This document shows, in pieces, positions 1-64,000 of a stretch of 64,000 bases of DNA. The stretch lies in assembly GCA_001786365.1 (NCBI GenBank), contig MFWK01000022.1, positions 15,087-79,086 on the forward strand, written 5' to 3'. The notes under the pieces are model-generated. The model was not told the DNA's origin, did no database searches, and saw nothing but the letters and a program-made list of their open reading frames with translations. The position numbers and the translations under genes were made by a program. Within the stretch, counting starts at the first letter, position 1. Each line of letters begins with the position of its first letter. Source of the DNA: Candidatus Nomurabacteria bacterium RIFOXYD2_FULL_35_12 (GTDB taxonomy: Bacteria; Patescibacteriota; Minisyncoccia; Phycocordibacterales; UBA9973).

Positions 1-1320
1 GTTATCTTTCCATTTGAAACCTTGCGCCAATGCTTTTTCTTTTGAAAGTGGCATATATTCGTTTACTATTGATTCATTATATGCAAATGGGCTCATCCAA
101 ATTGGAAAGAAGTTGCCCCAATCTCCATTTTTCTTCATGTTTTTAATAATTTGTGGAGCAAGTTTTTCATATTCTTCTTTTGAATATTGTTTATTTAAAA
201 TACAATATGATTTTTTACGAAGTCCATAACAACCAAAAATATTATTGCAATTAAAACATGCCTCAGAATAAAAAACATCGTGAGAATCAACAATAGTTTG
301 TGAACTAATAACTTTATTACTTCCTAATATTGTTAAACATTGATAGCATTCTGATAAATTTCCCGTAAAAGATATATCATAAGAATCTATGGCTTCACGA
401 ACAGTAAAGCAAAATCTCGAATTTTCGCCACTTTTTATGTCAAAAGAATTATGAATATTGTGACCATTATATATATGATTTCCTGAAACATTGTTATTAT
501 GCGAACCAAAAAAAGAACGCTGGGGAAGCTTTTTACGTAAAGTATTTTGTTCCTCTAAAATATATTCTAAGGTTGATTTTTCATTAAGTGGATGTTTAAT
601 TAAGAATTCTTTATATTCTTCTTTTGTAACAGGCTTATTAAAAATATAATAAGATTTATTTACTTGACCTACACAACCAATACAATTTAAACAATTTCTA
701 CAATCAAAAAGACCTATTCCATCGACACAAGCTTCGCATTCTTGCGAGTAAAAAAGTTTTGTGCTTCCTAGACAATCGATACATTCATAGCATGATTCAC
801 TTTTGAATAAATATAAGTTATCTAACGAATCTCTAGAATTCCAAACAATGTGTCCATAATCACAATCTTCATCATTTAAACCGCCGAAAATAAGATAACA
901 ATTTCTACTATTATCAATTTGATTAGAATATTGGCAATTTTCTGACCGCACACTCCAAATAGCAAGATGTGGGACCTTATTAAAAAGTTCTGAAATTTGA
1001 GTAAAAAAAGATTTTTTTAGATCAAGATTTATCCCGTAAGAGATGGCATCCCAATTGTCACTCCACCATTCTGTAATATCATAAACAGGAAAAGGCGCAT
1101 TAGGATTATAAGCTGAAATAATCATTTTACCCGACATACTTGATGGTCTTTTATAAAGTGTCTTAAAATTTCTAAAAAGTGTACGAAGTTGTTGACGACA
1201 TTCAGGACATTTTCCCGGCATTGGCACTTGTATTTTTTCATAAAATCCAAAATCATCTTCTTCTATAATGAATTTTTCTTTACAATTTTTACAATTTTTT
1301 ATTTCAGCTTCAGTTTTCAT
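1..1320 (-). CDS. Cys-rich multi-zinc-ribbon protein, paralog 1 (partial; C-terminal part lies beyond window start)
   Basis: Minus-strand ATG at 1320..1318 overlaps the purL stop (TAATG) and the frame stays open to position 1. Translation MKTEAEIKNCKNCKEKFIIEEDDFGFYEKIQVPMPGKCPECRQQLRTLFRN... shares the N-terminal CxxC..FYEK..CPECR motif and the internal CxxCxxCxGC...YCILNKQYSKEEYEKL repeats with ORFs 34418..36169 and 38054..39736. It is missing from the ORF track because it is truncated by the window edge. Confidence 0.6.
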   Translation of the reverse strand, partial: MKTEAEIKNCKNCKEKFIIEEDDFGFYEKIQVPMPGKCPECRQQLRTLFRNFKTLYKRPSSMSGKMIISAYNPNAPFPVYDITEWWSDNWDAISYGINLDLKKSFFTQISELFNKVPHLAIWSVRSENCQYSNQIDNSRNCYLIFGGLNDEDCDYGHIVWNSRDSLDNLYLFKSESCYECIDCLGSTKLFYSQECEACVDGIGLFDCRNCLNCIGCVGQVNKSYYIFNKPVTKEEYKEFLIKHPLNEKSTLEYILEEQNTLRKKLPQRSFFGSHNNNVSGNHIYNGHNIHNSFDIKSGENSRFCFTVREAIDSYDISFTGNLSECYQCLTILGSNKVISSQTIVDSHDVFYSEACFNCNNIFGCYGLRKKSYCILNKQYSKEEYEKLAPQIIKNMKKNGDWGNFFPIWMSPFAYNESIVNEYMPLSKEKALAQGFKWKDN

Positions 1321-4241
1321 TATTTTTGCGAATTAGAGAATTTGTGATAAATAGCAGTTAGTTTTTTTACAGTTGTTTCTACCACTTTTATAGTGGACAC
1401 TCGGTGTCCACTATTCTTAGTATCAGTAATAATAAACCTTCCCGCTGTTGTCACTTTCCCTAGTTTAACATAATAGATATCTTTCATTATTTTTTCAAAA
1501 ACTTTTACGTTTTTAGGAGCTACTGACACGAGTATCCTGCCTTGACTTTCGGAAAAAAGCTTGGCATCAGCTGTCAAACACCCGATGTTTGACACAGATA
1601 TATTGCATCCGATATTTCCTCCCACACAGGCTTTGGCTAAAGCAATTCCGAGTCCGCCAGAATTTACTGATATAGAAGAAGCTAAAAGTTCTTTCTGAAT
1701 AGCTTTTTCTGTAGCTAAATATGTTTTGATATTTTTTTCTAAATTAACTTTCGGTACACTATTACCAACTGCACCTAACATTTTAAAATATTCCCCTCCC
1801 CCGAGTTCGTCATTTGTTTCACCTAACAAATAAATTACATCTCCATTGTTTTTAAATTCAGGTGAAACGGTTTTGTATAAATCCGGCATTACACTTATTG
1901 CTGAAATTAAAAGTGTCGGTGGAATAGAAATAGCGACTTCATTGCCCTTTTCATCATAGCCTTTAAAATCATTAAACATGCTGTCTTTTCCTGATATAAA
2001 TGGTGTTCCATAGCCTATAGAGTAGTCATAACAGGCTTTTACGGCGTCTACGAGTTGTCCTAGGCGTTTTGGGTCATTTGATGAGCACCAACAGAAATTG
2101 TCCAAAATAGCGAGTTCTTTGAGGGTTCCACCACAAGCAATAGAATTTCTAATAGCAGTATCTAATGCGCAGGATGCCATGTGGTAGGTGCTGATGTCTC
2201 CATATGATGGATAAACTCCTGTTGATAAAACGACTCCTTTGTTTGAATTTAAAACTGGACGAAAGACTTGGGCGTCGGTATTTATTAGTCCAGCACCAGT
2301 GGTGGGTTTTAATACGGATGATGATTGCACTTCGTGGTCATATTGCTGTGAGATAAAATTAAATCCACTGATATTATTTTGGGCGAGCAGATTTTCAAGA
2401 GTTTTTGTAGAATTTTTATTCCCATCCTTATGGAGGAGGGGTGCAGGGGTGGTGATTTTATATGGCTCAGTAATTAAATGATGTTTTGGTAGGCCATTGT
2501 GCAGGAATTCCATATCTAAATTCATTATTTTTTTTCCTTGATAACTTATTACAACTTTTCCGGAATTAGTAAATTCACCTATTACTGTGGCTTCTACTCC
2601 ACGACTTTTCATTAAATTATAAAATATTTTCCATTTATTTTTTGGAACAGAGAGAGTCATACGTTCTTGTGATTCGGAAATCCAGATTTCCCAAGGACTT
2701 AAGCCAGGATATTTTAGTGGTACCTTATCTAAATATATTTTCACTCCTCCGCATTCCCTTGCCATTTCTGCCACAGATGAAGAGAGTCCACCTGCTCCAT
2801 CGTCGGTAATGCTGTTATATAAATTCATGTTGCGAGCCTCTTTGATTATCGCGTCGCTTAATTTCTTTTGAGTTATTGGATCACCGATTTGGACAGCGGT
2901 GGCAGGCGAAGTGGAGTCTATTCTTACCGAAGAAAACGTCGCCCCATGAATACCGTCGAGCCCAACTCTTCCACCAACCATGACTACATAATCTCCTGCT
3001 TGAGCTTTTTTCTCGTGAGAAGGTCGCTTTTTACCTCCATCTGCAGGTAAATTTCTGGGAATTAACCCTATTGTGCCAGCAAATACTAAAGGTTTACCCC
3101 TATATCTGTCATCATATTTTACAAATCCAGACAAAGTGGGTATTCCGGAGCAATTTCCACCAACATTTATTCCTTTTATTACGCCATCCATAATCCTTTT
3201 TGGAGAAAGCATTTTTTGTGTTTTTCCCTTATCTCGGAAAAGAGGCCTTTTATCATTTGGCTCACCAAAACAAAAACCATATGCATTTACCACTGGTTTA
3301 GACCCTAGTCCAAATCCTATTATGTCGCGATTTACTCCACCTATCCCTGTGACTGCCCCACCAAATGGGTCAAGAGCCGAAGGACTGTTGTGTGTTTCCA
3401 CTTTATGGGTGATTAAATAATTTTTATCAAAAATTATTCCGCCGGCGTTGTCAGAAAATACTGAAACACAGAAATCATCCTTGCCTTTTTGTTTTCGAAT
3501 CAAGTTTGTTGCACCTTTTATGTAAGTTTTATACAAGCCGTCCTTGATATCATCAATAGGATTAGCAAAAATCGTGTGTTTGCAGTGTTCGGACCATGTC
3601 TGTGCCAAAGACTCTAGCTCTATATCTGTGGGATTTCTTTTTAATTTAGAAAAATACTCTTTGATAACCTTCATTGAAGACAAATCTAGTGCTAGTGGCC
3701 CTCTGCGTGATCCATCTTCATTTTTTATCCCTTTTTCCCCTATTTCAATAAGTTCAGCATCTTCCACATCTAAAGATACACTTATAACTGGCTTTTTCTT
3801 TTTGAGAATAACTTTAGGAATTTCATTCGGTAAGTTTATTTTATTTGATTTTATAGGCACAATGTTAGCCCTTTCAATGAGCGGGTTATAAAGGGTTAAT
3901 GAATATTCTCGTACTTTTTCAATTTCTTTCTCTTTTATAAAGAAAATTTTTGAGGTGTATACATTAAAGTTAAAATCTTTTTTTAGATGAAGTAAATCAG
4001 TGGCAATTTCTTTGACTGTATGGCCGACATTGTCTGTAACACCCGGTAAAAAACCTATCTCAATAGCACATTGATAATTGTTTATTTTTGGAGATTCATT
4101 AATAAAGTAATCTTCTAATGTTGGATTAGTGAGCATTTCTGCGAGCTTTATGAGTTCTTTTTTAGATAATTTTGAGTCAATTAGATATGAATCTGCCTTG
4201 GTTGATACTTTTTTAGGCGCAATATATATCCGAGAAATCAT
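1320..4241 (-). CDS. purL: Phosphoribosylformylglycinamidine synthase, synthetase subunit (large-type PurL with N-terminal domain, no glutaminase domain)
   Basis: 973 aa. Hallmark motifs are present: AQTWSEHCKHTIF, and the AIR-synthase-related GATNLIRKQKGKDDF...THNSPSALDPFGGAVTGIGGVNRDI. Confidence 0.85.
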   Translation of the reverse strand: MISRIYIAPKKVSTKADSYLIDSKLSKKELIKLAEMLTNPTLEDYFINESPKINNYQCAIEIGFLPGVTDNVGHTVKEIATDLLHLKKDFNFNVYTSKIFFIKEKEIEKVREYSLTLYNPLIERANIVPIKSNKINLPNEIPKVILKKKKPVISVSLDVEDAELIEIGEKGIKNEDGSRRGPLALDLSSMKVIKEYFSKLKRNPTDIELESLAQTWSEHCKHTIFANPIDDIKDGLYKTYIKGATNLIRKQKGKDDFCVSVFSDNAGGIIFDKNYLITHKVETHNSPSALDPFGGAVTGIGGVNRDIIGFGLGSKPVVNAYGFCFGEPNDKRPLFRDKGKTQKMLSPKRIMDGVIKGINVGGNCSGIPTLSGFVKYDDRYRGKPLVFAGTIGLIPRNLPADGGKKRPSHEKKAQAGDYVVMVGGRVGLDGIHGATFSSVRIDSTSPATAVQIGDPITQKKLSDAIIKEARNMNLYNSITDDGAGGLSSSVAEMARECGGVKIYLDKVPLKYPGLSPWEIWISESQERMTLSVPKNKWKIFYNLMKSRGVEATVIGEFTNSGKVVISYQGKKIMNLDMEFLHNGLPKHHLITEPYKITTPAPLLHKDGNKNSTKTLENLLAQNNISGFNFISQQYDHEVQSSSVLKPTTGAGLINTDAQVFRPVLNSNKGVVLSTGVYPSYGDISTYHMASCALDTAIRNSIACGGTLKELAILDNFCWCSSNDPKRLGQLVDAVKACYDYSIGYGTPFISGKDSMFNDFKGYDEKGNEVAISIPPTLLISAISVMPDLYKTVSPEFKNNGDVIYLLGETNDELGGGEYFKMLGAVGNSVPKVNLEKNIKTYLATEKAIQKELLASSISVNSGGLGIALAKACVGGNIGCNISVSNIGCLTADAKLFSESQGRILVSVAPKNVKVFEKIMKDIYYVKLGKVTTAGRFIITDTKNSGHRVSTIKVVETTVKKLTAIYHKFSNSQK

Positions 4242-4281
4242 ATAGACATATTAATATATCTATAGGCTAAAGACAAATAAA

Positions 4282-5118
4282 TTATTTTTTATTATCGTGT
4301 AAGAAACGAACCCAGTTATTATAGAAAACTTGGCCGTTGGCGCCCCATGTTTTTGCTGGAAACTTCTTGTCATCATTATTTGGGAAATAGTGCAATGGAA
4401 CATTTATCTTGATTCCTTTATTTTTATCTCGAAAATATTCTCCACCAATATCATCGCGATCATATTCTGGATGACCTTGGATATATATCTCTCGGCCTTT
4501 TCTGCCGACAATAATGTGTGGTCCTACTTCAGGGCTTTCAACGAGAATTTCTAAATCTTTACATTTTTCAATAAGTTTTTTATTTTCTCCACGCCAACGT
4601 GAATGTGGAGCAAAGATTTGTTCATCCATGCCTTTAATAAATGGCGAATTTGATGCAATATCTACCTTGTGGTCAAAGATTCCAAACTGCTTGCAAGTAT
4701 TCATTACAGGCTCAATATTATAGAAATATTTAAGCGCAGCATGTGTAGCCCAACAGCTGTAAATAGTAGAAGAAACATTTTTTCTAACCCAATCAAGGAA
4801 TGAAGTGAACTCTTTCCAATATTTTACTTCTTCAAAAGAAACTTGTTCGAGGTTGGCCCCAGTAATTATCAGCCCATCGAGCCCATGTTTTTCAATGTCT
4901 GCAATTTTCTCGTAGTTTTTGTCAAAATATTCTTGATTGGAGTTTGATTTATGTTTATCAAAATAAAAGAAAATAGGTTTTACTGGAAATGGAGCGTTCT
5001 CAAGAAAATATTTGAACTGCTTTTCGGTACGTTCTACGACAGCGCTCGGCATAAGCATAAGAATACCCACTTGGAGCGGTGTTATACTCTTTTCTTTCGT
5101 TGTTTTTTTATCAGTCAT
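4282..5118 (-). CDS. metA: Homoserine O-acyltransferase (MetA/HTS family)
   Basis: 278 aa. Strong MetA motifs: PLQVGILMLMP, GLDGLIITGA, SCWATHAAL (catalytic Cys), APHSRW, QGHPEYD, HYFPNND. Confidence 0.8.
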   Translation of the reverse strand: MTDKKTTKEKSITPLQVGILMLMPSAVVERTEKQFKYFLENAPFPVKPIFFYFDKHKSNSNQEYFDKNYEKIADIEKHGLDGLIITGANLEQVSFEEVKYWKEFTSFLDWVRKNVSSTIYSCWATHAALKYFYNIEPVMNTCKQFGIFDHKVDIASNSPFIKGMDEQIFAPHSRWRGENKKLIEKCKDLEILVESPEVGPHIIVGRKGREIYIQGHPEYDRDDIGGEYFRDKNKGIKINVPLHYFPNNDDKKFPAKTWGANGQVFYNNWVRFLHDNKK

Positions 5119-5123
5119 GTTTG

Positions 5124-5690
5124 CTATCTTATCATAATTACAGAACCATCAGGTAAAGTTTTTTGTGCATCATTAAAACCTATTGCTTGTGCAAATCCTA
5201 TACTTCCGGCGTTTTCTTTTTTAATTACTGCTGAAAATTTAACATTAGGTATCTTGGAAGCATAAATATTCATTGCAAACTTTCCAAATTCTTTCATTAA
5301 TCCTTTACCTCGAAATTCTGGATAAGCGCGCCATGCGGATGCATGAAAATCCTCTTTTATTTCGTCTAATGATTTAGGTCCGAACCAAATTATGGCCGCT
5401 AATTTATTTGTATTTTTTTGCACAAGTACAAAAGGAGTTCTATTTTTCTTATACCAATCTTCATATTTTCCAAGCCCGAAACGTTTTCTATCGGAAGTAT
5501 TCTTTTGGATTTCTATGTCACTCTCATCTAATGACAATGCTTTTAATTGAATGACTTTTTCTTTATCCAAGCCCACAAAAACAGAAAAATTATCTCCTTC
5601 TTTACTTGTCGCATCTGCGATATTTATATTCGTATACATAAGCAAAGGCAAACTCGGCAATACTATATTTTCTTTTTGATTTATTATCAT
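5124..5690 (-). CDS. GNAT-family N-acetyltransferase (putative)
   Basis: 188 aa. Acetyl-CoA binding-like motif RGKGLMKEFGKFAM; size and context fit GNAT. Confidence 0.5.
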   Translation of the reverse strand: MIINQKENIVLPSLPLLMYTNINIADATSKEGDNFSVFVGLDKEKVIQLKALSLDESDIEIQKNTSDRKRFGLGKYEDWYKKNRTPFVLVQKNTNKLAAIIWFGPKSLDEIKEDFHASAWRAYPEFRGKGLMKEFGKFAMNIYASKIPNVKFSAVIKKENAGSIGFAQAIGFNDAQKTLPDGSVIMIR

Positions 5691-5716
5691 AGTTATAAGA
5701 TTATATCATAATTTTT

Positions 5717-7591
5717 TTACTCCACAGTCACGCTTTTGGCCAGATTGCGGGGTTTGTCGACATCGTTACCTCTTTCTACTGATATATAGTATGCCAAAAG
5801 TTGCATTGGAACAAAAGCCAAGATTGGAGTCAGGATTTCAAGAGTCTTTGGAATATATATCACGTCATCAGCTATATTATTTAATTCTTTATTGCCTTCA
5901 GTTGTGAGTGCGATGACTATACCTCCACGAGCTTTTATTTCTTGGATATGAGATTTATTTTTTTCATACATACTATCTATTGGCGCGATAACGAGCGAAG
6001 GAAAATCCTTATCAATTAAAGAAATCGGTCCATGCTTTAGTTCTGCAGAATTGCATCCTTCGGCATGAATATATGAACATTCTTTTAATTTTAATGCTCC
6101 TTCCATCGCTGCACCAGTATTATATTTACGTCCTAGAAAGAAAAAGTTTTCACTCTTTTTATATTTTTTTGCAAGCTGTTTTATGTGTTTAGAATTTTTT
6201 AAAATAATTTCTACTAGAGCTGGAAGTTTCTCTATTTCTTTCAAGATTTCCTGACTTTTATTTTTTGAAAGATTGCCGCGCATTCTTCCTAAATAAATTG
6301 CGAGCATAATTAAAAGGAGAACTTGCGAGGTGGATGCTTTTGTTGAGGCTACAGCAGTTTCTGGTCCAATATGATTGTAAATACCGGCATCGACTTCCCT
6401 TGCTATGGTTGACCCTATAACATTCACGACGCCGAGCGTTAGCATCTTATCTCTTTTTGCTTTTTTGATGGCATTTAATGTGTCGGCGGTTTCGCCAGAT
6501 TGCGAAATTGCGATTAATCCAGCCCTATAAGGTGTCGCAACATCACGATAAGTGAATTCTGAACCATATTCTACTTTTGTTCTTATTCCAGACAACTCTT
6601 CGATGGCATATTCACCTATTAAACCAGCAAAACGAGCTGTTCCCATTCCCACTATTGTGAGATGATTTAAATTTTCTAATTCTTTTTTAAATTTTTCCAA
6701 GCCCCCAAATTTAACATTCCCTTTTTCCAACACAATTCTTCCACGCATAGTGTTTCTTAGAGATTCTGGCTGTTCAAATATTTCTTTCAACATAAAATGT
6801 GGAAAACCACCTTTTTCTAGTTCTTCTATTTTTATTTTTAATTGATGAATGTAAGGAATCTTTACGGTTTTATCTGTTATTGTTTTTATTTTTAAATTAA
6901 ATTTTTTGTTTTTATTATTTATTACAGCCATTTCTCCGTCTTCTAAATAAATAACTTTTTTTGTGTGCTCAATGATGGGTGTAGCGTCAGAAGCAATAAA
7001 AAACTCATTTTTTCCTACTCCAATAACGACAGGACTGCCGAGCTTGGCTATTACCATAGTGTCCGGTTCTTCTTTTGAGATAACTAATATGGCATAAGCT
7101 CCATTTACTTCATTTAATGCCAACCGTACAGCCTCATCAATGGATACTTTTGCATGTTTTTTTACATCTTCAATTAAATTTGCCAAAACTTCGGTATCGG
7201 TATCGCTTTTAAACTTATATCCTTTATTAATTAATATCTTTTTTATAGAAAGATAATTTTCAATAATGCCATTGTGCACTATCGCAATCGTCCCATCATT
7301 TGATAAATGCGGATGAGCATTTGAATCTGAAGGTATACCATGTGTGGCCCAACGTGTGTGTGCTATGCCTATTTTTCCAGAAAGATTTTTTTTAATTTCT
7401 TCTTTATTTAAATTTTTTATAAATTTAGACAACTCTACTACTTTGCCTTTCTTTTTACAGACAAAAAAAGCTCTGTCATTCATTAAAGCAATTCCCGCAG
7501 AATCATATCCGCGATATTCGAGGCGTTCTAATCCCTTGATTAAAATAGGCCAAGCTTCCTTTTTCCCAATGTATCCGACAATGCCACACAT
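5717..7591 (-). CDS. glmS: Glutamine--fructose-6-phosphate aminotransferase
   Basis: 624 aa. N-terminal MCGIVGYIG (Ntn amidotransferase) followed by two SIS domains. Confidence 0.9.
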   Translation of the reverse strand: MCGIVGYIGKKEAWPILIKGLERLEYRGYDSAGIALMNDRAFFVCKKKGKVVELSKFIKNLNKEEIKKNLSGKIGIAHTRWATHGIPSDSNAHPHLSNDGTIAIVHNGIIENYLSIKKILINKGYKFKSDTDTEVLANLIEDVKKHAKVSIDEAVRLALNEVNGAYAILVISKEEPDTMVIAKLGSPVVIGVGKNEFFIASDATPIIEHTKKVIYLEDGEMAVINNKNKKFNLKIKTITDKTVKIPYIHQLKIKIEELEKGGFPHFMLKEIFEQPESLRNTMRGRIVLEKGNVKFGGLEKFKKELENLNHLTIVGMGTARFAGLIGEYAIEELSGIRTKVEYGSEFTYRDVATPYRAGLIAISQSGETADTLNAIKKAKRDKMLTLGVVNVIGSTIAREVDAGIYNHIGPETAVASTKASTSQVLLLIMLAIYLGRMRGNLSKNKSQEILKEIEKLPALVEIILKNSKHIKQLAKKYKKSENFFFLGRKYNTGAAMEGALKLKECSYIHAEGCNSAELKHGPISLIDKDFPSLVIAPIDSMYEKNKSHIQEIKARGGIVIALTTEGNKELNNIADDVIYIPKTLEILTPILAFVPMQLLAYYISVERGNDVDKPRNLAKSVTVE

Positions 7592-7597
7592 GACAAA

Positions 7598-8611
7598 ATG
7601 ATAGCAAAATTCATTGATTTAGGCTATTATTTAATGATGAAAAATATTGTTAATATCGGCGGTGGAACTGGAAGATATACTGTTTTATCTGGCCTTAAGA
7701 ATATTCCAAACATTTCCCTTACAGCCCTTGTCACTATGGCTGATGATGGCGGATCTACTGGCGTACTTATGGATGAACTAGGTGTCTTGCCTCCTGGAGA
7801 TGTAAGGCAATGCCTTGTAGCTCTTTCCGAGCACAGTGATGTGGTGCGTAAATTAATGAATTATAGATTTGAAAATGGAGGACTTGGTGGGCATAATTTC
7901 GGCAATATTTTCCTAGCAGCGCTGGAAAAAGTTACTGGGGATTTTGCTAAGGGTGTAGAAATTGCCTCAGAAATTCTAAAAGTAAAAGGTAAAGTGATAC
8001 CGATAACAAAAGACAGGGCAAAATTATCTGTTTCATTTTTAAATGGAAAATCTGCCGAGGGTGAAAATAGAATTGACCACATGAATCTACAGAAGTCTGG
8101 GGTTGATAATATTTTTTATAAAGACAAAGTAAAACTAAATGAAAATGCTAAACGCGCAATCCTAAAAGCAGATTATATAATCCTTGGCCCTGGTGATTAT
8201 TTTACTTCCATAATTCCGAATTTAATTGTGAATGGTTTTAAAGAAGCATTTAAAAAAAGTAAAGCGAAGATAATTCTACCGATAAATCTCACAAATAAAA
8301 AAGGCCATACGACGCACTGGAAAGTGAGCGACTATGTAAAATTTATGGAAAAATATCTTGAAAAGCCTGTTGATTTTATTCTCGTTAATACCGAGATGCC
8401 TTCCAAAGAGCAGATAAAAAAATACAAGATAAAAGAAGGAGACGATGTGCTCGTAGAGGATGATTTTAAAGATTCGAGAGTAATTAGAGGATCTCTTTTA
8501 TCACATGCATCTATTGTAAGCAACAAAGCCGATAAATTAGCTGATACACGAAGTTTTATTCGTCACGATTCAGAAAAATTAGCAGAGTGTATTAATAAAA
8601 TAATTTCTTAA
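7598..8611 (+). CDS. YvcK/CofD-like (UPF0052) gluconeogenesis-factor family protein
   Basis: 337 aa. MKNIVNIGGGTGRYTVLSGLK...TMADDGGSTG...PPGDVRQCLVAL is typical of the YvcK/CofD family. Divergent from glmS. Confidence 0.7.
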   Translation: MIAKFIDLGYYLMMKNIVNIGGGTGRYTVLSGLKNIPNISLTALVTMADDGGSTGVLMDELGVLPPGDVRQCLVALSEHSDVVRKLMNYRFENGGLGGHNFGNIFLAALEKVTGDFAKGVEIASEILKVKGKVIPITKDRAKLSVSFLNGKSAEGENRIDHMNLQKSGVDNIFYKDKVKLNENAKRAILKADYIILGPGDYFTSIIPNLIVNGFKEAFKKSKAKIILPINLTNKKGHTTHWKVSDYVKFMEKYLEKPVDFILVNTEMPSKEQIKKYKIKEGDDVLVEDDFKDSRVIRGSLLSHASIVSNKADKLADTRSFIRHDSEKLAECINKIIS

Positions 8612-8612
8612 T

Positions 8613-9170
8613 ATGAAATTTATTTTTGATTTTGATGATGTGTTGTTTAATAATACGAGACTATTCAAAGAACATATGTATTTGTGTTTAGAAAAAGCTG
8701 GTGTATCACGTAGTAAAGCAGAAGAATATTATAAAACTGTAAGAGAAAATCAATTAAATGGTATTTGGTTGAAAAAATTACTCGCTCATTTCTCTCTAAA
8801 AGATGATTTATATGAAAAAATTTTAGGTAAAAGTAAAGATTTTATAAATAAAGAATTATTATTATTAATAAAAAAGATAGGGAAAGAGAATTGTTATATT
8901 GTGACTCATGGATACGAAGAATGGCAAAGAGATAAAATTAAAAGAGTTTGTATTGAACCGTTTTTCTCTGAAATTGTTGTAGTTCAAGGAACTAAGAATG
9001 AAGCTGTAGAGAAAATATGTGCTAAGCATAAAGATGAGGAAGTAGTATTTATAGATGATAAAGCTAAACATTTTGAAAATTTGGATTTCAAAAAATGTTC
9101 CAACCTAAAAACTATTCTTTTTGATGATGAAGGTTTAGGGAAATTAAAAGCTATTTTATCATCCGAGTAA
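8613..9170 (+). CDS. HAD-superfamily hydrolase (putative)
   Basis: 185 aa. N-terminal FDFDDVL (DxD motif I) and a later VFIDDK (motif IV-like). Confidence 0.5.
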   Translation: MKFIFDFDDVLFNNTRLFKEHMYLCLEKAGVSRSKAEEYYKTVRENQLNGIWLKKLLAHFSLKDDLYEKILGKSKDFINKELLLLIKKIGKENCYIVTHGYEEWQRDKIKRVCIEPFFSEIVVVQGTKNEAVEKICAKHKDEEVVFIDDKAKHFENLDFKKCSNLKTILFDDEGLGKLKAILSSE

Positions 9171-10239
9171 GCACTAGATCTGTATCAGTCAATATCACAT
9201 TGAATCGTAAAATACCAATGGTTTGATTTTGTTCTGTTTTTATGTTTACTCTCCATTTTCCAGTCGTTAAATTTGTGCGCATTGAATATGTTCGGAAACC
9301 GCCACCACGTCCACCATTTACAGAAAGATTTATAAGACTTTCAGTTGTCCATTTCCTTGATGCTTCATTATAGTGTTGCCACTCATGTACTATGTTTAGA
9401 TTTATGTCTTTTGGAGAAAAAATAGCGCTAAAAGCATATATGGGCTTTCCTAGAGTCTCTTTAAAGTCCGGATATAGCTTGAAATACCCTCTCCAACCTT
9501 GATTTTCATAAGTAACATCATAATTTCCTTCTGCATTTTTTTGAATTGAATGATATGCGCCGGCATCTTTTAAAGAAAGAGGAATGGGTGGAATTAAATT
9601 AGTAAAATATAAAGCATTAATTAGTGTAAAAATACCTGAAATTAATAAAATTATTAATCTTCTACTCTGAAAGTATTTATCTTTTATTAAATAAATTAAA
9701 ATTTTAATAAAAACAAAAATAAAGATTAAACTAAAAAGTCCAGCAAGTAAAAACATCCATACGCTTATTTGGCGGAAAATAATCGGCACTAAAAAAATCA
9801 TAAATGAATAAATAGAAAGGAAGAATAAACTTATTTGAAAACTAAGCCTAATATAATGTCTTTTCAAAGATTCATTTGCAATAAAAGCAATAACAAGCAA
9901 GGCAATAAACGGCCAAGTGGTAAAAATATCAGAACTTCTAAAATAAAATACTAGATAAGCTGAAAGAGTTCCTCCAAAGAAAAATTGTAATATATTTACA
10001 TACCAAAAATGAGCTTTTTTTGGATTCCCTTCACTTCCTGCCTCATTCTCTTTGATATGAATTAGTATTATAAAAATCCCAAGTATAATTAAATGCCCTA
10101 AAATCCAGACATTTTCAAATAGAGTGTCTACGCGCCGAAGCGTAAAAGCATCAAAAACGAATCCTAAAATAAGTGACAAAGATGAAATAGGACGTTCAAA
10201 TCGTCCATAAAAATTACGAATAGGTTCTATAAAAAACAT
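9151..10239 (-). CDS. Integral membrane protein with C-terminal extracytoplasmic domain (hypothetical)
   Basis: 362 aa. Several hydrophobic helices in the N-terminal two thirds and a Gly-rich soluble C-terminal domain. No recognisable catalytic motif. Confidence 0.4.
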   Translation of the reverse strand: MFFIEPIRNFYGRFERPISSLSLILGFVFDAFTLRRVDTLFENVWILGHLIILGIFIILIHIKENEAGSEGNPKKAHFWYVNILQFFFGGTLSAYLVFYFRSSDIFTTWPFIALLVIAFIANESLKRHYIRLSFQISLFFLSIYSFMIFLVPIIFRQISVWMFLLAGLFSLIFIFVFIKILIYLIKDKYFQSRRLIILLISGIFTLINALYFTNLIPPIPLSLKDAGAYHSIQKNAEGNYDVTYENQGWRGYFKLYPDFKETLGKPIYAFSAIFSPKDINLNIVHEWQHYNEASRKWTTESLINLSVNGGRGGGFRTYSMRTNLTTGKWRVNIKTEQNQTIGILRFNVILTDTDLVLTRMIK

Positions 10240-10269
10240 GTTTTTAGTATAACATCAATAAAGATATTT

Positions 10270-10965
10270 TTATATTCCAATAACGCCAAATATTTCTCCG
10301 ATGCCATAAGTTACAAGCATTGCAAGTAAGCCACCTATCACAACCCTCACGGTCGCGTTAATTTTTTTAGCTCCCCCTGCATGCGTGCTTAAGATTCCTA
10401 TTACAATGAGCACACATAATACTGTAAAAAATGTCACCGGGACACGAATTGAAGGAGGGGAAATCGTTATGGTGAAAAGTGGTATTATTCCCCCAAATAA
10501 AAAAGCAATAGCAGAAGCACAAGAAGCATGTAAAGGATTAGTCAGGTTGTTTGGGTTAATTCCCAATTCAGCATGAAAATGCGCAGCGTGTACATCATGG
10601 GCGGTGAATTCTTTCGCGACCAAAAGAGCTGTTTCTTTTGATAAACCTTCTTTTTCATAAATAGAGACAAGCTCTTTTAGTTCTTCTTCAGGGTTGTTAT
10701 TTATTTCATGACGTTCTTTTTCAATAAGCGCTTTCTCAGTATCACGTTGAGAACTTACAGACACATATTCTCCGACAGCCATAGATAAAGCTCCAGCGAT
10801 AAGGCTCGCCACACTGGCCGTCAAAATGATTTTTAAGTCATTTGTGGCGCCTGCCATTCCCACCACAACTGCGGAAATTGAAACTATGCCGTCATTACCT
10901 CCTAAAACTGCAGCTCGAAGCCAATTTAATTTTTGGTTAATATTTTCCATATATCTATAAATCAA
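10270..10965 (-). CDS. VIT1/CCC1-family iron/manganese transporter
   Basis: 231 aa. GGNDGIVSISAVVVGMAGA motif and a C-terminal TM bundle typical of the VIT family. Confidence 0.6.
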   Translation of the reverse strand: MIYRYMENINQKLNWLRAAVLGGNDGIVSISAVVVGMAGATNDLKIILTASVASLIAGALSMAVGEYVSVSSQRDTEKALIEKERHEINNNPEEELKELVSIYEKEGLSKETALLVAKEFTAHDVHAAHFHAELGINPNNLTNPLHASCASAIAFLFGGIIPLFTITISPPSIRVPVTFFTVLCVLIVIGILSTHAGGAKKINATVRVVIGGLLAMLVTYGIGEIFGVIGI

Positions 10966-11297
10966 TTCAACTTTCCACCTATAACTGCATTTTCTTTATC
11001 TGGAACCAGTAAGATTACTTTATCTTCTTTGTCCGGCACGCCGAGAGTTAAAACTTCTGATTCATAAGAGCCTATTTTCCTAACAGGAAAATTTATGACA
11101 CCTACTACGAGCTTCCCTATCAATTCTTCTTTTTGGTAAAAAATAGCAATTTGAGAAAATGAATTTTTAATCCCAACTTCAGGACCAAAGTCTATTCGAA
11201 GCTTGTATCCAGGCTTTCTGGCTTCGGGGTGGTCATTTACCTCAATTATTTTTCCAACTCTTATATCTAATTTTTCAAAATCTTCTATTGTTGCCAT
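10962..11297 (-). CDS. tRNA-binding protein (CsaA/YgjH, EMAP-like OB fold)
   Basis: 111 aa. LDIRVGKIIEVNDHPEARKPGYKLRIDFG matches the tRNA-binding domain of CsaA and the MetRS C-terminus. Confidence 0.7.
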   Translation of the reverse strand: MATIEDFEKLDIRVGKIIEVNDHPEARKPGYKLRIDFGPEVGIKNSFSQIAIFYQKEELIGKLVVGVINFPVRKIGSYESEVLTLGVPDKEDKVILLVPDKENAVIGGKLN

Positions 11298-11308
11298 TTT
11301 ACAAAAAA

Positions 11309-11827
11309 TTATTTTATTAAATTTGCTAAAGCTATGACACTATTTATTGGTTCAGAAGTATCTTTTTTTACAGCTAAAGCGCCAATATCAGTAAATTTTT
11401 TATTGTAAAAAGCACTACTTGAAAAACCAACTATTTTTCCGCTAAAGCCTTCATAAAGTAATAATCTTGCTAAATCGTCACCCTTGATGCCGTTTTCTAA
11501 TGTGTAATCAATTAGAACAATATCTGGTTTGACTTCTAAAATTTTTTTTACAAAAGTAGCCAAGCTTTGATCTTTATGTAAGATAAAAGACATATTTCCA
11601 TTTGTAGCAATCATGAAATGAGGAATAAAAGCTTCACCAATATTTGCGGAGTCATCTACCATAGCAATATTCATATTCTCTAATGGTTTATATTCGGGCA
11701 AGGCTTCATAGGCGCGCCTGTATGTAGCACTACTTCCTAAAGATTTTAAAGCTGCATTAATTTTTGCTAAAATTTTTAATCTATGAGCTTCTTCTGGGTT
11801 TATTGGTGTTGTTGGTTTTTCTTCCAT
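11309..11827 (-). CDS. Stand-alone CheY-like receiver-domain protein (putative)
   Basis: 172 aa. IAMVDDS...DIVLIDYTL...GFSSS pattern (acidic pocket, phospho-Asp, Ser/Thr) with an N-terminal ~50 aa extension. Confidence 0.45.
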   Translation of the reverse strand: MEEKPTTPINPEEAHRLKILAKINAALKSLGSSATYRRAYEALPEYKPLENMNIAMVDDSANIGEAFIPHFMIATNGNMSFILHKDQSLATFVKKILEVKPDIVLIDYTLENGIKGDDLARLLLYEGFSGKIVGFSSSAFYNKKFTDIGALAVKKDTSEPINSVIALANLIK

Positions 11828-11871
11828 ATTTTTATTATATCAGATACTAAATGTAAAGATATTATTAAGAA

Positions 11872-12081
11872 TTAAGATTTGTCGTTTAAGTATTTACTGG
11901 CAACACTCAATACAAATGAAGGCAATATGATAAATACAGTAGTAAATAAAAGCTTAATTAATATTTCACTTATGTTTGAATCTGGGGTATTTGGCCCAGA
12001 AGCAGTCAAGACAACCAAAATGCCGATAATTCCAAAAACAATAGATGAATAAATAAAAACTCGTGTTACTATTTTTTGCAT
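11872..12081 (-). CDS. Small membrane protein (hypothetical)
   Basis: 69 aa with two predicted TM helices. Overlaps the next ORF by 13 nt. Confidence 0.3.
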   Translation of the reverse strand: MQKIVTRVFIYSSIVFGIIGILVVLTASGPNTPDSNISEILIKLLFTTVFIILPSFVLSVASKYLNDKS

Positions 12082-12299
12082 AATTTTATTATAGCAGATT
12101 TAGCTGTGTCTAAGATAAAGGTATCTCTTTCCTTGATAAAACGACCCGCATAATTATTTGGTTTACTTTCTGATATGAATTTAAGTGCCTTCTCAAAAGG
12201 AATCCATACAGGCTTTTTAAAACCTTGTCTAATTTCGTGCTCGGTAAAAGCAACTTTGTCAGCAATATTGTCTTGATTTATAATTTTGAGTATTTTCAT
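12069..12299 (-). CDS. Hypothetical protein
   Basis: 76 aa ORF immediately 3' of tRNA-Gln. No recognisable motif. Confidence 0.3.
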   Translation of the reverse strand: MKILKIINQDNIADKVAFTEHEIRQGFKKPVWIPFEKALKFISESKPNNYAGRFIKERDTFILDTAKSAIIKLCKK

Positions 12300-12310
12300 A
12301 ATATTCTACT

Positions 12311-12383
12311 TCCACGCAAGGCTGGGGGACTAGGATTCGGACCTAGATAGTGGGATCCAAAATCCCAAGTCCTACCGTTAGAC
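12311..12383 (-). tRNA. tRNA-Gln (anticodon UUG)
   Basis: Reverse complement reads TGGGGGATCGTCTAACGGTAGGACTTGGGATTTTGGATCCCACTATCTAGGTCCGAATCCTAGTCCCCCAGCC. Acceptor stem is 7 bp, anticodon loop is TTTTGGA, T-loop is TCCGAAT, and discriminator G is followed by CC. The overall pattern is close to E. coli tRNA-Gln. Confidence 0.8.
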
Positions 12384-12406
12384 GATCCCCCAGCTTTGCG
12401 AATAAG

Positions 12407-13108
12407 TTATTTATTATTGGCAATTTTTTCAAAAATCCCGTCTGACCATCCTGCTATTTTTCTAACTAAATTAGAACTTCTTCTAACCATTATTTTTAAT
12501 ACTCCATGATATTTTTCTCCGGTATTTTTTCTATTTGTTTTCTTAATTTTATTATTTTTAAGATAAACTTTAGAGAAGTTATCGACCGAAAAACCAGTAG
12601 TTTTAGACCAGAATTGCCTTACTTCATCTATCCTTTCCTTATGACTCGCATGAATCATTATTTCAAATAATATCATATTATTTGGTATTTTGCATATTTC
12701 ATCAAGCCATTTTAGGAATAAAATTATCATTTTAGGATCCATATTAGAAAAAGCAGTTGGAGACCCAGGGCGATATTGTTTTTCTTTGGTACCTTCAGCC
12801 CAATAAAGAACAACCCCTATAAGAAAAAATTCTTTTATAGATAAATTTTTTATCTCAGATTTTGCTTCAAAAAATATCTTTTCTTGCTTTTCAATTCTTT
12901 GTTTCTTTTTTGCTTGTCCACCACGAAGCGATGCAAGTCTTTTAGCCTTAGTAAATATTTGTTTTTGAGCTTTAGCCATACCGACACTTCGTAACCAAAT
13001 TGAGAGAGTTGATTTAGCTACGGGAATAGCTCTCAAAATGTCTGAATAGGTTTTACCTTCTTTGCGTAAAGCAATAGCTTTTTCTTTTTCTTTCACCTTT
13101 TTTATCAT
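12407..13108 (-). CDS. HTH-domain protein with LAGLIDADG-like C-terminal domain (possible homing-endonuclease-like / mobile-element remnant)
   Basis: 233 aa. The N-terminal KEGKTYSDILRAIPVAKSTLSIWLR is an HTH. The C-terminal region carries FLIGVVLYWAEGTKE, resembling a degenerate LAGLIDADG motif. Sits directly upstream of tRNA-Gln. Confidence 0.35.
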   Translation of the reverse strand: MIKKVKEKEKAIALRKEGKTYSDILRAIPVAKSTLSIWLRSVGMAKAQKQIFTKAKRLASLRGGQAKKKQRIEKQEKIFFEAKSEIKNLSIKEFFLIGVVLYWAEGTKEKQYRPGSPTAFSNMDPKMIILFLKWLDEICKIPNNMILFEIMIHASHKERIDEVRQFWSKTTGFSVDNFSKVYLKNNKIKKTNRKNTGEKYHGVLKIMVRRSSNLVRKIAGWSDGIFEKIANNK

Positions 13109-13153
13109 AGGTAGGATATTAGTATTATAGCACTCTACCTATGTAGTAATCAA

Positions 13154-14239
13154 CTATTTATTTGAAATATCTACTTCTTTGGCTATTATCTTCACCAAAG
13201 CAAGCTCTAAAGGCAATTCGGCAATAAAAGTATTTTCTATATTTTGATAAGCTTCCAATAAGGTAGAAAGAGATAATGAATGAAACATTCCTGCTTTACC
13301 GGGTAAATCTTTTTTAATAAGAATTTTTAGGAAATCAATATCGGTCTTAGATAAATCCCCTACCATCTTATCTTCTAATCCTGGGGCTGATTTTAAAATT
13401 ATGGCCATACGGAATTTATTAATAATTAATTTTAAATACAATTTCATATCTAAATTAAGAGTTGAAGCTGAACGCACGGTGCTAATTCCCTTTTCTAAAT
13501 TCCTTTCGGCGATTGCGGAAATAAAATCATTCACAAGAGTCGTTTTCGGTGCGCCAGTGATAGATTCCACACCTTCGCGGGTAACCTTTGAAACTTTCTT
13601 TCCTTTTTTGTCTTTACCAATGAAATTTAGAACCTTTTGAAGTTCACCGAGTCCATCACGAAACGAACCATCAGCTAGGATAGCTAGAAGTTCAGCCGAG
13701 TCTCCATCTAATTCAAAGCCTTCACCTTTTGCCACATCTATCAGCATCTTCTTGCAAACAAGGTCTGAAGCTTTTTTAAATGTGAAAACCTGACAGCGAG
13801 AAATGATAGTTTCTGGCACTTTATGAAGCTCTGTCGTCGCTAAAATAAAAATAACATGCTTTGGCGGTTCTTCTAAGGTTTTCAATAATGCGCCCCAAGC
13901 GTCTTTGGAAAGCATGTGCACCTCGTCTATTATGTAAACTTTATATTTTGAATCAAAAGGAAGCACTCGCGCGCCATCACGCAGAAGTTTTATGTCCTCG
14001 ATGCCCCTGTTTGATGCAGCATCTATCTCATACATATCATTTACTGATACGCCTATGCGGGTGGCAAAAATTCTAGCCACAGAAGTCTTGCCTGTGCCTC
14101 TAGAGCCGACAAAAAGGTAAGCATGCGAAACTTTATTCGTCTCCACCGAACTTTCTAAGACTTTTACAATATGATCCTGACCTAAGACTTCCTTGAAGCT
14201 CTTTGGTCTGTATTTTCTATATAATGCCAAATCGTGCAT
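13154..14239 (-). CDS. dnaX: DNA polymerase III subunit gamma/tau (short form)
   Basis: 361 aa. YRPKSFKEVLGQDHIV, Walker A GSRGTGKTS, and the clamp-loader box TLEEPPKHVIFILATT. Confidence 0.9.
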   Translation of the reverse strand: MHDLALYRKYRPKSFKEVLGQDHIVKVLESSVETNKVSHAYLFVGSRGTGKTSVARIFATRIGVSVNDMYEIDAASNRGIEDIKLLRDGARVLPFDSKYKVYIIDEVHMLSKDAWGALLKTLEEPPKHVIFILATTELHKVPETIISRCQVFTFKKASDLVCKKMLIDVAKGEGFELDGDSAELLAILADGSFRDGLGELQKVLNFIGKDKKGKKVSKVTREGVESITGAPKTTLVNDFISAIAERNLEKGISTVRSASTLNLDMKLYLKLIINKFRMAIILKSAPGLEDKMVGDLSKTDIDFLKILIKKDLPGKAGMFHSLSLSTLLEAYQNIENTFIAELPLELALVKIIAKEVDISNK

Positions 14240-14301
14240 ATGAGGATTATACTCTAAAAAAGAAAAAATCTAAAGAATTTTAAGCGTCGTGGGTTCCCTA
14301 A

Positions 14302-14811
14302 CTAATCGTCTTCGTAATCTCTATTTTTAGGTAAAGTAGGGTTTGGATTTGCTACAGGTGGAGTAGTTGGATTACTAGAACTAGTTGCTACTGTCTGATT
14401 TAAATCTCCTATATAATAAGCAGAGAGCAGAGCATGGGCAGAAGAAGAATGCGCCCCAGTGCCACCTCTATTTGCATAAATTGTCGTCGCATCGGTGCCA
14501 CAAGTCGGCAAAATAGCGCTGACACCTCCAGGGTGTTGGTTGAAATAAGAAGTAACATCATAGATTTTACCGGAAACAAGGAGCCAGCAACTCTGTCTTG
14601 AATTATGTTTTGTAAGTTAAGTTTTATTTAAGAGTAAACTAGAATTTCCAGATTTTGTGCCAGAAGTATTATTAAGATTATTATTTCCAAGAACATTTTC
14701 TCCATTTGTTATTGTTCCAGTATTTTGATTATATAAAATGAGCCCAGCCACGATAATGGCCACAGTCACTGCCCAGAAAATAAATAAAGACATCGTTACG
14801 TATTTTTTCAT
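14302..14811 (-). pseudogene. Secreted/membrane-anchored cytochrome-b5-like heme-binding domain protein interrupted by an in-frame TAA
   Basis: ORFs 14617..14811 (signal/TM MKKYVTMSLFIFWAVTVAIIVAGLILY plus an Asn/Thr/Gly-rich linker) and 14302..14511 are in the same frame, separated by a single TAA (14617..14619). Reading through the stop gives ...LVSGKIYDVTSYFNQHPGG..., the cytochrome b5 fingerprint, which starts upstream of the annotated TTG start of the second ORF. Confidence 0.45.
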
Positions 14812-14817
14812 AAAATT

Positions 14818-16125
14818 TTAAAGACTAAATTCTTCTGAATGAATTTTATTATTAATAAAACCTAAATTTATAAACTGTTCTCTTAAACTCTTCATAAACT
14901 TTTTAGGTCCGCATAAGAATATATCTATATTTATGTCCTCATTTTTTGAAACTAAACTTACAGAAATATAACTATCTTTTTCTGAAAGATATGGGTGAAA
15001 TTTAAAATTATTATTTTGCCTAGCTATTTGTTCAAATTCTATAGCGAAAGCCAACTCAGAAGTATTCTTTACACTATAATATAGGTCTATATTATAAGAA
15101 TTAAACTCTGCTTTTTTTGTATTAATCTGCCTCGCCATACTCAAAAATGGAGTGATGCCGATACCTCCAGCTATCCATATTTGCCTTTTTGACTCCCCTT
15201 TTAAATAAGAAAAAGAACCAAAAGGTCCTTCGATTGAGCAAGTAACTCCCGGCTTTAAAAGATAAATCATCGAAGTGTAGTCTCCTAATGTTTTTATACC
15301 TAAAGATAAATGATCATCACTAGGAGAAGATGTTATAGAAAATGGGTGAGATTCAGAAAGGATACCTTTTTCTTGGAATCTCAGAAAAACAAATTGTCCT
15401 GGTAGAAATCGCATTCTTTTACTCAATGATGAAAGTTTTAATTCCGCTATGTCATCATTTACTCTTATTATTTCTTCTAATTTATATTGATACTCATCCT
15501 TTTTATAAACTTGCAAAATAGTTCTGTAAATATAAGAACAGGCACCCAGCATTGCTAAAATTATCATGTAGTATTTTAATGTCGTATTGTTAGAAATGTC
15601 GCTAGGTATCAAAAACATATGCAGGCCACTTAAAAACAAAACAATTCCTAGATATTTGTGAGTATTTTTCCAATTTTCATATTTAAATTTTAAATAAAAA
15701 GTAATTACCATCAAAACAATAAATACAAGGATAGCAATTTTACCGAGGTTTAAAGCTAGATCTTGAAAAGAGAAAACAAAGAGAAAAGAAGCTTTCAGGG
15801 AGATAAATAAATATTGAATAATAAGAAAAACTGGGTGAAAAAGTATGAGGCAAAAAGCTAATGCTCCGATAGTGTGGTGTTTAATATAAACTCTATTCAG
15901 TCCATTGAATAATTTATCTAAAAATTTAAAACGAGCAGCTAAAATAAAATTAATGGAAAGTAGTGCCATACCTAAGAGTCCAGTTATCTGCCCGAGACTA
16001 CGAAATGTCATTCCAAATGAAGTAAACCTATCAGCTAGTGGCTTCATAAAAAGCCAAATGATTATAGGAATGATAGACAAAATTATAACGAGAATAAGAC
16101 CTGAATTATTTTTGAACAATTTCAT
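14818..16125 (-). CDS. Ferric-reductase/NADPH-oxidase-like flavocytochrome (TM bis-heme domain + FAD + NAD(P)H domains)
   Basis: 435 aa with six N-terminal TM helices. Paired His pattern HHTIGALAFCLILFHP / HKYLGIVLFLSGLH (bis-heme); FAD motif HPFSI; NAD(P)H motif GGIGITPF; C-terminal CGP. Confidence 0.7.
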   Translation of the reverse strand: MKLFKNNSGLILVIILSIIPIIIWLFMKPLADRFTSFGMTFRSLGQITGLLGMALLSINFILAARFKFLDKLFNGLNRVYIKHHTIGALAFCLILFHPVFLIIQYLFISLKASFLFVFSFQDLALNLGKIAILVFIVLMVITFYLKFKYENWKNTHKYLGIVLFLSGLHMFLIPSDISNNTTLKYYMIILAMLGACSYIYRTILQVYKKDEYQYKLEEIIRVNDDIAELKLSSLSKRMRFLPGQFVFLRFQEKGILSESHPFSITSSPSDDHLSLGIKTLGDYTSMIYLLKPGVTCSIEGPFGSFSYLKGESKRQIWIAGGIGITPFLSMARQINTKKAEFNSYNIDLYYSVKNTSELAFAIEFEQIARQNNNFKFHPYLSEKDSYISVSLVSKNEDINIDIFLCGPKKFMKSLREQFINLGFINNKIHSEEFSL

Positions 16126-16157
16126 AATTATGATTTTATTATATTAAAAACTTATTT

Positions 16158-17240
16158 TCAACTTAATTTATTATTTTTAATAAAAGTATTAATTGTCTTT
16201 TCTACTTGTTTAGAATTTTCAGTTTCCATTAATTTTATTCGAAGCTCTTTTGCACCATCAAAACCGTTCACGTAAGCTTTAAAATGTTTTTTCATCACAT
16301 CAAAACCTTTATGTTTTGGTTTAGCGAGTTCTTCATCAAAAATCTGTGTATGCTCTATTAGAACTTCAAGCTTTTCTTTAATGGAAGGAAGAACAGCATC
16401 AAAAGAGACTTGGGAGCGCGACGGCGCGAGCACGAGGAATTTTTCAGTAGAAAAATATCCGTGCTCTTCGGATGCTGTTCTTCCTGAAAAAAACCAAGGA
16501 TTTCCAAAAACTCCCCTGCCTATCATCACTCCATCACAGCCATACTCTCTAGCTTTATCTTCTGCATCTTTCAAACTCGCAACATCACCATTACCAATGA
16601 GTAAAATATCTTTACCACTCTTCTCTATGCATTTTTTAACTTTTTTAATAAGTTCCCAATTTGCCGGAACGAGTGAAAGTTCTTTTGTGGTTCTCAAATG
16701 AATCGTCAAAGCTGAAATGTCTTCTTTTAATAATTCAGGTATCCAATTATCTATATCTTCTTTATTAAAACCAACTCTCGTCTTCACTGACACAGGAGTA
16801 TTTAGGCCAGCTGATTTTATTCCCGCATGAGCCGACTGAATAATTTCTCGCGCAAGCTTCGGATTCTTTATCAAAGCCGAACCAGCTCCTTGGCTGATTA
16901 CTGATTTATCCGGACAGCCCATATTTATGTCTATGCCATCAAAACCAAGGCTCGCAATATACTGACAAGCCTTCTTCATATTTTCCAGATTAGCGCCAAA
17001 AACTTGCGCCACAATAGGCCTTTCACGTTCTTTATATTTTAAAATATGCGCTAGCTTTTTTCTGCCAAGCTTGTCCGCAAGGCCATCTGCAGCCACGAAC
17101 TCAGTCCAGAAAACAACTTTGTCTTTGTTTTCCCTATTCTTGCCATATTTTGCCAACATATAGCGAAAAGCGATATCAGTGACATCTGACATCGGCGCAA
17201 GGCAGAAGAAAGGTTTATCTAGTTTTGTCCAAAAATTCAT
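16158..17240 (-). CDS. dusB: tRNA-dihydrouridine synthase (Dus family)
   Basis: 360 aa. FFCLAPMSDVTD, DINMGCP, TIM-barrel FMN motifs. Confidence 0.8.
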   Translation of the reverse strand: MNFWTKLDKPFFCLAPMSDVTDIAFRYMLAKYGKNRENKDKVVFWTEFVAADGLADKLGRKKLAHILKYKERERPIVAQVFGANLENMKKACQYIASLGFDGIDINMGCPDKSVISQGAGSALIKNPKLAREIIQSAHAGIKSAGLNTPVSVKTRVGFNKEDIDNWIPELLKEDISALTIHLRTTKELSLVPANWELIKKVKKCIEKSGKDILLIGNGDVASLKDAEDKAREYGCDGVMIGRGVFGNPWFFSGRTASEEHGYFSTEKFLVLAPSRSQVSFDAVLPSIKEKLEVLIEHTQIFDEELAKPKHKGFDVMKKHFKAYVNGFDGAKELRIKLMETENSKQVEKTINTFIKNNKLS

Positions 17241-17253
17241 TGCTTTGAAAAAC

Positions 17254-17340
17254 TCGGGGGTAAAAAATTTCTTAAAACTGCGCCCTCGAGGTCATAAGGA
17301 CAGGGAACCCACACGTTTTTTAAAATTCTTTACCCCCGAG
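17254..17340. repeat. Family D 32-nt repeat core (17281..17312) inside an 87-nt extended hairpin (12-bp perfect outer stem CTCGGGGGTAAA/TTTACCCCCGAG)
   Basis: Core CGCCCTCGAGGTCATAAGGACAGGGAACCCAC recurs as a reverse complement at 59949..59980. A partial copy CGTGGGTTCCCT lies at 14287..14298. The outer flank inverted repeats are visible directly. Confidence 0.7.
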
Positions 17341-17344
17341 TTTC

Positions 17345-18199
17345 CTATCGAGTGAACTTGTAATATACCTTATTTCCGAACCTTAAATCAATATATTGTA
17401 ATAAGGTGTATTTATTCTTTAAATTAGACAAGAGAGGTTCTGTACTGATGGCTGACTCTAAATTTTCAGCCACATTTTTGAAATCAGAATCAATTTTAAA
17501 AATTAAATATGGTTCTTTTGATATTTTATTTTTAACGGAAAGGAATATTTTTACATCACCATTATTTAAAATATACAAAGAAATAGGCTTGAATCCCATT
17601 GTTACCAACACATCTTTAAAATCAACTAGTTGCTTAAAATTTTCCTTTGAGAAATAGTTTTCATTATCTACCGGACCATAAAACTTAAAATATACTTCTC
17701 CAGAGAAATATGGCGCTTCGTCAAAAATATAACCACTTTCATCCACAAAATAACACTTTTTATCAGAAGAAATTAAATCTTCCTTTACATTTCCACACCA
17801 TGTATACAATGCTTCCCTCTCAGTCAAAGATATTTCTAAAGTTTTTATGTTTTTTACACCAACACTGATGTCTTTGATTCTTTTAAAAGAATTTTCTAGA
17901 TTAGTTTTTATTATATTCTGTGGATAAAACAAAAAATTAGTCTTTGGGAAAAACCAGAAATAATTTCCCGCAAGCTCTTTGTCTACAATCTCTTTGATTA
18001 GTTTTGTTTCAATGGCCTTATTTCCATTTATCTCTATTTTATTTATATTTAAATTAGAATCACGAGAAATAAAAACAATAGAACCTAGAATAACTGCAAT
18101 TAAGAATAAAGAAATAAAAATTTTATATAAAAAAATTCTTCTTCGACGTTTTTTTAACTCCAAAAGACCGGGAGAATTTAAAATATATCTTTTTCGCAT
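17345..18199 (-). CDS. ftsQ: Cell division protein FtsQ/DivIB-like (TM anchor + POTRA)
   Basis: 284 aa. RRRRIFLYKIFISLFLIAVILGSIVFI TM anchor followed by a POTRA-like I..IEINGN...I region. Confidence 0.55.
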   Translation of the reverse strand: MRKRYILNSPGLLELKKRRRRIFLYKIFISLFLIAVILGSIVFISRDSNLNINKIEINGNKAIETKLIKEIVDKELAGNYFWFFPKTNFLFYPQNIIKTNLENSFKRIKDISVGVKNIKTLEISLTEREALYTWCGNVKEDLISSDKKCYFVDESGYIFDEAPYFSGEVYFKFYGPVDNENYFSKENFKQLVDFKDVLVTMGFKPISLYILNNGDVKIFLSVKNKISKEPYLIFKIDSDFKNVAENLESAISTEPLLSNLKNKYTLLQYIDLRFGNKVYYKFTR

Positions 18200-18228
18200 T
18201 CTATTTACTTTATAACTTTAAGAACTTT

Positions 18229-19494
18229 CTACTTTATAAACTCTCTATTACCCATATACTTTCTCAAAACTTCTGGAATTTTTACAGAGCCATCAGCTTG
18301 CTGGAAATTTTCCACTATTGCCTCAATTATTCTAGGAGTAGCCACAGCTGTATTGTTTAAAGAATGAGCATATTTTAATTTTCCATCTGCATCTTTATAT
18401 CTAATATTCAAACGTCTAGTTTGAAAATCATGAAAATAAGAAGCTGAATGAGTCTCTCTGTATTTGTTTTGAGAAGGCATCCAAACTTCGATATCGTATT
18501 TCTTTACTTGTCCGAGGCCTAAGTCTCCACCACAGTTTGCAACTATATGATAAGGCAAATTTAATGCTATAAGTAAATCCTCTACATTTTTTGTAATTTC
18601 TTCGTGAAATTTTACACTCTCTTCATGATTAGCTTCACACAATACTACTTGTTCTAGTTTATAAAACTCATGCACTCTAAAAAATCCTTTAACATCTTTA
18701 CCATGACTTCCTGCTTCTCTACGAAAACAAGTAGAAAATGCGGCAAATTTTATAGGAAATTTTGTTTTATCCAAAACCTCATTTGAATAATAAGACATAG
18801 TTGCGACTTCCCCAGTACCAGCCAAATAATCACCGTCTTGAGTCTTATATAGGTCATCTTCTCCACCTGGAATGTATCCTGTACCAACCAAAGAAGCCTT
18901 TTTTACGAGCGATGGCACAATCATCGGAATAAAACCCTTACTAACTAAACTATCAAAAAAGAATTGCCATAATGCAAAAGCCAAGAGTGCCCCTTCATTT
19001 TTCAAAAAATAACCTCTAAAGCCTGCAACTTTCGTGCCACGCTCAAAATCTGCAAGATCCAAGTCACTTATTAAAGTTAATTGATTCTTTATTTCAAAAT
19101 TAAAAATAGGTTTTTCTCCGCCAACTTTTACTTCTTTATTTTCTGCATCACTGGATCCTTCTGGCACAGATATATCTGGCACATTTGGCACACTCAGCAT
19201 CATCTTCTGCCATTCTTCCATTATTGTTTTCAGTTTTTCTTCTTTTGATTTAATATCTTCCTTCACCACCCGCATTTCTTCAATGAGCTGAATTTTTAGC
19301 GCTGAATCTTGATTGCGAACTATGTCGTTTGAAACTTTGTTTACTTCTGAACGGAGCTCTTCTACTTCTTTTAATATTTTTAAGCGTTCATCATCGAGAG
19401 CTATGAGTTTAGTTATGTCTATATCCACGCGCTTTTTCTTTGCGCCCTCTTGCACTATCTCTTTATTTTCACGAATAAATTTGATGTCTAGCAT
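18229..19494 (-). CDS. serS: Seryl-tRNA synthetase
   Basis: 421 aa. N-terminal coiled-coil arm MLDIKFIRENKE...; class II motifs FRREAGSHGKDVKGFFRVHEF and GLGQ. Confidence 0.9.
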   Translation of the reverse strand: MLDIKFIRENKEIVQEGAKKKRVDIDITKLIALDDERLKILKEVEELRSEVNKVSNDIVRNQDSALKIQLIEEMRVVKEDIKSKEEKLKTIMEEWQKMMLSVPNVPDISVPEGSSDAENKEVKVGGEKPIFNFEIKNQLTLISDLDLADFERGTKVAGFRGYFLKNEGALLAFALWQFFFDSLVSKGFIPMIVPSLVKKASLVGTGYIPGGEDDLYKTQDGDYLAGTGEVATMSYYSNEVLDKTKFPIKFAAFSTCFRREAGSHGKDVKGFFRVHEFYKLEQVVLCEANHEESVKFHEEITKNVEDLLIALNLPYHIVANCGGDLGLGQVKKYDIEVWMPSQNKYRETHSASYFHDFQTRRLNIRYKDADGKLKYAHSLNNTAVATPRIIEAIVENFQQADGSVKIPEVLRKYMGNREFIK

Positions 19495-19560
19495 AAATTA
19501 GGTTCTAGCTTCTAGTAGCTAGGTTCTAGTATTATACATTAATACTGTTATAATTACAAA

Positions 19561-20424
19561 ATGCAAATCAGAAAATTACCAAAAAGTAAATTTCCAAAGG
19601 CACTTTTGGAAATTCCTCAACCTCCGGAGAATCTCTGGATTATTGGAGAATTACCAACTGATAAAAATCTAATTTACTTGAGTGTCGTGGGTTCGCGCAA
19701 GTTTACCACCTATGGACGCGAAGCCTGTGAAAAAATAATTACCGGATTAAAAGGCTATCCTATAGTGATTGTTTCCGGTTTTGCTATGGGTATAGATACT
19801 ATTGCGCACAAAGCAGCAATGCGAGCCGGACTCAAAACAATGGTTTTCCCCGGTTCCGGACTTTCTGATAAAGCAATCTATCCAAAAACAAATGTACAAC
19901 TAATGCGTGAAGTTGTAGAAAATGGCGGATGCCTTCTATCAGAATTTGAACCGGATTTTATGGCAACACAATGGGGTTTCCCGATGAGAAATAGATTGAT
20001 GGCAGGAATCTCAAAAGCTGTACTCATAATAGAAGCGGAAGAAAGGTCTGGCACCCTCATTACCGCTCGACTAACTACAGAATACAACAGAGATTTATTA
20101 GTTGTGCCTGGATCAATTTTTTCTTCAAATTCAAATGGAACAAATAGATTATTAAAACAAGGAGCAACGCCTGTCGCCAATTCCGAAGACGTTTTAGAAG
20201 CGCTTGGTTTTGAATTACCAAAAGATGAAGAAAAACAAAAAAAGCTTTTTGCTGATTTATCACCGGAGGAGAAAAAAATTGTAGCCCTACTTCGTGAACC
20301 AATACCTCGAGATGATTTAATTCGAGAAATGAAGATACCAATACCTACTGCAAATGCCATGCTGACTGTGATGGAAATCAAAGGACTAATCAAGGAAGAA
20401 ATGGGTGAAGTGAGACTCATATAA
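19561..20424 (+). CDS. dprA: DNA processing protein DprA/Smf
   Basis: 287 aa. VVGSRKFTTYGRE...IVSGFAMGIDTIAHKAAMRAG Rossmann-like DprA core. Confidence 0.85.
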   Translation: MQIRKLPKSKFPKALLEIPQPPENLWIIGELPTDKNLIYLSVVGSRKFTTYGREACEKIITGLKGYPIVIVSGFAMGIDTIAHKAAMRAGLKTMVFPGSGLSDKAIYPKTNVQLMREVVENGGCLLSEFEPDFMATQWGFPMRNRLMAGISKAVLIIEAEERSGTLITARLTTEYNRDLLVVPGSIFSSNSNGTNRLLKQGATPVANSEDVLEALGFELPKDEEKQKKLFADLSPEEKKIVALLREPIPRDDLIREMKIPIPTANAMLTVMEIKGLIKEEMGEVRLI

Positions 20425-20468
20425 TTTGCATTGTAAAACTATTTCGTGTAATACTGTGTGAAATGAAT

Positions 20469-20584
20469 CCCGTTAGAAGTCGCGGTCGCGAATTTTATTT
20501 GGGATAATTGTATAAATTGTTTATTAAATTAATTAGCGGGGATAGGTTTTTCAAAAGAAAGACCGCGACCTGCTTCTAAGCGGG
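20469..20584. repeat. Family A MITE-like element, copy A1 (TIRs CCCGTTAGAAG...CTTCTAAGCGGG)
   Basis: cccgttagaagtcgcggtc at 20469.. and gaccgcgacctgcttctaagcggg at ..20584 are imperfect inverted repeats about 75 nt apart. The right end directly abuts the topA ATG (20585). Confidence 0.75.
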
Positions 20585-22870
20585 ATGAAATTATTAATTG
20601 TTGAGTCACCATCAAAAGCAAAAACAATCGAGAAATACTTGTCCGCCGATTCAGGGGCGGATCGAGATCATTTTACTGTGCGTGCATCGGTGGGACACAT
20701 TCGCGATTTACCGAAATCAAATAAAATAGCAATAGACATAGAAGCAGGCTTTGTCCCCCATTATGAAATTTCAAAAGGAAAAGAAAAAATTGTTCACGAA
20801 TTGCAAAGCTTGGCTGAAAAAGCGACTGAAATATTACTAGCGACAGACCCCGACCGTGAAGGAGAAGCTATCGCTTGGCATATAGAAACTCTTTTAAAGG
20901 CTGATAAAAAAGTGGAAGCTCCTATTAAGCGAGTGACTTTTCATGAAATCACCAAAGAAGCAGTTCTCGAAGCCATAGAACATCCTCGCAAGATTGATAC
21001 AGCCTTACGCAAAGCCCAAGAAGCGCGTAGAGTCTTGGATCGTCTTGTAGGCTATGACCTTTCTGGTTTAATTTGGAAAAAGGTTCGTTATGGACTTTCT
21101 GCCGGGCGTGTTCAATCCCCTGCGCTTCGCATAATCATGGAACGTGAGCGTGAGATACGAGCATTCGTGCCGGAAAAATTCTGGAAGCTTTTAGGATTAT
21201 TTGAAACTGTTAAAAAAGAAAAAATAACTTTAGAATGTTCAGAAGAACCAAGAGACAGAAAACTTGTAGACAAAATACTTGAAAATGGTAAAAAGGGAAC
21301 TTGGATAATTAACAACGTAAAAGAATCCGAACAGAAACGTTCCCCTCGCGCACCTTTTACTACTTCTACCTTGCAACAAACTGCTAGCTCTCGACTCGGC
21401 TACTCGCCTTCCCGCACAATGCAGATAGCGCAGAAACTTTATGAAGCCGGACATATCACATATATGCGAACCGATAGCACAAACCTTTCCGCTATAGCGC
21501 AAGGACAAATTGTTTCTTTTATTAAAAATAAATATGGAAAAGAATATGCAGAAGGAAGAATTTATAAAACTAAATCAAAAAATGCGCAGGAAGCCCATGA
21601 AGCAATTCGCCCTACACATATAGACAAACTTATCGCTGGGACTGAAGACCAAGATAGGTTATATAGATTAATATGGGAACGAGCTATTTCTTCCCAAATG
21701 ACTGACGCAAAGTTATTAAAAACAAAAATTTCTGCAATTATTAAAGATCACGAAGATTTACCAAACTTTTCTGCTAACGGCTCCCGTTTACTTTTCCCTG
21801 GATGGCTCAAAGTAGATGCTGATGCTCGTGGCGATGATGTAGAATTACCTAAATGTAATGTCGGAGAAGAATTAAAACTGATAAATCTTTCAAGTGAAGA
21901 AAAATTTACTGAACCTCCAGATAGATATAGCGAAGCAGGCCTTGTCAAAGAATTAGAAGCTAGAGGAATCGGAAGACCATCCACCTATGCGTCTATTATG
22001 AGAACAATAGAAGACAGGGGCTATGTAAACAAAGAAGGAAAAACATTATTCCCTACTGATGTTGGCGAAGTTGTTTCTGATTTCTTAGAAAAACATTTTA
22101 TGAATTACATCTCCGATAGCTTTACGGCAGAGATGGAAGATGAACTCGATGAAATCTCTCGAGGTGAACGTGAATATGAGAAAACATTGAAAGATTTCTA
22201 TGGACCATTCTTAAAAGATGTAAAATCAAAAGAAAAACTAGAAAAAGCTACAAATTTGGGTGATGCTCCAGAAAATATAAAATGTCCAAAATGTAGATCA
22301 ACTATGATTATAAAACTCTCACGCGGAGGGAAATTTTACTCTTGTTCAAAATATCCGGATTGTGATGGAGCCTTGATGCTCGATGGAACAGAATTAAAAG
22401 GACCAGAAGAAACTGGAGAAAAATGTCCTGAATGTGGCGACCCCGAAGGAAAACAAACTTCCAACGGGGCAGGGGAAAAAGGAAAATCTAAATCAAAAGG
22501 AGGTGTGTTAGTTATTAGACAGAGACGAGATGGCACCGGTACTTTTATTTCTTGCTCGCGTTATCCAAAATGTAAATTTATAAAAAGTGACAAAGCAGAC
22601 GAAGAAAAAAAGAAAACGGGTGTACTTTGCCCTATTTGTAAAACTGGAGACATCAGCGAGCGTCGTGGACGATTCGGAATTTTTTATTCCTGTTCAAATT
22701 ATCCAAAATGCAAATTTGCCATAAAAGCAAAACCAACAGGTAAAATATGTAAAGAATGCGGAAGCTTGATGATGGAAGGCACAAAAACCATTCCCGAAAG
22801 ATGCAGTAATAAATCTTGCCCTCAACACAATCCACATAAATTACTCAAGAAAGGTTTAAGCATTGAGTAA
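20585..22870 (+). CDS. topA: DNA topoisomerase I with C-terminal Cys4 zinc ribbons
   Basis: 761 aa. Toprim MKLLIVESPSKAKTIEKYL...TDPDREGE; at least four C-terminal CxxC...CxxC ribbons. Confidence 0.9.
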   Translation: MKLLIVESPSKAKTIEKYLSADSGADRDHFTVRASVGHIRDLPKSNKIAIDIEAGFVPHYEISKGKEKIVHELQSLAEKATEILLATDPDREGEAIAWHIETLLKADKKVEAPIKRVTFHEITKEAVLEAIEHPRKIDTALRKAQEARRVLDRLVGYDLSGLIWKKVRYGLSAGRVQSPALRIIMEREREIRAFVPEKFWKLLGLFETVKKEKITLECSEEPRDRKLVDKILENGKKGTWIINNVKESEQKRSPRAPFTTSTLQQTASSRLGYSPSRTMQIAQKLYEAGHITYMRTDSTNLSAIAQGQIVSFIKNKYGKEYAEGRIYKTKSKNAQEAHEAIRPTHIDKLIAGTEDQDRLYRLIWERAISSQMTDAKLLKTKISAIIKDHEDLPNFSANGSRLLFPGWLKVDADARGDDVELPKCNVGEELKLINLSSEEKFTEPPDRYSEAGLVKELEARGIGRPSTYASIMRTIEDRGYVNKEGKTLFPTDVGEVVSDFLEKHFMNYISDSFTAEMEDELDEISRGEREYEKTLKDFYGPFLKDVKSKEKLEKATNLGDAPENIKCPKCRSTMIIKLSRGGKFYSCSKYPDCDGALMLDGTELKGPEETGEKCPECGDPEGKQTSNGAGEKGKSKSKGGVLVIRQRRDGTGTFISCSRYPKCKFIKSDKADEEKKKTGVLCPICKTGDISERRGRFGIFYSCSNYPKCKFAIKAKPTGKICKECGSLMMEGTKTIPERCSNKSCPQHNPHKLLKKGLSIE

Positions 22871-22924
22871 AACTCAATATTAAAAAAAATTGAAGCTTAG
22901 CCCACCTTGGGCTATAATGCCTTT

Positions 22925-24394
22925 ATGGCAAATGTTAAGGAAGTAATAAACCTTATTTCTGGAGGAATAAGTAAAAAGGAGAAAGAACTTATAGAAAAAG
23001 CCTATAAATATGCAGAAGATGCGCATGAAGGTCAAAAAAGATTAAGCGGAGATCCATATTTTATTCACCCCTTTGAAACTGCAAAGATTTTAGCTTCACT
23101 CGGAATGGATACCCAAACTATCGTGGGTGGATTTTTACATGATATTTTAGAGGATACAAAAATTACAGAGAAAAATGTAGAAGAAGAATTTGGTTCTGAA
23201 GTATTATTTTTGGTTAAAGGCGCGACAAATTTAGGTAAATTAAAATATCGAGGACGAGAAAGATATGTAGAAAGTTTGAGAAAATTTTTCTTTGCGATGG
23301 CAAAAGATCTACGTGTAGTTATAATAAAATTTGCAGACAGACTTCATAATTTAAGAACATTACAATATCAAAGAGAAGACAAAAGGAAAAGAATTGCCAT
23401 AGAATCTATTGAAGTTTATGCTCCACTTGCAAACCGTCTTGGAATGGGAAAACTAAAAGGCCAATTAGAAGATGCCGCTTTTCCATATGCTTATCCAAAA
23501 GAATATGCGCAAACTGAAGAAATAATAAAAGAAAAAAAAGATTTATATAAAAAAAATCTATCTGAAATACAAAAACAACTTGAAAAAGAACTACTAAAAA
23601 ATAAAGTGAAAATAATTGAGGTAGACCACAGAATGAAACGCAAATATAGTTTATGGAAAAAACTTGTAAAACGTGAAATGGATTTAGAGAAAGTATATGA
23701 CATAATTGCCTTACGTATCGTGCTCGAAACTGTGGAAGACTGTTATAAAGTGCTCGGAATAATTCATTCTATTTGGAATCCATTACCCGGAAGAATAAAA
23801 GATTATATAGCTCTTCCAAAGCCAAATGGCTATCGTTCCATTCACACTACAATCTTTACCGGTTCAGGTGATGCGGCTGAAATCCAAATAAGAACGAAAG
23901 AAATGCATGCCGAAGCGGCGCATGGCATTGTCGCGCATTTTGCTTACAAAGAAGATAAAGAAAAAAAAGTTAAAAACGACAAATTAAAATTTAAGTGGCT
24001 TGAAGAACTAAAAGAAATAAACTATACACCGAGTGAACCTCAAAAATTTCTAGAGCATTTAAAAACAGATTTCTTTAATGACCGTATTTTTGTCTTTACT
24101 CCCGAAGGAGATGTCATAGATCTACCTGAAGATTCGAGTCCTATAGATTTTGCTTATTCAATACATTCAGCTATTGGAGACCATATTTCTGGCGCAAAAA
24201 TTAATGGAAAGATGAGTCAAATTTATTCAAAATTAAAAAATAGAGATATTGTGGAAATAATTAAGAAAAAAGATGCTCACCCATCAGGAAAATGGCTCGA
24301 ATATGTGAAAACAACCATTGCAAAAAAACATATAAAGTCATATTTAGAAAAAAATAATCTAGCAAACAAGCTTAAATCTTTTGGTAAATCTTAA
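22925..24394 (+). CDS. Small bifunctional (p)ppGpp synthetase/hydrolase (Rel/SpoT homolog; HD + synthetase domains, no TGS/ACT)
   Basis: HD motif HPFETAKILASLGMDTQTIVGGFLHDILEDT. Synthetase motif DIIALRIVLE...YRSIHTTI. The ORF track starts at TTG 22907; the in-frame ATG at 22925 is preceded by TATAAT. Confidence 0.8.
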   Translation: MANVKEVINLISGGISKKEKELIEKAYKYAEDAHEGQKRLSGDPYFIHPFETAKILASLGMDTQTIVGGFLHDILEDTKITEKNVEEEFGSEVLFLVKGATNLGKLKYRGRERYVESLRKFFFAMAKDLRVVIIKFADRLHNLRTLQYQREDKRKRIAIESIEVYAPLANRLGMGKLKGQLEDAAFPYAYPKEYAQTEEIIKEKKDLYKKNLSEIQKQLEKELLKNKVKIIEVDHRMKRKYSLWKKLVKREMDLEKVYDIIALRIVLETVEDCYKVLGIIHSIWNPLPGRIKDYIALPKPNGYRSIHTTIFTGSGDAAEIQIRTKEMHAEAAHGIVAHFAYKEDKEKKVKNDKLKFKWLEELKEINYTPSEPQKFLEHLKTDFFNDRIFVFTPEGDVIDLPEDSSPIDFAYSIHSAIGDHISGAKINGKMSQIYSKLKNRDIVEIIKKKDAHPSGKWLEYVKTTIAKKHIKSYLEKNNLANKLKSFGKS

Positions 24395-24395
24395 A

Positions 24396-25391
24396 CTATA
24401 AACTGAAATTTGAGATGTTGTATAAATCTACATCATCTTCTTTTTTTTCTTCATTAGATCTGTCGTCTAAAAGTGCATTTTCTGTTTTTTGATCAGTTTC
24501 ATTTACTGCCTGTGAAGATAAATTTGCAATATGGTTTTCCAACATGTCATTTGGCTTTTTTTCACTATTTGATTTTTGTATTAAATCTAAAATAGCGCGA
24601 AGGTCTTCAGTAGAAAAATAATCGATTTTAATTTGCCCGCCAAGCTCTTTTCTATCTATATGCACTCTGGTGCCCAATTTTTCTTGAAATTCTTCTTCTA
24701 ATTCTACTATTTCTGGATCCGGCATAAATTCTTTCTTGCGAACTCTATCAAAAGCTATTTTTCTAGCCAACCTCTCTGCTTCTCTAACTGTAATTTTCTT
24801 AAAAACAATTTCTTTAAAGAGCACTAATTGCTCTTCGGGATGATCAGCGAGCATTAAAATAGGCCTAGTGTGACCTTCGGTAATCTTGCCATCTCTTAGA
24901 CCAGTCAAAATTTCTTCCGGTAAAGTCAAAATACGCAAGGAATTTGAAACATATTCCCTACTTCTACCCATTTTCTTCGCAATTTCATTATGCGTAAACT
25001 TAAACTCGCTAGCTAAGCGAAAAAAAGCTCGAGCACGATCAACTACATTTAAATCTTCTCGTTGTAAATTTTCAATAATAGCTAATTCTAGCTTCATTAT
25101 AGCTGTATCTCCAGTTCGGATTATCACAGGCACTTGTGAGACATGAGCCAAAATAGCTGCACGAAGTCTACGTTCTCCGGCAATGAGTTCATATTCAGTA
25201 AGTAAACCACCTCCTTCTTTTTCCACTTCTACTCTAGAAACTGTGAGGGGTTGGAGCACTCCGTATTGTTTTATGGAATCCGCTAAATCTTGTAAACGTA
25301 CTTCATCAAAATCCCGTCTAGGCTGATAAGGGTTTGGTTTTATTTTATCGGTGTCAACCCAAAAAATTGAATTTGAATATAAATTAGACAT
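24396..25391 (-). CDS. parB: ParB/Spo0J-family partition / nucleoid-occlusion protein
   Basis: 331 aa. ParB box YELIAGERRLRAA and N-terminal KPNPYQPRRDF...LADSIKQYGVLQPLTV. Confidence 0.8.
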   Translation of the reverse strand: MSNLYSNSIFWVDTDKIKPNPYQPRRDFDEVRLQDLADSIKQYGVLQPLTVSRVEVEKEGGGLLTEYELIAGERRLRAAILAHVSQVPVIIRTGDTAIMKLELAIIENLQREDLNVVDRARAFFRLASEFKFTHNEIAKKMGRSREYVSNSLRILTLPEEILTGLRDGKITEGHTRPILMLADHPEEQLVLFKEIVFKKITVREAERLARKIAFDRVRKKEFMPDPEIVELEEEFQEKLGTRVHIDRKELGGQIKIDYFSTEDLRAILDLIQKSNSEKKPNDMLENHIANLSSQAVNETDQKTENALLDDRSNEEKKEDDVDLYNISNFSL

Positions 25392-25465
25392 ACAATTATT
25401 TTAGCATATTTTTTTTATTTGCAATAATTGATTTCAGCTTGATTTTCTAGTATATTAAATAAATT

Positions 25466-25549
25466 GCCGGGGTGGCGAAATTGGTAACCGCAATTGACTC
25501 AAAATCAATCGGGGGCAACCCCTTGGGAGTTCGAGTCTCCCCCCCGGCA
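25466..25549 (+). tRNA. tRNA-Leu (anticodon CAA), long variable arm
   Basis: GCCGGGGTGGCGAAATTGGTAACCGCAATTGACTCAAAATCAATCGGGGGCAACCCCTTGGGAGTTCGAGTCTCCCCCCCGGCA. 7-bp acceptor stem, anticodon loop CTCAAAA, extra arm GGGGGCAACCCC, T-loop TTCGAGT. Confidence 0.8.
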
Positions 25550-25608
25550 CTAAGTTGGTATTTATAACAAAAAAAATAAGAAGGACTTATCCACAGCCTA
25601 TTTGCATT

Positions 25609-25624
25609 ATCTCATATATGAGAT
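25609..25624. promoter_or_regulatory. Perfect 16-bp palindrome ATCTCATATATGAGAT just upstream of the HTH-MurA gene (candidate operator)
   Basis: The sequence is its own reverse complement. It ends about 12 nt upstream of the ATG of an ORF whose N-terminus is an XRE-type HTH. Confidence 0.4.
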
Positions 25625-25636
25625 ATACTATTGAAT

Positions 25637-27154
25637 ATGAAAAAAGAGACTGAACAACAAAAGATAGGCTACTTTATAAAAGAGCTCCGCGAGCATCGCG
25701 GAATGACTCAAGAAGAATTTGCTAAAGCACTCAATACTTCTCAAAGTTCTGTCCCCCGAATGGAAAAAGGAGAACAAAATTTCACCACTGAATTACTTTT
25801 TAAAATAAGCAACGTCCTAAACCATCAAATAGTTTCTATAAATGATTCTATTGATTTCCAAGTAAATGGAGGAAAGAAATTAAGTGGAACCATAAAAACA
25901 AACTTTTCAAAAAATGGTTCAGTGGGACTTTTGTGTGCATCTTTATTAAATAGTGGAATAACGACTCTACATGGCATCGCACGAATTGAAGAAGTTTATC
26001 GAGTAATTGAAATTTTAGAAAGTATTGGAGTTACCATCAAATGGCTCGATCATAATACTTTAACTATAACGCCTCCAAAAAAATTCACTCTAGAAAATAT
26101 AAATATAGAATCAGCAATAAAGACACGTTCAGTTGTTATGCTAATAGGACCGCTCATTCACAAATTATCATCTTTCTCTATTCCCCATCCACATGGCTGT
26201 AATCTAGGTAGACGCACTATCGCTGCTCATATTTATGCTTTAGAAAATTTCGGAGTAAAGATAAAAACAACTAGTGTAAATTATGAAATTAAAGCCAAAA
26301 AATTAAAACCAACAGAGATAGTAATGTACGAATCCGGAGACACAGCCTGCGAAAATGTTTTGACGGCTTCTGCCCTTATCCCTGGTATCACGAAAATAAA
26401 TTTTGCTAGTGCAAATTATATGGTGCAGGAAGTATGCTTTTTCCTTGAAGCTTTGGGTGTAAAGATTGATGGCATCGGTACTGCATCACTAACCATTCAT
26501 GGAATTTCTGAAATAAATAAAAATATTGAATATTGGAATAGTGAAGACCCAATAGAATCAATGATGTTTATTTCTGCCGGAATTATTACTGACTCAAAAA
26601 TCACAATAACACGCTCCCCGATTGATTTCCTATCTCTTGAATTAGAAAAATTAAAGAGAATGAATTTGAAATATAAACTTTCAAAAGTCTATTATTCATA
26701 CAACGGTAGAACAAGACTTATAGATATAGAAATCTTTCCAAGTAAATTAAAAGCGTTAAATGACAAACTTCACTCAAATCCTTATCCTGGAATAAATATA
26801 GACAATTTACCCTTTTTTGTACCGATTGCCATAAAAGCCAAAGGTCAAACAATGATTCACGACTGGGTTTATGAAAATAGAGCAATATATTTAACTGAAT
26901 TGAACCGTCTAGGAGCAGATATAACTCTAGCTGACCCGCATCGCCTCTATATCAATGGTGGAACATCACTAAAGGCAGCACAAATTGTTTGTCCTCCAGC
27001 CCTACGCCCATCTATGGTTATACTCATCTCAATGCTTGGAGCTAGTGGAACCTCAATTCTACGAAATGTTTATATGATAAATCGCGGATATGAAGAGATA
27101 GCTGGACGTTTAAATTCTATTGGTGCTGACATAAAAATAATCAAGGGGAATTAA
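25637..27154 (+). CDS. murA: UDP-N-acetylglucosamine 1-carboxyvinyltransferase fused to an N-terminal XRE-family HTH domain
   Basis: HTH: IGYFIKELREHRGMTQEEFAKALNTSQSSVPRMEKG. MurA core from ~residue 73: FQVNGGKKLSGTIKTNFSKNGSVGLLCASLLNSGITTLHGIARIEEV... Both lie in one uninterrupted frame. The ORF track starts at TTG 25631; the ATG is at 25637. Confidence 0.8.
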   Translation: MKKETEQQKIGYFIKELREHRGMTQEEFAKALNTSQSSVPRMEKGEQNFTTELLFKISNVLNHQIVSINDSIDFQVNGGKKLSGTIKTNFSKNGSVGLLCASLLNSGITTLHGIARIEEVYRVIEILESIGVTIKWLDHNTLTITPPKKFTLENINIESAIKTRSVVMLIGPLIHKLSSFSIPHPHGCNLGRRTIAAHIYALENFGVKIKTTSVNYEIKAKKLKPTEIVMYESGDTACENVLTASALIPGITKINFASANYMVQEVCFFLEALGVKIDGIGTASLTIHGISEINKNIEYWNSEDPIESMMFISAGIITDSKITITRSPIDFLSLELEKLKRMNLKYKLSKVYYSYNGRTRLIDIEIFPSKLKALNDKLHSNPYPGINIDNLPFFVPIAIKAKGQTMIHDWVYENRAIYLTELNRLGADITLADPHRLYINGGTSLKAAQIVCPPALRPSMVILISMLGASGTSILRNVYMINRGYEEIAGRLNSIGADIKIIKGN

Positions 27155-28003
27155 ATGCAAAAAGAAAAAATTATCATCATTCTAGGCCAAACTGCCACTG
27201 GTAAAAGTAATTTGGCTGTAAAAATCGCCAAAAAAATAAACGGAGAAATTATCTCCGCAGACTCAAGACAAGTCTATGTAGGGCTTGATATAGGCACCGG
27301 CAAAATTACACAAAAAGAAATGAAAGGAATTCCCCATCATTTAATTGATATCGTAAAACCAAAAAATAAATTTACAGTCGCAGAGTATAAAAAATTAGCA
27401 GAAGAAAAAATAAAAGAAATAATTTCTCGTGATAAAACACCAATTATCTGCGGAGGCACAGGATTCTATATTGATGCTATCACCAAAGGTGTCATTTTTC
27501 CGAAAGTTCCACCAAATTCTAAATTAAGAAAAATTTTAGAGAAAAAATCTACAGAACAATTATTAAAAATATTAAAAAAATTAGATCCCACAAGAGCAAA
27601 AAATATAGATTCAAAAAATAAAGTCAGACTAATTAGGGCAATTGAAATAGCTAAAGCTCTCGGTAAAGTCCCGAAAATTACAGCGGTGAAACCGCTGTAT
27701 AAATTTATAAAGATTGGTTTATATCTGCCACAAGATAAATTAAAGAAGAAAGTAGAAAAAAGAGTTAAAAAAATGTTTACCGATGGTTTACTGAATGAAA
27801 TTAAAAAGCTTAAAAAAGCCAGTATATCCCAAAAAAGGCTTTCTGAGCTAGGTTTTGAATATAACAATCCTACTTATGAAAAAGTAGTCAGAGGGACTCT
27901 ACAATATGCCAAGCACCAGATGCAATGGTTTAAACGCGATAAAGAAATAAAATGGTTTGATGCGTCAAAGAAAATATTTGACATAATTATGATGAAGTTG
28001 TAA
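27155..28003 (+). CDS. miaA: tRNA dimethylallyltransferase
   Basis: 282 aa. P-loop IIIILGQTATGKSNLAVKIAKK, SADSRQVYVGLDIGTGK. Confidence 0.85.
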   Translation: MQKEKIIIILGQTATGKSNLAVKIAKKINGEIISADSRQVYVGLDIGTGKITQKEMKGIPHHLIDIVKPKNKFTVAEYKKLAEEKIKEIISRDKTPIICGGTGFYIDAITKGVIFPKVPPNSKLRKILEKKSTEQLLKILKKLDPTRAKNIDSKNKVRLIRAIEIAKALGKVPKITAVKPLYKFIKIGLYLPQDKLKKKVEKRVKKMFTDGLLNEIKKLKKASISQKRLSELGFEYNNPTYEKVVRGTLQYAKHQMQWFKRDKEIKWFDASKKIFDIIMMKL

Positions 28004-28093
28004 GGTTTCCAAAGAACCAAACGCGTGAAAACGGATACGTCCGACACGCATGCACATAACAACGCCGCCTTAAAAACGGCACAATAGAGGAGA

Positions 28094-28795
28094 TTGAAAA
28101 TGGACACGTCCATCAATCATCAAGATAGTTGCAAAGAAGGATTGGGAGAACAACAACGAAACAAGAGAACCATCATAACGACTGTCCTTGTAGAGGACTT
28201 TCTTTTTGACGGAGGACAAGGAGTCGATGCGGATCGTCTGTCACCAGAAACGAAAATTAAGGTGATCAAACGTGTTCTCGCAGAATCGAAGCCTTATCTC
28301 AAATACATGTTCGCTCACACACTTCGTGACGACCCCACATTGCTCAAAGCAGTTGGCGGGGATTGGAACGAGAGAAGCATGTGTTCTAATGTGTGGAACT
28401 CAGGAGTAGACTTGTGCTGGGAGACGAGAATTGGCTATCTGTTTGGATCCAAACGACAATCCCTGTATTCACCGGAGATGGCTCAAAAGACACCAGATCG
28501 AGATGAGTGGGTTAAGTCGCTGTTCTTCATCTCAGACAAGGGCTGTCTCGTTGAGGTAAAGCTCGTGTCAAAGATATCAAAAGGATTCCTCATTGAATAT
28601 CCATGCTTGATGGAGGCTAAAATGCTCACTGATGAGAGGCTCACCGAGCTTTTTGTTAGTCACGAGTTCTTTTTCCAGGGTTTACTGGAATGCATCGAAG
28701 CCCACTACACCGCTCGTATAAGTGACCAGGAAGCTCGAGCGAATAACATGCGCCGAAACAGAACGAACATCAGGAGGATTCTTTCTCTGGTTTAA
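28094..28795 (+). CDS. Hypothetical protein encoded in a GC-rich island
   Basis: 233 aa ORF with a GGAG RBS 8 nt upstream and a rho-independent terminator downstream. Local GC is near 48% against a ~30% background. No recognisable domain. Confidence 0.4.
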   Translation: MKMDTSINHQDSCKEGLGEQQRNKRTIITTVLVEDFLFDGGQGVDADRLSPETKIKVIKRVLAESKPYLKYMFAHTLRDDPTLLKAVGGDWNERSMCSNVWNSGVDLCWETRIGYLFGSKRQSLYSPEMAQKTPDRDEWVKSLFFISDKGCLVEVKLVSKISKGFLIEYPCLMEAKMLTDERLTELFVSHEFFFQGLLECIEAHYTARISDQEARANNMRRNRTNIRRILSLV

Positions 28796-28819
28796 TCAGT
28801 AAAAAACCGCTCAACAACT

Positions 28820-28848
28820 TAGACCGTTGGAGGGCGGTCTTTGTTTTT
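28820..28848 (+). terminator. Rho-independent terminator (AGACCGTTGGAGGGCGGTCT + TTGTTTTTT)
   Basis: 6-bp GC stem, 8-nt loop, U-tract. Directly 3' of the 28094..28795 gene and next to the convergent aldehyde dehydrogenase stop. Confidence 0.6.
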
Positions 28849-30212
28849 TACCCAAAATAAACGTTTTTTATATTTACGAATTCCTTGATTCCATAAGTTC
28901 CGAGTTCACGGCCGTAGCCAGACTTTTTAATGCCTCCAAATGGCGCTCGCGGATCAGACTTAACCATATCATTCACACACACATTCCCCGCTTCAATTTG
29001 CGGAATAATTCGTTTTGCTTTTTTCATATCGGAAGTAAAAATAGACGCACCTAAGCCATATCTAGTGTCATTAGCTATTTGTATCGCCTCTTTTTCATTT
29101 TTAAAAGAAATAATCGGCATAACTGGACCAAAAACTTCCTCATCATAAACAGGCATACCCTTTTTCACATTCGTCATGACAACAGGCGAATAGAAATACC
29201 CTTTTTTATTTTTTTGAACGCCTTTATAAACAATTTTTGCTCCGAGGGATACTGATTTTTCTACTTGTTTTTCTACATCCAGTAAAATTTGTTCTGTTGC
29301 CAAAGGCCCTATGTCTATCTTTGAGTCACTAGGATCACCAATTGATAATTTTGAAAGTTCTTTTACTACATTTTTTATAAAAATATCTTTTATACTCTCC
29401 TCGACAATAAAACGTTTAGCAGAAATACAACTTTGCCCAACATTTCCTTGCAACCTTGCTGTGACAGCGATTTTCGCTGCTTCATCGATGTCCGCATCAG
29501 CAAAAACAATAAATGGATCACTACCACCGAGTTCAAGCACCACTTTTTTTATTTCCGCCCCAGCGACACTCGCAACCTCGCTTCCCGCTTTCTCACTGCC
29601 CGTCAAAGTAACTGCAGAAATTCTATTATCACGAATTAAATCAGCAACTCGAGACGACGAAAGAAATAAATTTTGGAATACGCCCTCGGGGAAACCACAA
29701 GCTCTAAATGATTCTTCTATTGCTTCCGCGCACTGTGGCACATTTGAAGCATGTTTAAGAAGCCCGACATTTCCTGCCATTAGTGCTGGTACAGCAAAAC
29801 GATAAACTTGCCAAAAAGGAAAATTCCAAGGCATTATTGCCAAAACTATTCCGAGCGGATCAAATTCCACATATTGTTCTTTCTTGCCCGTATCTAATTT
29901 TTCATTCTTTAAGATAATTTCCGCATTATCAGCATAATAATCACACAAAAGCCCGCATTTCTTTATGCCAAATGGACCAGACTTCATGGTCTTGCCCATT
30001 TCAAGCATTTGTAATTTTGAAAACTCTTCCGCATGGTTATTTAAATATTCTCCCAGCTTGTGCATTAAGGTAGCGCGCTCTTTAAAAGAAGTTCTCTTCC
30101 AAGACTCAAAAGCTTTCTTTGCTAGAGAAAGTTTCTTTTCTAATTCTTTTTCAGAAACTTCTTTAAAACTTTTTAAAACTTCTTCTGTTGCTGGATTTTT
30201 TGATTGAATCAT
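28848..30212 (-). CDS. NAD(P)-dependent aldehyde dehydrogenase (succinate-semialdehyde dehydrogenase-like)
   Basis: 454 aa. ELGGSDP, catalytic Cys context GQSCISAKRFIV, GxxxxG NAD site. Confidence 0.8.
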   Translation of the reverse strand: MIQSKNPATEEVLKSFKEVSEKELEKKLSLAKKAFESWKRTSFKERATLMHKLGEYLNNHAEEFSKLQMLEMGKTMKSGPFGIKKCGLLCDYYADNAEIILKNEKLDTGKKEQYVEFDPLGIVLAIMPWNFPFWQVYRFAVPALMAGNVGLLKHASNVPQCAEAIEESFRACGFPEGVFQNLFLSSSRVADLIRDNRISAVTLTGSEKAGSEVASVAGAEIKKVVLELGGSDPFIVFADADIDEAAKIAVTARLQGNVGQSCISAKRFIVEESIKDIFIKNVVKELSKLSIGDPSDSKIDIGPLATEQILLDVEKQVEKSVSLGAKIVYKGVQKNKKGYFYSPVVMTNVKKGMPVYDEEVFGPVMPIISFKNEKEAIQIANDTRYGLGASIFTSDMKKAKRIIPQIEAGNVCVNDMVKSDPRAPFGGIKKSGYGRELGTYGIKEFVNIKNVYFG

Positions 30213-31870
30213 ATGTTTTTTACAGTTCCTAAAACTTTATTTGCTTCATCATAATTTATCGGACAAGCAATAATATGCACACCCTTAGAATTAAACGCCT
30301 TTTTCAAAAGTAGAGCAAGGTCTTCTGTTTTTTCAACCTTGTGTCCTACTGCGCCAAAACTCTCTGCCAGCCTTATAAAATCAGGGTTATTAAAGGAAAG
30401 ACCAAATGAGGACAAGTTCATATTTTTCTGTTTCCATCGAATCATTCCGAAACCAGCATCATCCATCACAAGCACGACTAAATCCAGCTTTAAACGCACG
30501 GCTGTTTCTAATTCTCCGATACTCATCATCATTCCTCCATCGCCAGCTACAACTAAAACTTTTTCGTCTGGATGAAGAATTTTTAATGCAATACCGGAAG
30601 GCAAACCTGCACCCATAGTGGCAAGAGCATTATCTAAAAGAATACTATTTGTATTTTTTGTAATAAAGTTGCGAGCAACCCAGAGCTTATACATACCGTT
30701 ATCTAATGCGAGGATACTATCTTCAGGCATTATTTTATTTATATCAGAAACAATACGTTCTGGACGAAGTGGAAAATCAGATGATTGAGAAAATTTAGCT
30801 ATGTCTTTTTTGAGAACATCTCGCACTTTGAAAAAATAATTAAAATCCCAAGCAGGATTTCCGCCAGAGGCGGATCCGCCTTGGGCGGATATTTTTTTAG
30901 TAAAAGCCGAAAGAGTTTTGGAAATATCTCCAATAACTTCATGTGTTGGAACATAAACTTCCGGCACAACAGAAGAAAAATAATTTATATGGATAATTTT
31001 CTTCCCTGAATTTTTATCTAAAATAAATGGAGGCTTTTCTACAACATCATGACCGATTAAGATGATGGTGTCTGCATGATTTAATGCCTGATGCACATAG
31101 TCTCCTGATGACAGAGCAGTAGTGCCAATATATAATTTAGAATTCTCGTCAAACGACCCTTTCCCCATCTGAGTAGAAATGAAAGGTATGCCAGACTTTT
31201 CTATAAGCAATTTTAACTCTTTGCTGATAGATTTATTATTTGCGCCCCTGCCTAAAACAATAATGGGATGTTTTGATTTTTCTATTTCCAAAATAGCTTG
31301 ATTAATAATTTTTTCATCTGAAATAGGGTAATTTATTTTTTTAACAATTTTTATATCCGCATTACAAGATTCACTTGCTACATCTTCGGGTAATTCTAAA
31401 TGCACTGCGCCAGCGCGTTCCATCTCAGCTAGGCTTATAGCTTCAGCCACTAAACTAGACACATTTTTGCCGGATGTGATAGTTTTAGAAAATTTTGTAA
31501 TTGGCTTCATCATCGCTACGATATCAACAATTTGGAATTTTCCTTGTTTGTTATTTTTTATCGCTTTTTGGCCAGTAATAACCAAAAGAGGAAAACCACC
31601 CAACTGTGCATAAGCCACGCCTGTAAGCAGATTTGTGGCTCCAGGGCCGAGAGTAGACAATGCCACACCGACTTTGCCCGTCATTCTGCCAAATGTAGAG
31701 GCCATAAATACGGCGCCTTGCTCAATGCGAGTAGTGATAAAACTTATTTTAGATTTTCGAACGGCCTCTAAAAAAACTAAATTCTCCTCCCCTGGTACAC
31801 CAAAAATATGAAAAACTCCATTAGCTTCTAAACATTCCACCAACACTTCAGCTGTATTTTTCTTTTGCAT
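30209..31870 (-). CDS. Thiamine-diphosphate enzyme of the acetolactate synthase large-subunit family
   Basis: 553 aa. TPP-binding GDGGMMMSIGELETA and N-terminal pyrimidine-binding domain. Overlaps the aldehyde dehydrogenase by 4 nt (operon). Confidence 0.75.
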   Translation of the reverse strand: MQKKNTAEVLVECLEANGVFHIFGVPGEENLVFLEAVRKSKISFITTRIEQGAVFMASTFGRMTGKVGVALSTLGPGATNLLTGVAYAQLGGFPLLVITGQKAIKNNKQGKFQIVDIVAMMKPITKFSKTITSGKNVSSLVAEAISLAEMERAGAVHLELPEDVASESCNADIKIVKKINYPISDEKIINQAILEIEKSKHPIIVLGRGANNKSISKELKLLIEKSGIPFISTQMGKGSFDENSKLYIGTTALSSGDYVHQALNHADTIILIGHDVVEKPPFILDKNSGKKIIHINYFSSVVPEVYVPTHEVIGDISKTLSAFTKKISAQGGSASGGNPAWDFNYFFKVRDVLKKDIAKFSQSSDFPLRPERIVSDINKIMPEDSILALDNGMYKLWVARNFITKNTNSILLDNALATMGAGLPSGIALKILHPDEKVLVVAGDGGMMMSIGELETAVRLKLDLVVLVMDDAGFGMIRWKQKNMNLSSFGLSFNNPDFIRLAESFGAVGHKVEKTEDLALLLKKAFNSKGVHIIACPINYDEANKVLGTVKNI

Positions 31871-31874
31871 TTTT

Positions 31875-31946
31875 GCGGGCGATGAAGGAATCGAACCTTC
31901 GACTGTTCTTTTGGAGAGAATTATGATGCCACTTCACCAATCGCCC
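31875..31946 (-). tRNA. tRNA-Trp (anticodon CCA)
   Basis: Reverse complement GGGCGATTGGTGAAGTGGCATCATAATTCTCTCCAAAAGAACAGTCGAAGGTTCGATTCCTTCATCGCCCGCA. 7-bp acceptor, anticodon loop CTCCAAA, T-loop TTCGATT. Confidence 0.75.
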
Positions 31947-31986
31947 GTAACCTTATTTATACCTTAATTTTGGAAAAAGGGCAAAA

Positions 31987-32010
31987 GAAAACCCCTATTT
32001 AAGGGGTTTT
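31987..32010. terminator. Bidirectional hairpin AAAACCCCTATTTAAGGGGTTTT
   Basis: 5-bp G/C stem flanked by A- and T-runs, immediately 3' of rpmG. Confidence 0.55.
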
Positions 32011-32020
32011 CTGAGAAAAT

Positions 32021-32179
32021 CTATTTCTTTATCTCTTTATGCTTTGTCTGCTTTCGGCACCATTTGCAATACTTTTTGAGCTCGATCTTTTTAGTGACGA
32101 GTTTCTTGTTTTTACTGGACCAGTAATTTACGCGTTTGCAGGTTCCGCAGGCGAGTTTTATAAGTCTATCTTGTGACAT
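32021..32179 (-). CDS. rpmG: 50S ribosomal protein L33
   Basis: Not in the ORF track (52 aa). Translation MSQDRLIKLACGTCKRVNYWSSKNKKLVTKKIELKKYCKWCRKQTKHKEIKK carries the L33 CxxC...LELKKYCxxCRKHTxHKExK signature. Confidence 0.75.
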   Translation of the reverse strand: MSQDRLIKLACGTCKRVNYWSSKNKKLVTKKIELKKYCKWCRKQTKHKEIKK

Positions 32180-32204
32180 ATCTATATATTAGTATAAAAA
32201 ATCT

Positions 32205-32235
32205 TAAATTGCAACCCCGAAGCAGAGCCTAGGCT
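32205..32235. repeat. GC-rich palindromic element (family E; ends resemble family C)
   Basis: CCCCGAAGCAGAGCCTAGGCTCGCTACGGGG contains the perfect 12-bp palindrome GAGCCTAGGCTC, flanked by CCCCGAAGC/GCTACGGGG. It begins CCCCG and ends CGGGGCAGG like family C copies. Confidence 0.55.
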
Positions 32236-32256
32236 CGCTACGGGGCAGGCTCCCAT

Positions 32257-33405
32257 TTATGTGTAAAATCTTTTAATAAGAGGGTTAATTCGAGTAATAG
32301 TTTCATACCAAGATAAATCTAAAATATTACTAATCCCTTCCATAGAACAAGACGAATTGCTATCATTTCCAATAACTACAACTTCATCTCCTGCATATAG
32401 ATTTTTTACTTCACTTACATCAATACAAACCATATCCATAGAAACCCTACCGATGACTTTACATTCTTCCCCTTTGACAATCATCCTGCCGATTGAAGAA
32501 AGAGAGCGAGGATATCCATGCCAATACCCCACAGGCACGATAGCTATCAAGCCATCTTTGGCTAATGATTCTGTTAGATCATAGCCCATTCGATTACCCT
32601 TTGGTTGTTTTTTGATTTCAGTAATTAATGATTTCCAAGAAAGGATTGGCTTAAGTAAAATCTTGTCTTGCAAAGCAGCCTTAGTTTCTTTTGAAGGCCA
32701 TAAACCATAAAGTCCTATGCCTATGCGCACCATATCAAAATGAGAATTTGGGAAAAGTAATGCACCAGCTGTGGCTCCCGCATGAGCTATTGGTTTCAAA
32801 CCCTCTTGCTTAAAATCATGAATCCATAATTTGAAATCTTTTATCTGCCCTTCAGTATCTGCAGGAAAAGATGGATTTTTTGCAGAAGCAAAATGAGTAA
32901 ATAATCCTTCGACATAAATATTGTCATTTTTCTGTGAGCTCAAAATTTTTAACAATTTTTTACGGTCTTCCATTTGAAATCCTTGACGATGCATGCCTGT
33001 ATCAACCTTTATATGAATATTCAAAGGTTTAATAAAATGTTTTTGATTAGCAATTATGTATTCTAATGATTCAAAATTTGATACAGATAAAGAAATATTA
33101 TTACTGGTAGCTAAATTAACCATTTCTGGAAGCGTATAACCTAACACCAAAATAGGCGTTTTAATTCCTTCTTTCCTTAAAGCTAAACCTTCCACTATCG
33201 AATCTACACCCAAAAAATTAGCCCCTAAATTCTCCATTTCTCGCGCAAAATCAATAAGACTGTGGCCATAAGCATTAGATTTTATTACTGCCATGAGCTT
33301 AGTTTTTTTAGAAATCAAAGATCGAAAGACTGAAAAATTGTGAGCAACAGCTTTTCGGTCAATTTCAATCCAAGTCCTCAAGCCTTTTCTTTGTTCTTTA
33401 TTCAT
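32257..33405 (-). CDS. alr: Alanine racemase
   Basis: 382 aa. PLP-Lys motif AVIKSNAYGHS and a C-terminal beta domain. Confidence 0.85.
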   Translation of the reverse strand: MNKEQRKGLRTWIEIDRKAVAHNFSVFRSLISKKTKLMAVIKSNAYGHSLIDFAREMENLGANFLGVDSIVEGLALRKEGIKTPILVLGYTLPEMVNLATSNNISLSVSNFESLEYIIANQKHFIKPLNIHIKVDTGMHRQGFQMEDRKKLLKILSSQKNDNIYVEGLFTHFASAKNPSFPADTEGQIKDFKLWIHDFKQEGLKPIAHAGATAGALLFPNSHFDMVRIGIGLYGLWPSKETKAALQDKILLKPILSWKSLITEIKKQPKGNRMGYDLTESLAKDGLIAIVPVGYWHGYPRSLSSIGRMIVKGEECKVIGRVSMDMVCIDVSEVKNLYAGDEVVVIGNDSNSSCSMEGISNILDLSWYETITRINPLIKRFYT

Positions 33406-33408
33406 TCT

Positions 33409-34377
33409 TTATTTAACTGTAGTTTTTAATTTCTGTTCTCTTTCAAAACGAGCTATTGCAAAACTTATCAATTTGTCTAAAAGAATCGTCTGTGATATTC
33501 CGTCTGCCTCCCATAACTTTGGATACATGCTGATGTTTGTGAATCCAGGGATGGTATTTATCTCATTCGCTATCACTTCTCCATTTTCCTTCAAGAAAAA
33601 GTCAACTCGGCCCATTCCTTCGCAAGATAACACTTTAAATACTTTCACAGCCAACTCTTGGACTTTTTTAGAAGTTTCCTTGCTGATTTTTGCAGGAATA
33701 TTTATAACATATCCATCGTCTATATATTTTGCATCATATGAATAGAAATCTTGATTCGCAATAATTTCCCCCGGAGTTGAAGCAATAGGATTCTCATTAC
33801 CCATGACAGAACATTCTATTTCTCGCCCATCAATAAATTCTTCAATAACTATTTTACTATCAAACTTAAATGCTTCTGTGACAGCTTTTTTAAAATCTTT
33901 TTCATTTCGTACTTTACTGATTCCAACAGAAGAACCCATATTTGCCGGTTTGATGAATAATGGCAAACCCAATTTATTTTTAACTTCATTAAAATTTATT
34001 TTTTCATTATTCCTAATAGTTATAAATTTCCCTATCGGAATACCTGCATCTCGGAATAATCTTTTCATCACATCTTTGTCCATACCCACAGCCGAACCGA
34101 GCACACTCGGACCCACAAATGGAACACCAGCCAACTTGAGCAAACCTTGCATGCTACCATCTTCGCCAAAAGGTCCGTGCATTACCGGAAAAATCACATC
34201 AAATTTTTTAACTAAATTGAAATCAAAATTTCCATCCCGTCCTATTTTTATTGGAGTTATTTCATATTTCGTCTTATCTAGGGCATTTATTACATTTTTA
34301 GCGGACAACAAAGACACATCATGTTCTGCTGATTTGCCTCCAAAAAGCACCCCAATTTTTAATTTCTTCTTTGCCAT
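33409..34377 (-). CDS. ddl: D-alanine--D-alanine ligase
   Basis: 322 aa. ATP-grasp motifs IGVLFGGKSAEHDVSL, EEFIDGREIECSV. Confidence 0.85.
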   Translation of the reverse strand: MAKKKLKIGVLFGGKSAEHDVSLLSAKNVINALDKTKYEITPIKIGRDGNFDFNLVKKFDVIFPVMHGPFGEDGSMQGLLKLAGVPFVGPSVLGSAVGMDKDVMKRLFRDAGIPIGKFITIRNNEKINFNEVKNKLGLPLFIKPANMGSSVGISKVRNEKDFKKAVTEAFKFDSKIVIEEFIDGREIECSVMGNENPIASTPGEIIANQDFYSYDAKYIDDGYVINIPAKISKETSKKVQELAVKVFKVLSCEGMGRVDFFLKENGEVIANEINTIPGFTNISMYPKLWEADGISQTILLDKLISFAIARFEREQKLKTTVK

Positions 34378-34417
34378 AGGGTGTAGTATACAATAATTAT
34401 TTTAAAAATACACTTTT

Positions 34418-36169
34418 CTAATATACTTCTTTTTTGTAACAACTGTCACAGTAAATAATTTCTGGTCTGTCGGGAGCATAGGAAGTTTCAAATTCATTTT
34501 TGCATCCTTGGTTCATACACTTCCTGTGATAAAGTTTTGGTGGGTTTAATATTTCTATTCTTTCCATATGTCTACAATTTGGACAAAGTTTTGGTAATGG
34601 CACTTCTAATATTTTAGAAATGTTTAATTCATTTTGAATTATACGAAAAGCAGTGGTGCATTTATGATTACAATCACCATTATGTTCGCATTGTATTATT
34701 TCTTTTAAAATATTATCGTCAGCATTTTTTATTACTGGTAGTTTATCAAAAGTAATTGTCGGCTTATAATTTTTTACTTCAGGCTCTTTATACTTATATC
34801 CTTTTCTTAAAATTTCTTCTTTAGTTAATGGAAAATATTCTGAAACCACCGAATCATTATAAGCGAAAGGAATAATTTCAAATGGAAAAAATTCTCCATA
34901 TTTGTATATTCTCCCTTTTTTATCAATAAAAGGCATCTCTTCCATACTTTTTTTAATTTTAAGTACAAATTCATCATATTCTTCTTTACTATATTGTGTA
35001 TTTAAAATACAATATTGCTTTTTACGTAATCCAGCACAAGCAAAAAGATACTCAGAATTATAACAATCATCAGAATATTCAACATTGTGAGAATAATAAA
35101 CTCTGGTAGAAAATTTCACTCTATTATCTCCAAAACCGCTATGTACTTCACAGCATTCTGTTGACCCGAGGCCCACATGGTCAATATCAAAACAATCCTT
35201 TGAATTTGTCCCTGCACAGAAAAAAACGTAATTCATATTTTCACCATCGGGAACAAGAAAAGCATGATGACAGTCTTTGACATTCTCCAAATTATCACCA
35301 GTAGAATTAATTATATTTTTTATGTTTGCGTATTTTCTTGGAAAATTTAAAGAATGTTGCCAAAATTCTTTTTTCATTTTTTCCAGACTTTCTCGGTCTG
35401 ATAAATTCATTTCTTTTACTCTTCTTTCATACTCGTCTTTTGAATATTGTATATTAAAAATACAGTGAGTTTTACCAACTAAATTTGTACACCCAACACA
35501 ACTAGAGCAATTTCTGCAAGCATAAATAAACCATGAATCCATACAATTTTCCGAAAAATATCCATATTTTACTTTATAGCAATTTATTACCCGCAAAGAT
35601 TCATAACAAAGCTCATTATTATGAGAAAAATCTACATCCGAAGAACTTTTTAGATAAAAATTTTGAGCAGAATAATTTGAATCCTCATAATGATGCCCGC
35701 CAAAACAAAGATAAGAATTTTTTATATAAACAATTTGATTCGTGTATTCACTGTTTTCCGCAAAATCCTGATATAACGCACGCCTAGGAATTGATTTTAA
35801 AAGTTCTCCAAGTTGTTCAAAAAAGGATCGGAAAAAATCAATTTTTTTACCAAATTTAAATGGATCCCAATTATCTGAATTGTAACAATCAATACAGTAA
35901 ACTAGATATTTTTGCTCCGGATCATACATAGAAATCACGGATTTCTTACAAAGACCGCAATCCTGTTTATAGAGAGAACGTTCATTTCTAAAAAGCATTC
36001 TTCTCACCATCCGACACTCTGGGCACCAAGTAGGCGGAGGAACTTGGATTTTTTCGTAAAATTTGAAATCATCCGGAAAAATTGTAAATTCTTTTTTGCA
36101 GTTTTGACAATTTTTAGTTTCAACTTTCATAATTTTTTTTTCAAAAGGGCATCTCTTGGAACCATCCAA
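34418..36169 (-). CDS. Cys-rich multi-zinc-ribbon protein, paralog 2
   Basis: 583 aa and at least 45 Cys. N-terminal CQNCKKEFTIFPDDFKFYEKIQVPPPTWCPECR; internal tandem CxxCxxCxGC..L....YCIxNxQYSKxEY repeats; C-terminal CPNCRH...CMNQGCKNEFETSYAPDRPEIIYCDSCYKKEVY. Confidence 0.6.
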   Translation of the reverse strand: MDGSKRCPFEKKIMKVETKNCQNCKKEFTIFPDDFKFYEKIQVPPPTWCPECRMVRRMLFRNERSLYKQDCGLCKKSVISMYDPEQKYLVYCIDCYNSDNWDPFKFGKKIDFFRSFFEQLGELLKSIPRRALYQDFAENSEYTNQIVYIKNSYLCFGGHHYEDSNYSAQNFYLKSSSDVDFSHNNELCYESLRVINCYKVKYGYFSENCMDSWFIYACRNCSSCVGCTNLVGKTHCIFNIQYSKDEYERRVKEMNLSDRESLEKMKKEFWQHSLNFPRKYANIKNIINSTGDNLENVKDCHHAFLVPDGENMNYVFFCAGTNSKDCFDIDHVGLGSTECCEVHSGFGDNRVKFSTRVYYSHNVEYSDDCYNSEYLFACAGLRKKQYCILNTQYSKEEYDEFVLKIKKSMEEMPFIDKKGRIYKYGEFFPFEIIPFAYNDSVVSEYFPLTKEEILRKGYKYKEPEVKNYKPTITFDKLPVIKNADDNILKEIIQCEHNGDCNHKCTTAFRIIQNELNISKILEVPLPKLCPNCRHMERIEILNPPKLYHRKCMNQGCKNEFETSYAPDRPEIIYCDSCYKKEVY

Positions 36170-36186
36170 GGGATGCCCTTGGATTC

Positions 36187-37323
36187 TTAAAACAATTTAA
36201 CTATATCGTGATATGTGACAGCGAGCATCAAAATAATTAAAATACCAAAACCAATCATATTCGCAGTATTGGCAAATTTTGGATTTATGCGTGAACCTTT
36301 TATTTTTTCAATAAGTAAAAAGAAAAGTCGTCCACCGTCTAATGCTGGAAATGGCAATAAATTTATGATTGCGAGGTTCACAGAAATAAGCGCAGTAAAA
36401 GATAAAAGATAAACAAAACCGAATTGATAGGCATCACCCACGATGCCCACCATACCGACAGGTCCAGTAACTGATGAGAAGCTTCCTTTACCCTGTATAC
36501 CCTCTGCAATAAGCGTATAAAGCCCTAAAACAGTACCTTTAGTGATAAACCAAGTTAATGACATTCCCTCTTTTAAGGCTGAAAATAGGGGTAATTTGAC
36601 AGTTCCGATCATGTCCATAGATATGCCAATTTCTGGGATATTATTTGTTTTATTTATTACTGGAGTAACGACAGCTAAATTTATATTTTTGTCTTGTCCG
36701 CGTATGTATCCAACGGTTATTTCCCCGCCTGCAACGCTTTGCGTAGCATTGCGGGCAGGTTTTTTACTATGAGATAATATAAAAGATTTCAAAGTGTCAG
36801 GATTTATATCTGAAACAGAATCTTTACCACTTGCGAGTGAAATAATTTTATCACCAGACTTAAGTCCTGCTATTTGTGCTGGAGATTTCTCTAACACAGA
36901 AACAACTGTTAAATTTATATTACTCAATTTATAACCGGCAGACTCTCCACTCACAGAAGTTGGCAATCCAGACATAAAACCAATTGAAAATAAAAACCAT
37001 GCTAATAAAAGATTCGCAAAAACCCCGGCAAATAAAACTATGGCTTGTTGCCATTTTGGTTTATTAACAAAACTCCTACTCGCATCAGGTCCAAAAGTAT
37101 TTTCATCATCAGGATTCTCACCAAAAATTTTAACAAAACCACCGATAGGTAAAAGATTTAAACTATATTCAGTCTCTCCGTATTTCTTACCATAAATCTT
37201 TGGTGGAAAACCAAAACCAAATTCATCAACCCGAATACCAAACTTTTTTGCAGTAAAAAAATGCCCAAACTCATGGACCAGTACGAGGACGAGAAGTATT
37301 ATTATGAAAATTAATATATTCAA
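36187..37323 (-). CDS. rseP: RIP metalloprotease RseP (site-2 protease) with PDZ domain
   Basis: 378 aa. HEFGHFFTAKKFG (HExxH) and C-terminal LDGG. Contains the in-frame family C element (KPARNATQSVAGGE). Confidence 0.8.
   Translation of the reverse strand: MNILIFIIILLVLVLVHEFGHFFTAKKFGIRVDEFGFGFPPKIYGKKYGETEYSLNLLPIGGFVKIFGENPDDENTFGPDASRSFVNKPKWQQAIVLFAGVFANLLLAWFLFSIGFMSGLPTSVSGESAGYKLSNINLTVVSVLEKSPAQIAGLKSGDKIISLASGKDSVSDINPDTLKSFILSHSKKPARNATQSVAGGEITVGYIRGQDKNINLAVVTPVINKTNNIPEIGISMDMIGTVKLPLFSALKEGMSLTWFITKGTVLGLYTLIAEGIQGKGSFSSVTGPVGMVGIVGDAYQFGFVYLLSFTALISVNLAIINLLPFPALDGGRLFFLLIEKIKGSRINPKFANTANMIGFGILIILMLAVTYHDIVKLF
36723..36759. repeat. Family C GC-rich quasi-palindromic element, copy C1 (in-frame inside rseP)
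   Basis: CCCCGCCTGCAACGCTTTGCGTAGCATTGCGGGCAGG is near-identical to 54214..54250. It sits in a coding region at ~70% GC against ~30% surroundings. Confidence 0.7.
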
Positions 37324-37350
37324 TTCGTAATTCTTAATTCGTAATTAACT

Positions 37351-37902
37351 TTACCCCATTACTTCTTTCTGTTTTTTCTCAAAACTTGCTTCTAGGTTTC
37401 TATTTGCCTCATCAATGATTTTTTGTAGTTCGTCTTTTGCTCGGAATTTTTCATCTTCGGTCAATTTTCCTGCTTTTTCTTTCTCTTCCACATCTCTCCA
37501 AATACGTTCTCGTTCTCGACGAACTGTAATTCTTTGTTCCTCTAATTTTTCTTTTAAGACTTTTACGAGGTTTTGCCTCGTTTCTGTAGTTAACTGAGGA
37601 AAAATAACTCTGATACCTAAGTCATCAGTAGCCACAGAGAGACCCAAGTTTGCAGCCACTATCGCCTTTTCAATATCTTTTACCTGACTTTTGTCCCAAG
37701 GCGTGATACGCAGAGTCTTTGAATCTTCTATGTTAATATTTGCAACATTTTTAAGCGGAACTCGTGAGCCATATGACTCTACTGATACTCCGTCTAGAAC
37801 CATAGGCGACGCACGGCCTATATTTAACTGACCGTATTCTTTAGTCAAAAATTTCCCTACTTTTTTTAACTCTGTTTTAAATTGTGAAAAGTTGTATTGC
37901 AT
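37351..37902 (-). CDS. frr: Ribosome recycling factor
   Basis: 183 aa. ...LNIGRASPMVLDGV...; typical Frr length and charge pattern. Confidence 0.9.
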   Translation of the reverse strand: MQYNFSQFKTELKKVGKFLTKEYGQLNIGRASPMVLDGVSVESYGSRVPLKNVANINIEDSKTLRITPWDKSQVKDIEKAIVAANLGLSVATDDLGIRVIFPQLTTETRQNLVKVLKEKLEEQRITVRRERERIWRDVEEKEKAGKLTEDEKFRAKDELQKIIDEANRNLEASFEKKQKEVMG

Positions 37903-38020
37903 CCCGTTAGAGATAGAGAATCTTTAGATTCTCGTAATTTTATTTAATAATTCGACAAAACATACTATCATTATTATTTACATACCCGTTTGATTTTTTA
38001 ACAATATGATCTCTAACGGG
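37903..38020. repeat. Family A MITE-like element, copy A2 (TIRs CCCGTTAGAGAT / ATCTCTAACGGG)
   Basis: Perfect 12-bp terminal inverted repeats about 94 nt apart. The left end directly abuts the frr start codon (37902). Confidence 0.75.
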
Positions 38021-38053
38021 ATTGCATATTTCCATTGTAGCACTATTTTTCAT

Positions 38054-39736
38054 TTAGTAAACCTCTTGCTGATAGCATTTCTCACAAAAAATTATCTCTG
38101 ACCGGTCTGGAGAATATGGTGTCTCAAATTTATTTTTACATCCACCCTTCATACATTTCCTATGCCAAAGTTTATTTGGTCCCCTATTTTTAAATCGTCT
38201 TGTATGTCTACACTCAGGGCAATTTCGCGGAATCGGTATATTCATTCTTTTATAAAAAATAAGTTCGTCTGTAATTATCCGATAATTTTTTTCACATTCT
38301 ATGCATACAAAAACTTCTTTATTCACGTCAAAATCTTTTGGTAATTCCAAAATAGAATCTGGAAAATTTTTCCAATCTATGGTTTCTTTACCAAAAGTGC
38401 CACGTGATGTGTCTTCCCATTTAAATCCTTGTTTTAGAGCTTCTTCTTTATTTAATGGAAACTCATCCATTACCGAAGATTCATTGTATCCAAGCGGAGC
38501 AAATTCTTTAGGGAAAAATTCCCCATAAATTCCTTCCTTTTTCATTTTCTCAATAATTTCAACGCGCAATTTCTCATATTCTTCTTTTGTGTATTGCTTA
38601 TTTAAAATGCAATAAGAGCCTTGAATCAAACCTGCACACCCAAAACAATTATTAGAATTAGGACAATTTAAACAATATTCCATAAAATTAGATTCCCAAC
38701 AATAATAACTGCAAATCACATTAGCGCATTGCATTCCAATGTTTAAAGAGTTGTAAATTAGTTCAGCTGTACGTCCGGCAGTATTACAATCCATACAATT
38801 TTTTGCTTCACGCCAAACATGAATAGAATAAGCATTATCTTCCGCATCATAAGAATGAAAACAATGCTTATTATTTCTAACATTCTTCATATAATTACCC
38901 GTAGAATTGACAGCATTTGTAATTTCCGCAAATTTTCTGGGCTTGTCTTTAATAAAATCTGCGAATTCTTTTTTAAAACTCTCAACACCAGAATAAGTGT
39001 CTAGCTTAAAAGATTTTAATTTTTTCTCGTATTCTTCTTTTGTGTATGGTTTATTAAAAATATGATATTTTTGTTCCCTTAAATTTATACATCCAAGACA
39101 GCTTGTACATCCCCTACAATCAAGCAGAAAAAAACTATCTAGACAGTTGTAACAACCTTTTGACCAACGCAAAGAATGACAATCATAACAATCGTCGACT
39201 TCATAAGAAAGTTCAACTTGATTCGTAAAAGAACAATCTGTTAAATCTTTTGAAAGCTGTATCCAATAGCAGTTCGTGCAATTTTCATTGTTAGAAGATT
39301 CCATAATCATGTAACAATTTTTTGTATCAGCAGTATGGTTAAGATATTCAGAATTAACACTGTTCATATGGACGAGAGCAGGTTTTGGAACTTTCTGCCA
39401 CAATTCATTGAACTGCTCAAAAAAAGATTTTTTAGGATTATATTCCAACGCATAATCTTTACCCTGCAAATCATCACTACGCCAACATTTGTGACACCAT
39501 ACGGGATAAGTCTTGTTGGCGCTAAACATAGAGATGGTGTTTTTTTTACAATTATCGCAGACACGTTTATATAGAAACCTTTCATTCCTAAAAATTAGCC
39601 GAAGCTGTGAACGGCACTCTGGACAAAGCTTTGGTGGAAGTACTCCCATCTTTTCATAAAATCCAAAGTCATTCGGCTCTATAGTAAAGTATTTTTTGCA
39701 GTTCTGACATATTTTATTTTCTACTATATACGCCAT
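38054..39736 (-). CDS. Cys-rich multi-zinc-ribbon protein, paralog 3
   Basis: 560 aa. N-terminal CQNCKKYFTIEPNDFGFYEKMGVLPPKLCPECR; internal repeats ending YCILNKQYTKEEYEKL; C-terminal CPECRH...CMKGGCKNKFETPYSPDRSEIIFCEKCYQQEVY. Confidence 0.6.
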   Translation of the reverse strand: MAYIVENKICQNCKKYFTIEPNDFGFYEKMGVLPPKLCPECRSQLRLIFRNERFLYKRVCDNCKKNTISMFSANKTYPVWCHKCWRSDDLQGKDYALEYNPKKSFFEQFNELWQKVPKPALVHMNSVNSEYLNHTADTKNCYMIMESSNNENCTNCYWIQLSKDLTDCSFTNQVELSYEVDDCYDCHSLRWSKGCYNCLDSFFLLDCRGCTSCLGCINLREQKYHIFNKPYTKEEYEKKLKSFKLDTYSGVESFKKEFADFIKDKPRKFAEITNAVNSTGNYMKNVRNNKHCFHSYDAEDNAYSIHVWREAKNCMDCNTAGRTAELIYNSLNIGMQCANVICSYYCWESNFMEYCLNCPNSNNCFGCAGLIQGSYCILNKQYTKEEYEKLRVEIIEKMKKEGIYGEFFPKEFAPLGYNESSVMDEFPLNKEEALKQGFKWEDTSRGTFGKETIDWKNFPDSILELPKDFDVNKEVFVCIECEKNYRIITDELIFYKRMNIPIPRNCPECRHTRRFKNRGPNKLWHRKCMKGGCKNKFETPYSPDRSEIIFCEKCYQQEVY

Positions 39737-39751
39737 GGCTGATATATAATT

Positions 39752-40474
39752 TTATAATTTTTCTGGAATAATCAAAGCTACTGATTCCATCAAAGTTTTA
39801 GCTGAACTTCCCGGCATACGCAAAAACTCGCGAACTTTGAAAATATGCTCAAAAATTCTAGTGTCAAGGGGCATCCTTGACATCTTGCTATGTAAAACGG
39901 ATTCTAGTGTGTTTAAGAGCTTTAGGGCTTTTGAACGATTAGATTCTATACTTATTTCTTCCTCACTTTCCTCTTCTTTCTTTGGTAATAATTCTTTTAT
40001 AAAATCAATCCTTCTTTGCAAAGGCATATTTATAAATTTCTCCCCGACGTTTTCAGTCGGGGCCCCGACCTCTTCGAGCGTCGGGGCTGCCTTTATTAAA
40101 TAAAATCTAGAAACTAAAGTTTTTAAAAGAGTATTAATATCTGGCACCACAAGAAAAAAATGCGTATTTTCTATCGGCTCTTCAAACATTTTCAATAAAA
40201 CATTTTGCGCATCTAAAGAAAAACTATTTACACTAATCACAAATACTTTTTTAAAAGAAGAAAAAGCTTTGTTGGTAGACATTGAGCGTAAATCAAAAGC
40301 CTCATCAATTTTAAAATTATCTATCGAAATATGGCAAAAATCAGGATTGCCAGAAGTTTTTATATCTAAACTTTCACAAAATTCTAAAATCTCAGGCACA
40401 ACTTTTTCCCTATCTCCTTCTATGAGGTATGCATGATGCAAATTATCTTTATTTAAATGCCTAGCTAAGTTCAT
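39752..40474 (-). CDS. holB: DNA polymerase III delta-prime subunit-like clamp-loader protein
   Basis: 240 aa. HAYLIEGD...LLKMFEEP...VSRF pattern of HolB. Carries the in-frame family B element (APTLEEVGAPTENVG). Confidence 0.65.
   Translation of the reverse strand: MNLARHLNKDNLHHAYLIEGDREKVVPEILEFCESLDIKTSGNPDFCHISIDNFKIDEAFDLRSMSTNKAFSSFKKVFVISVNSFSLDAQNVLLKMFEEPIENTHFFLVVPDINTLLKTLVSRFYLIKAAPTLEEVGAPTENVGEKFINMPLQRRIDFIKELLPKKEEESEEEISIESNRSKALKLLNTLESVLHSKMSRMPLDTRIFEHIFKVREFLRMPGSSAKTLMESVALIIPEKL
40032..40076. repeat. Family B GC-rich double-hairpin element, copy B1 (in-frame inside holB)
   Basis: CCCCGACGTTTTCAGTCGGGGCCCCGACCTCTTCGAGCGTCGGGG: two tandem CCCGAC/GTCGGG hairpins, highly GC-rich. 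Confidence 0.75.
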
Positions 40475-40529
40475 AAAGTTATAAAGTTCTTAAGGTTGTA
40501 AAGTTTGAAAAATTAAATAGTTCTTAAGA

Positions 40530-40649
40530 AAAGCCTTGCGCAGGAGCTTAGAAAATAAATGAGGTAATCCGAATATTATTTTCTTGAGCGACGAGCAGTT
40601 CGCTGGCGAAGCTTCGCCAGATAGATTGCTTTTCGAGAGAAGCTATTTA
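40530..40649. repeat. Family F ~120-bp repeat, copy F1 (candidate structured RNA or MITE)
   Basis: AAAGCCTTGCGCAGGAGCTTAGAAAATAAA...TATTATTTTCTTGAGCGACGAGCAGTTCGCTGGCGAAGCTTCGCCAGATAGATTGCTTTT. About 90% identical to 48327..48445 and to the reverse complement of 61409..61511. Confidence 0.8.
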
Positions 40650-40662
40650 GTTTTTCAAAGAA

Positions 40663-41676
40663 CTACTTTTTGCTTAAAACTGTTTTTTTATACACGTCCA
40701 AATGATCGAGAGCTATACCTGTGCCTTTTACTACACAGAAAAGAGGATCCTCAGCCAAAGCAGCCTTTACTCCAGTCTTTCTATAAACCAAATCAGTGAA
40801 ATTTCGAAGTTGAGAAGAACCTCCAGTCATGATTATTCCTTGATCAATAATATCTGAGGCTAATTCTGGCGGAGTTTCTTGCAATACATCTTTGATAGCT
40901 TGAATTATTTGTTTTAGTTCTCCATCTATCGCTTTGACTATTTCATTTGTTCCCACTCGCGCTGACCTAGGCAAGCCTTGAATAAAATCCCTACCTTTTA
41001 TCGTCACACTGAGCTCTTCTTCTAAAAGCACCGCTGCACCGATTTTAATTTTTACTTCTTCGGCTGTCCTATCACCGATAGCTAAGTTAAAAGTTTTTTT
41101 AATATAATCAGCTATAGCGCCATCTATTTTATTTCCAGCGCACTTTACTGATTTAGAGGCCACAATTCCGCCAAGCGAAATGACTGCTACGTCTGTCGTG
41201 CCCCCACCTATGTCCACAACCATATGCCCTTTCGATTCATAAATTGGAATTCCCGCGCCGATGGCTGCTAAGATAGGCTCTTTGACTACATAAGCATTCT
41301 TTGCACCAGCGCGAATTGCAGCTTCTATGACTGCTCGCCTCTCTGTACTCGTGACTCCTGCAGGAACCGAAACCATCACATCCGGTTTGAAAAAATTAAA
41401 TTTCCCCATCGCTTTATTTATAAAATAACGAAGCATTGCCTCAGTCACACGATAATCTGCTATGACTCCATCTTTCATCGGGCAATAAGTAATGATAGAT
41501 TCTGGGGTCTTTCCAATCATATCTTTGGCTTCAAAACCAATAGCTAGAATTTTATTGTCTTGTTCAGAAACCGCTACAACAGAAGGCTCGTTTAGAATAA
41601 TTCCTTTTCCAGGTAAAAAGACCAAAGTATTGGCTGTTCCTAAATCTATGCCTAGTTTTTTCGTAAAAATACCCAT
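40663..41676 (-). CDS. mreB: Rod shape-determining protein MreB
   Basis: 337 aa. GIDLGTANTLV, DIGGGTTD actin-fold motifs. Confidence 0.9.
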   Translation of the reverse strand: MGIFTKKLGIDLGTANTLVFLPGKGIILNEPSVVAVSEQDNKILAIGFEAKDMIGKTPESIITYCPMKDGVIADYRVTEAMLRYFINKAMGKFNFFKPDVMVSVPAGVTSTERRAVIEAAIRAGAKNAYVVKEPILAAIGAGIPIYESKGHMVVDIGGGTTDVAVISLGGIVASKSVKCAGNKIDGAIADYIKKTFNLAIGDRTAEEVKIKIGAAVLLEEELSVTIKGRDFIQGLPRSARVGTNEIVKAIDGELKQIIQAIKDVLQETPPELASDIIDQGIIMTGGSSQLRNFTDLVYRKTGVKAALAEDPLFCVVKGTGIALDHLDVYKKTVLSKK

Positions 41677-41794
41677 CCCGTTTAGAAGCAGGTCGCGGTC
41701 AACAAACCTCGACTTTGCTTAGTTATGTTATTAAATTTTTTATCTTTTATAAACATGATTCTTATATAAAACTGCGACCGTGGCTTCTAACGGG
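41677..41794. repeat. Family A MITE-like element, copy A3
   Basis: CCCGTTTAGAAGCAGGTCGCGGTC...GCGACCGTGGCTTCTAACGGG. The left end directly abuts the mreB start codon (41676). Confidence 0.75.
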
Positions 41795-41836
41795 ACCCAT
41801 GAGCCTATGTTATCATATTTATGTTAAAATCAAAGA

Positions 41837-42172
41837 ATGGATGACGAAGAAAAAAATGATATAGAAAACAATCTCAAAAACCCATTTATAGGATATTTGG
41901 CAAATTTAAAGAAACATAAACAAGCCATAAACCCTGTTCATGAAATTGTAAATTGCTATTATAAAATGAATGGCTGGGAAAAAATGCCAAAAGATTTTTA
42001 TACCGGTAGATATGCTTATAATAAGCTCGCGAAAGAAGCAAAAATGCTCTACCAAGCTTGTAATGAAGTTTTAGATGATGCTATTTGGGCTTTAGACAAA
42101 ATGAAATACCTCGCCGAGAAAGGCAAATTCGACTGGTCTATAATCACCTGTTTGAAACACAAATTAAAATAG
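41837..42172 (+). CDS. Hypothetical protein
   Basis: 111 aa ORF, no recognisable motif. Confidence 0.3.
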   Translation: MDDEEKNDIENNLKNPFIGYLANLKKHKQAINPVHEIVNCYYKMNGWEKMPKDFYTGRYAYNKLAKEAKMLYQACNEVLDDAIWALDKMKYLAEKGKFDWSIITCLKHKLK

Positions 42173-42173
42173 T

Positions 42174-42878
42174 TTAAGAAACAATTACTGTAAATTCCCC
42201 TCTTTGCTTGTCAGGATTTTTATTGAAATATTCTAAAATTTCGTGTGGTAAACCAGTTTTAAATTCTTCATAGATTTTTGTCAATTCGCGAGCTACGCAG
42301 ACTTTTTTATGAGGGCAAAATTCAACAAGCGATGCTAATGTTTTTAAAATTCTGTGAGGAGATTCATAAAATACCATCGTGCGTTCAGAAATTGCTATTT
42401 CTTTAAATAAAGTTTCTCTGCCTTTCTTGTGCGGAAGAAAACCAAGAAAAGTAAATTCATGAATAGGCATTCCTGATGCAGAAAGCGCGGCAATAACGGC
42501 TGAAGCTCCAGGGATTGGAATCACTTGAACTTCTTCATTGGTAAATTTTTCTTTTATTCTAGAAACGAGCATTGAGCCCGGGTCTGATATTGTGGGAGTG
42601 CCAGCATCAGAAACCAATGCAACATTTTTCCCGTCGTATAATAATTTAAAAATTTTATCTAATTTCTCATTCTTTCCGAGTTTATAATCAGCTCCAGCTA
42701 CATCGTCAGACGGATAGCTCATCGTTTCTTTATTTATTTCATATTTATTTAAAATTTTCTTTGTCTCTCGCGTATCTTCACACAATATCAAATCCACGCT
42801 TTTAAGCGTCTCGATAGCTCGGAGTGTGATGTCTCCCATATTTCCTATCGGCGTCGCCACAACATAAAATTTAGACAT
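42174..42878 (-). CDS. rsmI: 16S rRNA (cytidine1402-2'-O)-methyltransferase
   Basis: 234 aa. FYVVATPIGNMGDITLRAIETLKSVDLILCEDTR tetrapyrrole-methylase fold of RsmI. Confidence 0.85.
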   Translation of the reverse strand: MSKFYVVATPIGNMGDITLRAIETLKSVDLILCEDTRETKKILNKYEINKETMSYPSDDVAGADYKLGKNEKLDKIFKLLYDGKNVALVSDAGTPTISDPGSMLVSRIKEKFTNEEVQVIPIPGASAVIAALSASGMPIHEFTFLGFLPHKKGRETLFKEIAISERTMVFYESPHRILKTLASLVEFCPHKKVCVARELTKIYEEFKTGLPHEILEYFNKNPDKQRGEFTVIVS

Positions 42879-42883
42879 AAATT

Positions 42884-43330
42884 TTATTTCCTATACTTTC
42901 TAGTTCTCCACTTGTCTGCAATCTTAACACGAGTGAGTGAACGTTCGAGTTCAGCTTCAAAATGCTCAAAGTCCACATGGTCTTTGTTTTCCATTTGTTT
43001 TTCCAATTCAATAGCACGAGCTTTTGCTTTTTCTATTTTTTCATCTGAAATTTCAGACACATGTTCGGCAAAGTCCGCCAAAATAGCGACTTCGGTAATT
43101 TTATTTTCACCTTGTTTTATTTCCATAAACCCTCCAGCAACTGCCATCGGAACATGTTCACCATTTACGACAGCCACAATATCTCCAGATGCAAGACCTG
43201 CAATGAGTGGAATATGTTCCGGCAAAATGGTTATCTCACCTTCCGTAGTAGGCAAAGTGACTTGATCTACCATTTCTTCCAGAACTAGTCTTTCTGGGGT
43301 GATTATTTTAAGTTTTAATTGTTTTGACAT
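42884..43330 (-). CDS. atpC: F1 ATP synthase epsilon subunit
   Basis: 148 aa. LKLKIITPERLVLEEMVDQVTLPTTEGEITILPEH... beta-sandwich plus C-terminal helices. Confidence 0.8.
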   Translation of the reverse strand: MSKQLKLKIITPERLVLEEMVDQVTLPTTEGEITILPEHIPLIAGLASGDIVAVVNGEHVPMAVAGGFMEIKQGENKITEVAILADFAEHVSEISDEKIEKAKARAIELEKQMENKDHVDFEHFEAELERSLTRVKIADKWRTRKYRK

Positions 43331-43455
43331 AAATTTTTGACTTTAAAATTTTTAAATAGTGCTTTTAAAAATCGTACGGAGGCCGACGGGCCGAAGTCTT
43401 AGCAAAAATTTAGTAAAATTTTATGCGGGTTTTTAAAAGTACCTATTTAAAAATT

Positions 43456-44856
<1,401 letters not shown>

Positions 44857-45861
44857 TTAACTTACACTTGCCATACCCGCACTGATTTCTGATATTTCCC
44901 TAGTAATGTTTCCCTGCCTTGCTTTATTGAACACCAGGGTCAGATCATCTATCATTTCTCCTGAAGCATCAGAAGCATTTTTCATTGCGACCATTCGACT
45001 CGACTGTTCAGAAGCATTTGATTCGAGCAACATTTGATAAATCTGCATCCTTGTAATCTTCTCCGCGAGTGACCCTATCAATGTGTTCATGTCTCCTTCT
45101 ATTAAATAACTTATACTTTTTTCTCTCCCGACGCTTTCGGTCGGGACTCCGACCTCTCCAGGCGTCGGAGCTAAATTGTTTATTAAATCTTGTAATTCTG
45201 TTTTAGATACAGGCAATATTTGTTTTATATTTGGCTTCTGATTTAAAGCGGAAATAAAATCAGTATAAGCTACTAAAACTTTATCGTAATGAAGAAGGAT
45301 ATATTCATCTATGGTAAATTTTGAAATTGGAACAACTTCTGTCAAAGAAATATTATTGCTCAAATCTGCAAAAGTGGCAACGACATTTACTCCGAGTCTG
45401 CGCATCGCCACATCTCCTTTTTTACCGACAGAAACAATATCTACCCCGTTAGAAGCAGGTCGCCCCGAGGTGACCGTAGCACTCTCGTGCTCGAGAGAGC
45501 GGCTTCTAACGGGGTCTAAATTTATGTTTTGACTTTTTAAAAATGAAATCGTTTTTTTAATAACTTGCGCATTATAAGATCCACACAAACCCCTGTTTGA
45601 TGTAATGAGCACAAGCAACACATTTGCTTTTACCCCACCTTTCTTTTCTCTTTCAGTAAAAAGTGGATGGGAATTCTCCTCTATATTTTTAGCTATTGAT
45701 GTAAGAACTTCCCACGAATATCCAGCATAAAGACGTGACGCCAAAGTAGAAGCCACCGCACGCTTCATCTTACTAGCAGCCACGAGCTCCATCGCTTTCG
45801 TGATTTTCTTTGTGTTCTTTACAGACTTTATGCGTCGTTTTATTTCTTTAGTTCCCGCCAT
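44857..45861 (-). CDS. atpG: F1 ATP synthase gamma subunit (with two in-frame repeat-element insertions)
   Basis: Conserved N-terminus MAGTKEIKRRIKSVKNTKKITKAMELVAASKMKRA at 45861 (the ORF track's upstream extension to 45954 is unlikely). Inserts encode LDPVRSRSLEHESATVTSGRPASNG (family A) and APTPGEVGVPTESVG (family B). Confidence 0.85.
   Translation of the reverse strand: MAGTKEIKRRIKSVKNTKKITKAMELVAASKMKRAVASTLASRLYAGYSWEVLTSIAKNIEENSHPLFTEREKKGGVKANVLLVLITSNRGLCGSYNAQVIKKTISFLKSQNINLDPVRSRSLEHESATVTSGRPASNGVDIVSVGKKGDVAMRRLGVNVVATFADLSNNISLTEVVPISKFTIDEYILLHYDKVLVAYTDFISALNQKPNIKQILPVSKTELQDLINNLAPTPGEVGVPTESVGREKSISYLIEGDMNTLIGSLAEKITRMQIYQMLLESNASEQSSRMVAMKNASDASGEMIDDLTLVFNKARQGNITREISEISAGMASVS
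45127..45168. repeat. Family B element, copy B2 (in-frame inside atpG)
   Basis: CCCGACGCTTTCGGTCGGGACTCCGACCTCTCCAGGCGTCGG. Same architecture and reading frame (A-P-T...VG..TE.VG) as B1 and B4. Confidence 0.75.
45444..45514. repeat. Family A element, copy A4 (in-frame inside atpG)
   Basis: CCCCGTTAGAAGCAGGTCGCCCCGAGGTGACCGTAGCACTCTCGTGCTCGAGAGAGCGGCTTCTAACGGGG. Termini match A1/A3, and the interior holds nested palindromes. Confidence 0.7.
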
Positions 45862-45922
45862 TTGATATTTCTTTTGCCTGTCCCGTACGAAGCTTTGCTT
45901 TCGTTCGGGATACCGGCCATAA

Positions 45923-47425
45923 TTATTTACTAAAACCCATCTTAAAATCACCAATTACTTTTTTTAATTCTACTTCGCCTTTATCTGTCCACATTTTGGA
46001 CTCTTTGATTTCTTTGTAGAAAGTTTTTGCATGACGCTCACTGTATTCTATAAGTCCTTGCTCAAATTCTTTTATTTTATCAATAGAAACATCATCCATA
46101 AGCCCTTTTGTGAGAGCATAAAGTGTAACAATTTGATTTTCAATTTTCATCGGAGAATATTGAAGTTGTTTCAAAACTTCCACAGCTCTTTTACCCCTTT
46201 CAAGTTGTTTCTTTGTAGATTCATCAAGGTCGGAACCGAATTGAGCAAATGCTTCAAGTTCGCGGAATTGCGCAAGGTCAAGCTTTAATGTTCCAGCCAC
46301 TTTTTTCATTCCTTTTATTTGCGCGCTAGAACCGACACGAGAAACAGAAAGACCGACGTTTACAGCCGGACGGATACCTTTATAGAAAAGATCTGTTTCC
46401 AAAAAGATTTGTCCATCGGTAATAGAAATAACGTTTGTCGGAATATAAGCAGACACGTCGCCAGCTTGCGTCTCCACTATCGGAAGCGCAGTGATAGAAC
46501 CACCGCCATATTTTGCATTTCTTCGGCAAGCGCGTTCTAGTAAACGAGAGTGTAAATAGAAAACATCTCCTGGATACGCTTCACGTCCTGGTGGTCGGCG
46601 GAGAAGAAGAGAAATTTCACGATATGCCACAGCATGTTTAGAAAGATCATCATAAATAATTAAAACATCTTTTCCTTGATCCATAAAATATTCCGCAATA
46701 GAAACTCCGGCATAAGGAGCAATATATGACATTGAAGCAGCTTCTGATGCTCCAGCTGAAACTATAACTGTATAATCCATAGCACCACCGGCTTCCAACC
46801 TTGCTCCTAATTTTCGAAGCTTGGAATCCTTTTGACCAATAGAAACATAAACGCAAATCATATTTTGACCCTTTTGATTTAAAATTGCATCGATAGCGAT
46901 AGCTGTCTTTCCTGTTTGTCTATCACCAATGATGAGCTCACGTTGACCACGGCCGATTGGAATAATGGCATCGATAACTTTGATACCGGTAGCAACCGCT
47001 TGGTCCACACTTTGTCTAGTGACAACTCCTGGAGCCACCTTTTCAATTGGATATGTTTTTGAGGCTTTGATTGCTCCTTTTCCATCAATCGGCGCACCAA
47101 TAGCATTTACCACTCTGCCTAAAATACTGTCTCCTACTGGTATTTCCAAAATTTTTCCGGTTGCTTTTACTTCATCTCCTTCTTTAATTTTTGAAAAGTC
47201 TCCTAGAATAATTACTCCGACTGCATCTTCTTCCAAATTGAGCGCCACACCGACTTCACCATTTGGAAAAGTCACCATTTCGGATGATTTGATATCGGAA
47301 AGTCCAGAAACCTTCGCAATACCATCAAAAACCTCTATTACTTGACCTACCTTTTCAACTTTTAATTGAAGTGAAAAATTATCTATCTCCTTTTTTAAAT
47401 TTTCTACTATTGTGTTGCTGTTCAT
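45923..47425 (-). CDS. atpA: F1 ATP synthase alpha subunit
   Basis: 500 aa. Walker A GDRQTGKT. Confidence 0.95.
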
Positions 47426-47829
47426 ACTTTTATTAAATATTCTTGTAATTTTTCAATTTTATTTTTAATCGATAGGTCAATAACTTCATCATTCACTTCT
47501 ATTTTTAATCCACCTAATAATTTTTTATCTATATATTCCTTGAGAACAACTTCTTTTACTAAATAACGTTTCTTTAAAGTTTGTTCTAGATGTGTTTTAA
47601 CCTGATGACTGAGTGCTTCCACACTTGATATCTTCACTTCTAATCTCCCATCTGCATTGTTTATTATTTTTTTTAATCTAGAAAGTATATCAGGAGCTTT
47701 AGAAAGTAAACGTCTACGAAATAAAAATTTAACAACTTTTTCAGATATATTTTTTTGCTCAGAACTACTCTTATCTTTAAACATAAGGTAGATTGCGCGA
47801 GCTATGTCATTGTTTGATGTTGTTGTCAT
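47422..47829 (-). CDS. atpH: F1 ATP synthase delta subunit (OSCP)
   Basis: 135 aa, position between atpF and atpA, helical N-domain. Short for delta, hence moderate confidence. Confidence 0.65.
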
Positions 47830-48290
47830 TATAAATTATTCAAGTCTTTTTTACTCCCAAGTATCTTTTCTGTAGCTTTCATCGCAATATCAACAATTTC
47901 TTTTCTTGCTGATTCGACTATGGCTTTTTTATCAATCTCCATTTGTATAATTCTTTTCTTATTCCATTCATCATTGTCTTTCTTTATCCTCTCGAGATTT
48001 TCTATTTTTAATTTTTCCAAGTCTTTTTGAAGTTCTTTTTGAGCATCTGCAGAAATTTTTCTAAGTTTAATTGTATTTTCCTTATATTCTTCGCCAGCTT
48101 TCTCTAATAATCCGTTGGCTTTTTTTGAATCAATTAAACCTTTCTTTATCTTTTCTGTACGCTCGGCCATCAACTTGCCTAGTGGCTTTAAAGCAAACAT
48201 ATACAAAACAACAAAGACAATAATAAAATTTATCGCTTGAGCGATGATAATTTTCCAGTCTATGTGAAATGTAGAAATAATTGAATCCAT
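47829..48290 (-). CDS. atpF: Fo ATP synthase subunit b
   Basis: 153 aa. Single N-terminal TM helix then a long charged coiled coil. Confidence 0.75.
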   Translation of the reverse strand: MDSIISTFHIDWKIIIAQAINFIIVFVVLYMFALKPLGKLMAERTEKIKKGLIDSKKANGLLEKAGEEYKENTIKLRKISADAQKELQKDLEKLKIENLERIKKDNDEWNKKRIIQMEIDKKAIVESARKEIVDIAMKATEKILGSKKDLNNL

Positions 48291-48326
48291 TGTTTTTATT
48301 TAAAAAAATTAAAATAGTTCTTTTTA

Positions 48327-48445
48327 AAAGCCTTGCGCAGGAGCTTAGAAAATAAAAATGGTATTCCATTTATTATTTTCTTGAGCGACGAGCAGTTCGC
48401 TGGCAAAGCTTTGCCAGATAGATTGCTTTTTAAAAGAAGCTATTT
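48327..48445. repeat. Family F ~120-bp repeat, copy F2 (between atpE and atpF)
   Basis: Same sequence as F1. Its central palindrome reads CTGGCAAAGCTTTGCCAG here. Confidence 0.8.
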
Positions 48446-48457
48446 TAAATTTTCAAA

Positions 48458-48735
<278 letters not shown>

Positions 48736-48771
48736 TTAATAATAATAATTTCGACTAATAATTTATAATAA

Positions 48772-49662
48772 TCACACTGATACTACCACATTTTCTTCAT
48801 GCTTTTCATGCTCATCATGTGCATCATGATCCGTGGCTGAAATTGTAAAATAAACAACCAAAAGCATTGAAAATATGAGAGCTTGAATGACTCCAACCAA
48901 TATTTCTAAAAATACGAATGGAATAGGTAAAATATAAGCAAAAATGGCTGCCATTGACGCCAAAAGGACTTCTCCGGCAAAAACGTTACCAAAAAGTCGG
49001 AACGACAATGATGCTATTTTTGCAAACTCACCGACAAGCTCGAGTAGACCGACAAAGAACGTGATTGGGGCGACAATAATTATCGTTTTGTCTTTTTTTA
49101 TCTTCGTAAATATCTGCCCCAGCGCTTTTAGATTAACATACTTGTTAAAAATTTTCCATATACCGATTGAAAAAATACCGAACAAATTTGCTCCAATAAC
49201 AGCCATGATGGCGAGAGCAATAGTGGTGTTCACATCGGCTGTGCCACCACGAAGAAATGGGATAAAAGCTAAACCGTGTTCACCTTTTTCTAAAAGTCCT
49301 AAACCACCGATCGGTAAAAGCCCTAGCCAATTGTTTATAAGAATAAAAAAGAAAACGGAAATAGCTATTGGAAAAACGATAACTGAGAGTGACCTATTGT
49401 TTGTCACTTGATCACATAGATCAAGCGCGCCTTCTACAACAATTTCAAAAACATTTTGTAAAACATTTGGAACTTCTTTTAATTTTTTTCGTAAAATTAC
49501 AGCAAGAATTATTATTATCAAAACTGCTAACCAGCTCGTGACGAGAGCATTTGTAAAAGTAAAATTATTTGTATGAAAAACAGGTTCTGCAAAAAGAGTA
49601 GTCTCGTAACTAATTTCCCCTCCTGTTTCTGTATTTACGTTTATTTCTTTTGCTTCTATCAT
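48772..49662 (-). CDS. atpB: Fo ATP synthase subunit a
   Basis: 296 aa polytopic membrane protein. Conserved Arg context LSFRLFGNVFAGE. Confidence 0.85.
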   Translation of the reverse strand: MIEAKEINVNTETGGEISYETTLFAEPVFHTNNFTFTNALVTSWLAVLIIIILAVILRKKLKEVPNVLQNVFEIVVEGALDLCDQVTNNRSLSVIVFPIAISVFFFILINNWLGLLPIGGLGLLEKGEHGLAFIPFLRGGTADVNTTIALAIMAVIGANLFGIFSIGIWKIFNKYVNLKALGQIFTKIKKDKTIIIVAPITFFVGLLELVGEFAKIASLSFRLFGNVFAGEVLLASMAAIFAYILPIPFVFLEILVGVIQALIFSMLLVVYFTISATDHDAHDEHEKHEENVVVSV

Positions 49663-49664
49663 TT

Positions 49665-49931
49665 TTATTTCTTGTCTTTTTTATCTTCTATTTCTAAAGT
49701 TTTCATATATTTAAATACTACTCGCACTATGCCATATGAAGAGATTATGAATCCTAAACCAGTGCATCCTAAAAATATCCAAGGGTCTGTGCCGTAATGA
49801 CTGTCTAATGCTTTACCTATTATGAGCGCCAAAACTATAGGCACTACAACCCAAGTCGAAACCCTGCTGAATACATCAAAAGCAGGCTTCCAATCTATTT
49901 TTTTATTACTTTCATTAGTCACAAAAAACAA
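49665..49931 (-). CDS. Small membrane protein at the head of the atp operon (AtpI/AtpZ-like)
   Basis: 88 aa, two TM helices, immediately upstream of atpB. Confidence 0.4.
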   Translation of the reverse strand: MFFVTNESNKKIDWKPAFDVFSRVSTWVVVPIVLALIIGKALDSHYGTDPWIFLGCTGLGFIISSYGIVRVVFKYMKTLEIEDKKDKK

Positions 49932-49984
49932 AGCCCTTACGGCTTTACCCTAGTATAAGATAAAAATATATTGGATGCAAATGT

Positions 49985-50137
49985 AAAGTTATTTACCCTC
50001 TTCTGGTGGAAAATCTTCTTGGTATCTTTTCAATGCTTCTTTTAATGCTGCTTCTGTATCTCCAAATAAATCTTCTTCCTTAGGAATTTCATCCTGAGGC
50101 TTTTTTTCTCCCATATTTTGTGGTGCACCTTCGTTCA
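49985..50137 (-). CDS. Small acidic hypothetical protein (50 aa)
   Basis: MNEGAPQNMGEKKPQDEIPKEEDLFGDTEAALKEALKRYQEDFPPEEGK. Not in the ORF track. A hairpin AAAGCCCTTACGGCTTT follows. Coding status is uncertain. Confidence 0.25.
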
Positions 50138-50145
50138 TAAAATTT

Positions 50146-50655
50146 CTATTTTTTATCTACAAAACGTCCGCCATTAATTTTTTTGCACTTATCCCAATCA
50201 TAAATTCTTCCATTTAAAGCAATAAAAATACCTTTATCTAAAACATTAAGAGCGCCAATAGCTACACCGATATTAAACTCAGCATCCGATTCTCGAAACC
50301 TCCACGGCTGAGAAGCACCAGTCAAAATTATTACTTTATCTTTTATATCACTCAAAACTTTCGCTGTTTCAACCATTGTATCCGTTCCGTGAGTAATCAA
50401 AATTTTATTTTCTTTAGTTTTCAAACATGCTTTTTTAATTGTTTGTCTATCTCCTTCATTCATATAAAGACTGCTTTTCATTTTAAGACTGTCTTTAGCA
50501 AAAAGAGGTTCTATTTTATAGCCAAAATTTAGCTTGACTTTATCACGATATATTTCATTGATAGCAGGCTCTCCAAAAGAAAAGTTATAGATTCCTTTAG
50601 TTTCTAGATAAATTTTATCTATCGTTCCGCCACAGGTAAAAACTTTTATTTTCAT
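50146..50655 (-). CDS. L-asparaginase N-terminal-domain-only protein (type I asparaginase/GatD-like)
   Basis: 169 aa. Asparaginase motifs FTCGGTI and HGTDTM. No C-terminal domain. Confidence 0.55.
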   Translation of the reverse strand: MKIKVFTCGGTIDKIYLETKGIYNFSFGEPAINEIYRDKVKLNFGYKIEPLFAKDSLKMKSSLYMNEGDRQTIKKACLKTKENKILITHGTDTMVETAKVLSDIKDKVIILTGASQPWRFRESDAEFNIGVAIGALNVLDKGIFIALNGRIYDWDKCKKINGGRFVDKK

Positions 50656-50694
50656 AATATCTATTTATACCAGACATAGCTCATAAAATCAATG

Positions 50695-50766
50695 TGAGTG
50701 TGGAAGGAATCGGACCTTCGACCTCTGTCTTATCAGGACAGCGTTCTACCACTGAACTACACACTC
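50695..50766 (-). tRNA. tRNA-Ile (anticodon GAU)
   Basis: Reverse complement GAGTGTGTAGTTCAGTGGTAGAACGCTGTCCTGATAAGACAGAGGTCGAAGGTCCGATTCCTTCCACACTCA. Anticodon loop CTGATAA. Confidence 0.75.
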
Positions 50767-50890
50767 AAAAACTGTTTAAAAAACTATAACAGAAAATATT
50801 GAGTAAAGCAAAATTCCCCTCACCCCTTGCTTTCCCCTCTCCATTTTAAAAATAAATGGAGAGGGGTTGGGGAGAGGAAAGAGATTAAAC

Positions 50891-50915
50891 AAAAAACCAC
50901 CCAAGGTGGTTTTTT
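50891..50915. terminator. Rho-independent terminator AAAAAACCACCCAAGGTGGTTTTTT (bidirectional)
   Basis: Perfect GC stem with A- and T-tracts, 3' of the RRM-protein gene. Confidence 0.7.
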
Positions 50916-50940
50916 GTTTAATCTGAAATCTAAATTTAAA

Positions 50941-51261
50941 TTAGTATTCTCGGCGTCCGCCTCCTCCCCCATAACCTCCTCGGTCATTGCCTCCACTTCG
51001 TGGTGGGCGAGCTTCCATTGGGCGAGCTTCGTTGACAGTAAGTTTGCGTCCTTCGAATTCTTGATCGTTGAACATCGAGATAGCTTTTGCAGCTTCATCT
51101 TGAGATGACATTTCTACGAATCCAAAACCTTTTGAACGACCAGACATCTTGTCCATGATAATAACAGCGGAAACAACGTTTCCAGCCTGTGCGAAGAGCT
51201 CTTTTAGGGCACCTTCGACTGTGCTGTAAGGGAGTCCCCCTACATATAGCTTTGTAGCCAT
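50941..51261 (-). CDS. Glycine-rich RNA-binding protein (single RRM)
   Basis: 106 aa. RNP2 KLYVGGL, RNP1 KGFGFVEM, C-terminal GGYGGGGGRR tail. Confidence 0.8.
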   Translation of the reverse strand: MATKLYVGGLPYSTVEGALKELFAQAGNVVSAVIIMDKMSGRSKGFGFVEMSSQDEAAKAISMFNDQEFEGRKLTVNEARPMEARPPRSGGNDRGGYGGGGGRREY

Positions 51262-51393
51262 TTTCTTTACTTCTCCCGTTTTTAAAAATCGGGCAAAAAC
51301 TACTTAATAAAACGTAGAAACTCTTTTCGCTAAGTGAGAAACTACGATGAAAAGCATAACATATTTAAAATGAAAAGTAAATAAAGAGAATCT

Positions 51394-52359
51394 TTACTCC
51401 TCCGTTTCATTTCCCACTGCACCTGTTTCAATATCAGCAATTATTTCCCCTATTCCGCCTTCCATTATTTTCGGCAAATTGTGCCAAGATTTCTTTATAC
51501 GATGATCCGTCACGCGGTCTTGAGGGAAATTATAAGTGCGGATTTTTTCTGATCTATCTGCTGTACCTATTTGCTCTTTGCGTTCTCCGGCATATTTTTT
51601 TGCTTCTTTTTCTTCTTCTAATTGCTGAAGTTTAGCAGTCAAAATAGCCATCGCTTTTTCTCTGTTTGCGAGCTGACTGCGTTCATTTGTAGAACGGACA
51701 TCAAGTCCGGTAGGCTTGTGAATGATACGTACAGCCGTTTCAACCTTGTTCACATTTTGTCCTCCTTTTCCACCAGAACGAGAATATTCCAACTCAAACT
51801 CCGAAGGATCAATTTTTACTGTTACTTTTTTCCTTATCGGCAATACTGCCACAGATGCAGTGGAAGTATGAATCCTGCCGTTTTTTTCTGTCGCAGGCAT
51901 TCTCTGCACCCTGTGCACACCCGTCTCATATCGCATTTTACTGTAAACATCTTTACCTTTTATTTCAAAACTCGCTTCTTTATAACCATTCAAATCACTC
52001 TTTGATTCATAATTTACTTTCCAGCTCCAGCCTTGTGCTTCTGAAAACTTCTCATACATATGGGCGAGTTCCCAAGCAAAAAGAGATGCTTCGTCTCCAC
52101 CGGCACCAGCTCGCACTTCTAAAACTATTTCATTCGTCATCTCTTCCTCTTCTTTGTCTTTGTCAAAAATTTCTTGTACTTGTTTTTCTATTCTTTCTCT
52201 TTCTTCTTGAATAAATTTTAATTCCTTTACTGCCATTTCATGCAAACTATCATCGCTCGCGAGCATTTCTCGCACTTCCGCTTCTTCTCGGACAAGTTTT
52301 TCCAACATGTCAGCTAAATAGCTTGTATTATGATTTCTTTTAAGTTCTTCTAAATCCAT
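51394..52359 (-). CDS. prfA: Peptide chain release factor 1
   Basis: 321 aa. GGQ motif SGGKGGQNVNKVETAV; RF1-type tripeptide region RVQRMPATEKNGRIHTS (PxT). Confidence 0.85.
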   Translation of the reverse strand: MDLEELKRNHNTSYLADMLEKLVREEAEVREMLASDDSLHEMAVKELKFIQEERERIEKQVQEIFDKDKEEEEMTNEIVLEVRAGAGGDEASLFAWELAHMYEKFSEAQGWSWKVNYESKSDLNGYKEASFEIKGKDVYSKMRYETGVHRVQRMPATEKNGRIHTSTASVAVLPIRKKVTVKIDPSEFELEYSRSGGKGGQNVNKVETAVRIIHKPTGLDVRSTNERSQLANREKAMAILTAKLQQLEEEKEAKKYAGERKEQIGTADRSEKIRTYNFPQDRVTDHRIKKSWHNLPKIMEGGIGEIIADIETGAVGNETEE

Positions 52360-52438
52360 ATAATTATATTATACAAAAATAAATCGTTGAGTCGTAACTC
52401 TTTGCAGGGGTTTCGAGGCTGACGAGCCGAGAATTTCA

Positions 52439-52463
52439 GGATTTTTTAAGCTTCAAAAAATCC
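52439..52463. terminator. Hairpin GGATTTTTTAAGCTTCAAAAAATCC (9-bp stem) between rpmE and prfA
   Basis: Perfect inverted repeat GGATTTTTT/AAAAAATCC. Confidence 0.5.
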
Positions 52464-52494
52464 GTACCGAAAAAGAGTTATGACGAGAAAGATT

Positions 52495-52719
52495 TTATTT
52501 CTTTGCTTTAGCAGTTACGGTTGCAGCACGTCGCTTGTTGAATCTCTCTACGCGTCCAGCAGTGTCCATAATTTTTTCATTACCAGTATAAAAAGGATGG
52601 CAATTACTGCAGATTTCCATAGCAATTTCAGGCATTGTGGAACCAACTTCAAAAACCGCCCCGCAAGCGCAAGTGGCTTTTGTCTTTATATCGTATTTTG
52701 GATGTATCTCTTTTTTCAT
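52495..52719 (-). CDS. rpmE: 50S ribosomal protein L31
   Basis: 74 aa. MKKEIHPKY...CxCG...CSNCHPFYTG signature. Confidence 0.85.
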   Translation of the reverse strand: MKKEIHPKYDIKTKATCACGAVFEVGSTMPEIAMEICSNCHPFYTGNEKIMDTAGRVERFNKRRAATVTAKAKK

Positions 52720-52748
52720 TGCTCAAAAAGATTATCACGAATTCTATT

Positions 52749-54158
52749 TTAAAGCAAATCTATATCAGCTTGAATTTTTAATTTCAATTTTTGAACGCTT
52801 CGGCTATAAGAACAAGAAGTTCCCGTGCCTTTTTTTACTGTTTCATATTTTTTTGTTTTTGTATTATATATTTGGTTAAGACCTGTTCCATAGTAACTGC
52901 AAGCTGCTTTGTTTTGCTTACTAGTGCTCGTGCCCACTGCTCCAAGATCTGATAAAAACATTCCTGAAGCCATAAATGCATCTCTCGGAGCCCACGGATT
53001 GGCAACAGAACCCAAAACATCTTTCAGACGACTAGCAAAAATCTTCCAAGTAGAAGGAATAAATTGTGCCGGCCCCATAGCCCCGCCATAGCCTTTTATA
53101 TTTGCCACCGGACAAGAAACAGCAGTTTTATAAGCATTAAATCCCAGCTCCACAGTCATACTCAAAAATACCGGAACATCACGCGTAGGATTCATCACAT
53201 TTGCAAAAACTTTTCCAGTATTTTTACCGACGCCAGCCCCTGTATCAGGATTCGTCAGATAACACTGCCCGACATTTGCGCCAAGGCTGGACTCTTGAGT
53301 TAAAATCGCCAACAAAAATGCCGGATCAACTCCTAATTTACTTTTTACTTCATTTGCATATTGCAACGCTGTTCCGAAATCAATTTTTTGCGAAATACCG
53401 GCAAGACTAAAAAGAGCACTGCGAATTTTATTTGCTTGAACTTTTTTTGCATCTGCTAATTTTTGATATTCTGCCTCTTTATTTTTTGAAATAGATAAAA
53501 GTTGTTTTTTCTCTGCTTCGGATTTCGCCACAGTTTTCTGAGCACTTTCTAACTCAGCTTTTGCATCAAGTTCGGCACTTTGTTTATTTTCTAAATCTTT
53601 TTTTGCAACTTCAGTTTGTGTTTTGGCTCCATTGACTATATCAATCGAAGATTTTACAGCTTGCTTTATCGAAGTGTAAGATTCTAAATCACTATAAAAA
53701 TCTGAAACGCTTTTATTTGAAAGAATTAAACTGACTAAATTCCCATCATCAAATTCATTTGTATTTCTGAGCAATTGAGCTAAAGATTCATGTTCACGCT
53801 CTATCTTGTCGGAAAGTGATTTGATGGTATTAACTTTTTCAGTAATATTTACTTTTAATTGAGCTATTGTGAGAGCTCTGGCTTTTATTTTTGCTTTTAA
53901 TGTATTTATCTTGCTAGTTAGATAATCCACATCCCCTTTCAAAGTTCCAGAAGTTTTTTGTTGCTCTTTTTGTTGTTCCAATAAAGCTGAAAGCTGAGCT
54001 TCTATCTGAGAAAGTTCATTTTGGCAATAATCTTTATCGGACTGAGCGGAAGATACTGTAAGCGTCAAACAATCAAAAACAGCATATGTTTTATGCCCTG
54101 AAAGACTAAAAAATAAAGATATTATAAAAATAAAAGCTATGACTGCGTTTCTCGTCAT
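52749..54158 (-). CDS. Secreted coiled-coil protein with C-terminal lytic-transglycosylase-like (SLT) domain
   Basis: 469 aa. Signal peptide MTRNAVIAFIFIISLFFSLSGHKTYA, ~250 aa coiled coil, then AFLLAILTQESSLGANVGQ (the E-S catalytic context of SLT domains). Confidence 0.45.
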   Translation of the reverse strand: MTRNAVIAFIFIISLFFSLSGHKTYAVFDCLTLTVSSAQSDKDYCQNELSQIEAQLSALLEQQKEQQKTSGTLKGDVDYLTSKINTLKAKIKARALTIAQLKVNITEKVNTIKSLSDKIEREHESLAQLLRNTNEFDDGNLVSLILSNKSVSDFYSDLESYTSIKQAVKSSIDIVNGAKTQTEVAKKDLENKQSAELDAKAELESAQKTVAKSEAEKKQLLSISKNKEAEYQKLADAKKVQANKIRSALFSLAGISQKIDFGTALQYANEVKSKLGVDPAFLLAILTQESSLGANVGQCYLTNPDTGAGVGKNTGKVFANVMNPTRDVPVFLSMTVELGFNAYKTAVSCPVANIKGYGGAMGPAQFIPSTWKIFASRLKDVLGSVANPWAPRDAFMASGMFLSDLGAVGTSTSKQNKAACSYYGTGLNQIYNTKTKKYETVKKGTGTSCSYSRSVQKLKLKIQADIDLL

Positions 54159-54190
54159 AGCTTTTATTATACCATAATTTTATAAAATTT

Positions 54191-54916
54191 TTACTTCTTT
54201 TCTGCCTTCTTTTCCCCGCCTGCAACGCTATGCGCAGCATTGCGGGCAGGTTCTTTAGCTGGTGTGGTGGTGGCTGGTTCTGCTCCAGGCACTCCTTCTT
54301 CTTCTTTCTTGCCTTTCTTCTCTACTTCAATAGCGGACAAATCAGGAGCAACTACGACTTCTTCTTTTTCTTCAACTTGAGCAACGACAGAAGCTACGAC
54401 ATCGCCTGTATTTGTGATGACGACGACTCCGGATGGCAATTTTATATCAGAAACGAAAACGTTATTATCCAAGGTTTCAAGTTTTGAAATATCTACAACT
54501 AAATTGTGCGGTAAATCTGCAGGCAAAGCTTCGATTTCTATTTCATGAAGAACTTTCACAAGATTTCCAATACCACTCTTTACCGCATTTGAAATACCTT
54601 CGAATACAAGAGGAACCTTGACTCGAATTTTCTTTTTCATATCAATAACCAAAAAATCCACATGGATTGGCTCATCGGTGACTGGGTCTACTTGCACTTC
54701 ATGAATAAGAGCATTCACATCGCCAGCAGGAGTAGAAATCTTGATAGCAGAAGACTCTCCGGCATCTCGCCAGATTTTCTTGAATTCAACGATAGAAAGT
54801 GTTACAGATGTGGTCTTTTCCCCTGCTCCGTAAAAAACAGCTGGGATTTTCCCAGACTTTCTCAAAACACCCAATTTTGTATCTAAATCTCTTTTATCAG
54901 CTTTAATTACAAACAT
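54191..54916 (-). CDS. rplY: 50S ribosomal protein L25 / general stress protein Ctc (with C-terminal repeat-containing tail)
   Basis: Conserved start MFVIKADKRDLDTKLGVLRKSGKIPAVFYG at 54916 (the ORF track's 54976 start is probably too far upstream). The C-terminal tail ...EPARNAAHSVAGGEKKAEKK is encoded by the family C element. Confidence 0.75.
   Translation of the reverse strand: MFVIKADKRDLDTKLGVLRKSGKIPAVFYGAGEKTTSVTLSIVEFKKIWRDAGESSAIKISTPAGDVNALIHEVQVDPVTDEPIHVDFLVIDMKKKIRVKVPLVFEGISNAVKSGIGNLVKVLHEIEIEALPADLPHNLVVDISKLETLDNNVFVSDIKLPSGVVVITNTGDVVASVVAQVEEKEEVVVAPDLSAIEVEKKGKKEEEGVPGAEPATTTPAKEPARNAAHSVAGGEKKAEKK
54214..54250. repeat. Family C element, copy C2 (in-frame at 3' end of rplY)
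   Basis: CCCCGCCTGCAACGCTATGCGCAGCATTGCGGGCAGG: 35 of 37 positions identical to C1, same frame (PARNA.HSVAGGE). Confidence 0.7.
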
Positions 54917-55045
54917 ATAACTTAATACAATATTATCTCCTCGACTCGGAAATGGAAAAAGAAAGATATTTTCCATTTCCCTCGCCTTACGTCGCTAATA
55001 AAGATAGTATATATAAAAATACTAAAAAAGCAAATATAAATTCAA

Positions 55046-56044
55046 CTATTTATATTTCCCAATAGATGCCAGGCTATTATTTTGAGCAGATTGCAAGAGA
55101 AGCTCTTGCGCACCTGATACATCATTTGGATTCTTTGCCCAAGATTTAAAAGCAGGATTTTGAATCGCTCGGCCATAAGAAAATGAAAGTGGCCAAGGAA
55201 GAAAATTATTCTTATGCATTGCATTCAAATTCATTGTCGCCTCGAGATCGAACTGCCCACCGGAGAGAAAAACAATTCCACCGATATCCTCCGGCACATG
55301 TTCCTTTAAACATCTCAAAGTTATTTCGGCTACTTTTTCCGGAGAAGATTTTTCTTTTGATTCTTTTCCAGAAATAACCATGCTGGTTTTCAAAATCATC
55401 CCCGGTAAGAAAACATTCGCATCTTTAAGCTTGGCAAAAACCATTTCCAGATTGCGAGCAGTCACTTGATAGCATTTTTCTAAAGTATGATTTCCATCTA
55501 TTAAAATTTCTGGTTCAACGATTGGTACAATGTCATTTTCTTGGCACAATATCGCATATTTTGCGAAAATTTCCGCATTTACTTTCATACAATCAAAGCT
55601 AGGAATATGCACACCTATAGTATAAACTGCGCGCCATTTTGCAAAAGTCGCGCCGAGTTTCTTATACTCTTTTAACCTCTCACTTAAACCTTCTAAGCCT
55701 TTAGTTATTTTTTCTCCATCATGATTCGAAAAATCTGTAGTGCCAGCATCAACTTTTATTCCAATTTCTATTCCTTTTGAATTTAAAATTGAAACAAAAC
55801 TTTTCCCATCAACGGTTTTTTGTTTTATTGTTTCATCAAAAAGGATATAACCGGAAATATACTTTTCTATCTTTGGCGCGGTAATAAGAAGTTCACGATA
55901 CTCTCTGCGTTTTTCCTCTGTATTTGGGACACCAAGCTTTAGAAAACGTCCAGCACTCGTATTTAAACTCTCATCAATGGCAAGTATCCCTTTTGGTATC
56001 TTCATCAAACGAGCAACTGTTTTGGTGAGAATTTTTTTATTCAT
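55046..56044 (-). CDS. fba: Fructose-bisphosphate aldolase, class I
   Basis: 332 aa. GILAIDESLNTSAGRFLKLGV...EKRREYRELL matches class I (Schiff-base) FBA. Confidence 0.8.
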   Translation of the reverse strand: MNKKILTKTVARLMKIPKGILAIDESLNTSAGRFLKLGVPNTEEKRREYRELLITAPKIEKYISGYILFDETIKQKTVDGKSFVSILNSKGIEIGIKVDAGTTDFSNHDGEKITKGLEGLSERLKEYKKLGATFAKWRAVYTIGVHIPSFDCMKVNAEIFAKYAILCQENDIVPIVEPEILIDGNHTLEKCYQVTARNLEMVFAKLKDANVFLPGMILKTSMVISGKESKEKSSPEKVAEITLRCLKEHVPEDIGGIVFLSGGQFDLEATMNLNAMHKNNFLPWPLSFSYGRAIQNPAFKSWAKNPNDVSGAQELLLQSAQNNSLASIGKYK

Positions 56045-56126
56045 CCCGTTAGAAATAGGAAATGCTTTGCATTTCCATTGTTATATTACTTTTAATAAAA
56101 ATTTTAACCATATGATTTCTAACGGG
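56045..56126. repeat. Family A MITE-like element, copy A5
   Basis: TIRs CCCGTTAGAAAT / ATTTCTAACGGG, with an internal palindrome GGAAATGCTTTGCATTTCC. The left end abuts the fba start codon (56044). Confidence 0.75.
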
Positions 56127-56135
56127 ATTCATTAA

Positions 56136-57650
56136 TTATTTAAGTAAATCTATTAAGACCTGTTTTGTCACAGCCGGATTTGCAGAACCTTTTGTTTCTT
56201 TCATTATCTGACCGACGAGAGACATGAGTGCCTGTTCTTTACCACCCTTGTAGTCAGCAACAACTTTCGGACTAGCGTCAATAATCTTTTTTGCAATTTC
56301 TTTCAACGCTCCAGTATCGCTACTCTGAAGAAGGTTTTTCTCTGTCGCGATTTTCATCGGTGATTCATCTTTGCTATTAGTTTTTTTTGCAATCATCGCT
56401 AAAATATCTTTTGCCACGCGAGAAGAAATTTTATTTTCTGAAACAAGATTTATTAATTCTGCAAAATTTCCAACAGACGGCAGTTTTACCTCGCTTTTTG
56501 CTCTGAGTCCTATAAAATCTGTCGTAACATAATTAGACGCTATCTTTATTTGATCCTTATTTTTCAAAATTTTAGCCACTTCTTCAAACCAAGCTCCCAA
56601 ACTAGGCTCATTTATATAGCTTTCTATGTCTTCATCTTTTATTCCAAAATCTTTCTTGTATCTTGCACGTTTTGCCTGTGGAAGTTCTGGTAATTCTTTT
56701 TCAATTTTTTCTAAGTCAAATGCTTCGTGTAATTTCATCTTTGGCAAATCGGGTTCTGGAAAATATCTATAGTCTGCGCTTCCCTCTTTTTTTCTCTGAG
56801 AAAAAGTTTTTTGTTTACCATCATCCCAACCTCGAGTTTCCTGCACTATTTCTGAGCCTTTGCCTTCTTCTACTAATTTTATCATCCGATCGACTTCGTA
56901 TTTTATAGCTCGTTCAACGCTTCGGAAAGAATTTAAATTCTTTACTTCTACTTTTGTGCCTAATTTTTTTAGATCCGTAGAAACAGAAATGTTTGCTTCC
57001 ACGCGCATTTCACCTTTCTCCATATTCGCTTCGGAAACTCCAAGATACCAAAGTATAAGCTGGAGTTCTTTGGCAAATTTTGTCGAGCCTTTTGCCGCTT
57101 CTTCATCACTTTGAAAAGTTGTCGCTTCTGTCACAAGCTCCATCAAAGGTATACCTGCTCTGTTAAAGTCTACTAAACTATATCCGCCACGGTCACCTGC
57201 CCCGTACCGAGCTTGCTCTGGTTCGGGGTGCTTGTTGTTTGCTGTGTCTTCTTCCAAATGCACGCGAGTTATGTCAAAATCTGCCAAATGTCCACCAGAA
57301 ACTATTGGAAATTTATATTGAGAAATCTGATAACCTTTTGGAATATCCGGATAAAAATAATTCTTACGATCAAATTCCGTAAAGTCCGCAATTTTTCCAT
57401 CTACCGCCAAGCCGACTTTTATAACATTTTCTATCGCTTTTTTATTTATAACTGGCAAAGCTCCCGGATGCGCCATGCAAACTGGGCAGACATTTACGTT
57501 TGGCTTTTCTTCATCTGGGTCATTCTTGCAACCACAAAACATTTTTGTATTTGTCGAAAGTTCCGCATGTATTTCTAAACCAATTGTCGGGTAATACTTT
57601 TTTTCCATTATTAAAATAATAGCATATTTATAAAATATAATGAATTCCAC
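56136..57650 (-). CDS. gatB: Asp-tRNA(Asn)/Glu-tRNA(Gln) amidotransferase subunit B
   Basis: 504 aa. YYPTIGLEIHAELSTNTKMFCGC... C-terminal YqeY-like domain. Confidence 0.9.
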   Translation of the reverse strand: MEFIIFYKYAIILIMEKKYYPTIGLEIHAELSTNTKMFCGCKNDPDEEKPNVNVCPVCMAHPGALPVINKKAIENVIKVGLAVDGKIADFTEFDRKNYFYPDIPKGYQISQYKFPIVSGGHLADFDITRVHLEEDTANNKHPEPEQARYGAGDRGGYSLVDFNRAGIPLMELVTEATTFQSDEEAAKGSTKFAKELQLILWYLGVSEANMEKGEMRVEANISVSTDLKKLGTKVEVKNLNSFRSVERAIKYEVDRMIKLVEEGKGSEIVQETRGWDDGKQKTFSQRKKEGSADYRYFPEPDLPKMKLHEAFDLEKIEKELPELPQAKRARYKKDFGIKDEDIESYINEPSLGAWFEEVAKILKNKDQIKIASNYVTTDFIGLRAKSEVKLPSVGNFAELINLVSENKISSRVAKDILAMIAKKTNSKDESPMKIATEKNLLQSSDTGALKEIAKKIIDASPKVVADYKGGKEQALMSLVGQIMKETKGSANPAVTKQVLIDLLK

Positions 57651-57670
57651 AAATATAGATTGTTAATTTA

Positions 57671-57710
57671 TCTACCATCTAGAACATATGTAAAAGTTAG
57701 TAGAAATAAT
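57671..57710. promoter_or_regulatory. Promoter-like ~30-bp motif (TTTACA-N17-ATAAAT on minus strand), copy 1, upstream of gatB
   Basis: TAGAACATATGTAAAAGTTAGTAGAAATAAT is repeated directly (2 mismatches) at 58315..58353. On the minus strand it reads TTTCTACTAACTTTTACATATGTTCTA and lies ~35-60 nt 5' of the gatB ATG. Confidence 0.4.
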
Positions 57711-57715
57711 ATAAC

Positions 57716-58285
57716 TTAACTTTTTGATTTCAAAGTTCCATTTTTTGTAACTTCCAAGATTTCCACATAATCTAAAATGCCTAGCTTGCTTAAATCAGTA
57801 ATAAATCTTTCAGGTAGCTCTACCTTGCCCACCCAAACACTCTTGTGAACTAAATTAAAATCAAGCATTTGCAACATACCTCTTAAAATATTTCTCTCTC
57901 TATTGAAAGAAACTGGGATATCATAACTAATTACCACAACCTTATTTCCTAATTTTGATTTATATAAATCCTTATTTAAGGAAAAAGAATTTTGAAAATT
58001 ATTTAATTTATGTTTTCCTTTTTCGCTCAAATAAATTTGATTTAAGTCATTTTTAAAAATCAACCCTTCACTTTTTAATTTGGACAAATATTTTTTTAAC
58101 TTATCCATTTTCTGTTTGTCTAATTGTAAATTTATTCTTTTGTTTTGTATTTTTGAAAACTCGTATCTTATTTTATTACTCGTTGCGCCATATCCTGCTT
58201 GTAAAAAAGAATTTGCAAAATCAACATAATCAATCACTTCATCACCCAATAAATTAAAAATTTTATAAATAATTTCTCCTTTCAT
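57716..58285 (-). CDS. Hypothetical protein (flanked by the 30-bp direct repeats)
   Basis: 189 aa, no recognisable motif. Confidence 0.3.
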   Translation of the reverse strand: MKGEIIYKIFNLLGDEVIDYVDFANSFLQAGYGATSNKIRYEFSKIQNKRINLQLDKQKMDKLKKYLSKLKSEGLIFKNDLNQIYLSEKGKHKLNNFQNSFSLNKDLYKSKLGNKVVVISYDIPVSFNRERNILRGMLQMLDFNLVHKSVWVGKVELPERFITDLSKLGILDYVEILEVTKNGTLKSKS

Positions 58286-58314
58286 GCCATATATTATACA
58301 TCATAATTAATATT

Positions 58315-58353
58315 CTACTAATTTAGACATATGTAAAAGATAGTAGAAAATAT
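58315..58353. promoter_or_regulatory. Promoter-like ~30-bp motif, copy 2, upstream of the 57716..58285 gene
   Basis: TAGACATATGTAAAAGATAGTAGAAAATAT, a direct repeat of 57671..57710. Confidence 0.4.
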
Positions 58354-58394
58354 TTAATTTATTTTTTAAAAAATTTAATTACATAAAAAGAAAA

Positions 58395-58422
58395 TCGCCC
58401 CGGCTGGAGTGTCGGGGCGACA
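58395..58422 (-). terminator. Rho-independent terminator (TCGCCCCG-loop-CGGGGCGA + T-tract on minus strand), preceded by a second hairpin CTCGC-GCAGG-GCGAG
   Basis: Inverted repeat TCGCCCCGGCTGGAGTGTCGGGGCGA. The minus-strand reading is followed by TTTTCTTTTT. Lies 3' of the 58455..58802 gene. Confidence 0.6.
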
Positions 58423-58454
58423 ATCTCCTCGCGCAGGGCGAGATACAACATGAT

Positions 58455-58802
58455 TCATGACTGAACATACAGAGCTCCTTTCTCAAGGAGACCAGGAAGC
58501 TCTTTTTTACAGCAGTAGCATCTGAAAGATGAGCCAGCTCGAATAGTGTTGAGATTTCCACATTCCGAACAAGCTTCGCACTCCTCCAGGAAAAGGATTG
58601 GGTATGTTTGCCAAGCGTTCAAGAACACCCCAACAAGTGCACGGTCTATGATGAAATAAAGTGACGCTTCAGGTATGAAGCCTTCCCTGTCCACTTCCTT
58701 CATCATTCGATCCCAAGCTACCTTGATACTTTCCTGCGCTAATCCCCACTCTCGCAAAAAGTATAACAGACTCATTGCGTGATATGACATAGGATACGAC
58801 AT
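58455..58802 (-). CDS. Hypothetical protein with C-terminal CxxC...CxxC motif, encoded in a GC-rich island
   Basis: 115 aa. ...EECEACSECGNLNTIRAGSSFRCYCCKKE... Local GC ~45-50%, own terminator. ORF 58379..58561 overlaps and is probably spurious. Confidence 0.35.
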   Translation of the reverse strand: MSYPMSYHAMSLLYFLREWGLAQESIKVAWDRMMKEVDREGFIPEASLYFIIDRALVGVFLNAWQTYPILFLEECEACSECGNLNTIRAGSSFRCYCCKKELPGLLEKGALYVQS

Positions 58803-58904
58803 AAAGTTTGCTCCTTCCGTATTTTGATTTAACTTGTGAACACCTAAACTAAAAAAGATTATATCACAAATATAAGAGGTTGTCTATAAAAATATGGGGA
58901 AAAT

Positions 58905-59915
58905 TTACGCTTTCTTTAGAATCTTTACTAACGAGTCACTGAATTTTTTTACCATTTTGTCATCAAACAGAGAAAGAATAAAAACGTTCTTGCTGATTTT
59001 TTTGAAATCTGCTACTTTTTTAGCGATAATTTTAGCATCATTAACAAAATCAGATTTAGTTAAAATAATTATTTCTTCTTTTACAGACAAACCTTCATTA
59101 CCCAAGCCCAAAGTCTTGTCGTATTTTTCCAATTCTTTCCGTATTTCTTTATAACTTTTCATCATACCAGTAGAACCTTTAGAAAGATTTTCAAAAGAAA
59201 TGAGGTGCGCAATCATTTTCGTTCGTTTAATATGACGCAAGAATTTCACACCGAGGCCCTTGCCTTCTGAAGCCCCTTCAATGAGCCCAGGAATGTCCGC
59301 AATGATGTAACCATGAAAATCCCCCAAGTTTGGATCGAGCGTAGTAAAAGGATAATCTCCAACTTTTGCATCTGCATTTGTCAGTGCATTTAATAAAGAA
59401 GATTTACCCGCATTTGGAAGTCCAATAAAACCAATATCAGCAAAAAGCTCCAGCTCTATTTTAAAATCTCCTTTTTCACCAGGCCCACCGACATTTGATT
59501 CTTGTGGAGTCGTATTTACGGAACTTTTAAAATGTTCATTTCCAAAACCACCGAAACCACCCCTCAAGAGAAGAATCTTTTCTCCTTCTTTCATTAATTG
59601 CCATTTTTCATCAGTTGCAAGATTTGTAATAATAGAGCCAACAGGTAATTCTAAAATAAAATCTTGCCCATTTGCTCCATGCAAGCTCTTGCTTCCGCCG
59701 TCTTCCCCTCTGCCAGCAATAAAACTTTTCTTGGCTTTATATTTTAAAAGTATGTGCACGTCGCGGACAGCTTGCACATAAAAATTCCCGCCTCGTCCGG
59801 CATCTCCTCCGGCCGGGCCACCTTTTGGCTCAAATTTCTGCCTGTGCCACCTGACAACACCGTTTCCACCGGCTCCAGCTTCTGCATATATTTTAATTTC
59901 ATCAATGAATGCCAT
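58905..59915 (-). CDS. obg: GTPase Obg/CgtA
   Basis: 336 aa. Obg fold MAFIDEIKIYAEAGAGGNGVVRWHRQKF...; G1 GLPNAGKSS; G3 DIPG. Confidence 0.9.
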   Translation of the reverse strand: MAFIDEIKIYAEAGAGGNGVVRWHRQKFEPKGGPAGGDAGRGGNFYVQAVRDVHILLKYKAKKSFIAGRGEDGGSKSLHGANGQDFILELPVGSIITNLATDEKWQLMKEGEKILLLRGGFGGFGNEHFKSSVNTTPQESNVGGPGEKGDFKIELELFADIGFIGLPNAGKSSLLNALTNADAKVGDYPFTTLDPNLGDFHGYIIADIPGLIEGASEGKGLGVKFLRHIKRTKMIAHLISFENLSKGSTGMMKSYKEIRKELEKYDKTLGLGNEGLSVKEEIIILTKSDFVNDAKIIAKKVADFKKISKNVFILSLFDDKMVKKFSDSLVKILKKA

Positions 59916-59948
59916 ATGAAAAGTATAAAAATGAAAAATTAAGGAGCC

Positions 59949-59980
59949 GTGGGTTCCCTGTCCTTATGACCTCGAGGGCG
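59949..59980. repeat. Family D 32-nt repeat, copy D2 (reverse orientation)
   Basis: GTGGGTTCCCTGTCCTTATGACCTCGAGGGCG is the exact reverse complement of 17281..17312. Confidence 0.7.
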
Positions 59981-60016
59981 AAGGTGGGAGAATTTTTTAT
60001 TTTTACATTTTTCATA

Positions 60017-60916
60017 TTAACCTAATAATGCCAATTCTGCTAATTTAATTGCCCCTTCTTTTGATTTTGCGACTGCAAGAAAAAGCGCCCGATGACAGAA
60101 TACCGCATCCTTTACTCCTGTTATTTTTTGCAAATCTTCATATGAATATCCACCCCAAGAAACAGGAAAGTCCTTCCTATTTCCAAAACTACTTTTGCTT
60201 TTCCTCATAGATACAACAGACCAATCATCTTTATCACCATAAACTACAAAAAGGGGTTCTTCAAAGTCTTGCAACGCATCCCAAATCTCAAATCTAGAAA
60301 CCTTTGGCTTGTCTATAACGATAAGCCTCTTGTCTTCCGACTTTTTATAATAACCTTTAATAATTTTTGTGATTTCTATTTGATCACTTGCTCTTTTAAT
60401 TTCTCTCTTTAAAATTTCTTTCGCCCACACCAACACTTTCAAAAACTGCTTGTCTTTCTCTACATCCTCTAATGCAGTCGGAGAAAAAATAGAAAAAACA
60501 TCCTGTAAAGTATATGGGAAAATATTCGAAAAATTACTCTTATACAAATCGATTCCGTTATCATTTGCATCCACCGGCATCACTAGTTTACGTTCAATCA
60601 CATCTGCGACTTCTTTACTACCGGAGATTTCTTTGCCAAATTTTTTCCAAATAAGACCAAAAGACGAATAAGGTATACCCTCCCTTTCACCTGCTCCGCC
60701 CTTCTGATGATGATCAAATCTATTTAGATCTTCACTATATATTCTTCCCACATCAAAGACATAATCTCCACTTTTTTTAATCTCAATATCTCTCGTGCGA
60801 ATTATTTTAAAATTCTCACCTCGATTCTCAAGCATGATTAAAAGCGTCGCAGCCGCAAAAATATCATCGGGGTGAAACGAACCATCATGTGTTACTAATT
60901 TTGTCAGTTTTTTCAT
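60017..60916 (-). CDS. MYG1/UPF0160-family metal-dependent hydrolase
   Basis: 299 aa. THDGSFHPDDIFAAATL N-terminal motif typical of MYG1. Confidence 0.65.
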   Translation of the reverse strand: MKKLTKLVTHDGSFHPDDIFAAATLLIMLENRGENFKIIRTRDIEIKKSGDYVFDVGRIYSEDLNRFDHHQKGGAGEREGIPYSSFGLIWKKFGKEISGSKEVADVIERKLVMPVDANDNGIDLYKSNFSNIFPYTLQDVFSIFSPTALEDVEKDKQFLKVLVWAKEILKREIKRASDQIEITKIIKGYYKKSEDKRLIVIDKPKVSRFEIWDALQDFEEPLFVVYGDKDDWSVVSMRKSKSSFGNRKDFPVSWGGYSYEDLQKITGVKDAVFCHRALFLAVAKSKEGAIKLAELALLG

Positions 60917-60930
60917 CCAAGTGCAAAAAT

Positions 60931-61380
60931 TTAAAATAATGAATCTACGACTTCTTTGACCAAAGTGCCATCCGCTTTACCTTTTAATTCTTTCATAACA
61001 GCAGACATCAACATACCCTTTTTTGTGGCATCAGTAATTGCAAGCTCGGCCTTTTTTGCTTTGGCGACCTTTTCAATATCTCCTTTGCTCATCATTTTCG
61101 GAAGATAAGTTTCTAGAATGGAAAGTTCTGCTTGTTCTTCTTTTACCAAGTCTTCTCTATTTCCTTTTTTGAACTGTTCAATAGAATCCTTGCGTTGCTT
61201 GGCGAGCCTATTTATCACAGCTAAAGCTTCTTCATCTTTGAGCATTTCTTGAGGCTTTTTATTTTTTGCTACAAGCTCATTTGTAAAAGCTGCAGACATA
61301 GCCCGAAATGCTTTCAGCTTTAATGCATCGTGTGCCATCATCGCTTCTTTTATTCCATTTTTTATTTGTTCGTGTAACAT
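60931..61380 (-). CDS. GatB/YqeY-domain protein
   Basis: 149 aa. MLHEQIKNGIKEAMMAHDALKLKAFRAMSAAFTNELV... is YqeY-like. Confidence 0.7.
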   Translation of the reverse strand: MLHEQIKNGIKEAMMAHDALKLKAFRAMSAAFTNELVAKNKKPQEMLKDEEALAVINRLAKQRKDSIEQFKKGNREDLVKEEQAELSILETYLPKMMSKGDIEKVAKAKKAELAITDATKKGMLMSAVMKELKGKADGTLVKEVVDSLF

Positions 61381-61408
61381 AAATTTATATAGGAATATCT
61401 ATTTTTAT

Positions 61409-61511
61409 AAAGCAATCTATCTGGGCAAGCTTGCCCAGCGAACTGCTCGTCGCTCAAGAAAATAATAAATAGAATACTATTTTTATTTTCTAAGCTCCTG
61501 CGCAAGGCTTT
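61409..61511. repeat. Family F ~120-bp repeat, copy F3 (reverse orientation, between divergent genes)
   Basis: Reverse complement matches F1/F2. The central palindrome here is CTGGGCAAGCTTGCCCAG. Confidence 0.8.
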
Positions 61512-61564
61512 CTAAAAACAATATTCCTATATAAATTATAACAGAATTGTGTTAAAATAGCACT

Positions 61565-62302
61565 ATGTCTAAATTAATATTTTTTGATACAGAAACCACC
61601 GGTAATACAGACAAAGATTTTCTTTGTCAGATTGCTTACAAAACAGATAAAGAAACTTTTACAGGCTTATATAAACCAGAAATCAAAATCCCTCCGGAAG
61701 CTTCTGCTGTGCATCACCTAACGAATAAAATGCTTACTGATAAACCCTCTTTTAAAGATTCCGGTGATCAGCAAAAAATCAAAAAACTTTTTGAAGATAA
61801 AGATTCAGTAGTTGTAGCTCACAACGCACCTTTTGACTTGATAATGATAAAAAAAGAAGGCATTGAGCCTAAAAAATTCATCTGCACCCTACGAGTCGCC
61901 AGACATTTAGATAAAGAAGAAAAAATAGAAAGATATAATTTACAATATTTGCGTTACTTGCTCGAAATAGAAGTAGATGCCACAGCTCACGACGCACTCG
62001 GTGACGTGCTCGTATTGGAACAACTTTTTGAAAGGCTATATAAAAAAGTGAAAGAAGAAATAGCCCCGACGTCTAAAGGAGTCGGGGTCACGACCGAAAA
62101 CGTCGTGAATAAAATGATAGAAATTTCCTCGCACCCCTCCCTTTTGCGTTCTTTTGGTTTTGGTAAACATAACGGTAAAAGAATAGAAGAAGTGGCAAAA
62201 ATGGATAGAGGTTATCTGGAGTGGCTCCTAGCCCAAAAACTCGCGGGAGACCAAATGGACGAGGATTGGATTTATACCTTGAAGCATTACTTAGATAAAT
62301 AA
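61565..62302 (+). CDS. DnaQ-like 3'-5' exonuclease (DEDDh) with C-terminal extension
   Basis: 245 aa. Exo I FFDTETTG, Exo II VAHNAPFD, Exo III HDALGD. The extension includes in-frame family B element B4 (APTSKGVGVTTENVV). Confidence 0.75.
   Translation: MSKLIFFDTETTGNTDKDFLCQIAYKTDKETFTGLYKPEIKIPPEASAVHHLTNKMLTDKPSFKDSGDQQKIKKLFEDKDSVVVAHNAPFDLIMIKKEGIEPKKFICTLRVARHLDKEEKIERYNLQYLRYLLEIEVDATAHDALGDVLVLEQLFERLYKKVKEEIAPTSKGVGVTTENVVNKMIEISSHPSLLRSFGFGKHNGKRIEEVAKMDRGYLEWLLAQKLAGDQMDEDWIYTLKHYLDK
62065..62107. repeat. Family B element, copy B4 (in-frame inside the dnaQ-like gene)
   Basis: CCCCGACGTCTAAAGGAGTCGGGGTCACGACCGAAAACGTCGTG. Confidence 0.7.
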
Positions 62303-62379
62303 ACCTACTTGGATAATTATAAAACGTGTGTTAGCATCTTAGGAGAAATGTTAGCGCGTTAGCGAAAAAAAAAGGAACA

Positions 62380-62544
62380 ATGCAAAGCAAATGCAAAAAA
62401 CACCCTAATTACACGCCGGTTCCCAGGTTTCATCCACAACGGACAGAACCTCGAAACAAATGCCCTACTTGTTGGGACATATGGGAACATCGGTTTGATT
62501 TTCTAATCAAACGAAGGAGGAATCATATTGACGTTCCCAGATAG
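62380..62544 (+). CDS. Candidate small zinc-ribbon ORF inside a GC-rich intergenic island
   Basis: 54 aa. MQSKCKKHPNYTPVPRFHPQRTEPRNKCPTCWDIWEHRFDFLIKRRRNHIDVPR, preceded by AAAGGA. The region 62330..62620 is ~45% GC. Coding status is unproven. Confidence 0.2.
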   Translation: MQSKCKKHPNYTPVPRFHPQRTEPRNKCPTCWDIWEHRFDFLIKRRRNHIDVPR

Positions 62545-62640
62545 ACAAATTATGCGCATCGCCGCCGTGAGAGCCGAGCTTTCACAGGCGGCTTCTCATT
62601 TCTACTCGATTATTTGGGGAAATAATATATAATATAAGTT

Positions 62641-63387
62641 ATGAAGGAAAGTCCAAACCATTTTAATCCTATTAAAAAACTCGGTAATGTGAACCAAATA
62701 AGTCTTGGAGCTGATTCAAGAGTTTTTCGTGTTGTAAATCCTAAAGAAGATGTTGATATCGTCGCAAAAGAATATAGTGAGATAAAAATTAAACCAGAGG
62801 TTGTAAAAGAAATTATAGAACAATACTATGCCGACACAGAAAGAGCTAAAAAAATAACTAATGAACAACCAAACCCCCTAAATCAAAGGGTTAAGATAGA
62901 AGATAAAATATACTCTTTGGAATATAGGATAACTTCTCAGGGTACAATTATTTTAAACATTCCAATGGTATCTAATCAATCAACTAGAATGTGGGAAATA
63001 ATGCATGGAATTCCTAAAAAGAAAAAACACCAAGAAAAAATAGAAAATAAAACATCTTTAGGACAAGAATTTATTGATGGATATGACCTTAATCTCTTAA
63101 TGAACTATGAAGGAGAATTTCAATCATTACCTAAAGGAATTACTGATGCACAAGAACCTTTTCTAGAACGTAAAGAACTTGGAAAAGTGTTATGTAGTAT
63201 GATTGAAGAATTTTTTAGTTATTTATCAAAAATACTCAACATAAATCTTTCTTTTGATTCTATTAATATAAAACCTTTCTTAGATAAAAGAAATGGAAAA
63301 ATAACCTTAATTATAACAGACTTAGCTTCTAGTTTAGAGGATTATTATAAAAATAGTCCAAAATTTAAAAAACCTAAAGAAAAATAA
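62641..63387 (+). CDS. Hypothetical protein
   Basis: 248 aa ORF, no confident motif. Confidence 0.3.
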   Translation: MKESPNHFNPIKKLGNVNQISLGADSRVFRVVNPKEDVDIVAKEYSEIKIKPEVVKEIIEQYYADTERAKKITNEQPNPLNQRVKIEDKIYSLEYRITSQGTIILNIPMVSNQSTRMWEIMHGIPKKKKHQEKIENKTSLGQEFIDGYDLNLLMNYEGEFQSLPKGITDAQEPFLERKELGKVLCSMIEEFFSYLSKILNINLSFDSINIKPFLDKRNGKITLIITDLASSLEDYYKNSPKFKKPKEK

Positions 63388-63403
63388 TGTTAATATAAAT
63401 ATA

Positions 63404-64000
63404 TGGAAAATGTAATTTGGATAATATTAGGAATAGTCGTAGGAGGCGCAGTAGCCTACTCTATTTTAAATAAAAAAAAGGAAGAGAAAAAAGACGACAT
63501 TGGGCTCAACCTTATTCTCACGCAAATAAACGAACTCTCACGAACAGTAGACAGCAAAATCGGCGAAAGTCATAAACAAGTAAACGAAAGCTTGAAATTT
63601 CATTCAAGTGAATCAAACAAAATTATTCGAGACGTGACGGAGCGACTGACTAGACTGGATGAGACGAATAAACAAGTCATTTCTTTTGCCGACCAATTGC
63701 AAAGCTTGGAAAATATCTTAAAAAATCCAAAACAACGTGGAATCTTGGGTGAATATTATCTGGAAACAGTTTTAAAAAACGTCCTTCCACCCGGCAGTTA
63801 CCAAATGCAATATGAATTCCCTGATAAAACTATCGTGGACGCCGTCGTCTTTGTGAAAGATAAAATTATTCCTATTGACTCAAAATTCTCGCTGGAGAAT
63901 TACAACAAGATGGTGGAAGAGCGTGATGGAGCAGAAAAGAAAAAATTAGAAACTATTTTCATAAACGATTTAAAAAATAGAATTACCGAAACTGCAAAAT
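63404..64000 (+). CDS. rmuC: DNA recombination protein RmuC (partial, runs off window end)
   Basis: ATG at 63404. N-terminal TM MENVIWIILGIVVGGAVAYSIL, coiled coil, then the RmuC motif NPKQRGILGEYYLETVLKNVLP. Confidence 0.75.

What the first reader, a model, noticed from the sequence alone, without database searches (positions are those of the whole stretch)
58380..58860. GC-rich island 2: orphan 115-aa CxxC-protein gene with tandem terminators, next to a direct-repeat-flanked hypothetical gene
About 480 bp at ~45-50% GC. It encodes a 115-aa protein with a C-terminal CEACSECG...CYCCKKE ribbon, followed by two GC-rich hairpin terminators. Directly adjacent is the 57716..58285 hypothetical gene, bracketed by 30-bp direct repeats. 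Together they form a ~1.2-kb patch of non-housekeeping content between gatB and obg.
Basis: seen in the sequence. Interest (0 to 1): 0.5.

Follow-up and report, generated by a model that had tools for sequence, protein, structure and literature searches.

The report
Imported orphan zinc-ribbon gene cassette
A small, GC-rich, self-contained gene for a nearly unique zinc-ribbon protein was recently dropped into a spot between two housekeeping genes that often receives insertions in these tiny groundwater bacteria, next to an older inserted regulator gene flanked by its own likely binding sites; it is real, but it is an ordinary kind of event and its function is unknown.

Summary
Window 58380-58860 has 44.5% GC against 35% for the window. 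It carries a minus-strand 115-aa ORF (58455-58802). The ORF has a near-consensus extended -10 promoter, a GGAAGGAG ribosome-binding site and a hairpin plus U-run terminator.

It codes for protein and is not an RNA. Its only relative among about 15 billion proteins is a 110-aa protein (32% identity) in a sister species. The two match in one reading frame only and share the four zinc-ribbon cysteines.

GC3 is 0.46 against 0.27 +/- 0.05 for host genes. The gene is absent from the 80 related obg loci. In 43 of the 73 loci that hold both genes, obg and gatB lie within 100 bp of each other. The sister-species copy is also GC-rich, and it sits in a different variable slot, 3' of tRNA-Glu.

The best reading is a species-specific, imported, moron-like single-gene cassette in an insertion hot spot. 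No fold or family match gives a function.

The neighbouring 189-aa gene is a PaaX-like regulator (winged helix plus Cas2-like domain) found at the same site in at least 10 other species. Its "direct repeats" are two copies of a conserved 34-bp dyad-symmetric site placed at promoters. They are probably operators, not insertion scars.

The parts
58858..58886 (-). Sigma-70-type promoter of the 115-aa gene: TAGACA, 17-nt spacer, TATAAT, with a TG extended -10.
   Evidence: It matches 11 of 12 consensus positions with the TG motif, the best site in the scan of 57400-59200. It starts 19 bp after the obg stop codon. This is a prediction; no transcript data exist.
58811..58818 (-). Shine-Dalgarno sequence GGAAGGAG, 8 nt upstream of the ATG at 58802.
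   Evidence: Read directly from the sequence.
58455..58802 (-). CDS of the 115-aa acidic protein (pI 5.1). It has an N-terminal four-helix domain and a C-terminal C4 zinc ribbon.
   Evidence: - ORF listed.
- The identical protein is called on 19 contigs from JGI, ENA and Logan assemblies.
- One homologue, P0008, found by exhaustive phmmer at E = 1e-4; pairwise 32% identity, E = 4e-15.
- Similarity appears only in frame pair +1/+1 and there is no DNA-level similarity.
- AF2 model has pLDDT 73.
- pI.
58509..58580 (-). Zinc-ribbon segment, residues 75-98. C78, C81, C95 and C98 are the four cysteines conserved in the homologue (CxxC-x13-CxxC).
   Evidence: Alignment A2 gives the invariant Cys columns. 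The PDB sequence profile hits only generic zinc ribbons such as L40e, eS27 and Rpb12, at E >= 0.0014.
58383..58442 (-). 3' end of the unit: a weak hairpin (58428-58442), then a GC-rich hairpin (58394-58421) followed by a U-run (58383-58393). Together they form an intrinsic terminator.
   Evidence: The 82-nt fold has -29 kcal/mol and z = -3.7; 0 of 200 shuffles fold as well.
58314..58347 (-). Upstream copy of the 34-bp dyad-symmetric site (TCTACTATCT-N14-AGATAGTAGA type). Its right arm overlaps the -35 position of the paaX-like promoter. It is the core of direct repeat D1, 58314-58367.
   Evidence: The site ends 26-29 nt before the paaX ATG in 9 of 9 species. Arm covariation: 13 doubly changed cells against 3.2 +/- 1.5 in shuffles, reached by 0 of 500 shuffles.
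58293..58298 (-). TATAAT -10 box, 7 nt before the paaX-like ATG with no Shine-Dalgarno sequence. This implies a leaderless mRNA.
   Evidence: Read from the sequence. The same arrangement is conserved in 9 species. Leaderless translation is inferred, not shown.
57716..58285 (-). 189-aa basic protein (pI 9.6), PaaX-like, with a winged-helix domain and a Cas2-like domain.
   Evidence: - Pfam PaaX_M scores 31.5 bits against a cut-off of 24; HTH_45 scores 20.2 bits, below its cut-off.
- PADLOC Cas2 E = 7e-4.
- AF2 model has pLDDT 82.
- Foldseek hits Cas2 structures and E. coli PaaX 8a39.
- 173 homologue clusters, those named being Nomurabacteria/Parcubacteria/Paceibacterota/Patescibacteria 'hypothetical proteins'.
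- Present at the same site in 10 other species.
57671..57704 (-). Downstream copy of the 34-bp dyad-symmetric site. It lies 11 nt after the paaX-like stop and 62 nt before the gatB ATG. It is the core of direct repeat D1, 57671-57724.
57616..57624 (-). Extended -10 box (TGcTATTAT), 7 nt before the gatB ATG at 57608. This is the promoter that would drive gatB once the insertions separated it from obg.
   Evidence: Read from the sequence. The motif TGnTAWTAT recurs 7-10 nt before the next gene's ATG in paaX-bearing relatives. In most paaX-less relatives obg and gatB are only 5-30 nt apart, leaving no room for a promoter.

Best explanation
Window 58383-58886 (-) is an autonomous, single-gene transcription unit. 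It consists of a strong promoter, a ribosome-binding site, a 115-aa CDS and a terminator.

**What the gene is.** It encodes a real, cytoplasmic, acidic protein with a four-helix N-terminal domain and a C4 zinc ribbon. The protein belongs to a family with only two known members.

**How it got there.** It is a recent, species-specific import from a GC-richer gene pool. It landed in the obg-gatB junction, which is ancestrally a tight operon junction and is an insertion hot spot in Nomurabacteria. Its anatomy is that of a phage 'moron', but it sits in a bacterial chromosome.

**How it probably works (inferred).** The gene is probably transcribed from its own promoter, and also by read-through from obg. 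Its terminator would insulate the genes downstream. Because the protein is acidic and zinc-stabilised, it more likely binds another protein than DNA. This functional step is a guess, at about 0.2 confidence.

**The neighbour.** The adjacent 189-aa gene is an older, separate insertion: a PaaX-like winged-helix/Cas2-like DNA-binding protein. The 'direct repeats' are its two 34-bp dyad-symmetric operator-like sites. One overlaps its own leaderless promoter, which suggests autoregulation. The other lies upstream of the promoter that restores gatB expression.

The stated confidence of 0.65 applies to the identity of the unit as a real, imported, autonomous gene cassette in a hot spot, not to the guessed function.
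For: **Shown: it codes for protein.**
- Frame-specific protein similarity to P0008, with the four Cys conserved.
- No RNA family match and no excess RNA folding (z = -1.56).

**Shown: composition is foreign.**
- GC3 is 0.46 against 0.267 +/- 0.054 for host genes.
- Codon log-likelihood z is about -4.6.

**Shown: the insertion is species-specific.**
- Absent from 80 related loci by tblastn, blastn and nhmmer.
- obg and gatB are within 100 bp in 43 of 73 relatives. The spacer is 0.5-4 kb in 26 relatives, with differing cargo.
- The sister species L090 has Obg at 94% identity. It carries a different AT-rich gene at this site.

**Shown: the only homologue is also a GC-rich cassette elsewhere.**
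- It has GC3 0.63 against 0.18-0.37 for its neighbours, with its own promoter and a double hairpin.
- It sits 3' of tRNA-Glu. In the window species the orthologous promoter there drives an unrelated GC-rich 77-aa gene.

**Shown: it is not an assembly artefact.**
- The DNA is identical on 8 contigs fetched from independent JGI, ENA and Logan assemblies, and the protein is called on 19 contigs.

**Shown: unit boundaries.**
- Promoter and terminator.

**Shown: the neighbour.**
- Domain and fold evidence.
- Palindrome conservation, placement and covariation.

**Background.** The moron definition is taken from PMC4378225. HGT is reported to be common in Patescibacteria (PMC12455944).
Against: - No donor lineage is identified. 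The only homologue lies in the same genus-level lineage, which also fits a native, fast-evolving gene.
- There are no target-site duplications, recombinase genes or att-like sites around the cassette, so the insertion mechanism is unknown.
- Population contigs show no polymorphism (100% identity). Recency therefore rests on composition and on absence from relatives.
- The AF2 model rests on a two-sequence alignment, and the zinc ribbon has pLDDT of only 58-70.
- Promoter, leaderless starts and operator role are sequence predictions only.
Confidence: 0.65

Rival explanations
1. The gene is a native, lineage-specific gene that evolves very fast and has moved between nearby intergenic slots. It was not imported. 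The two family members would then descend from one ancestral Nomurabacteria gene.
For: The only homologue among about 15 billion proteins is in a sister species (Obg 94% identical), only about 6 kb from the equivalent position. No outside donor is known.
Against: Identity is 32%, against 94% for the flanking Obg. Both copies keep GC3 far above host values (0.46 and 0.63, against about 0.27). A resident gene under AT-biased mutation should have lost this. The flanks, promoters and terminators of the two copies are unrelated.
Confidence: 0.15
2. The GC-rich segment is a structured non-coding RNA gene, and the ORF is incidental.
For: GC-rich islands in AT-rich genomes are often RNA genes. The segment has its own promoter and terminator.
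Against: There is no Rfam hit at gathering score or at E <= 0.1. ARAGORN finds nothing there. The fold z-score is -1.56, with 6 of 100 shuffles folding as well. The homologue shares no DNA similarity but does share protein similarity in exactly one frame pair, with conserved Cys. A strong Shine-Dalgarno sequence sits 8 nt from the ATG.
Confidence: 0.03
3. The 115-aa gene and the PaaX-like gene form one functional two-gene module that arrived together. Examples would be a regulator with its target, or a toxin-antitoxin or defence pair.
For: The two genes are adjacent, on the same strand, and both lie inside the obg-gatB patch.
Against: The PaaX-like gene occurs at this site in 10 other species without the 115-aa gene. 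The homologue P0008 sits in a genome region without a PaaX-like gene nearby. Their compositions are opposite (GC3 0.46 and 0.23). Terminators separate them. There is no palindrome at the 115-aa gene's promoter. PADLOC finds no defence family for the 115-aa protein.
Confidence: 0.05
4. The palindromic direct repeats flanking the PaaX-like gene are the ends of a mobile cassette. They would be hairpin sites used for excision or integration, perhaps by the Cas2-like domain, and not transcriptional operators.
For: - Exactly two copies bracket the gene in every species that has it.
- The arms co-vary, as they would for a hairpin.
- The orientation of the upstream copy is flipped in L017 and L062.
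- Solitary copies occur in other variable spacers (L045:3705, L062:1238).
- The gene's distribution among relatives is patchy.
- S120-Y121-D122 is invariant in the Cas2-like domain.
Against: - In all 10 other species the gene sits at the same locus, so no mobility is observed.
- Spacing to the -10 box and the ATG is fixed within 3 nt, as expected for a promoter-operator.
- The protein is basic and has a winged-helix domain, like the repressor PaaX.
- As RNA, the hairpins are weak (-8 to -10 kcal/mol, z about -2.1).
Confidence: 0.15

Closest known systems
Phage 'morons' (single accessory genes in lambdoid and Mu-like phages)
   Same: A single coding region flanked by its own promoter and terminator. 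It is inserted between two genes that are adjacent in related genomes. Its nucleotide composition differs from that of its neighbours, and the insertion mechanism is unknown. The definition is from PMC4378225; the matching features are shown.
   Different: This gene sits in a housekeeping stretch of a bacterial (CPR) chromosome (myg1-obg-gatB-fba), not in a phage or prophage. No phage genes are nearby, and there are no PHROG or BFVD matches.
Horizontally acquired ORFan genes and genomic islets in bacteria, including the HGT reported in Patescibacteria (PMC12455944)
   Same: Short, lineage-restricted, compositionally atypical, with no annotated function. HGT has been documented in aquifer Patescibacteria.
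   Different: Bacterial ORFans are usually AT-richer than their host (abstract of PMC3514957, seen). Here the islet is GC-richer. At about 0.5 kb it is far below the size that island-prediction tools detect.
Integron gene cassettes
   Same: Single-ORF units with variable cargo at a fixed chromosomal position. Sister species carry different cargo between homologous flanks in two other slots.
   Different: This unit carries its own promoter and terminator. No attC-like site, integrase or Pc promoter was seen, and the flanks of the 115-aa unit are unique.
PaaX, the GntR-type repressor of phenylacetate catabolism in E. coli (for the neighbouring gene)
   Same: A Cas2-like central domain (Pfam PaaX_M above its cut-off) preceded by a winged-helix region. 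Foldseek aligns 124 columns to PaaX 8a39. The gene is associated with palindromic DNA sites at promoters. From my own knowledge, PaaX binds palindromic operators.
   Different: At 189 aa it lacks the PaaX C-terminal domain. There are no paa genes nearby. The lineage is restricted to Nomurabacteria and related Patescibacteria groups, as far as the sources name the hits. Ligand and targets are unknown, and the downstream gene is gatB or whatever happens to be inserted there.
Generic C4 zinc-ribbon modules (L40e, eS27, Rpb12, RanBP2/Mdm2-type)
   Same: A CxxC-x13-CxxC motif with short beta hairpins.

Membership tests
Moron (phage accessory transcription unit) | A single gene with its own promoter and terminator. 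| tested here: met
   The promoter matches 11 of 12 positions with TG. The terminator fold has z = -3.7. These are predictions only.
Moron (phage accessory transcription unit) | Inserted between genes that are adjacent in related genomes. | tested here: met
   obg and gatB are within 100 bp in 43 of 73 relatives, and the gene is absent from all of them.
Moron (phage accessory transcription unit) | Nucleotide composition differs from that of the neighbours. | tested here: met
   GC3 is 0.46, against 0.30 for obg and 0.23 for the paaX-like gene. The host mean is 0.267, sd 0.054.
Moron (phage accessory transcription unit) | Resides in a phage or prophage genome. | tested here: not met
   The flanking genes are housekeeping genes conserved in order across 80 species. 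There is no PHROG hit.
Integron gene cassette | A promoterless ORF followed by an attC recombination site, next to intI and attI. | tested here: not met
   The unit has its own promoter. The 3' hairpins are followed by a U-run, typical of a terminator. No repeats are shared with other cassettes. The window was not scanned specifically for intI.
Zinc ribbon (C4) | Two CxxC knuckles conserved among homologues. | tested here: met
   C78, C81, C95 and C98 are invariant between P0001 and P0008. Metal binding itself cannot be tested here.
Known Rfam RNA family | Covariance-model score at or above the gathering threshold. | tested here: not met
   The best sub-threshold match scores 19.8 bits against a cut-off of 74.
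PaaX family (neighbouring 189-aa gene) | Central Cas2-like domain (PF20803). | tested here: met
   31.5 bits against a cut-off of 24. Foldseek probabilities to Cas2 structures are 0.9-1.0.
PaaX family (neighbouring 189-aa gene) | N-terminal winged helix-turn-helix domain. | tested here: inconclusive
   HTH_45 scores 20.2 bits, below its cut-off of 25.5. AbiEi-like HTH gives E = 0.0045. The AF2 model shows helices plus a beta hairpin at residues 76-86.
PaaX family (neighbouring 189-aa gene) | C-terminal PaaX_C domain, and association with paa genes or phenylacetyl-CoA. | tested here: not met
   The protein ends at residue 189 with no PaaX_C hit. Its neighbours are obg and gatB.
CRISPR-Cas adaptation module (Cas2) | Cas2 encoded next to cas1 and a CRISPR array. 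| tested here: not met
   The neighbours are obg, the 115-aa gene and gatB. The only CRISPR-DR match is sub-threshold, at 21 bits against 45. There are two repeats spaced 643 bp apart, not an array.

The most novel reading that the evidence does not exclude
Nomurabacteria chromosomes may contain fixed 'expression slots' at former operon junctions and next to tRNA-Glu. Each slot would keep its promoter and terminator, while a GC-rich single-ORF cargo is exchanged among a lineage-specific, still unsampled gene pool, without any recognisable recombinase. This would be a chromosomal, moron-like cassette-exchange system. The 115-aa zinc-ribbon family would be one of its cargoes.

Three observations support this:
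- Sister species share the promoter and terminator but carry unrelated GC-rich ORFs in the exo-RmuC slot, with two tandem cassettes in L090.
- The same pattern holds in the tRNA-Glu slot.
- In many relatives the inserted exo-RmuC spacers are GC-richer than their genome.
Probability: 0.2. Interest if true: 0.65.

Novelty: new member of a known kind. Interest (0 to 1): 0.35.

Why it matters
On its own this is a routine result: a real, imported orphan gene of unknown function. Three points give it modest value.

1. It defines a new two-member protein family (four-helix domain plus C4 zinc ribbon) with no fold match.
2. It shows that tight operon junctions (obg-gatB, exo-RmuC) and the tRNA-Glu 3' flank in streamlined CPR genomes act as recurrent landing sites for tiny cargo that is often GC-rich. 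Such islets are too small for island-prediction tools, so they would be missed in estimates of HGT in Patescibacteria.
3. It uncovers a conserved regulator-operator module: a PaaX-like protein with two 34-bp palindromes and leaderless promoters. This gives a directly testable handle on transcription control in an uncultivated lineage.

Tried and rejected
**RNA-gene reading: rejected.**
- Rfam gathering and E-value scans, ARAGORN and a whole-unit RNA fold were all negative.

**Function for the 115-aa protein: none found.**
- Pfam, PHROGs, PADLOC and NCBIfam gave no credible hit.
- The PDB sequence profile gave only generic zinc ribbons.
- Foldseek against BFVD gave nothing at E <= 0.001.
- The AFDB library was unavailable.

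**Further homologues: almost none.**
- Three of the five exhaustive phmmer hits (P0006, P0007, P0009) are long repeat proteins and were discarded as spurious.
- A profile search with the two-member alignment found no further members.
- The viral contig scan found none.

**Common origin with island 1 or the 62330-62620 patch: rejected at sequence level.**
- There is no DNA or protein similarity. Only codon usage is similar.

**Other checks.**
- No target-site duplication around the 115-aa cassette.
- No population polymorphism: 100% identical DNA in 8 contigs, so no dN/dS test was possible.
- No literature on PaaX-like proteins in CPR.
Full report
**Source and setting.** The exact 115-aa protein is on record as a hypothetical protein of Candidatus Nomurabacteria bacterium RIFOXYD2_FULL_35_12 and its sibling bins. 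It is called on 19 contigs from JGI, ENA and Logan assemblies. The window has 35% GC. The local gene order on the minus strand is fba, gatB, a 189-aa gene, the 115-aa gene, obg, myg1 and yqeY.

**Checking the observation.** Region 58380-58860 has GC 0.445 (z = 2.2; top 1.6% of 481-bp windows), with a peak of 0.49. Bulk GC is matched by a few conserved genes such as atpD, so it is not decisive. Third-position GC is decisive. The ORF has GC3 0.46, against 0.267 +/- 0.054 for the 50-odd genes of at least 150 aa. Only two other plausible ORFs in the window are comparable: 28094-28795 at 0.50 and 62380-62544 at 0.40. Synonymous codon choice fits host usage poorly, at -1.29 against -0.99 +/- 0.065.

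Upstream lies the best promoter match of the region: TAGACA, a 17-nt spacer, then TG-a-TATAAT, matching 11 of 12 positions, at 58886-58858. GGAAGGAG sits 8 nt before the ATG. Downstream are a weak hairpin and a strong GC hairpin with a U-run (-29 kcal/mol, z = -3.7). So "tandem terminators" is roughly right, but only the second is canonical. The flanking repeats of the neighbouring gene are real and longer than reported: 54 nt at 76% identity.

**Coding or RNA?** A GC-rich island in an AT-rich genome could be an RNA gene, so this was tested first. Rfam finds nothing at gathering score or at a relaxed E-value, ARAGORN finds nothing, and the whole unit folds no better than shuffles (z = -1.56).

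A word-seeded search of 5.8 billion protein clusters found only the protein itself. An exhaustive phmmer search of 1.84 billion representatives found one credible relative, P0008 (110 aa, E = 1e-4). The other three hits are long repeat proteins and are spurious. Pairwise, P0001 and P0008 share 32% identity over 102 residues (E = 4e-15). The shared features are the N-terminal M-x-Y-H...FLR motif, an (F/L)IPE motif, and four cysteines in CxxC-x13-CxxC. The two DNA segments have no nucleotide similarity. They match by tblastx in exactly one frame pair. The ORF is therefore a real protein-coding gene.

**Is it an insertion?** I used Obg to fetch 80 loci from other Nomurabacteria/Paceibacterota species.
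- None contains the 115-aa gene by tblastn, blastn (word size 7) or nhmmer.
- Of the 73 loci holding both obg and gatB, 43 have the two genes within 100 bp. Often they are only 5-30 nt apart, which leaves no room for a promoter, so the ancestral state is a tight operon junction.
- Twenty-six loci have 0.5-4 kb of varied cargo at this junction. The junction is an insertion hot spot.

The 189-aa neighbour is present at the same site in 10 other species, at 47-74% identity. It is an older event, and the 115-aa unit is a later, species-specific addition between obg and that gene. In relatives, the obg-to-paaX gap holds other small genes or nothing. No target-site duplication or recombinase is visible. 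Population contigs are 100% identical, so no polymorphism test was possible.

**The homologue's context.** A metagenome scan recovered P0008 on a 24-kb contig, L090. L090 is a sister species. It shares 80-86% DNA identity with the window across RmuC, exo, yqeY, myg1, obg and gatB, and its Obg is 94% identical.

At the obg-gatB junction L090 carries a different, AT-rich gene of about 215 aa, with no paaX-like gene and no 115-aa homologue. P0008 instead lies about 6 kb away, immediately 3' of tRNA-Glu(CTC). It sits behind a TTGACA promoter and ahead of two hairpins and a U-run. Its GC is 0.53 and its GC3 0.63, in a neighbourhood with GC3 of 0.18-0.37.

In the window species the orthologous tRNA-Glu and promoter are present beyond the window's end. 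There they drive an unrelated GC-rich 77-aa gene (GC3 0.51).

The two family members are thus both compositionally foreign, both self-contained, highly diverged (32% against 94% for Obg), and located in different variable slots. This fits independent draws from a shared, unsampled, GC-richer pool better than vertical descent. The native-fast-evolving alternative cannot be excluded, because no outside donor is known.

**A wider pattern (partly followed).** The exo-RmuC spacer is a third slot. The window's 62306-62615 cassette (54-aa ORF) shares its promoter/5'UTR and its terminator with two tandem cassettes in L090, yet the three ORFs are unrelated. Across the roughly 55 other species whose loci include both exo and RmuC, this spacer is either under 100 bp or holds 0.17-1.6 kb. 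In many of the species with an insertion, it is GC-richer than the genome. None of these GC-rich ORFs has a homologue in the other relatives' loci. This is the basis for the cassette-exchange reading. I rate that at about 0.2, because it rests on two or three slots in two sister species.

Both family members are acidic (pI 5.1 and 4.7) and lack hydrophobic leader or membrane segments. My best guess is a cytoplasmic, zinc-stabilised protein-binding factor and not a DNA binder. This is inference only, at about 0.2.

**The neighbouring gene and its repeats.** The 189-aa protein hits Pfam PaaX_M, the Cas2-like domain (31.5 bits; cut-off 24). It also hits winged-helix models weakly and PADLOC Cas2. 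An AF2 model from 29 homologues has pLDDT 82. Its C-terminal half matches Cas2 structures (Foldseek probability up to 1.0), and the whole model aligns to E. coli PaaX 8a39. The protein is basic, with pI 9.6. It has 173 homologue clusters, and every hit that a source names is a 'hypothetical protein' from Nomurabacteria, Parcubacteria, Paceibacterota, Patescibacteria or an unclassified bacterium.

The "direct repeats" have a 34-bp dyad-symmetric core. The consensus is TCTACTATCT-TTT-ACATATGT-TCG-AGATAGTAGA.
- Exactly two copies flank the gene in each of the 9 species where the scan detected the site. Solitary copies occur in other variable spacers of two species.
- Dyad symmetry is maintained by compensatory changes in the outer arms: TCT/AGA, CTT/AAG, ATG/CAT and TCC/GGA. 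There are 13 doubly changed cells against 3.2 +/- 1.5 in shuffles, reached by 0 of 500 shuffles, and 92% of cells are paired against 23-47% when the partner is slid.
- The upstream copy ends 26-29 nt before the ATG. A conserved TATAAT lies 7-9 nt before the ATG and there is no Shine-Dalgarno sequence. The right arm therefore occupies the -35 position of a leaderless promoter.
- The downstream copy lies 11-26 nt after the stop. Where gatB or another gene follows directly (5 of the 9 species), it lies 51-62 nt before that gene's ATG. A TGnTAWTAT extended -10 follows the downstream copy in all nine, and where the start could be read it lies 7-10 nt before the ATG.

I read these as operators of the PaaX-like protein: autoregulation, plus control of the promoter that keeps gatB expressed after the operon junction was split. 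The rival reading is hairpin ends of a mobile unit. It is kept at 0.15 because of the covariation, the flipped copies and the invariant S-Y-D motif in the Cas2-like domain. Against it, the unit is never seen at a different locus.

**Comparison with known systems.** The 115-aa unit meets three of the four defining features of a phage moron: its own promoter and terminator, insertion between otherwise adjacent genes, and deviant composition (definition from PMC4378225). It fails the fourth, because it is in a bacterial chromosome. It is not an integron cassette, since it has its own promoter and no attC. It is an instance of small-scale HGT and ORFan acquisition, which is documented for Patescibacteria at the level of larger islands (PMC12455944). 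It is unusual in being GC-richer than its host.

**Verdict.** It is a new member of a known kind: an imported orphan gene islet encoding an uncharacterised two-member protein family. Interest is about 0.35. The added value lies mostly in the hot-spot and slot pattern and in the PaaX-like operator module.

Noticed in passing
window 61385-61540 (-), 48300-48455 (+), 40505-40660 (+); also L090 11375-11530: An intergenic repeat of about 120 nt occurs three times in the window, with 86% mean column identity. An internal hairpin, CTGG[GC/CA/CG]AAGCTT[GC/TG/CG]CCAG, shows compensatory changes between copies. There is no Rfam family. It could be an unannotated small RNA or a regulatory repeat.
   Followed up: partly
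window 62306-62615 (54-aa ORF at 62380-62544); L090 9667-10630: The cassette in the exo-RmuC spacer shares its promoter/5'UTR (62306-62347) and terminator (62557-62615) with two tandem cassettes in the sister species. The three GC-rich ORFs (54, 142 and 82 aa) are unrelated to each other. The flanks are conserved while the cargo is swapped.
   Followed up: partly
L092 12065-12640 (just beyond the window's right end); L090 7840-8400: tRNA-Glu(CTC) and an orthologous TTGACA promoter are followed by different GC-rich genes in two sister species. One is a 77-aa acidic protein (GC3 0.51). The other is the 115-aa gene's homologue, P0008. The tRNA-plus-cargo segment is inverted between the two genomes.
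   Followed up: partly
exo-RmuC spacers of L009-L088: Among the roughly 55 other species whose loci hold both genes, the spacer is under 100 bp in about 33. About 24 have insertions of 0.17-1.6 kb, and many of these are GC-richer than their genome: for example L020 0.50 against 0.42, L033 0.49 against 0.39, and L087 0.53 against 0.45.
   Followed up: partly
window 28094-28795 (+): This is 'island 1': a 233-aa ORF with GC3 0.50, the strongest compositional outlier in the window. It has no Pfam, PHROG, PADLOC or NCBIfam hit, and a terminator-like hairpin follows at about 28810-28850. It shows no sequence similarity to the 115-aa unit.
   Followed up: partly
L091 (ENA ERZ4902888 NODE_167), compared with window 59931-64000: This contig is 99.95% identical to the window from 59931 rightwards. 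It diverges completely in the myg1-obg spacer, carrying PolyA polymerase and other genes in place of obg, the 115-aa gene, the paaX-like gene and gatB. It is either a strain-level rearrangement at another junction or a chimeric assembly.
   Followed up: no
window 58286-58298 and 57609-57624; equivalent positions in L011-L062: The paaX-like gene and gatB both have a -10 box 7 nt from the ATG and no Shine-Dalgarno sequence, which suggests leaderless mRNAs. The imported 115-aa gene, by contrast, has a strong Shine-Dalgarno sequence. L018 lacks the paaX-like gene but keeps a near-identical gatB-proximal ATGCTATTATTTTA motif (the last three bases before the ATG differ), possibly a remnant of loss.
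   Followed up: partly
L045:3705 and L062:1238: Solitary copies of the 34-bp PaaX-type palindrome lie in other variable spacers (exo-RmuC, and after the Mur ligase gene), with no PaaX-like gene adjacent.
   Followed up: partly
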